Shown here piece by piece: positions 1 to 26,831 of a stretch of DNA of 26,831 bases. The translations under genes and the position numbers were made by a program. Source of the DNA: a virus (Duplodnaviria; Caudoviricetes). The notes beneath the pieces are model-generated. The model saw only the letters and a list, made by a program, of their open reading frames with translations. It did not search any database and was not told the DNA's origin. The stretch is from positions 1 to 26,831 of the IMG/VR virus record IMGVR_UViG_3300010043_000013; one strand, written 5' to 3'. Positions within the stretch are counted from its first letter, which is position 1. Every line of letters begins with the position of its first letter.

Positions 1-134
1 GGCACCGCGTTCATGGTGGCGGTGACCGCGACCGTGACGTTGGTCTGGAACGGCGCCAGGTTGGTGGGTTGTGCGAAGGCGTGGGTTACACCAATCGCCA
101 CCGCGACCGTCATAAGCAACAGAGGCTTGCGCAT
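1..134 (-). CDS. Protein with Sec-type signal peptide (5' part only, runs off the window)
   Basis: Hand translation MRKPLLLMTVAVAIGVTHAFA/QPTNLAPFQTNVTVAVTATMNAV...: basic N-region, hydrophobic core, A-F-A cleavage motif. AAGGA SD at the end of the upstream gene. Confidence 0.7.
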   Translation of the reverse strand, partial: MRKPLLLMTVAVAIGVTHAFAQPTNLAPFQTNVTVAVTATMNAV

Positions 135-138
135 GAGA

Positions 139-522
139 CTATCCTTTCCTGAAGTAAAGATAGATGAGCGGCGCCACACCGAGCACCGAGAAGCAGCTTG
201 CAGCTATGATGCGTAGCTGCAGCGGATCATAGATAGTGTAGCCCCATACGCCACTCGCGGTGATGACAGCGATCAGCAGCAGCACGCGGGTGGCCAGGAT
301 AATCGATACCGCCCGCGCCATCTGCACGTATTGCGGCGTCACCGGCTGGATCGGCTCGCGCGGCAGCCATTGTTGCGCCGCCCCCTCCTGGGGTCGGGGC
401 GGGTGGGGAGGAGGCGGCGCAGGCCTCGGAGGCGGTGCGAGGCCGTCCGGGCGCAGCGGCACCACGGGGGGCGGCTGCGCGTGAATACGCGGGTCGAAGT
501 CCAGAGATGTCTGCTCTACCAT
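139..522 (-). CDS. Membrane protein, Pro-rich N-terminus and two C-terminal TM helices (holin-like candidate)
   Basis: Hydrophobic stretches AVSIILATRVLLLIAVITASGVWGY and IIAASCFSVLGVAPLIYLYF, basic tail RKG. Lies downstream of the virion genes. Holin role is inference. Confidence 0.65.
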   Translation of the reverse strand: MVEQTSLDFDPRIHAQPPPVVPLRPDGLAPPPRPAPPPPHPPRPQEGAAQQWLPREPIQPVTPQYVQMARAVSIILATRVLLLIAVITASGVWGYTIYDPLQLRIIAASCFSVLGVAPLIYLYFRKG

Positions 523-562
523 TGTACCGCCACCCCTATTTTTTCTGGTTGCGGATTCCGAT

Positions 563-757
563 TCAATTTCCGAAGAAATCTACGTCTTCCTGCGGCGCTA
601 TGCGGTGCTCGATCAACAGCAGCCTCACCCCATTGGCGACCGCGACATTACGGTCGCGCCGCGAGGCCTCCTGATCGTTGGCAATTGCGCGCGTCACTTC
701 CTTCAGGTTCTCGAGGAAGGCATCGCGCTGTGTCTCCTTGTTGGCCGGCTTTTTCAT
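563..757 (-). CDS. Hypothetical protein (64 aa)
   Basis: ATGA overlap with the upstream gene, natural composition. Confidence 0.7.
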   Translation of the reverse strand: MKKPANKETQRDAFLENLKEVTRAIANDQEASRRDRNVAVANGVRLLLIEHRIAPQEDVDFFGN

Positions 758-2439
758 TGGAGCGCATCATCTTCGGGGCCAGGCCGCAGTGCTTCCGTAG
801 CCCCTCGTAGCGCAGCAGCAGATCCGGTTCGCGCCGTGGGAAACGGCCCCGGACGCTCCGGGGGCGGACCATACCTCGCGACAGATGGCGGGGCACGTCG
901 GCGTACCGTCTGCTCCAGCTCTTCAATCCCGCCACGAGTGGACTGCTCCGACACGTACTGCAAGACATGGCCTAGAAACATGGTCGCAAGACCGGCGTCA
1001 GCATGGCCAGAAGCCACCGCAGCCAATGTCGTTCCCCATCCGCTCAGAGGATGGCGCGGGCCGAGTTTGGAGAGCGTGCGCGCCCAGTTCGCCACGTCAG
1101 TTCCATGGGTTATTTCGTCCATCAATTCGTTTTCAATAGGCTCGCGTGGGATTTTCCTGTTGTTACGGATTTTCTTTATCTCCTGGCGCAAGGTATTCGC
1201 AGTGTTGGCCCCCGAGCCAGAAACATCAGCGCGCTGCTCACCGGTTCGCAACGCCTCCGTGTAGCGTTCAGATGACCGTGCTGCGCGCCACACGGCGCGC
1301 GCTGTCTTCATCTCATCATAATCGGGCAGCTTTTCCAGATAATCGTCAATCATATCCATCGCGAGTCCAGCGGCCTTGCCCTCGCTGTTGCCGCGATTGT
1401 TCTGCGCCACTTTGCGAAGCGCCGTACGCACTGCATAAATTTCGTTAGACTCGATTGGTGTGCCGACTTGGCCAAGCCGCTCGTTCACCAGGCGCTGCGC
1501 TGCCTCAACGCCGCTTTGTCCCTTGTTCTGGAGGATCAGTTGCATCATATCGAGGTCATTATTCTTCTCTGCGGCAGCCACTAACTGAGATCGCTTTACC
1601 CCAGCATCCGTGGCGGGATTGTCGAGCAGCAGCCGGTAATAGGTAAGCTGCGAGTCGCTGGCCGGATCTTGAGTGATGCGTCCAAGTTCGCGGAATGTCT
1701 TGGGTTCGTCTTCACGAAAGAATTGCCGCCGCTTAAACAGCGCCCGGATCGGCTGCACCAGATCGCGCTGAACATCCCCGCCGGGAATTGGCGTATTGAT
1801 ATCCTGCAGCTTCTGATGCAACTGACTGCCGACATCAAACAGCTCTTCCTGCGTCAGCGCCCTGCCAAGTTCTGCCTTGTACCGGCGGCGAGCGGTCGCC
1901 TCCGGTGCCAGATCGGCCGCCGTCGAACCAAGTACAGCCCCGGCAACTCCCGCACCTGGAATGCCCGTCTGCTCGCCCAGTCCGGCACCCAACCCGGAAG
2001 CCGCCGCGCCTGCACCTCGGCGCGCTAATGTGCGCCCAAGCGTCGCCTCCACCGGTCCGAAAATATAATTGGCCGGATTGGTAACCGAGCGTGCGACCGT
2101 TTCGGCCACTTCACCGTAGGGTGTCGTCGGCCTCAGACCGATGCCCAGACGTTCCGACAATTCCGCCGAGGTCGGCGCAGCATTACCTGATGGCTCAAAT
2201 CCAAGGCTCTCGCCACCACGCCGGGCGATCGATTCAATGTCGCCGAATGTCCCGGCCACATCACTTGTTGGTCCTTCAATCGCCCCCCGAGCGAGTCCTC
2301 TGCCGACATCCCGCAGCGGTCCATAGTCAGTAGAAGGTGCGGGTTGCCGCTGTTCGAAGCTGCGCTGCAATTCCTCGTCGGAGACAGTGACCTTGTATTT
2401 CTCTTTTCCATCGGGCGACGTGACGACAAATTCCGCCAT
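754..2439 (-). CDS. Probable internal virion / DNA ejection protein (561 aa)
   Basis: N-terminus MAEFVVTSPDGKEKYKVT, Gly/Ala-rich hydrophobic segments, helical body. Last of the large genes after the GNAT. TAATG overlap. Confidence 0.7.
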   Translation of the reverse strand: MAEFVVTSPDGKEKYKVTVSDEELQRSFEQRQPAPSTDYGPLRDVGRGLARGAIEGPTSDVAGTFGDIESIARRGGESLGFEPSGNAAPTSAELSERLGIGLRPTTPYGEVAETVARSVTNPANYIFGPVEATLGRTLARRGAGAAASGLGAGLGEQTGIPGAGVAGAVLGSTAADLAPEATARRRYKAELGRALTQEELFDVGSQLHQKLQDINTPIPGGDVQRDLVQPIRALFKRRQFFREDEPKTFRELGRITQDPASDSQLTYYRLLLDNPATDAGVKRSQLVAAAEKNNDLDMMQLILQNKGQSGVEAAQRLVNERLGQVGTPIESNEIYAVRTALRKVAQNNRGNSEGKAAGLAMDMIDDYLEKLPDYDEMKTARAVWRAARSSERYTEALRTGEQRADVSGSGANTANTLRQEIKKIRNNRKIPREPIENELMDEITHGTDVANWARTLSKLGPRHPLSGWGTTLAAVASGHADAGLATMFLGHVLQYVSEQSTRGGIEELEQTVRRRAPPSVARYGPPPERPGPFPTARTGSAAALRGATEALRPGPEDDALQ

Positions 2440-4034
2440 TACTGCACCCGCTCAATTGTCGCGCCCGGAAACTGCCGTTGCAGTTGCTCGAGATAACTTC
2501 CCGGCGCTGCCTGACCGAGCAACGGTTTCTGCCCCGGCGGGACGTAAGCTCCCGGGATACTGGGCAACTCCACGGGCGCGCCGGTCGCCTCACCTTTTGC
2601 CGCCTCGATCGACCGATAGATTTCGCGCACGATCTGATTCAGGACGGTTGCGTATGCTTGGCGGCTAGTTGCCGTACTCAACCGCTCAAGAGCAAAATTC
2701 TGCAGTCCGACCTGCAGCACGCCGGTCGGATTTTTGGCCTTCGCATATGTTTCAGCAAGATCAAAATTGGCCTGACCGAAAGCCGCAAGCCGCAAGTCGC
2801 TGGTGCCCGACTGCCATGCCTGCACAGCCCGGTTGACAGGAACCCATCGGCCGCGCGGCAAGGCCTCAGATGCCGCATAGACATCCGGGATCAGCGTTTG
2901 CAGTCTACGCTCGATGATATCGAGTTGCGTCAAGGTTCTCGCCGCGACGTTCGCTTGTGTCCGCGCGCCGCTCATTTGACCGCCAAATCCGGCCTCCCGG
3001 CGGGTTATCTCATCCATCGGGATGTTTCGCTCGGCTGCCCGTTGAGCAACGACATTATCCGCGGCCTTGCGCTCCGGGCTACCAGCTCGGTAACTCCTGA
3101 TGTAAGACAGATCTCCCATAAGCGCCCGCTCGGCAGCGAACCGGATGCCTGGCTGATCCATCAATCCGTCAGTCACCGACTTCTCGAATTTGCCGGTAGC
3201 GTCCGCATAATCCTTGATGATCTTGGCAAGCTCCTCCTGATGCTTGTCCATCTTGTCAAAATGTCCCTGGACAGCGAGCTCCTGCGTGATTGCGTCCTTG
3301 AACTCGCCCGCCCGCAAGGCGATCTCCTGCTTCTTCTCCTCCATTGACAGCTTGTTGTCGCCGAGCACATCGTTGTAATAATCGCGCTGCCTCTCATAGT
3401 TTTGCACTACGGTCTGGCTGGTGTTCTTCCAATTATTGAACTCAGCGTCAAATTCATCTTTTTCGCCTTTCGCCCAGCCCTTGAGCATCCCGGTCATTGC
3501 CGCCATTGCGGCCATTGCCGAGCGGCGGTCTGTTCCCGAGCCCAGTGCGCCGACCATAGTGACGGCCTGCATCCACTGATTGCCCGGCGCGTTCTGGCCT
3601 TGCGGCGTGTTGTTGTCTCCGAACAGACCCGGTGGAGGCGTCAGATGAAACTGTGGCGGCGGCGGAATGGTCGGCGGCGTGGGGCGAGGATGTTCCTCGC
3701 GGAACTTACGTTGCGCTTCGATGTCACGAATCTGCTCGTCGTTACTCCGCCTGGTGAACTCCAATTGCTGGCGTCGCAATTCGTCTTCACGCGCCTGGCT
3801 CTCTGCTACCCGCCTTTCTTCTTCCGGCGCATCCGCGATCCTGCGCTCGAGAGAGCGCACAACCGCCTCCTGTGCGCGCTGTGCCCGTGTCAGTTCAGGC
3901 GGCGACTGGGGGGCGGGTGGAGGTTCCGGCTTCGACTCGGGCGCCGGCCCGAGCTTTTCAACGGTCAATTCGGGTGGCGGTCCGTATTCCGGCGACCACC
4001 ACGGCTTTGTATCGATGGTGTCGGTATCTGCCAC
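2439..4034 (-). CDS. Probable internal virion / DNA ejection protein (531 aa)
   Basis: Pro-rich N-terminus, coiled-coil segments, Ala/Met/Gly hydrophobic hairpin (AVTMVGALGSG...AMAAMAAMTGML). Synteny. Confidence 0.7.
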   Translation of the reverse strand: MADTDTIDTKPWWSPEYGPPPELTVEKLGPAPESKPEPPPAPQSPPELTRAQRAQEAVVRSLERRIADAPEEERRVAESQAREDELRRQQLEFTRRSNDEQIRDIEAQRKFREEHPRPTPPTIPPPPQFHLTPPPGLFGDNNTPQGQNAPGNQWMQAVTMVGALGSGTDRRSAMAAMAAMTGMLKGWAKGEKDEFDAEFNNWKNTSQTVVQNYERQRDYYNDVLGDNKLSMEEKKQEIALRAGEFKDAITQELAVQGHFDKMDKHQEELAKIIKDYADATGKFEKSVTDGLMDQPGIRFAAERALMGDLSYIRSYRAGSPERKAADNVVAQRAAERNIPMDEITRREAGFGGQMSGARTQANVAARTLTQLDIIERRLQTLIPDVYAASEALPRGRWVPVNRAVQAWQSGTSDLRLAAFGQANFDLAETYAKAKNPTGVLQVGLQNFALERLSTATSRQAYATVLNQIVREIYRSIEAAKGEATGAPVELPSIPGAYVPPGQKPLLGQAAPGSYLEQLQRQFPGATIERVQ

Positions 4035-4640
4035 TTATCCGCCGCCTTGTTGCTGCCGCTGCTGCTGCGCGCCGCCGAAGGTGCCCACGGCCCCGTACAG
4101 ATCCAGCAGCATCTTCCAGTAATCCTGATCCTGCGATTGATTGAACCGCGCCCAATTGAGTGCATCCTGACTGGCCTTGAACTGATTCTCGATGTTCTGC
4201 TGCATTGCCTTTTCCTGCAGCTCCAGCATCTCATCATTGATGTTCTGCACGTGCCTCGAATAATCGGTCCCCCCGAAGCGGCCAACCCCTCGATGCTGGT
4301 TAGCCATTCGCTGGTTCAGCGCATCGATGCTGCGTCCGCGCTGCATCCTGATATGCGCCGCCTGGGCGGGGTTGAGTCCGCCTCCCCCGAACATGCCCAT
4401 ACCGCCCATGCCGAGCGGATTGCCCGCACCCATGCCGAGCGCATCGGGCGTGATGGGCATCGGCAACGACGGATTAATCCCACTGGGATTATTCCCGCCG
4501 AATCCGCCCATGCCTCCGCCACCGCTGATCATCTGGATGAACTGCTCGATCAGCGCATTGTCGCCGCCGCCACCCGGTGCTGTCGGTGGCCCGACATCCG
4601 GCGGCGTCATGCTGAAGGTGGACGTCCCGTCACCGGCCAC
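4035..4640 (-). CDS. Gly/Met/Gln-rich probable ejection/pilot protein (201 aa)
   Basis: GTG start with GGAGG SD. Low-complexity N-terminal half, helical Gln-rich C-terminal half. Synteny. Confidence 0.65.
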   Translation of the reverse strand: MAGDGTSTFSMTPPDVGPPTAPGGGGDNALIEQFIQMISGGGGMGGFGGNNPSGINPSLPMPITPDALGMGAGNPLGMGGMGMFGGGGLNPAQAAHIRMQRGRSIDALNQRMANQHRGVGRFGGTDYSRHVQNINDEMLELQEKAMQQNIENQFKASQDALNWARFNQSQDQDYWKMLLDLYGAVGTFGGAQQQRQQQGGG

Positions 4641-5430
4641 GGCGCCCTCCTCCGAACGTGCCGCCGCCTCCGCGCGGATTCATTCCTGCAGCCGTCCCTG
4701 CCGGCCCGCGCTGACCGGCGAGGATCTGCCGTTCGAGCATCCTGCGCCGCATCTGCTCCATCCGCATCCGCGCCATCATCCGGGGATCGAGGAACTGGTT
4801 CATGTAGGGGTTATACTGTTGCCCCTGTCCCATCATCCCTTGCATCTGCTGCTGCATCATCATTTGACGGATCATGTTCATCAACTGCGCGGCCTGCGGG
4901 TTGCCGCCCTGTGCAGCGGTTGAGAGTCCGCGCAGCGCATTGGCAAAGCTCTGGACGGCGTTCGCACCACCAGCGCCTGCTGCGCCCGTACCCGGCCTTG
5001 TATATGGATACTCCGTTGAGGTCGCCGTATCTGCGCCCTTGCCGCCGGTCCCCGGTGCTGCGGATGGGGCTGGCGTAGTTGGCGCAGTGGTTGTGCCGGG
5101 CGGTGGTGTACCTTGGTCCGGCGCCGAGCCCACACCGCCGGGAGCACCGGAGAGTCCTGCATCCGTATCGGCGAATTGCGGTGCAGCGGTTCCGGTATCG
5201 GGGGTCGCGAGATCGGCCCCGAACGCTTCGGGGAGAGTCTGGTCCGCGACACCCATCGGCGTCGTCATCCCAGCCGGACTGAAAGGATCATTAGTCGCAC
5301 CGGGCACACCAGCGGGCATCAGCGGATCGGTCGGTGCGACCGGCGGCGCAGCACCGATGCCCGCGGAAGGGTCAAGACCGGTAGTATCAAAACCGCCGGT
5401 ACCGAGATCTACACCGTCGCCTGCCATCAC
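4630..5430 (-). CDS. Low-complexity Gly/Ala/Pro/Thr then Gln/Met-rich probable internal virion protein (266 aa)
   Basis: GTGA overlap with upstream gene, AGGAGG SD. Synteny. Confidence 0.65.
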   Translation of the reverse strand: MMAGDGVDLGTGGFDTTGLDPSAGIGAAPPVAPTDPLMPAGVPGATNDPFSPAGMTTPMGVADQTLPEAFGADLATPDTGTAAPQFADTDAGLSGAPGGVGSAPDQGTPPPGTTTAPTTPAPSAAPGTGGKGADTATSTEYPYTRPGTGAAGAGGANAVQSFANALRGLSTAAQGGNPQAAQLMNMIRQMMMQQQMQGMMGQGQQYNPYMNQFLDPRMMARMRMEQMRRRMLERQILAGQRGPAGTAAGMNPRGGGGTFGGGRRGR

Positions 5431-6926
5431 CTGCCTCCTAGATTCTGATCCGCCAGCGCCTGCGCGGCGATCATCCGCCGAACGCCCGGCGAGAGCGATT
5501 GCGGTGACACCCCGAGCTGCGCGGCGTACTGCTGCTCTATGCCCGTGTACGTGCTCTGCAGCTGCGCTGCCCGCGCCGGCGGGATGATGCCCTGCTGGGC
5601 GAGCTGCTGCGGCGACTGACCGCTGACGAGGCCGTTCACCAGGCGGTTGCCCGCGAGGCCTCCCGCCACGCCGCCGCCCTCGAAGGTGCCCGGTGCGAAG
5701 CCCGGCGCGATCGGCCCCGCATAGGGCGAGCCCGGATAGGCGCCCGGCATCAGGGCAGAGTACGACGGCTGGTTCAGCGCATTCGTCAGATTAATGCCGG
5801 CGGTGGCGAGATTCAGGCCTGCCGTCCCGTAGCGCAGCGCGGTAAGGGGCGAGACGCCGCCGCCTGCAGCCGCGGTGGTTGCCGCACCTGGGGTTGCTCC
5901 CGCCGGCCCAACCGTGCCCGGGCCGACATTGGTTGCGCCCGGCAGCACCGGCGACGGCCCGCCCGCCACCGCGCCCACATCCGGCGCGCCGGCAATCATC
6001 TGCGCGGACGGCGTCACGTTGGCGGTCGCTATTCCCGTGTCGAACCCGCCGGGGGTAAATGCTGTCTGCGTGGCGCCCGGTGTAATGCCCGCAGTGAAAT
6101 CTCCCGGTGCTGCTTCCACACCGGTTCCGGGCACCACACCGCCGGTATTGAATAACGAACCGGACTGCAGAGCGGCACTGTCAACCGATGGCGCCGGTCC
6201 ACTGAAGCTTGTCGGCACATCAGGGACGATGCCCTTGGTGGCGCCTGGGAATGCGCTTTCCAGTGTAGTGGATTGCGTCGGCACAGAGGTGGCGCCGAAC
6301 TGATTGAACGTCTGATCCATACTCTGGCCGGGATCGACAACTCCCTCGCCGCTGGCCTCCGACGACACCATCGGCCCGGTGTCCTGTCCCGCAGCGCCAA
6401 AGGCCTGCGGCGTGCCGCTGATCTGCTGCGCCGGCACACCACCGGGGAAATCCATCCAGCTGCCGGTTGCGCCGGCCGGAACATCGGTCGCGCCCGGGAT
6501 GTCAGCGAAAACGCCCTGCGAGCCACCGAACTCACCGCCCAGTCCACCGAACACATCGGGCCCACCGGTCGCCTGCGCCATCAGGTCACCGGACAGGCCG
6601 AGGGTGGCGTCGCCTACCTCGCCCGCCCCGCCGGCCGCGATATCACCCGCAGCGACGAGGTCGGTGCCGAATCCGCCCGCCGCCACGTCCGCGCTGTTGG
6701 CCGCGAACAGTGCCGGGTCGAACGTGCCGAAGGCGGCATTCGCGGCGCCGAGGCCTGCTTCCGCGGTCCCGCCGATGGTGGCAGTCAGCGTCGGGTCGAG
6801 CGCCGCGGCCGTCAAGCCGGCATCGGCACCAGCCACCGCGCCGGCATCGGCAAGACCGAATGCGGCCGGCGCAGCGACGTCTGCGCCAAGCTCGGCACCT
6901 GCTGCTATGGCACCTGAAAACGGCAT
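5427..6926 (-). CDS. Gly/Ala-rich acidic low-complexity probable internal virion/pilot protein (499 aa)
   Basis: AAGGA SD, directly after the GNAT. No Cys or His, a single Lys. Confidence 0.7.
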   Translation of the reverse strand: MPFSGAIAAGAELGADVAAPAAFGLADAGAVAGADAGLTAAALDPTLTATIGGTAEAGLGAANAAFGTFDPALFAANSADVAAGGFGTDLVAAGDIAAGGAGEVGDATLGLSGDLMAQATGGPDVFGGLGGEFGGSQGVFADIPGATDVPAGATGSWMDFPGGVPAQQISGTPQAFGAAGQDTGPMVSSEASGEGVVDPGQSMDQTFNQFGATSVPTQSTTLESAFPGATKGIVPDVPTSFSGPAPSVDSAALQSGSLFNTGGVVPGTGVEAAPGDFTAGITPGATQTAFTPGGFDTGIATANVTPSAQMIAGAPDVGAVAGGPSPVLPGATNVGPGTVGPAGATPGAATTAAAGGGVSPLTALRYGTAGLNLATAGINLTNALNQPSYSALMPGAYPGSPYAGPIAPGFAPGTFEGGGVAGGLAGNRLVNGLVSGQSPQQLAQQGIIPPARAAQLQSTYTGIEQQYAAQLGVSPQSLSPGVRRMIAAQALADQNLGGR

Positions 6927-6930
6927 TGTC

Positions 6931-7449
6931 TCAGTCCTTCAACAGTGCCGGCCCGCCCAAATCCTTGCGGTAGACCATCTCGTAAGGCCGGTAGCCGAGT
7001 TCCGGCATCAGGTTGTCGTGCGGCGCCCCGACCTTGGTGCGGGCGAGCGCAATACGCACACCCAGCCGCTCCAGCTCAGCCAGCGCAGTTTCCCGCAACC
7101 GCCTGCCGATGCCCTTGCGCCGGTACTGCGGAAACACGAACCACGCTTCGTCTTCGGCAACCCGGACCCCATAGTGCAGATCATCGTGCCACAGATGGAT
7201 CGAGTAACCGACCGGCGCCCCGTTGTCCTTGCGGCGCGCGCCGATGATGACGAGCCGCCCCTGCTCCTGCAGTTTCTTGTAGGCCGCGATGTTAAGCTTG
7301 GTGTGGCGGCCACGCAGCTCGAGCGCGTGCGCGTTGAGCATCGGCAGGTAGGGCTCAATCGAATCGAGATCGATCTCCTCGCGCCCATAGGCGATATCGT
7401 CGGAGGCGAACTCGCCGGCCCGGATTGCCATTGCGCTGTGCATATCCAT
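6931..7449 (-). CDS. GNAT-family N-acetyltransferase
   Basis: Acetyl-CoA motif A FVFPQYRRKGIGRRL and C-terminal LGY. Position between nozzle and ejection genes is typical of podoviruses. Confidence 0.9.
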   Translation of the reverse strand: MDMHSAMAIRAGEFASDDIAYGREEIDLDSIEPYLPMLNAHALELRGRHTKLNIAAYKKLQEQGRLVIIGARRKDNGAPVGYSIHLWHDDLHYGVRVAEDEAWFVFPQYRRKGIGRRLRETALAELERLGVRIALARTKVGAPHDNLMPELGYRPYEMVYRKDLGGPALLKD

Positions 7450-7824
7450 CTACGTCGTCCCGAAATGTGCATCAAAATTGCGGTGCTCCTGGGCGTGATC
7501 TTGCTGCCACAGCTCCCAGCTCACCGGCGAGTCCGGATCCAGGTACGATAGGTCGCTGATGCCGCCGCCCCCGGCCTGCTGCCGCAGGAGCAGATGGATG
7601 GCGTTGTGATCATTGAGCCAGGCGACGAATTCGTTCGCATCCTCGCCCAGAAAGCGCTGGGGGTCGGTACCGCCCAGCCGCAGGATATTGTAATCCGGCA
7701 GGATGACGTTATTGCCGGCCAGGATATTGAGGTACTGCTGGTGCTGCAGGAAGTGCCCCACCTCGTAGGCGCCGAGCCCCGGCTTGTCGCCGTACACCAC
7801 GATATTGAGTTGGAACAGGTTCAT
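7450..7824 (-). CDS. His-containing hypothetical virion-module protein (124 aa); start corrected from 8367
   Basis: ATG 7824 overlaps the nozzle stop (ATGA), GGAGG SD. MNLFQLNIVVYGDKPGLG... with three HxxxH motifs. Confidence 0.8.
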   Translation of the reverse strand: MNLFQLNIVVYGDKPGLGAYEVGHFLQHQQYLNILAGNNVILPDYNILRLGGTDPQRFLGEDANEFVAWLNDHNAIHLLLRQQAGGGGISDLSYLDPDSPVSWELWQQDHAQEHRNFDAHFGTT

Positions 7825-10025
7825 GGCGGTCCTCCGTGCTGCGTCGGCAGGCTGGGCAGATCGCTCCACAGATCGGCATCGATGTATTCGATCATCACCG
7901 CATTGATGGCGAGGTTGCTGGTGGTGCCGAACAGTGTGGCGCCGACCACGTGGCCGTAGCTCTCGACCGACCGGTACGGCACCGTAAAGCCCGGGCCGAG
8001 CATGAACTGGATTTCCCCTAGCACCGGCGGCTGCGGCGGCGGGGTAGGCGGCCCCGGCGGTCCCGGCGGGGTAGGCGGTGTGGCGCCGGCATCGAACACG
8101 ATATCGACGCCGAACCAGCGTGCCGGCAGGATCACGTTGGCCGGGAACGTGAAGCCCGCGGTGGCCTGCTGGCTTTGTATGGCGGTCAGCGGCGCAGTAG
8201 TGACCGGCAGCAAATCGGAATGATAGTAGGTTTTGTTGCTCGGCAGAAAGCCGACCACGTACGTGGTGCCCGCCGTAATGGCGACCGGCGTGCCGAGCGT
8301 CACCGTGATCCAGCCGCCGCCCCCCGGATAGGCGGTCGAGGTCAGCGGCACACCGCCCGTCGTCCATATTGCGGCGAGGCCGCCGATGGTATCGGTCGGA
8401 AACTCGTAGACCCGGATGCCGGTGATGTTGCCGCTCACCGTCGAGGAGAACGCCATTCCCAGCGTTCCGCTCGCATTGAAGGCGACCGTCTGCGGTACCG
8501 TCGGGAACAGGATGCTGGCATTGCTCTGCAGCGGCGTCACCCCGGGCGGCGGCAGCGGCGCATTGGCGGCAATCGGCGTCGGCCCCGAAAAGAAGGTGAT
8601 GATTTCGTGCTGCGCGTTGCGCCAGATGATCGGCTTGGCGGCCTTGAGGGTGTACTCGTTGATCTTGTTTTCCGACTCGATCAGCATCGTCACCGTCTGC
8701 GGCTCCGAGGCGGCCAGCGCCACGCCTGCCCTGATGGCGCGCTTGTTGACGATGATATTGCCGTGCGCCGTCAGCGGCGTCTTGAGAATGTAGGTCACCG
8801 GCGCATTGTCGTTGATGACGAGCTGGGTGACGTCGCTGCCGCTCGAGCCGAACAGGCTGACCTCATTGGTTTCGGCCAGCGGCAACGACACGATCGAGAT
8901 CAGCCCCAGCCCCTGGTTGAGCAGGTACCAGTCGCGCGATTGCAGCACCGCGATGATCGAGCGCTCGAAGGCCTGCCCCTGCGGCTGCACGCCGAACACC
9001 GCAAAGTTGATCGGATCCTGATAGCGCAGCAGCAGGCAATAGACGTGGATGTTGTTGATGTCGGTGACGGCGCCGCACGGTTCCTGAAAGAAGTCCACCC
9101 GCTTGAAGATGCCGTCGAGATCGTCACTGGCCTTCTGCACACTCGCGCCGACGATCGCGTAGACGCCGTGCAGATTGCAGAACACCACGATGCGGTTATA
9201 GGACTGGATCGACATCGGGAACGGACAGCCGATATCGGAGGCCAGCGTCACGATCTGAAACTCGGTCGTGCTGGCGCCGACGCTCGGCGTTGTCACCGAG
9301 ATATTGCCGATGAACTTCACCGACTGATCGCCGAAAATGTACAAGTAATTATTGAGGCTCCGCAGCGCGGTGATTTCATGCACCAGGTCGGCGTCGGTGA
9401 CGCTGGTCGAGCCTGCCGCATGGGTCGGATCGAAGGTGGTAGGCGACAGCGTATCCGACCATATCAGCAGCCTGCGGTGCGCCAGCCAGGCGCGTCCACC
9501 GAACACCGCAACGGTGGTGCAGGCAATGCCGTTGATGTTGGTGGTGAGGATGGCGCCGTCCCACGAGCTGTAGCCGGCGATCGGATCGGCAATCAGCACC
9601 ATCGAGTCGGAATAGGTGGTGAGGTCGGGTGTGGTGCTGAACGTGCCCGGCGGCGCAAACACCACCGCAGCGCCGTTATCGGCACGCACCGCGGTCGCCG
9701 ACCCGTCAGTGGCGAAGTAGATGATGTAATCGATGAGCGAACTGTTGGGATTGGTGGGATCGGACAGCAGTGAGGTGGAGAACTGCCGCGCCACTGTCTT
9801 GCCCGGCACCAGGGTGAGCGGAAACAGCGGCGCCGGCACCACCTGCAGGTCATTGCCGGCGATCGGCTGCAGGTTCTCGATCCAGTAGGCTTCTTTTTCA
9901 CTGAGGTTCTGCCGCATCGGGCGGGTGTTCATCTTCGGCATATTGTCGAAGATGATGAACTGCCGCGGCCCCGGCGTTCCGCCGGTGTGCTGCTGCTGCG
10001 CCCGTTGCTGCGGCCGTTGCGCCAA
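7821..10025 (-). CDS. Tail nozzle / tail tubular protein B-like (P22 gp10 / T7 gp12 positional analogue) with inserted DUF4082-like domain
   Basis: 734 aa beta-rich. Motifs VFGGRAWLA..LIWSD, LNNYLYIFG, SDIGC. TTG start with AGGAG SD. Synteny. Confidence 0.75.
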   Translation of the reverse strand: MAQRPQQRAQQQHTGGTPGPRQFIIFDNMPKMNTRPMRQNLSEKEAYWIENLQPIAGNDLQVVPAPLFPLTLVPGKTVARQFSTSLLSDPTNPNSSLIDYIIYFATDGSATAVRADNGAAVVFAPPGTFSTTPDLTTYSDSMVLIADPIAGYSSWDGAILTTNINGIACTTVAVFGGRAWLAHRRLLIWSDTLSPTTFDPTHAAGSTSVTDADLVHEITALRSLNNYLYIFGDQSVKFIGNISVTTPSVGASTTEFQIVTLASDIGCPFPMSIQSYNRIVVFCNLHGVYAIVGASVQKASDDLDGIFKRVDFFQEPCGAVTDINNIHVYCLLLRYQDPINFAVFGVQPQGQAFERSIIAVLQSRDWYLLNQGLGLISIVSLPLAETNEVSLFGSSGSDVTQLVINDNAPVTYILKTPLTAHGNIIVNKRAIRAGVALAASEPQTVTMLIESENKINEYTLKAAKPIIWRNAQHEIITFFSGPTPIAANAPLPPPGVTPLQSNASILFPTVPQTVAFNASGTLGMAFSSTVSGNITGIRVYEFPTDTIGGLAAIWTTGGVPLTSTAYPGGGGWITVTLGTPVAITAGTTYVVGFLPSNKTYYHSDLLPVTTAPLTAIQSQQATAGFTFPANVILPARWFGVDIVFDAGATPPTPPGPPGPPTPPPQPPVLGEIQFMLGPGFTVPYRSVESYGHVVGATLFGTTSNLAINAVMIEYIDADLWSDLPSLPTQHGGPP

Positions 10026-10043
10026 GTCGCTACGCTCCTATCC
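10025..10043. repeat. 19-bp direct repeat, copy 1 (AGTCGCTACGCTCCTATCC)
   Basis: Exact match to 10927-10945. Confidence 0.95.
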
Positions 10044-10886
10044 GATACGCCAGGCCGTGCCGTCACTATAAACCGGCACTACGGTACTGCCGCCACCGGC
10101 GACCACCGAGGCGAACGTGTTGGTGGTGGCGTCGGTCACTACCGCGCGTCCGCCGGCCGTGGTCGTGGCCAGGGGCAGAGACGCGACAGTGCGCGGGGGC
10201 AGGACAATAACGCCGCCGTTAACCACCAGAGTGCCAAGGTCGAAGGTTGCGCCGGTTGGACCTATGGCAAACACCGAGGTCCAGGTGGTGATTGCCGTGC
10301 CGGCGGTGCCGCTGGGCGCCATCTGCAGATCGAGGCCGGCAGGGCCGAACACCCAGCGCATGGCGGCATCGGTGGCCAGATAGGTTTCGCCGGTGGGATT
10401 GACGTAGAAGTTAAATCCCTGGTTAGGCCCATTCGGTGTGGTGACGGTGGTGGCGAGGACACCGCTGGCGACGTCGGCAGGCGGTGATGAGACGGAGGCC
10501 TCGACCGGTCCCGACACCGCCAGGCTTTTGGCGAAGATGTTGCCGGTGGTGAACAGGTCGTCGTTGGGTTCCCAGTCGAACACCGGATTCCACGCGGCGA
10601 TCGGTTGCCCCGCTGTGCCGGCGACACCGGTCGTTTCGAATGCCAGGTGACCCGCCGTAAAGCACCACCGCGCCGCCCAGTCTGCGCTGAGATAGCTTTG
10701 CCCGCTGGCGGTCTGATAGAAGTTGAAGCCCTGGGTACAGCCGGGCAGGGTGGTGACGTTGCTGGCGACAATGCCGGTCGATGCGTCAGCCGGTACGCCG
10801 ACGCCGACTCCGAGTGTGTTTCCCATGGGTATAGGACTCCCGATTATTCCAAAGCCGCTGATGATGGTGATGTTGGTCGTGCTCAT
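10038..10886 (-). CDS. Tail fibre/spike-like protein with an internal tandem duplication (282 aa)
   Basis: Two ~75-aa repeats (PAD..G....VTT..G..QGFNFY....G..YL..D.A.RW.F...GTAG..I..W..VF). C-terminus RAVVTDAT...VAGGGSTVVPVYSDGTAWRIG resembles fibre/spike termini. Confidence 0.7.
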   Translation of the reverse strand: MSTTNITIISGFGIIGSPIPMGNTLGVGVGVPADASTGIVASNVTTLPGCTQGFNFYQTASGQSYLSADWAARWCFTAGHLAFETTGVAGTAGQPIAAWNPVFDWEPNDDLFTTGNIFAKSLAVSGPVEASVSSPPADVASGVLATTVTTPNGPNQGFNFYVNPTGETYLATDAAMRWVFGPAGLDLQMAPSGTAGTAITTWTSVFAIGPTGATFDLGTLVVNGGVIVLPPRTVASLPLATTTAGGRAVVTDATTNTFASVVAGGGSTVVPVYSDGTAWRIG

Positions 10887-10910
10887 GGACGCAGTCCTTG
10901 CCGGAATCTC
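10886..10910 (+). repeat. Hairpin+tail element copy (TGGAC-GCA-GTCC-TTGCCGGAATCTC)
   Basis: Matches copies at 13751-13777 and 22712-22739, opposite orientation. Confidence 0.7.
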
Positions 10911-10926
10911 CTCAAAATCCCACTAC

Positions 10927-10945
10927 AGTCGCTACGCTCCTATCC
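10927..10945. repeat. 19-bp direct repeat, copy 2
   Basis: Exact match to 10025-10043. Confidence 0.95.
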
Positions 10946-11329
10946 CTGCTCCTGCACCGTCAGTGGATTATTGGCGGCGGTGAGCGCCAGCGCCTGCCAC
11001 GCCTGCTGACAGGTCGGCGGCCCCATGAACAGGGTGGCGCCTGATGCGAGCGCAAAGCCGCCCCCGAGCTGGTTGGTGCTGGGCGTCAGCGGCGCGCTGA
11101 AGCCTTGCTGATTAGGACCGCCGCCGAACGGCGGGGGCTGGAAGCTGCCGCCATAGACCAGCACCAGGGTAGGGAACACCACCACCGTATTGGGCCCGGG
11201 GTTATGGAAGGTAATGCCGGTGCGCGTGGAGTTGGCGCCGATCACCGGCCGCGGTATCTGGTCGAGAAAGTTGATTGCCGTGATGAGCGACTGCGCTCGA
11301 GGCTGACCGGCGAGTTGCTGCACCATCAC
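10940..11329 (-). CDS. Small beta-rich virion-module protein (129 aa)
   Basis: GTGA overlap, GGAGG SD, RTGITFHNPGPNTVVV beta pattern. Confidence 0.75.
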   Translation of the reverse strand: MMVQQLAGQPRAQSLITAINFLDQIPRPVIGANSTRTGITFHNPGPNTVVVFPTLVLVYGGSFQPPPFGGGPNQQGFSAPLTPSTNQLGGGFALASGATLFMGPPTCQQAWQALALTAANNPLTVQEQG

Positions 11330-12222
11330 GCCCTCCGCATCTTCTCGAATGCGCTGCGATTATACGGATTGGCTATCCTCACCCCGCCACTGGCGCTAAT
11401 GATGCGCGGTACCCGCTGGTCATACTTCTGCTCGTAGAATTCTGCCTGCTGGAAGTTCTGGTGCTTCATCAACAAGTAGGCCGCCGCCTTGTACTGTACG
11501 GCCTGGCAGAACGGATCCTTTATTTCCCGATCAATATCAGTTAATCCGACCAGCGGCTCGGCCGACTTCACCACGTCCCACTCGCTGAAATACTGCTGGT
11601 TGGGCGTCGGCTGCATGAACACCAGGTTATCGCCGACATGGATGGTGAACATCCCGGGATAGCTCTGGAAGCCCTGCGCCTGCAGCGAGCGCGCCCACGC
11701 CTGGAAGATCGAGAACGGCCGGTAACTCAGGCTGTAGCGCATTGTATTCCACAGATTGCTGATGCTGATGACATTGAAGGCATTGAAGATGGTGATCGGC
11801 GTCGCGGTGGCGCCGGTCCCGTCCCCGCTGATCACCAATGACGGCACGGTGGTGTAGAGCTGCCCCCACTGCGTCATCACCAGCGGCCCGACAGTGCCGT
11901 CGGCGTTGATATTGATGGTTGCTCCCGCCTGGGTGCCGCCGGGCGGGGGCGGGCCGAACGCGACCGTCGCGGTGGTGTAGCCGCTGCCGGGATTGGTGAT
12001 CGTCGCCCCGACCACCGCACCTTCGAAGCCGTAGACATCCTGGCCGAACATCAGCTGCACGCCGGTGATCAGCTTGCGGACGCACTGCATGTCGCGGGAA
12101 ACGTCGAGGCGCGCATCGTTGATGCGCTCAATCATTTCGCGCCGGCTCCAGGCCGACTCGCTAAAATCGTGGACTAAACTCTGGACCTGGCGCAGATATG
12201 CGCCGAGCGTCAATGTGGTCAT
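11326..12222 (-). CDS. Head-to-tail adaptor / tail tubular protein A-like with inserted beta domain (298 aa)
   Basis: Helical N-terminus (YLRQVQSLVHD...RINDARLDV) and C-terminus (AVQYKAAAYLLMK..AEFYEQKY) typical of adaptors. ATGA overlap. Synteny. Confidence 0.7.
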   Translation of the reverse strand: MTTLTLGAYLRQVQSLVHDFSESAWSRREMIERINDARLDVSRDMQCVRKLITGVQLMFGQDVYGFEGAVVGATITNPGSGYTTATVAFGPPPPGGTQAGATININADGTVGPLVMTQWGQLYTTVPSLVISGDGTGATATPITIFNAFNVISISNLWNTMRYSLSYRPFSIFQAWARSLQAQGFQSYPGMFTIHVGDNLVFMQPTPNQQYFSEWDVVKSAEPLVGLTDIDREIKDPFCQAVQYKAAAYLLMKHQNFQQAEFYEQKYDQRVPRIISASGGVRIANPYNRSAFEKMRRA

Positions 12223-12779
12223 TCATCAGGCGTTCCTGGCGCTTCAAAAGCGACCGGTTCTGCAGCAGCCGGCGCCGGTGTAACGGGCGTCCGCGGCCGC
12301 AGCACTTTCTTGCGCGGCTTGCCGGTGCCGCGCCGTCTGCCTACCACTGTCCGTCGCGGCGGCGCCGGGTCGTTGTTCAGTCCCATCATATCGGGCGCCT
12401 CGCCGGCCTCCTCGGCCGGGATCGGCGCCCCCGGCGCATGCACGCGCCGCATTTCGTAATGCTCGACACTGAGCACCACTGCCCGCGTCATGATCTGCCA
12501 CGGCAGATTGGCGCACGGATAGGGCACGCCGATTGCGTCGGCCGCCTGACGGTCCTTCGGGATCGTGTAGTGCTCGGGCCGGTTCCAGCCGAACCGCCGC
12601 GCCATATGCATGGCCATTTCCTGCGGCTCAGCCGGCCAGCCGAAGATGTGCTGCGCGGCCTCCGGCGGAATCGTCACCGTCAAATCCGGCGGAAACTCAT
12701 ATGGTACGCCGTCATGCATATCGTTGATCTGGAACGGATTGCGATTGGTGACGCGCACCCGCTCGATGCGTTCACTCAC
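12219..12779 (-). CDS. Hypothetical head-module protein (186 aa), basic C-terminal patch
   Basis: GTG start 2 nt after the upstream stop, ATGA overlap downstream. Contains RRTVVGRRRGTGKPRKK. Confidence 0.75.
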   Translation of the reverse strand: MSERIERVRVTNRNPFQINDMHDGVPYEFPPDLTVTIPPEAAQHIFGWPAEPQEMAMHMARRFGWNRPEHYTIPKDRQAADAIGVPYPCANLPWQIMTRAVVLSVEHYEMRRVHAPGAPIPAEEAGEAPDMMGLNNDPAPPRRTVVGRRRGTGKPRKKVLRPRTPVTPAPAAAEPVAFEAPGTPDE

Positions 12780-12781
12780 GG

Positions 12782-13723
12782 TTAATAGACCTTCGCTTGC
12801 AGGAACGTCACGTCATTGGCGGGCGCCGTGGTGACGGTTGCGGTTGCGGTCATGCCGGTCAGGGTGCCGCCCGCAAACGAGATGGTCGGCGGCGACGCGG
12901 TGGCGTAGAAGCCACCGCTATAGATGACGACGAGGCCGGTCAGCGTGCCCGACCCGGTGAGCGCATTGCCGGTCAGCAGTGCGCCCTGCGTGGTATTCAC
13001 CGGAATATTCGGCTGGAAGATCGTGCCCGGCCAGACGTTGGCCTGATTGATCAGTCCCGGCGCCGGCCAGGTCTGCACCACACTGTCGCCCGGCCAGCGT
13101 GGCGCGCCCTGATAGAACATCGGCTGCGGGATGATATAGAACTGCGGGATTGAGGTGTAACCTGCACCCGGATTGACCTGGGTGACGCCGGTAATCACTC
13201 CTGCGGCGCTGAGCGTTACCGTGAACGTTGCTTGGATGCCGCCGGGCGGGGGCGGATCGCAGCAGATGACGGGCGGCACCAGGAACCCGCTGCCGCCGTT
13301 GACCACCGTCGGCGCCGGCACACTTCCCCCGACAATCGCGTAGCCTGCGGCGGTAGACGGCGCCCCGTTGGGCGAGGCCGAGAAGCCGACCGTGGTGCCG
13401 GTCTGCACCGGGCCGATCCCGTTGGTGCCGGTACTGCCGGCCGCCGTGATGGCGACGCTGTTGACGATGCCGGTCATGTTGAGCAGGCGGTAATTCGCGC
13501 CGTCGCTCGTCAGGTCAGTATAGTCCTGTGCGGCGAACAGCGGCCGCCACTGCGTTGCATTCGGATCGAACCACTGCAGCGCCGTATTGGGACCGGTGGT
13601 CAGCAGATAATTGCCGGCCGGCACCACATAGATGCCGCCGGATTCCAGCTGGACGACCGGATCAACGCCGCAGATTTGCGGAGACGTTAACGGTAGCGGG
13701 AAGGGTCCACGCGCCTGTGTCAT
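12782..13723 (-). CDS. Gly/Pro/Thr-rich virion structural protein, possible capsid decoration (313 aa)
   Basis: Directly after the capsid gene. NGGSGF and NPGAGYT motifs. GAGG SD. Confidence 0.7.
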   Translation of the reverse strand: MTQARGPFPLPLTSPQICGVDPVVQLESGGIYVVPAGNYLLTTGPNTALQWFDPNATQWRPLFAAQDYTDLTSDGANYRLLNMTGIVNSVAITAAGSTGTNGIGPVQTGTTVGFSASPNGAPSTAAGYAIVGGSVPAPTVVNGGSGFLVPPVICCDPPPPGGIQATFTVTLSAAGVITGVTQVNPGAGYTSIPQFYIIPQPMFYQGAPRWPGDSVVQTWPAPGLINQANVWPGTIFQPNIPVNTTQGALLTGNALTGSGTLTGLVVIYSGGFYATASPPTISFAGGTLTGMTATATVTTAPANDVTFLQAKVY

Positions 13724-13750
13724 GGGCTTTAGGCCTCGGTTGAATTTCTA

Positions 13751-13777
13751 TGAGATTCCGGTAAGGGCAAGAGCCCA
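13751..13777 (-). repeat. Hairpin+tail element copy (TGGGC-TCTT-GCCC-TTACCGGAATCTCA)
   Basis: 16-nt exact match to 22712-22727. Begins 5 nt after the capsid stop. Confidence 0.7.
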
Positions 13778-13782
13778 GCCCC

Positions 13783-14799
13783 CTATATGACCAGAAACTG
13801 CAAACCGTCGAATTTGCCGTGGCACTTCGGCTTGACGTTCACGAGTTCAAGAAGGGTGAGAATTGCACTGATGTAGCCAAATTGGTTGTTGGGTAGAGTT
13901 GATTCGAAGCCGGTGAAGGTAAAGGCTGCGCGTTCGTGGAGATACAGAGAGAGGTAGTTGGTGTTGATGATATATAATGTACCCTCCGGGCAGTAGGGAT
14001 CCGCGTAAAACGGAATGCCGGCAATATCCAGTGCCTGGAACGAGCTGTGACCGACGAAGTTGGCTGAAGCATCCAGTCTCTCCCCGGGGTTGATGACGTA
14101 TCTCTCTTGCGGGGTGAAATCCTGCGCCAACAGGGTCCAGGTTCCGAAACCCATGATGCCGATTTGCGGCATTTCACCAGTGGTTTTGGTCACCTGGGCG
14201 ATATATTGCAACATCAGATTTCTAGTCGGCGTAACGTTGCCGGCATTATGCACATAGGTGGATTTCCAGAACTGATTCTGCGTTCTGTTAATGCCGCCAT
14301 AGGTCAACGCAAAAGTGCCGTCATCGATGGCCGCCGGCAGACCGATCATCTGCTGCGTATTGGCGACGTTATTGAACAGGGTAAGCGCGAATGTATCGAT
14401 GCTGACGTTCGTGGCGTCATTCATCCTTGCGTCAATTAATGGGACTATCGAATAGTCCAATTGCACGAGCCCCTCGAACCCAAGAAAAGGCACCGGCGTA
14501 CAGAACGCTTTCAAGTTGAATTCCGCGTTCTGGATCCCCGGCATCACCCCCGGCTGGTTGAACGATCCTGAATAATCGACCCACTGCCCCGACACCATCG
14601 GGGCACCTTGTACTGGTGCAGTAATCGGCGACAGGCCCCCAGTCGCTACCTGTGCCGCAGACATCAAACACGCCATAAGTGGGGCACTCTTCCAGAGCTG
14701 GACGTATACTCTCGGCATGAATGCACGCCTAACTACACTAGTCAGCTCTTGTGCAATCGCACCTTGTGCTGGGATGATTCCCTGGCCAAGTATAGGCAA
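13783..14799 (-). CDS. Major capsid protein (338 aa)
   Basis: Size and position. Motifs MIGLPAAIDDG..TYGGINR...FW, GIPFYADPYCPEGTLYIINTNYL and C-terminal PKCHGK. TTG start with AGGAG SD. Confidence 0.9.
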   Translation of the reverse strand: MPILGQGIIPAQGAIAQELTSVVRRAFMPRVYVQLWKSAPLMACLMSAAQVATGGLSPITAPVQGAPMVSGQWVDYSGSFNQPGVMPGIQNAEFNLKAFCTPVPFLGFEGLVQLDYSIVPLIDARMNDATNVSIDTFALTLFNNVANTQQMIGLPAAIDDGTFALTYGGINRTQNQFWKSTYVHNAGNVTPTRNLMLQYIAQVTKTTGEMPQIGIMGFGTWTLLAQDFTPQERYVINPGERLDASANFVGHSSFQALDIAGIPFYADPYCPEGTLYIINTNYLSLYLHERAAFTFTGFESTLPNNQFGYISAILTLLELVNVKPKCHGKFDGLQFLVI

Positions 14800-14816
14800 A
14801 GTAGCAACTCCTGAGA

Positions 14817-14969
14817 CTACAACCGGCAGTCTATCTGATATGACGGGACCGTCCCGCTCCAGATATCCGGTTCGAGGTCAGCGACTCGTTGCCCGCGACC
14901 ATGGCGAGACGACCACAGCTCGAGGTTCTCGGGTCTGTTGTCGTGGCGAATGCCGTTCCTGTGGTGCAC
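14817..14969 (-). pseudogene. HNH endonuclease remnant / mini-HNH (50 aa)
   Basis: Hand translation VHHRNGIRHDNRPENLELWSSRHGRGQRVADLEPDIWSGTVPSYQIDCRL*. Canonical HNH_3-type motif, N-terminal part missing. Confidence 0.8.
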
Positions 14970-15533
14970 CTATCTCCTGAATCCGGACGACAGATTCCGG
15001 TTCTTGAATTCACTGATGATGTTGTAGGCCGCGTCCATGGAAGCAGTTCTCGGGTCCGCGGCGAAGTCCTTGAACGCCATCGGCTTGCCGTCCCGTCCGC
15101 TGACGGTTGGGAAATCCCACTTGGCGCCCGGCCGCTCGCTCTGCGGCGGCGGCTGGTAGCGCGGATCCGTCTCCGGGTTCTTGGCTGCGTACAGCACTGC
15201 CGCGTCATCCCACGGGATGCCGCCCAGCCGGGTGCGCTCCTTGTCGATCTCGCCGATCTGCTCGTCGCTGTAGCGATCGCGCAGTTTGTCGCGCTGCCGC
15301 TCGTGTTTTTCCTTTTCCTTCTCGGCGGCGTGGCGCTGGCGCTCCTGGGCAATTTCGTTCTTGAGCTGCTGGAACTGGTTGTGCTGCACGACATCGGGGA
15401 ACGACGCCCGCGCGCGCTGCGGGTCCACCCTGTTGACGAGCTGGGCCAGTCCGGGGCGAGTTTGTGGGTTATGGCCCAGCTCGTACAGCAGACTTGCCAG
15501 ATCTGCCTGCTGTTCCACGCTCAGATCGCTCAT
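14970..15533 (-). CDS. Probable capsid scaffolding protein (187 aa)
   Basis: Charged coiled-coil middle, immediately upstream of the capsid gene, ATGA overlap. Confidence 0.65.
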   Translation of the reverse strand: MSDLSVEQQADLASLLYELGHNPQTRPGLAQLVNRVDPQRARASFPDVVQHNQFQQLKNEIAQERQRHAAEKEKEKHERQRDKLRDRYSDEQIGEIDKERTRLGGIPWDDAAVLYAAKNPETDPRYQPPPQSERPGAKWDFPTVSGRDGKPMAFKDFAADPRTASMDAAYNIISEFKNRNLSSGFRR

Positions 15534-15607
15534 CGCCGTGACCGCCTTGGTTTGGGGAAGGTCTTTCGCCCGTGCCGGCGCACCATTTTGCGACCACGCC
15601 GGGCCAT
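15530..15607 (-). CDS. Arg-rich peptide B (25 aa) MARRGRKMVRRHGRKTFPKPRRSRR
   Basis: AGGAGG SD 7 nt upstream. Starts 1 nt after the peptide A stop and its TGA overlaps the scaffold ATG. Confidence 0.8.
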   Translation of the reverse strand: MARRGRKMVRRHGRKTFPKPRRSRR

Positions 15608-15608
15608 C

Positions 15609-15686
15609 TCAGTACCTCCTGCCCTTGCGGGCTCTTCTTGCTTTTCGGCTGGCAGGCACCATGACCATTCGACGTCGTCGCGCCAT
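15609..15686 (-). CDS. Arg-rich peptide A (25 aa) MARRRRMVMVPASRKARRARKGRRY
   Basis: AAGGAG SD 8 nt upstream. With peptide B it fills the intergenic gap exactly. Confidence 0.8.
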   Translation of the reverse strand: MARRRRMVMVPASRKARRARKGRRY

Positions 15687-15699
15687 TGCATCATCTCCT

Positions 15700-15891
15700 T
15701 TAGAACGCGCCCTGGATGGCGGTCTTGAGCGTTGCGTAATCTCCCTGCACCTGCGTCGGTGCGGCAGAGCCTTCGAGCAGCACCAGCGATATCGTCGGGT
15801 CTGCGGCGTACTGGGTGACCCAGATGACATGGGCGGGATTGACGGCAATGACCTGTCCGCCATTGACTTCGGTGAGTTCAATCAGCGTCAT
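15700..15891 (-). CDS. Small protein resembling the FlbD/SwrD-like pattern (63 aa)
   Basis: LIELTEVNG..IAVNPAHV.WV pattern, GGAGGT SD. Family call by eye only. Confidence 0.6.
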   Translation of the reverse strand: MTLIELTEVNGGQVIAVNPAHVIWVTQYAADPTISLVLLEGSAAPTQVQGDYATLKTAIQGAF

Positions 15892-15909
15892 GGGCGGTAC
15901 GACCTCCGG

Positions 15910-16104
15910 TCATCGTTCCCACTTCCTTGCGAAGCTTCCGGTCTGCGTGCCCATCCGTTTTTCGAGCTCACGCGCCCGCTCCGAGCGGCCCGGGATCAGC
16001 GGCACATCCGGCATCGGATTGACGAACTCGGTGAAGTTCTGCCGCGCGTTCTCGAGCCACGCCGTCGAGCGTTCACCCGGGATCGGGCAACTGCGACCGC
16101 TCAA
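15910..16104 (-). CDS. Hypothetical protein (64 aa); start corrected to TTG 16104
   Basis: TTGA overlap with the upstream stop, GGAGG SD. MSGRSCPIPGERSTAWLENARQNF... Confidence 0.65.
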   Translation of the reverse strand: MSGRSCPIPGERSTAWLENARQNFTEFVNPMPDVPLIPGRSERARELEKRMGTQTGSFARKWER

Positions 16105-16301
16105 ATCGGCCTCCCCCGCACGGCCTGCGGGCCGCCGCGCTCGAGCGTCATCTTGTTGCGGTCCCACTTGCCGCGGGCCGCATCGGTGAAGCCGCCGAAC
16201 TGCGAGTAGGTTGGCGGGTTTCTAAACTGCCCGTCCTCCATGCTGCGCTTCTGCAGGTTGCTGGTATTGACGCCTTTGGGTTTCAAGTAGTCCTGCGCCA
16301 T
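16101..16301 (-). CDS. Small basic head-module protein (66 aa)
   Basis: Strong TAAGGAG SD. Confidence 0.8.
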   Translation of the reverse strand: MAQDYLKPKGVNTSNLQKRSMEDGQFRNPPTYSQFGGFTDAARGKWDRNKMTLERGGPQAVRGRPI

Positions 16302-16325
16302 GGCCGACTCCTTATTACTATGTGT

Positions 16326-16778
16326 CTACTGCGCCCCTTGCGGGAATCCCCCGCCCATTTCCGCCGGTCCCATGCCCGGCGGCGGTGCAGGCGGGGCTCC
16401 GCCTGCCCCTCCCGCCATTCCCGCAGGCGCCGACCCGGCAAGGGGTGACGGGGGCGGCTGCGCCATCCGCGCACGCGCGGCGGGATCGAGATCCTGATCG
16501 GCGGGTTTTCCGAAGACGCTGTTAAGACTGCGCAATGCGCCCATTACGCCGTTGAATTCCTTGGAGCCGGGGTCGAAGCTGAGCGCCGCCACCTGGATGT
16601 TGCGCATGCAGGCGCGGATTTGGGCCACGGCCGCAGCCTTCACCCCTGCTCCCTGTCCCGGACTGACCATCGGTGTTGGTCCCGGCCCGCCCGCCCCGCC
16701 GATGGGAGAGCCGGGGAGCCTGGGCTGGCCGCCCATGCCTCCCGGCATCATCATTCCTGGTGTGGGACGCAGCGCCAT
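16326..16778 (-). CDS. Pro/Gly/Met-rich protein with a central helical hairpin (150 aa)
   Basis: Fills the gap after the terminator. No obvious SD. Confidence 0.75.
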   Translation of the reverse strand: MALRPTPGMMMPGGMGGQPRLPGSPIGGAGGPGPTPMVSPGQGAGVKAAAVAQIRACMRNIQVAALSFDPGSKEFNGVMGALRSLNSVFGKPADQDLDPAARARMAQPPPSPLAGSAPAGMAGGAGGAPPAPPPGMGPAEMGGGFPQGAQ

Positions 16779-16830
16779 GCACGGGAAAATACACTTAATA
16801 CCACGGCTTGCATAGATCAGTTATATCAAC
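16779..16830 (-). promoter_or_regulatory. AT-rich putative promoter region for the head operon (possibly leaderless)
   Basis: Local AT enrichment. TATTTT lies 7 nt before an SD-less ATG, -35 is poor. Follows a terminator. Confidence 0.3.
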
Positions 16831-16866
16831 ACCAGAGATAGCTGCTGTATCTCCTTGCCGCGCATG

Positions 16867-16893
16867 AAAAAAACCGGCCACGAAGGGCCGGTT
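16867..16893 (-). terminator. Intrinsic terminator
   Basis: AACCGGCC-CTTCGT-GGCCGG followed by T7 on the minus strand. Confidence 0.9.
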
Positions 16894-16927
16894 AGAGAGC
16901 GCGGATATGTGGGGTGGGAACAGGCCT

Positions 16928-16999
16928 TTAGCGGCGGCCTCGCCGGTGACGCCTGCGGCGTTCCTGGGCATTAGCGAGGAGCTTAGTCCACATCAACAT
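16928..16999 (-). CDS. Arg-rich peptide C (23 aa) MLMWTKLLANAQERRRRHRRGRR
   Basis: AAAGGAA SD 5 nt upstream. Overlaps the end of the 105-aa gene and is followed by the terminator. Confidence 0.7.
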   Translation of the reverse strand: MLMWTKLLANAQERRRRHRRGRR

Positions 17000-17300
17000 G
17001 TGCGTTCCTTTCGGTTGCGGGCACTGCTGGACCCTTGCGCTCCTTATTATACAGGGGGTTGTGCAGGTGAGCAAATGTAGAGAGTATGCGTCTGCGTCTA
17101 AGTGTCGGAATTACATCTAACAATGCCAGCGCCGGCAGCAGGCGGGAGCAGTCCTGCTCGGCCTCGCGCAGCGCCCGCTCAAGCTCGGGCAGCGGCCAGT
17201 GGCAACGCACCAAAGTCCGCAGGCATCGCAGTTGTGCGATGCGCTCCGCAGGAGCGACATCTTTTCTGAACGGCCCGAAGGCCTCAGCGGTGCCCGCCAT
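16983..17300 (-). CDS. Hypothetical helical protein (105 aa)
   Basis: Overlaps the portal 3' end, Leu/Arg-rich helical pattern. Confidence 0.7.
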   Translation of the reverse strand: MAGTAEAFGPFRKDVAPAERIAQLRCLRTLVRCHWPLPELERALREAEQDCSRLLPALALLDVIPTLRRRRILSTFAHLHNPLYNKERKGPAVPATERNAHVDVD

Positions 17301-19107
17301 GCCCCGCGGCCTTCTTGCCGGTGATGACGGCGATTCTGTCTTCCGGCGGCAGCGACTGCAGCATCTGCGCCTGCTGGCGCTGCTGCATCTGGAGGCCGTG
17401 CAGGATAGCGTCCCGATTCGGCGGGTGCAGCATGCGCACCAGCATTTCCTTATCGATGGCCGCCGCCTTGATCAGCACCCCGGCCATTTCCCTGGCATCA
17501 TCGATGAACAGCGGCGAGTGCGCATGTGCGGACACTTTCATCCGCAGCTGCGTGGCGATCTGCGCCGGCAGGAAGGCCGGCGCCTCCTGCGGGATGATGG
17601 GCGTATCATCGTTCTTCATCATCAGCTTGACGCCGACGTCACCGATGCGGGTGAGCGAGGGTTCAAGGGCTAACGCCGCCTTCTTGATTCTCCCTGACCC
17701 TGTCCTCGCGGCCTGCTGCGCATGCGCTTTTGACCGAACGCCTTCCGCGCCCTGGCCCATGATAACGTCGGTAAGACCGCTCGCCTCAAGGAAAAACTGA
17801 CCGATCTCGTTGACTTCAGCAAATAGATCAGGAGGCATCTGCGGATGTAATTCTTCGACTTTGGCGTTTGGCATTTGCTCGAGGATATAACTGTCGGCTT
17901 CGCCGAAAGCTGCGAACTTCTCATCGGAGATGCCTGCCATACCGGTCCCGACGCGTGGGGGATACGCCTGACGATCCAGTATGTCGGCGATCTGCTCCAT
18001 GCGTTCATTGAGCCAGTCCTGCAGTCCGGTGAGCGCATCGATGTGGGCCTCTCCCCAGTAGTAGTTCCACTTCCGGTAGGGGCAGATCCTGGTGAACGGG
18101 TGTTCTCCCGGCAAAAACGGATTGCTCTGCGAGATAGTGAAGTCATCATCGCCCGGCGCGTCGGTATCGAACAGCGACACCAGTTCGCCGTCGCCGACGC
18201 GTCGGCGGCGTCTGCGGACGCGACGGGATTTCTCTTCCAACAACTTGCGCATCTTTGCACTGCTCATCATCGCCGCGACGGTCCGCTTGGAGTCTGCAAT
18301 CACAATGTCCGGCTCGATGACGTGAAAGATTCTGTAATCATTGGTCGTGGAGTCCCACGCCCACAGTTCATCGAACAGCACCATGGGATGTTGCGTTCTG
18401 GCCTGATAATTGTCTGTCGGTGTGTAGTCTGGATTCACCGATCCGATCATATTGCCTGAGAGGTTCATGCCTCCGGTACCGGCAATAATGAGTCTCGTCA
18501 GCATATCCGGGAACGGCATCGGCCGTGCTTCCTGCACGGTCGAGATGCGCTCGATATCGCTGCCGCGGCCGGCGCGAACCAGCCGCTGTACCGCATCGTA
18601 GTATTCCAGCGGGTACGTATGGCAGAACGCCTCCTGTGCATCCAGATTCGGAATGTCCTCACGAAACACACCGAATTCAGCCGGCGAGATAAGCGTCGCA
18701 TATCCTTCCTTGGCGACTTCGTTCCATCCCTGTTTGACATGCATGGTGTTATAGACAAGCGACCACAGGATGCCGTCCATCATCAGGTCATTGAGGCCCC
18801 ACGCCTGGAAGTCCTCATTGAATTCGTCCTGCAGGGCGATCACCTGGCGCACCACCTGCTCGGGCGCATTGGCCTGGGCGGCGATCTGATAGAACGCATG
18901 GTCGGGGCTGTAGAGAAAGCTGCTCACCAGATCGAGGTGGCTCTTGATCCGGTTATACCTGACCGGATCGGACCCTGCGGCGCCGAACAGATAGTAGCGC
19001 TCTCGCCGATCGCAGACATGGGATCGGTCCCGCTGCGTTTCCTTGCAGCGCTGGATCAGCCACATCACGCGGGCGCACAAATCATCCCAGTTATCGGGGA
19101 AGATCAT
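17284..19107 (-). CDS. Portal (head-tail connector) protein (607 aa)
   Basis: Size and position after the terminase. Motifs RYNRIKSHLD, HPFTRICPY....YYWG.A.ID.L..LQD.LN, SGLTDVIMG, Gln-rich C-terminus. Confidence 0.9.
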   Translation of the reverse strand: MIFPDNWDDLCARVMWLIQRCKETQRDRSHVCDRRERYYLFGAAGSDPVRYNRIKSHLDLVSSFLYSPDHAFYQIAAQANAPEQVVRQVIALQDEFNEDFQAWGLNDLMMDGILWSLVYNTMHVKQGWNEVAKEGYATLISPAEFGVFREDIPNLDAQEAFCHTYPLEYYDAVQRLVRAGRGSDIERISTVQEARPMPFPDMLTRLIIAGTGGMNLSGNMIGSVNPDYTPTDNYQARTQHPMVLFDELWAWDSTTNDYRIFHVIEPDIVIADSKRTVAAMMSSAKMRKLLEEKSRRVRRRRRRVGDGELVSLFDTDAPGDDDFTISQSNPFLPGEHPFTRICPYRKWNYYWGEAHIDALTGLQDWLNERMEQIADILDRQAYPPRVGTGMAGISDEKFAAFGEADSYILEQMPNAKVEELHPQMPPDLFAEVNEIGQFFLEASGLTDVIMGQGAEGVRSKAHAQQAARTGSGRIKKAALALEPSLTRIGDVGVKLMMKNDDTPIIPQEAPAFLPAQIATQLRMKVSAHAHSPLFIDDAREMAGVLIKAAAIDKEMLVRMLHPPNRDAILHGLQMQQRQQAQMLQSLPPEDRIAVITGKKAAGHGGHR

Positions 19108-19149
19108 ACATCACCAAGGCCGGCTTCGCCGGCTCCGACACTAGTTGCT

Positions 19150-19308
19150 TCATGGGGCAGCTCTCAGCAATGGTGCCAGCACCCAGTTAGGGGCAAACGG
19201 CTGGCGGTTGGCCCAGTCCTCTGCGACCTTGGCGGACTCGAAGGGACCGTAGAAAGAAAAGCCTTCGTTCACGCTCCCCGTCGCTATGATCCAATCCTGA
19301 TCGCTCAC
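19150..19308 (-). CDS. Small hypothetical protein (52 aa) MSDQDWIIATGSVNEGFSFYGPFESAKVAEDWA...
   Basis: GTGA overlap with the upstream gene. YGPF.S...A..W pattern seen in small phage proteins. Confidence 0.7.
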   Translation of the reverse strand: MSDQDWIIATGSVNEGFSFYGPFESAKVAEDWANRQPFAPNWVLAPLLRAAP

Positions 19309-19760
19309 GGCTTATACGCTTTCCGCATCGTCTTCCAGTTACTTGCCCCGATCTGCGGCCCTGCCTGGAATTGCGGGGTGAGCTGCTTCTCGGCCTCCAT
19401 CTTGACCTTGAAATCGACCTTAGACCTGCTGGGCTCGCAGGTGGCTCGTCCGCCGGTATGGAATGGTGCGGCAAATCCGGGGGCGAAGTTCAGCACCGGG
19501 CCGTCCGCGACCGGCATATCATGTTTGGGCATGGCGCGCCCGAGTGTCCTGCTGGGCGAATTGCCCATGTCGCTCATGCCGTAAGACTTGGCCAATGCCT
19601 TCAGGCTGGCATCCAGCGCTTTCGTGGTGCCGACATGTCCTCCTCCCGGCACCCACCCCACCGCGACACAGCCGCAGGCGGGGCAGGCGGGCGCGCCGTC
19701 CCATGAGTCGAAGGAGTGCCGGCAGCGTTTGTTCTTACATTGCCACGAGCGAAGGACCAT
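19305..19760 (-). CDS. Zinc-ribbon (FmdB-like) protein
   Basis: WQCKNKRCRHSFD...CPACGC. ATG 19760 with GGTGA SD preferred over GTG 19769. Confidence 0.75.
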   Translation of the reverse strand: MVLRSWQCKNKRCRHSFDSWDGAPACPACGCVAVGWVPGGGHVGTTKALDASLKALAKSYGMSDMGNSPSRTLGRAMPKHDMPVADGPVLNFAPGFAAPFHTGGRATCEPSRSKVDFKVKMEAEKQLTPQFQAGPQIGASNWKTMRKAYKP

Positions 19761-19772
19761 GCTAATCACCCA

Positions 19773-19793
19773 CTGTAGTACCCCATACTACAG
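19773..19793. promoter_or_regulatory. Perfect inverted repeat CTGTAGTA-N5-TACTACAG (operator-like or hairpin)
   Basis: 8-bp perfect arms in an intergenic gap. A second hairpin lies at 19803-19834. Confidence 0.5.
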
Positions 19794-19831
19794 CATGATG
19801 ACTAAGCCGCTGCTGGCCCCTCCACGGCGGC

Positions 19832-20356
19832 TTATTCTTTTGGGCTGGCCAGCTCCAGCCAATGTCTTATATTCCGTTCCCACGCCCGCCGCATGACCAG
19901 CGGATCGGACGACATCTCCTCTTCGAATGTCACTTCCGGAGCGCGTGCCCAGCCTATTCTCTGGAACACTTCGTTTTCAGACGGCGACAGCGATTTGAAC
20001 CACAATCTGCCGTTCTGGACGCTTGGGCGGAAGTCGCGATTAGCGATCAGCTTGCTGAGCACGCCGTGGCGTTCATCGATTCTTCCGAGGCCTGTGGCTG
20101 GTAGTCCGCGGGTGATATTCTGATTGGCGGCCGGTGGCGAAGGTCCGCGCTGCAACAACGGCTCCACGCTGTTCCATCCGATGGCTGGCGGTTCCGCCGC
20201 CATCGACATCGGCACGCGCACCGCCGGTCCCGGCACCTGTGGGGCGCCGCCGTAATACTTCCCACTTCCTCTCACTGCCGCCAGCGCATCGTGCAGCGGC
20301 TGCGGCAGCAGGGGATGCAGCCAGGAGGGGAGCAGCGGGTCGTCATCATTTGGCAA
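19832..20356 (-). CDS. Hypothetical protein (174 aa)
   Basis: GAGGTG SD, overlaps the terminase end. Confidence 0.7.
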   Translation of the reverse strand: MPNDDDPLLPSWLHPLLPQPLHDALAAVRGSGKYYGGAPQVPGPAVRVPMSMAAEPPAIGWNSVEPLLQRGPSPPAANQNITRGLPATGLGRIDERHGVLSKLIANRDFRPSVQNGRLWFKSLSPSENEVFQRIGWARAPEVTFEEEMSSDPLVMRRAWERNIRHWLELASPKE

Positions 20357-22265
20357 GTGGCGGCACCTCTTTGAAGCCGATATTCTGGCGGCGCAGGAAT
20401 CCGGTGATGATTCTGTTCACCTGTGATTCACCGTGGTTCTTTTCGACCACCGCACTATGTTCCTTGGTCATCCGCATGTTCATCAAGCGGGTACGCAACC
20501 ATTTATTGTACGCCTCCCAGGCGAGTGCGCCGGCGATCACCCGGTCATCCTTGGCGGCGCCTTCGGCCGAAATATATCCACCATCATTGATGATCCTTCT
20601 CATTTCCTCCAGCATGGGGACACTGCGGATCTGCACCCTGCCGAGCTCGAAGGCATCCTTGAACCTTGCCATGATCATGGGTTTGAGCTGCTCGCTCATG
20701 ACCCACTGATACACCATGTCACCGGACCCGACGTTATCAATGCGCTGATAGAAGAAGTGATGCATGCGGTTGAGGCAATTGCGGAGTTCCTGATTATCCG
20801 GGGTGGGGGCCATGTGCTGCAGGTCGCGTTTGACCTGTTGCAACTCGGCGAACACCGCCTTGCCGGGTCCGTTCATTTCCAATATCACCCTGCATTCCGT
20901 CTGCCCATAGAAGCCGGCCAGGTGAGCGAGCACCCACGCCGTCTGATACATACTCAAGCTGCTACTGGCGAACTCGGCGACCTGCTCCATGCCTTCGGCG
21001 AATGCTCTCCACACCTGAATGACGTTTTTGTCCGCGGTATCGCTCGAGCCATAAGCGGGATCGCAAGACAGCACGTAGTATCCGTATCGGCTTGCATGCT
21101 GCCACAGCAGGAGCTCGGCATCGCGATACGGATGAGACACGACCTGTATCGTCTCCCACTTATTGCCCATCCTGTACCTGTACTTCATCGCCCCGAAGTG
21201 GCGGGCGGCCCGGATGGCTGCCGTGAGGTCGGTGCTGTGGAAGTACTTGGCGCCCGTCGCTTGGAAACAGTCATCCGCCGTCCACGGGACTTCCTGGTCC
21301 ATGAGCGCTTGGTCGTTCTGTTTCTTTTCGCTGAGATGCCACCTGTACCACGCCAGCTGCTGCAATGAGACATCGTAGCCATATTCCGCCTTCACTGCAC
21401 GCACGCGCTCGCGTTCCAGCCTGGTAATGGAAGCGTCGGGCATAAAATACTTGTAGAACGGATGATCGGTGGCGAACTGATTGCGCTCATCTCTCCACCA
21501 ACCAACGAAAATGCAGCGCTTTGTCTTTGAGCGCAGCGCATCCTGCCACTGCTCTTCCCACCAGTTAAAGCCGTTAGCTGTTGTCTCTTGTATGCTCATA
21601 CGGTGAGGATAGATGGTGGAGGTCGTGGATTCGAATGCAGCAACGTCTTCCTCGTTCCCGTAGAACGCAGCCTCAGTCATATGCACGTAGTTGGAGGCAC
21701 CCGACCGCCCGAGGCCGCCCTTGCGGTTTTCCTGGGTCCCTGCTATCAAGTAGCGGAACCGAGAGCCATTTTTCCAGGCAATAATGTTACGGTTGTGATG
21801 CAACAATTCCGGCTTTAGCCGAACCATCTGGCCACCGATGCGAGCTTTGCGCGGAATCTCATCGTAGAAAATCTCGATCGTGTTCCTCCAATCATCGCGA
21901 GCCTGCTCCTGGTGTAGTATGAAGGTTCCAAGCAAACCTTTATGCTCAAATGCCCAGAACACGTCTAAAGCAATAAAAAACGTTGTGCAGCCGCACTGAC
22001 GATTTTTCAAAATCAGAAAATCTGTTATCCCGTCCGCCTTTCCCTTGCACAGCTCGTCGAGGATATACCATTGGCTGCCGAGCAGCCTGAATGGGACGAC
22101 ACCCATGTCCTTGCTGAGAATCTTCAGCTTGGACACGAATTTCAGGAAGCGCTCGCGCGGGAACGGCGCGACCTGTCCCCGCGAGAGCTTACCGATATCA
22201 AACGCGGAATCTGCCGCGGCGTGCATCAGGTGGCCTTGTGAGTGCGTCGGCGATTGACCAGCCAT
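20346..22265 (-). CDS. terL: Terminase large subunit
   Basis: Walker A-like LILKNRQCGCTT, Walker B-like VHMTEAAF, coupling motif ETTANG, FVGWW, nuclease residues in SCDPAYG and KDDRVIA. Exact start uncertain. Confidence 0.95.
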   Translation of the reverse strand: MAGQSPTHSQGHLMHAAADSAFDIGKLSRGQVAPFPRERFLKFVSKLKILSKDMGVVPFRLLGSQWYILDELCKGKADGITDFLILKNRQCGCTTFFIALDVFWAFEHKGLLGTFILHQEQARDDWRNTIEIFYDEIPRKARIGGQMVRLKPELLHHNRNIIAWKNGSRFRYLIAGTQENRKGGLGRSGASNYVHMTEAAFYGNEEDVAAFESTTSTIYPHRMSIQETTANGFNWWEEQWQDALRSKTKRCIFVGWWRDERNQFATDHPFYKYFMPDASITRLERERVRAVKAEYGYDVSLQQLAWYRWHLSEKKQNDQALMDQEVPWTADDCFQATGAKYFHSTDLTAAIRAARHFGAMKYRYRMGNKWETIQVVSHPYRDAELLLWQHASRYGYYVLSCDPAYGSSDTADKNVIQVWRAFAEGMEQVAEFASSSLSMYQTAWVLAHLAGFYGQTECRVILEMNGPGKAVFAELQQVKRDLQHMAPTPDNQELRNCLNRMHHFFYQRIDNVGSGDMVYQWVMSEQLKPMIMARFKDAFELGRVQIRSVPMLEEMRRIINDGGYISAEGAAKDDRVIAGALAWEAYNKWLRTRLMNMRMTKEHSAVVEKNHGESQVNRIITGFLRRQNIGFKEVPPLAK

Positions 22266-22296
22266 TTTTCAGGCGGCTCTTCAACCGAGGTTGAGC

Positions 22297-22461
22297 TTAG
22301 ATATCTTCTCTCCGCTTGAAGTGCTTGCACCACATGCGCGGGTCGATGGCACCCTCCACCATGGTACACACCCCTATCCGATAATGGGCGCACATGCCGC
22401 AGCGCTCGGCCGAATTGGATGGCTCGCTGTAATTCGCCTGCTGTTTGGTATCCTTAGCCAT
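22297..22461 (-). CDS. HiPIP-like small Cys4 protein (54 aa); start corrected to ATG 22461
   Basis: MAKDTKQQANYSEPSNSAERCGMCAHYRIGVCTMVEGAIDPRMWCKHF: Y...CxxC..Y.x4C..V.G.I.P..WC..F pattern. Confidence 0.7.
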   Translation of the reverse strand: MAKDTKQQANYSEPSNSAERCGMCAHYRIGVCTMVEGAIDPRMWCKHFKRREDI

Positions 22462-22633
22462 CACGGTTTCCCCACAGCCTGCGCAATCGCTCCACTTCCG
22501 CCTCCAGCTCCGCCACGCGGGCGCGTTCAGCTTCCAGCATATTGCCGCGAACACTGACTTCCATCTTGAGCCGCTCGTTCTCGGCGCGGAGGTCGGCAGC
22601 CTCCGTGCGCAGCCTCTCGACGATGTCGCTCAC
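22454..22633 (-). CDS. Small coiled-coil protein (59 aa) MSDIVERLRTEAADLRAENERLK...
   Basis: GTG start with GAGGA SD, heptad pattern. Confidence 0.75.
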   Translation of the reverse strand: MSDIVERLRTEAADLRAENERLKMEVSVRGNMLEAERARVAELEAEVERLRRLWGNRDG

Positions 22634-22685
22634 GGCTTCCTCGCAAATGGCGGCACCTTCCCTCCCTCAGGCGAGCTTCGCTCGC

Positions 22686-22739
22686 TGGACGTGGTCCGTA
22701 CCGGATCTGTGTGAGATTCCGGTAAGGACCTGCGGTCCA
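22686..22739. repeat. Two inverted copies of the hairpin+tail element forming a 54-nt imperfect palindrome
   Basis: TGGAC-GTG-GTCC-GTACCGGATCT (+) facing TGGACC-GCA-GGTCC-TTACCGGAATCTCA (-). Adjacent hairpin GCGAGC-TTC-GCTCGC at 22671-22685. Confidence 0.7.
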
Positions 22740-22745
22740 CCGACA

Positions 22746-22970
22746 CTATTTGCCTTTGGCAAATGGCATTGGCGGCATGCCCTCCGTGCCCTTCTCGCGT
22801 TCCCTGATCTTATCGACCAGCATCATCCGCTGCTCGTACTCCTGGGCCTGCCGGCGGAAGCGCATCACCTGGCGCTCGGCCACCCTCTCGGCGCGCGTCC
22901 TCCTCATCCCGGCCATCTCCTCGAGGATTCGTACCTTGCGCATTGAGTTGTGCTCCGTAAGGCGCGCCAT
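22746..22970 (-). CDS. Charged helical hypothetical protein (74 aa)
   Basis: Arg/Glu/Met-rich helix. Overlapped by the tail of the 118-aa ORF. Confidence 0.55.
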   Translation of the reverse strand: MARLTEHNSMRKVRILEEMAGMRRTRAERVAERQVMRFRRQAQEYEQRMMLVDKIREREKGTEGMPPMPFAKGK

Positions 22971-23166
22971 TCTTCGCGCTCATCAAGAGGGCAAGCGCAA
23001 GAGCTGCCCGCGCTCTGCCGTCCCACACATCGTTATCCGGCAGTTCCTCGTTCGCCAGTATTGCCATCGCGCGGTCAATCCAGTGATGCAGCCGCTCGAT
23101 TTCGTCTGCGACCTCCTGTGCGAACTCATGCATGGCGCGCCGCAGGCTGTCGCTCATGTCGCTCAT
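22810..23166 (-). CDS. Hypothetical protein, ADEIERL-type (118 aa; C-terminal half probably run-on)
   Basis: GAGG SD, EVADEIERL motif. Confidence 0.55.
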   Translation of the reverse strand: MSDMSDSLRRAMHEFAQEVADEIERLHHWIDRAMAILANEELPDNDVWDGRARAALALALLMSAKNGAPYGAQLNAQGTNPRGDGRDEEDARREGGRAPGDALPPAGPGVRAADDAGR

Positions 23167-23174
23167 AGCCTCTT

Positions 23175-23387
23175 TCAGCCTTTCCGCAGCATATCACTTG
23201 CCAATCGCAGTTCCCGCCGCAACTCTTCGATCTCAGCGATCGCATCTCTCACGGTGTTCTTATCATCACGCAGGCGTTCGATCTCGTCCGCGGCCTCATT
23301 GAACCGGCGAACCACATATTCTTCGCGCATTCCTCTGTCGCCGGCTGCGTAATCTCGCAGAAAGTCAACGATGTCATCGTAGCTCAT
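23175..23387 (-). CDS. Small coiled-coil protein, EAADEIERLR-type (70 aa)
   Basis: DIVDFLR...EAADEIERLR motif, ATGA-coupled start. Confidence 0.75.
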   Translation of the reverse strand: MSYDDIVDFLRDYAAGDRGMREEYVVRRFNEAADEIERLRDDKNTVRDAIAEIEELRRELRLASDMLRKG

Positions 23388-23450
23388 AGTCCGGTCGTCC
23401 GCATGTTTCTCATGCCAGTTGCCTCATTGCGGCGCGGCCGATGAACTCAT
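23384..23450 (-). other. Chain of three overlap-coupled mini-ORFs (MSSSAAPQ, MRQLA, MRNMRTTGL)
   Basis: TGATG, ATGA, ATGA, ATGA junctions read directly from the sequence. Confidence 0.55.
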
Positions 23451-24388
23451 CACGCTATTTCCGTCAGCAGTGGCGCGTCCTCGTAGATGCGGCGTCGTGC
23501 CATCGCAGCATAGTTGGCATTCAGCTCGATGAGGATCGCATTCCGCTGCAATCTGTCCGCCACTAGCCCGGTCGTCCCCGCGCCTGCGAACGGATCGAGC
23601 ACTGTCCCGCCGCTCCTGCACCCCGCCTTGATGCACGGATCGACCAGCGCCGGCGGAAAGGTCGCAAAGTGCGCCTGCGGGAATGGCGCGGTGGCGATTT
23701 CCCATACGCTGCGCTTGTTGACCCGCTCGTAGACGTTCTGCCGCATCTCTAGGAAGCCCTGCTTGGTTCGATGAAGCGGGTACTTGTGTTGGGTGTTCCC
23801 GCTCACCCGTAACGCTCCATCCTCCTTTATCGCTTCCGCGTCGTAGTAGTAGCGCGCGCTCTTGCTCATCAGAAACACGTACTCGTGCGCCTTGGTGCAG
23901 CGGTCGGTGACCGACTCCGGCATGGGGTTGGGCTTCGCCCAGATGATGTCCTGCCTTAGCCACCAGCCGTCGGCCTGCAGCGCAAAGGCCACCCGCCACG
24001 GCATGCCGATGAGGTCCTTCGCCTTCAATCCGTCCCGCGCAGAACGGGAGGCCTCACGCATCGCCACGCTATCGCGCACCGCGGTAAACCTGCGATCCGC
24101 CCGCTGACCATTCTTGCCCTGCCAGCCCGGCCCGCCCTCACTGGCGTACGCATCCCCGAGGTTAAGCCACAGCGTCCCCTCCGGCCGCAGCACCCGCCGC
24201 ACCTCGCGGAATACGTCCACCATCGCCGCCACGTATTCCGCAAAACTGGCTTCCAGCCCCAGCTGGCCGGCCACCCCATAATCCCGCAAGCCCCAGTACG
24301 GAGGTGAGGTCACACACGCATCCACAGAAGAGGCTGCCAGCGAAGGCAGTACGCTTCGGCAATCCCCCACCATCACCCGCACGCTCAT
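23450..24388 (-). CDS. Orphan DNA methyltransferase, beta class N4-C/N6-A (N6_N4_Mtase); start corrected to ATG 24388
   Basis: GDC, motif IV VTSPPY before motif I VLDPFAGAGTT, IIWAK, HEYVF, HFATFP. GGGAGG SD. Confidence 0.95.
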   Translation of the reverse strand: MSVRVMVGDCRSVLPSLAASSVDACVTSPPYWGLRDYGVAGQLGLEASFAEYVAAMVDVFREVRRVLRPEGTLWLNLGDAYASEGGPGWQGKNGQRADRRFTAVRDSVAMREASRSARDGLKAKDLIGMPWRVAFALQADGWWLRQDIIWAKPNPMPESVTDRCTKAHEYVFLMSKSARYYYDAEAIKEDGALRVSGNTQHKYPLHRTKQGFLEMRQNVYERVNKRSVWEIATAPFPQAHFATFPPALVDPCIKAGCRSGGTVLDPFAGAGTTGLVADRLQRNAILIELNANYAAMARRRIYEDAPLLTEIA

Positions 24389-24425
24389 GGTACACACCCT
24401 CCCCACAGTCCTCTGGCAGCCGCTT

Positions 24426-24761
24426 TCAGCCTTTCCCCACCGTATCACGCACCCATTGCTCGTAGCGGTCCCACAAGCCGGCCTCCCGAATGAACTGCGT
24501 CAACCGCCTGTTCTCGTACGCCATCCGTATCCGCTTGATCCGCTCCTCGTCCTGCCGCTCCCGCCTCTCCCGGGCCAGCATGACATGCAGCCTCGCACAC
24601 TCCTCACACGCAGGCTTCTCATGCCCCTTGGCCGCCTCCTTCAACTCCGCCCGCATCATTCCCATCACCCGCGCATCAGATACCGCCATGGCACACCCCT
24701 CCATTCGCTGCCCTAACCCAATGTAGGCCTCATCTGGAGGCCAATCCTCCTCAACAGCCAC
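24426..24761 (-). CDS. Hypothetical protein with CEEC and a coiled coil (start uncertain)
   Basis: Natural helical composition. Alternative ATG (MAVSDAR) has a GGAGG SD. Confidence 0.6.
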   Translation of the reverse strand: MAVEEDWPPDEAYIGLGQRMEGCAMAVSDARVMGMMRAELKEAAKGHEKPACEECARLHVMLARERRERQDEERIKRIRMAYENRRLTQFIREAGLWDRYEQWVRDTVGKG

Positions 24762-25146
24762 CCCTACTGACAGGACAGGCCTTCAAAGAGCGCGCCCTTT
24801 CTTAAATCTCTGAAGATTTCCTAGGGACGCTCTTTCGTATCCCTCTCCTGTCAGTGTGAGTGCCGTTACCCTCAACCTCGCCTCCCTCAGTGGAGGAACC
24901 TCCTTGAGGCTTTCCCAAGAGGAGGGGAGCAAGAGGCTGCCAGTGAGATACTTGGTTACAGTATAACCAATACTCAGCGATAAAACCTCTCATACTAGTT
25001 GGAAACTATTTTCTGGGGGGTGAACCGAGGGGGTGACCTTGTCTCCGCCCCCTTGAGGTCCAGGGGCAAGTCGGTACAGAGTGTGCGCGTGCGTATCCTC
25101 CCCCCAGGATACACCTCGTCCTTGGCAAGGATGAGGAGAGGCTTAG

Positions 25147-25171
25147 GAAAGCGCTGTGCCACAGCGCTTTC
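25147..25171 (-). terminator. 11-bp perfect hairpin GAAAGCGCTGT-N3-ACAGCGCTTTC right after the HTH gene
   Basis: 2 nt from the stop codon. Only a short U tract. Confidence 0.5.
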
Positions 25172-25173
25172 TG

Positions 25174-25533
25174 TTATCCTCTCCCGTTGCGCTCCCGTGA
25201 GGCGCGTCTCTCGCTCCGGTCCGGAGGACCGAGAGGCAACCTCGGAGGGTCGCCTACCATGGAAAACCGACGTTCTTCCATCCGGCTATCCTTGACACTC
25301 CAATACCATCGGCCTCGTGTCACCTCGACCTTGCCTTCCACGATAGCGGCAAGGACTGGTTCAAGAACTGCGACCACTCTTGGAGTGAGGCTATTTCCTC
25401 GGCGGGCTTGATAGACGGTTTCGCGTGAGACGCCAGCGAGTTGAGCGATGGTTGCGACTGGGAAGCGCCGGGTACGTTTCCACTGCGGCGAAGTGAGTAG
25501 TCTGAGATAGCGGACGACGTCAGCGGCTGCCAT
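25174..25533 (-). CDS. Helix-turn-helix DNA-binding protein (119 aa)
   Basis: PVATIAQLAGVSRETVYQ HTH pattern, AAAAGG SD. Confidence 0.75.
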   Translation of the reverse strand: MAAADVVRYLRLLTSPQWKRTRRFPVATIAQLAGVSRETVYQARRGNSLTPRVVAVLEPVLAAIVEGKVEVTRGRWYWSVKDSRMEERRFSMVGDPPRLPLGPPDRSERRASRERNGRG

Positions 25534-25660
25534 TTGAGGCGCCTTTTGAGTTTACGGACGCGGTCGTAATAACCGACGCTGGTCGGTCCGGTTGTTGGTC
25601 GTGGCGGGAGTGTACCGCCGGCGAAGTTGCGCGATCCCATTCCTTGGTTTGGTCGGCGCT

Positions 25661-25942
25661 TCATGAGGTTATACGCCGTCGTCCGTAGCAGTCAAAGGTT
25701 GGTCGCGGTGCTGGCGGGATTTTGCGGATAGGTTTGAGTTCTGCCGCGATAGTGCAAAGTTGCCGGATGGGTTTGTCGAAGCGCTCCAGTTTGCCGTTGA
25801 AGACGTCGTTGTTGTCGTAGACCGTCATTGGTGTGAGGCGCTTTTGTTTGAGGCGGTGTAGCCGCGCCTTTTTCTTTCGCGTTCGTTTGCGTTGGAGGCC
25901 TGGAATATGTCCCTTCGCCGGGAGTCTGAAAGGATTGTCCAT
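25661..25942 (-). CDS. Highly basic hypothetical protein (93 aa)
   Basis: RKRTRKKKARLHRLKQKR. Lower GC and atypical codons, so coding status is uncertain. Confidence 0.4.
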   Translation of the reverse strand: MDNPFRLPAKGHIPGLQRKRTRKKKARLHRLKQKRLTPMTVYDNNDVFNGKLERFDKPIRQLCTIAAELKPIRKIPPAPRPTFDCYGRRRITS

Positions 25943-26159
25943 AGGCTTTCCCAGGGGAAGGGCAGAATCGGCGCTACACGCAACAGGATTTTTCCATTGT
26001 TAGGCAAGCGGCTTACTGATGGGGGTAAAAAGGGAACGGATTTTCAAGAGGTTACAGTTTGCGGTACTTGCTTACATCGTTCCGGTTTCGGTCTCAGTCC
26101 TTTAAGGTTAAAGCATCTGAGTCGCTGCCGAGCCTTCTTTCCCTCCCCTCATTTTGCCG

Positions 26160-26188
26160 TTGACATGGTGCAGTGACTGCACTAGGGT
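26160..26188 (+). promoter_or_regulatory. Sigma70-type promoter P1 with palindromic operator in the spacer
   Basis: TTGACA-17 nt-TAGGGT. Spacer contains GTGCAGT-G-ACTGCAC. Confidence 0.7.
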
Positions 26189-26215
26189 GAGGACGTTGAC
26201 ACATGGAGAGACGAG

Positions 26216-26452
26216 ATGACATTCGACACACTCAGGCACACGGACATCATGAAGCAGGGCTTTGCCAAGCGGTTGCCCAAGGCAAAGACTGGGGCGCGGG
26301 CACGGATTGCCGAAATCGTTGCGGTGTTGGAAGGCAAGTGCGGTTACCAGAGTGAGTGGGCGATTGCCGGACTAAAGGAAGAGCTCGCGGTGTTGCGCGC
26401 CACATTGCCCCGCGTGTCCTTCCGGTCCGCTGGCGCTGTGCGCCAGCGTTAA
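26216..26452 (+). CDS. Hypothetical early protein (78 aa)
   Basis: GGAG SD within the ACACATGGAG motif, downstream of P1. Confidence 0.75.
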   Translation: MTFDTLRHTDIMKQGFAKRLPKAKTGARARIAEIVAVLEGKCGYQSEWAIAGLKEELAVLRATLPRVSFRSAGAVRQR

Positions 26453-26486
26453 CCCTGCCGTTCCCGCGGCACACATGGAGAGAGAT

Positions 26487-26655
26487 ATGACCAACGGTCA
26501 AGATTGCCAAGGTGGCGCGCGACCGCGACCACGAACGAGAAATGGCCGGCAAGGTGCGTGAGTTGCTGCGCAAGGCCAACGTCCGGATTGGCAGCTATTC
26601 CGACGACATGGGCTACGAATACGACAAGATGCACATCGGCTTTGCCCGCGCTTGA
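26487..26655 (+). pseudogene. Frameshifted or internally deleted small gene
   Basis: Good SD and ATG ACC, but the coding-like frame (TVKIAKVARDRDHEREMAGKVRELLRKANVRIGSYSDDMGYEYDKMHIGFARA*) is +1 to the ATG. Confidence 0.5.
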
Positions 26656-26680
26656 CATGGTGCGGTGCGCGCACCAACAT
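26652..26680 (+). promoter_or_regulatory. Promoter P2 with a related palindromic operator
   Basis: TTGACATGGTGC identical to P1. TGGTGCG-N5-CGCACCA, weak -10 (CAACAT), then an 11-bp hairpin at 26684-26711. Confidence 0.6.
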
Positions 26681-26746
26681 GGTGAGGGGGAAGGTTCCCG
26701 CCTTCCCCCTCGTGCCGCATGGCGACACACATGGAGGTAAGCCGCC

Positions 26747-26831
26747 GTGCAGCGCATCCCCTCAACCATGACGGCCGGCGAACTGCAAGCCTGGCGCGAG
26801 AGTTATTCACTCTCGCTCACCACAGGCGCCA
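26747..26831 (+). CDS. Probable XRE-type HTH regulator (5' part only)
   Basis: GGAGGT SD. MQRIPSTMTAGELQAWRESYSLSLTTGA fits the MT..EL.AWR...LS start of XRE HTH proteins. Confidence 0.6.
   Translation, partial: MQRIPSTMTAGELQAWRESYSLSLTTGA

Follow-up and report, generated by a model that had tools for sequence, protein, structure and literature searches.

In models of tailed phages, naked DNA is packed against its self-repulsion, and small cations are the counter-ions. Sperm protamines, adenovirus pVII/mu and baculovirus P6.9 are short, arginine-clustered and nearly free of acidic residues, and the genomes concerned are stored or packaged in nucleoprotein form. Among phages, microvirus protein J and gokushovirus VP8 are tiny basic peptides taken into the capsid along with the genome; J, of which these ssDNA viruses carry 60 copies as one essential protein, joins basic arms to a hydrophobic anchor for the capsid.

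Among tailed phages, the internal proteins of T4 (IPI, IPII and IPIII) are described in the available part of PMC9026906 as basic, non-essential, variable among relatives, present in about 300–370 copies per head and DNA-binding in low salt; they measure 8–20 kDa and carry a cleaved capsid-targeting propeptide, and IPI is an anti-restriction factor. T7 gp7.3, according to excerpts of PMC11784390 and bioRxiv 10.64898/2026.05.18.726046, is a 99 aa, assembly-essential product of a single gene, with a structured anchor and an acidic/low-complexity middle, and the latter source gives 45–450 aa, basic ends and a P/A/Q-rich and acidic middle for gp7.3-like proteins in general. The disruptin gp28 of phiKT is a 56 aa amphipathic helix with a net charge of +7, encoded in the lysis cassette of a podophage without a recognised spanin (excerpt of bioRxiv 10.1101/515445). 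A sequence-only reading of the locus analysed here had assumed that tailed phages rely on polyamines and cations, a premise that overlooks T4 IPI–III and T7 gp7.3.

Three arginine-rich micro-genes in the head region

The window, i.e. the whole stretch of 26,831 nt analysed here, contains three tiny micro-genes, A, B and C, of an uncultured short-tailed phage, and these are real genes, selected at the protein level. The coordinates, translations and R/K counts proposed by the sequence-only reading were all reproduced, with the three ORFs on the minus strand (Table 1). Arginine makes up 40 % of A and B and 35 % of C; the alleged lack of acidic residues holds for A and B, which have neither D nor E, whereas C has one E. 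As had also been stated, a well-spaced SD-like site precedes each ATG, and the position of B's SD in the final codons of A points to translational coupling from A to B; a junction of the same type is found in L163. The end of B indeed overlaps the scaffold start as ATGA. Together, A and B take up the whole interval from the 63-aa ORF to the putative scaffold gene, with a 1-nt spacer. The supposed direct vicinity of the scaffold and capsid genes is interrupted by the HNH remnant. C lies 1.2 kb from A and B and overlaps the end of the 105-aa ORF by 17 nt. Of the further ORFs, the one of 63 aa is likely a moron, and the one of 64 aa is present only where B is among the searched loci (the window and its copies, L005, L068 and L070).

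Table 1. Features of the head region, in window coordinates
Feature	Position	Strand	Remarks
Major capsid protein (podovirus type)	13783..14799	-	phrog_9953, E 1.8e-29; NF033394 capsid_maj_Podo, 129.7 bits (cut-off 80)
HNH remnant	14817..14969		within the 170-nt stretch separating scaffold and capsid genes
Putative scaffold protein	14970..15533	-	187 aa; assigned by position, no informative family match; conserved in relatives
Peptide B	15530..15607	-	25 aa, net +13; 10 R + 3 K; conserved K(T/R)FP motif
Peptide A	15609..15686	-	25 aa, net +12; 10 R + 2 K; Arg arms flank RMVxVPASR core
SD of B	15615..15620	-	AGGAGG, 7-nt spacer; -11.6 kcal/mol; formed by A's last two Arg codons (AGG AGG)
SD of A	15695..15701	-	AAAGGAG, 8-nt spacer; -8.7 kcal/mol; overlaps stop codon of 63-aa ORF
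63-aa ORF upstream of A	15700..15891	-	restricted to the window and identical copies among loci searched
64-aa ORF	15910..16104	-	TTG start with SD
66-aa basic head-module protein	16101..16301	-	conserved
150-aa Pro/Gly-rich head-module protein	16326..16778	-	conserved
Intrinsic terminator after C	16866..16893	-	8-bp stem, U tract; z -2.2
Peptide C	16928..16999	-	23 aa, net +8; 8 R among last 10 residues
105-aa ORF, portal to C	16983..17300	-	overlaps C's start; 53–67 % identity in L002, L005, L070, L361
SD-like site of C	17006..17011	-	AAAGGA, 6-nt spacer; duplex energy -5.6 kcal/mol, weakest of the three
Possible sigma-70-type promoter for C	17046..17074	-	TTGCTC-17-TATAAT; missed by a stricter scan
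Portal protein	17284..19107	-	phrog_156, E 9e-7; portal matches in GenBank
Large terminase	20346..22265	-	L002 orthologue matches phrog_2

Chance was assessed with a filter for ORFs with an SD, 10–35 aa, at least 35 % R+K and at least six R/K in the last ten residues. Applied to the 2,484-nt portal–capsid stretch, it returned two ORFs, i.e. A and C (B, with only five R/K in its last ten residues, was excluded), whereas among 1,000 dinucleotide shuffles 995 gave none, five gave one and two were never reached. We discarded a 54-aa ORF (15530–15694) that crosses A in the +1 frame and continues into B: its ATGs lie 0–3 nt from the SD, the frame of A is clearly better conserved against L005, and L068 has A and B as separate genes.

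Selection at the protein level is seen in a pN/pS of 0.27, in 11 synonymous against three non-synonymous changes between the window's C and L005 (compared via the identical copy L001), and in five pairs with identical peptides that differ by 18 synonymous and no non-synonymous changes. C, the core gene of the family, consists of an Arg/His/Gly tail and a variable N-terminal extension, which among core peptides is missing or mutually unrelated. When the final 12 positions of 57 core peptides are pooled, 658 of 684 residues are R, K, G or H and, to judge from this composition, the conserved feature is charge, not sequence. The lower-GC freshwater clade uses more lysine, and micro-genes persist at 39–45 % GC. 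Across the family, the peptides span 10–57 aa (1.5–6 kDa), with 35–75 % R+K in the short forms; A, B and the array families D–G retain non-charged motifs. Mean hydrophobicities range from -0.76 to -1.0 and maximal moments, which are Arg-driven, from 0.46 to 0.94; core peptides are nearly without hydrophobic residues.

Distribution and expression signals

The sequence-only reading called for basic micro-ORFs between the portal and capsid genes of relatives, and these were found there in three clades and in a nozzle-adjacent slot in a fourth. SD-led basic micro-ORFs occupy the portal–capsid slot in most loci of each set (close relatives, 56 of 62; a freshwater-type clade, 57 of 63; a third clade, 43 of 50); the controls gave 0–1 on the antisense strand of that slot (close and freshwater sets) and no sense match elsewhere, i.e. 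in 544 kb of the close and 453 kb of the freshwater set. In the fourth clade, with around 35 % capsid identity, all 44 loci carry two to seven micro-genes immediately behind the tail-nozzle gene and ahead of the GNAT/ejection genes, and homologues of A (core RMVxVPASR) and of B occur in this nozzle-array clade. A locus with 22 % capsid identity (L390) has a micro-gene in the same slot. Homologues of A were also detected in L005 and L068, and those of B in L005, L068, L070 and L237; A is common to clades with nozzles around 20 % identical. Scans starting from the peptide fell beside virion genes of this phage family in 28 of 28 cases. Where the portal gene is inverted, the micro-gene still lies behind it in four of five assessable loci, and in L053 the core gene is inverted on its own.

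The three peptides had been proposed to form one system. Instead, C represents the core gene, is nearly universal and often has a promoter and a terminator of its own, whereas A and B are accessories of patchy occurrence. The number of copies varies between 0 and 7, with coupling within the tandem arrays, suggesting a dose function. The core gene is absent from 6 of 63 freshwater and 7 of 50 third-clade loci; the capsid tree includes three of the six core-less freshwater loci, which group as a nested clade, and the complete record of one core-less freshwater locus (G001) has only a different 30-aa basic ORF.

Capsid homologues were found in 2,612 of 8,000 scored clusters, in a phage group of soil and freshwater type, and matching stretches of the freshwater clade number about 1,900. 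In GenBank, close relatives are limited to two uncultured phages from springs, in which reverse-strand ORFs are annotated over the micro-genes; A, B and C are all absent from a collection of 15 billion proteins, and the expectation that gene callers would miss such genes was borne out, as they are mostly uncalled. The capsid protein had no relative in genome_contigs, and a peptide-pattern search returned two contigs of phage-like character, one in a betaproteobacterium MAG bin and one in a Saccharibacteria bin, too weak for naming a host. Hydrogenobaculum phage 1 was rejected as a relative, having the terminase alone in common and three unconvincing SD-led basic ORFs. The peptides themselves matched no Pfam family (14 of 14 peptides, E≤10) and no PDB sequence (A and B), searches of little power with such short low-complexity queries, and neither NCBIfam (seven of seven peptides, E≤10) nor PHROG; the NCBIfam and PDB searches likewise gave no match to small basic ribosomal proteins (bL37, bTHX). 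In the ESM Atlas, the only match (0.78, unnamed) was to a 48-aa array peptide. No description of these peptides was found in the literature covered, and the available portions of PMC10681747, PMC11323111, PMC13320001 and PMC10450192 contain nothing on such peptides.

Several signatures suggest high expression of the core gene, i.e. CGT makes up 24 % of its arginine codons vs 7–8 % in the capsid, portal and scaffold genes, TAA is the stop codon in 39 of 57 vs 47 of 214 cases, and the median SD reaches -7.9 kcal/mol vs -6.8 for the capsid gene, bearing in mind that codon and stop biases may have other causes and that the rows are related. In A, eight of ten arginine codons are CGA, AGA or AGG, unlike in a highly expressed gene. 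The promoter candidate of C may be a by-product of coding, since it lies inside the 105-aa ORF; among 57 close relatives, promoter-like sites precede C in 26 (1.45 expected) and terminator-like elements follow it in 48 (3.7 in shuffles), 43 to 126 nt after the stop codon. For the head genes downstream, a promoter of their own could not be established (6 of 41, against 2.0 in shuffles). An H-type pseudoknot, in which 91.9 % of cells are paired and 5 of 12 pairs covary, lies 5' of the second peptide gene of the freshwater clade, and a covarying stem-loop lies 5' of soil core genes (5 of 9 pairs, in 14 leaders picked by motif from 57). The leaders differ from clade to clade, none being detected 5' of the window's C (z 0.03), and the Rfam search of leaders gave no match, only a tRNA in L064.

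Possible roles of the peptides

Location in the virion module and composition would fit nucleic-acid binding, and we infer that the peptides are translated, bind nucleic acid, are packaged and screen charge. Our best reading, to which we assign a probability of around 45 %, is that they are internal polycations, made in bulk, that partly screen the packaged DNA. Made late, they would be enclosed within the procapsid or the portal–tail channel and bind the incoming DNA, so that phosphate repulsion would be partly screened with the genome not fully condensed, easing late packaging or stabilising the filled head. The core gene would supply near-pure charge, and A and B add a short conserved non-charged motif through which they may dock to a structural component, much as T7 gp7.3 is anchored by its C-terminus; the peptides would probably exit with the DNA at infection.

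Assuming 415 copies each (T=7 stoichiometry), A, B and C together would offset only around 16 % of the phosphates, which number about 84,000; for a core peptide alone the share would be 5 % and for the largest arrays 47 %. The wholesale condensation put forward earlier is not supported by this, and polycation condensation jams ejection from lambda (available part of PMC7377361). Full protamine-style condensation is therefore doubtful, given the offset, the ejection block and the loss of the core gene in nested lineages. It is tempting to speculate about phage-encoded protamines in operons of seven or more chained polycation genes, with a partly condensed, low-pressure nucleoprotein genome, head pressure tuned by gene dosage and peptides passed to the host with the DNA, a scenario that we regard as possible, if rather doubtful. 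Against partial screening by bulk polycations itself stand the small offset, the jamming of ejection, the loci without the core gene and the arginine codons of A; in addition, the conserved structured RNA leaders imply tight regulation, perhaps needless for a bulk filler, and T4 IPI, formerly taken for a DNA-binding protein, turned out to act against restriction.

IPI, being basic, located in the head and active against restriction, favours an action on nucleic acids in the cytoplasm, where the peptides could shield concatemers or ejected DNA from host nucleases, or compact the nucleoid or block ribosomes for late shut-off. The core gene is often an autonomous promoter–leader–gene–terminator unit, inverted alone in L053, and patchy gain and loss with diversified arrays resembles arms-race genes; nevertheless, genes that in four clades keep strictly to the virion module, the translational coupling of A, B and array genes to their neighbours and a core peptide without specificity-bearing residues make this role, which would be compatible with packaging, unlikely. 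Adjacency to the portal or nozzle gene would also suit low-copy assembly factors of the T7 gp7.3 type, six to twelve copies of which would link the portal with adaptor and nozzle and keep the DNA end in place: gp7.3 itself, as far as the cited excerpts show, is small and basic and binds nozzle and DNA end, and non-charged motifs are kept in A, B and families D–G. This is distinctly unlikely, since a fixed-site factor needs neither one to seven paralogues nor high-expression marks, the 150-aa and 66-aa neighbours match the gp7.3-like pattern better, and A is shared across such divergent nozzles. For peptides that neutralise or organise acidic internal (ejection) proteins instead of DNA (organisation being an option of the sequence-only reading), one may point to the net charge of -26 of the window's 499-aa candidate internal protein and to arrays immediately upstream of the ejection-gene block. 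The whole records inspected lend this no support: with ejection proteins assigned by position and trends judged by eye, no relation with dose emerged, G013 combining a protein of -45 with a single core peptide, G010 near-neutral candidates (+1, -2, 0, +14) with two peptides, and G004 having a -31 protein without A or B, so that the idea appears very improbable.

Lambda N and Tat represent a type of arginine-rich RNA-binding peptide, and peptides of this type could control late genes via the pseudoknot and the covarying stem-loop in the leaders. These structures vary by clade, are lacking before the window's C and may merely stabilise or gate the peptide mRNA, and tandem arrays with free R/K exchange are unsuited to specific RNA recognition; we consider such control improbable. 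Attenuator leaders have fixed sensing codons and a fixed spacing to the terminator controlling the downstream genes. That C is an arginine-sensing leader of this kind could be argued from its 3' terminator, and that the ORFs are a GC-rich by-product from the Arg-rich off-frames of GC-rich DNA; both are largely refuted and retain hardly any probability, given the variable stop-to-terminator spacing, the free substitution of Arg by Lys, a cassette that moves with the portal or inverts uncoupled from the downstream genes, the pN/pS value, the purely synonymous changes between identical peptides and the persistence at low GC. Finally, a role in lysis, with the peptides disrupting the outer membrane as phiKT gp28 does, would agree with the lack of PHROG spanin matches in 114 ORFs from three records (an insensitive search), with 11 records without a convincing lipobox ORF (a crude and insensitive regex, two weak candidates), with an endolysin gene about 1.7 kb from the array in G006 and with the replaceability of spanins by cationic peptides (excerpt of 10.1101/515445). 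Here, too, the probability is low, because gp28 as described in that excerpt is an amphipathic helix within the lysis cassette, core peptides are nearly devoid of hydrophobic residues, and the micro-genes lie in the head or nozzle block, far from the endolysin-like genes in G010 and G009.

Significance and relation to known systems

A conserved, dosage-variable, protamine-like family in the virion module makes it testable whether some phages produce their own counter-ions. The low-pressure nucleoprotein genome speculated on above would be a chromatin-like mode of packaging, for which no precedent in tailed phages was found in the literature searched. At 10–57 aa, the peptides can be synthesised, and binding, condensation and effects on packaging and ejection can be measured. 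The family also marks a blind spot of annotation, its genes falling under calling thresholds and being overwritten by reverse-strand calls in GenBank, and of virion proteomics, as trypsin would destroy such peptides.

Compared with T7 gp7.3 and phiKMV-like gp34, the micro-genes adjoin the portal gene too, with the difference that the core gene follows it (three clades), whereas gp7.3-like genes precede it in the excerpts cited. Sequence similarity was not detected; the peptides here measure 10–57 aa, have 0–7 paralogues and were lost in some lineages, and A, B and C comprise only 23–25 aa without a P/A/Q-rich acidic centre. They are basic like the T4 internal proteins and, with the core gene missing from the loci counted above, may be comparably variable, but are smaller (1.5–6 kDa), share no propeptide and have no PHROG match. 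With phiKT gp28 they have in common that they are small, cationic and found in phages without a recognised spanin (insensitive searches here), whereas the micro-genes lie outside the lysis cassette. As in microvirus J, A may pair basic arms with an anchor, although J follows a different, ssDNA packaging route. The peptides resemble protamines, pVII/mu and P6.9 in being short, Arg-clustered, nearly free of acidic residues and present in tandem copies, many of them beginning with MAR; no Pfam profile of protamines or P6.9 matched at E≤10, and this phage threads its DNA by a terminase–portal motor into a preformed head. As far as the sequences tell, the likeness to protamines is most likely compositional and convergent.

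Arg-rich micro-genes in the window and its close relatives

Our comparisons show that the Arg-rich micro-genes near the capsid gene are a real gene family, previously undescribed in the literature searched, and, judged by sequence, one comprising a near-universal core gene, mobile accessory peptides and whole arrays. The sequence-only reading was right about the genes themselves, while the family proved wider than it saw and the three peptides A, B and C do not form one set.

The window record (64 % complete) represents a podovirus-type phage, with terminase, portal, small head genes, scaffold, capsid, adaptor, nozzle, GNAT and ejection-type genes following each other on the minus strand, the scaffold, nozzle and ejection proteins being assigned from position. 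All three micro-genes were confirmed in the window sequence where they had been predicted, each with an SD-like site before its start (table). The SD of B is written by the last Arg codons of A, and the proposed coupling of B to the scaffold gene holds, i.e. the B stop codon and the scaffold start overlap. C, 1.2 kb upstream of A and B, is followed by a terminator. A fixed filter recovered A and C in the portal–capsid stretch, B failing by one residue, and two filter-passing ORFs occurred in none of 1,000 dinucleotide shuffles of that stretch.

Features located in the window and in related viral loci (L numbers)
Feature	Location	Strand	Remark
A	window 15609-15686	minus	SD-like site upstream
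B	window 15530-15607	minus	SD-like site upstream
C	window 16928-16999	minus	SD-like site upstream
HNH endonuclease remnant (PF13392)	window 14817-14969		between scaffold and capsid genes
GNAT acetyltransferase gene	window 6931-7449		immediately precedes ejection-type genes
tRNA gene	L064:5022-5095		immediately after core peptide gene
Integrase gene	L363:12193-13215		record G004, closest complete relative
Operons of 7-8 chained Arg-rich genes	L311:13016-14371, L246:12526-13890, L293:10959-11636		11-58 aa, of several distinct motif families; morons, e.g. resolvase-like genes, lie in between
30-aa basic ORF	L316:6206-6298		record G001; downstream of ejection-type genes
Hairpin plus H-type pseudoknot	L072:4800-4880, L073:5505-5584		and 31 other freshwater loci; immediately 5' of SD of second peptide gene
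Second pseudoknot-like element, A-rich loop	L073:5627-5691, L106:4672-4732		and other freshwater loci; after last peptide gene, directly 5' of TTGAC word; pairing by eye
Soil core-gene leader stem-loop, asymmetric internal loop	L020:2731-2799, L034:4277-4346		and 12 other loci

The search for syntenic basic micro-ORFs in relatives, proposed with the original claim, was run on 71 viral loci found with the capsid protein (73–99 % identity; 72 rows with the window). The portal is on the same strand in 62 rows, the window and two copies identical to it among them, and in 56 of these an SD-led basic ORF lies between the portal and capsid genes. This slot yielded 61 ORFs in 128 kb versus one on the opposite strand; elsewhere, there were none in 544 kb of sense DNA and four antisense. 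All six misses still contain a recognisable form of the gene, which is either longer or inverted or has a weaker SD or an ATC start. The portal–capsid gap of L025 retains an intact core frame and an SD with ATC as start, representing either a rare start codon or recent inactivation. The ten excluded rows lack the portal (two) or have it inverted relative to the capsid operon (8 of the 71 loci: L023, L024, L027, L028, L029, L032, L033 and L068); three of these eight end too early, four have the gene behind the portal on the portal strand, and in L068 it remains with the capsid genes. The conserved slot gene is of the C type, A or B being found only in the window copies, L005, L068 and L070.

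The genes bear marks of protein-level selection. Of the last 12 positions in 57 core peptides, 658 of 684 residues are R, K, G or H. In 28 pairs of core genes chosen by capsid-gene similarity, pS was 0.59 and pN 0.16 (uncorrected ratio 0.27), and five pairs with identical peptides showed 18 synonymous and no non-synonymous changes. Across 18 distinct A genes, the motif columns vary widely in synonymous codon choice, with Ser drawn from both its codon families.

As side observations, the capsid matches of L016, L019 and L048 exceed the others by 250–390 nt, suggesting insertions. The integrase of G004 indicates that the clade may be temperate; no prophage was found in the searched collection of genome contigs.

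Distant clades and arrays

Two spring phages in GenBank, with 56 % capsid identity, each have a pair of 13-aa basic ORFs in the portal–capsid slot; annotated reverse-strand ORFs cover three of the four. Their clade, the freshwater clade (GC 39–60 %), has one to three basic ORFs in 57 of 63 portal-bearing loci, from 82; none was found antisense, nor in 453 kb of other sense DNA. With a slightly different filter, the third clade (capsid ~40 %) has a basic ORF in the 2.6 kb preceding the capsid gene in 43 of 50 loci. In the fourth clade (capsid ~35 %), all 44 assessable distinct loci, from 80, harbour two to seven basic ORFs within 1.5 kb after the nozzle gene under a relaxed filter, i.e. 210 sense versus 12 antisense and four in the 1.5 kb upstream. 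These arrays, coupled via TAATG/TGATG junctions, hold the core type, A (eight loci), B (one) and further motif families; a GNAT counterpart of about the size of the window gene immediately follows them, and its product might modify N-termini or lysines of the peptides.

Pattern searches were also started from the peptides: all 28 matches to one pattern in IMG/VR adjoin a capsid or portal gene of the family; of 37 A-motif matches, 28 are short peptides rich in Arg, each adjoining family genes, and nine are unrelated frames; and a third pattern gave three matches, all beside family genes, one at 22 % capsid identity. Since loci partly overlap between searches, these counts cannot be summed.

On a capsid tree of 39 rows, A needs at least three changes, which fits transfer or recurrent loss; the three freshwater loci without the peptide that the tree includes group as a nested clade. 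One complete record, G001, is without the core gene and has a different 30-aa basic ORF, possibly a substitute. Separately, L203, L206, L209 and L233 carry an extra basic ORF of 28–31 aa with an Arg/Lys/Gly tail, far from the head genes (6.5–7.1 kb upstream of the capsid gene).

Expression signals and leader RNAs

The core gene frequently makes up a unit of its own: a promoter-like site precedes it in 26 of 57 cases (1.45 expected) and a terminator follows it in 48 of 57 (3.7 expected). It prefers CGT and TAA more strongly than capsid, portal and scaffold genes do, and its SD strength equals that of the capsid gene, the p-values for these biases being overstated because the rows are related. 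Window A uses mostly CGA, AGA and AGG for Arg.

Freshwater leaders contain a conserved H-type pseudoknot (91.9 % of cells paired, covariation in 5 of 12 pairs), a candidate new cis-regulatory RNA. Fourteen soil leaders, chosen by motif from 57, share a covarying stem-loop, after which a pyrimidine tract could pair with the SD. Neither element matched Rfam, and a folding test gave no unusual fold in the leader of window C.

Probable role and comparison with known systems

Charge conserved without sequence, copy numbers from zero to seven, marks of high expression and confinement to head or nozzle gene blocks together suggest a bulk counter-ion for nucleic acid that would be built into the particle. 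We favour partial screening of packaged DNA charge, at a probability of about 0.45. With 415 copies of each assumed, A, B and C together would balance 16 % of the phosphates in a 42-kb genome, against 47 % for the largest arrays. Polycations that condense DNA jam its ejection (PMC7377361); full condensation is therefore less likely. Precedents for basic phage proteins with packaged DNA are T7 gp7.3, which touches the DNA end in the channel (PMC11784390), and the hundreds of basic internal proteins in T4 heads (PMC9026906).

A cytoplasmic or post-ejection role, for which T4 IPI is the cautionary case, is unlikely, and a low-copy assembly role like that of gp7.3 even more so. RNA regulation would be surprising, and just as much so disruptin-like lysis, where no spanin was recognised among 114 ORFs of three records (PHROG) or in 11 records searched for a lipobox (two weak candidates), both being insensitive searches. 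The suggestion that the peptides organise or buffer the acidic internal (ejection) proteins gained no support, no trend being seen among the whole records that were inspected.

Among known families, the peptides had no match in Pfam, PHROGs, NCBIfam or PDB. None of ten exact sequences was present in a 15-billion-protein collection, which does contain 14 unnamed homologues of a 48-aa array peptide. We did not find such genes described for tailed phages in the literature searched, and these families may already appear, with no function assigned, in small-phage-gene catalogues. The peptides would act in the manner of protamines, adenovirus mu/pVII, baculovirus P6.9, microvirus J/VP8, lambda N and small ribosomal proteins, to which they are likened here without being assigned to any of these groups.
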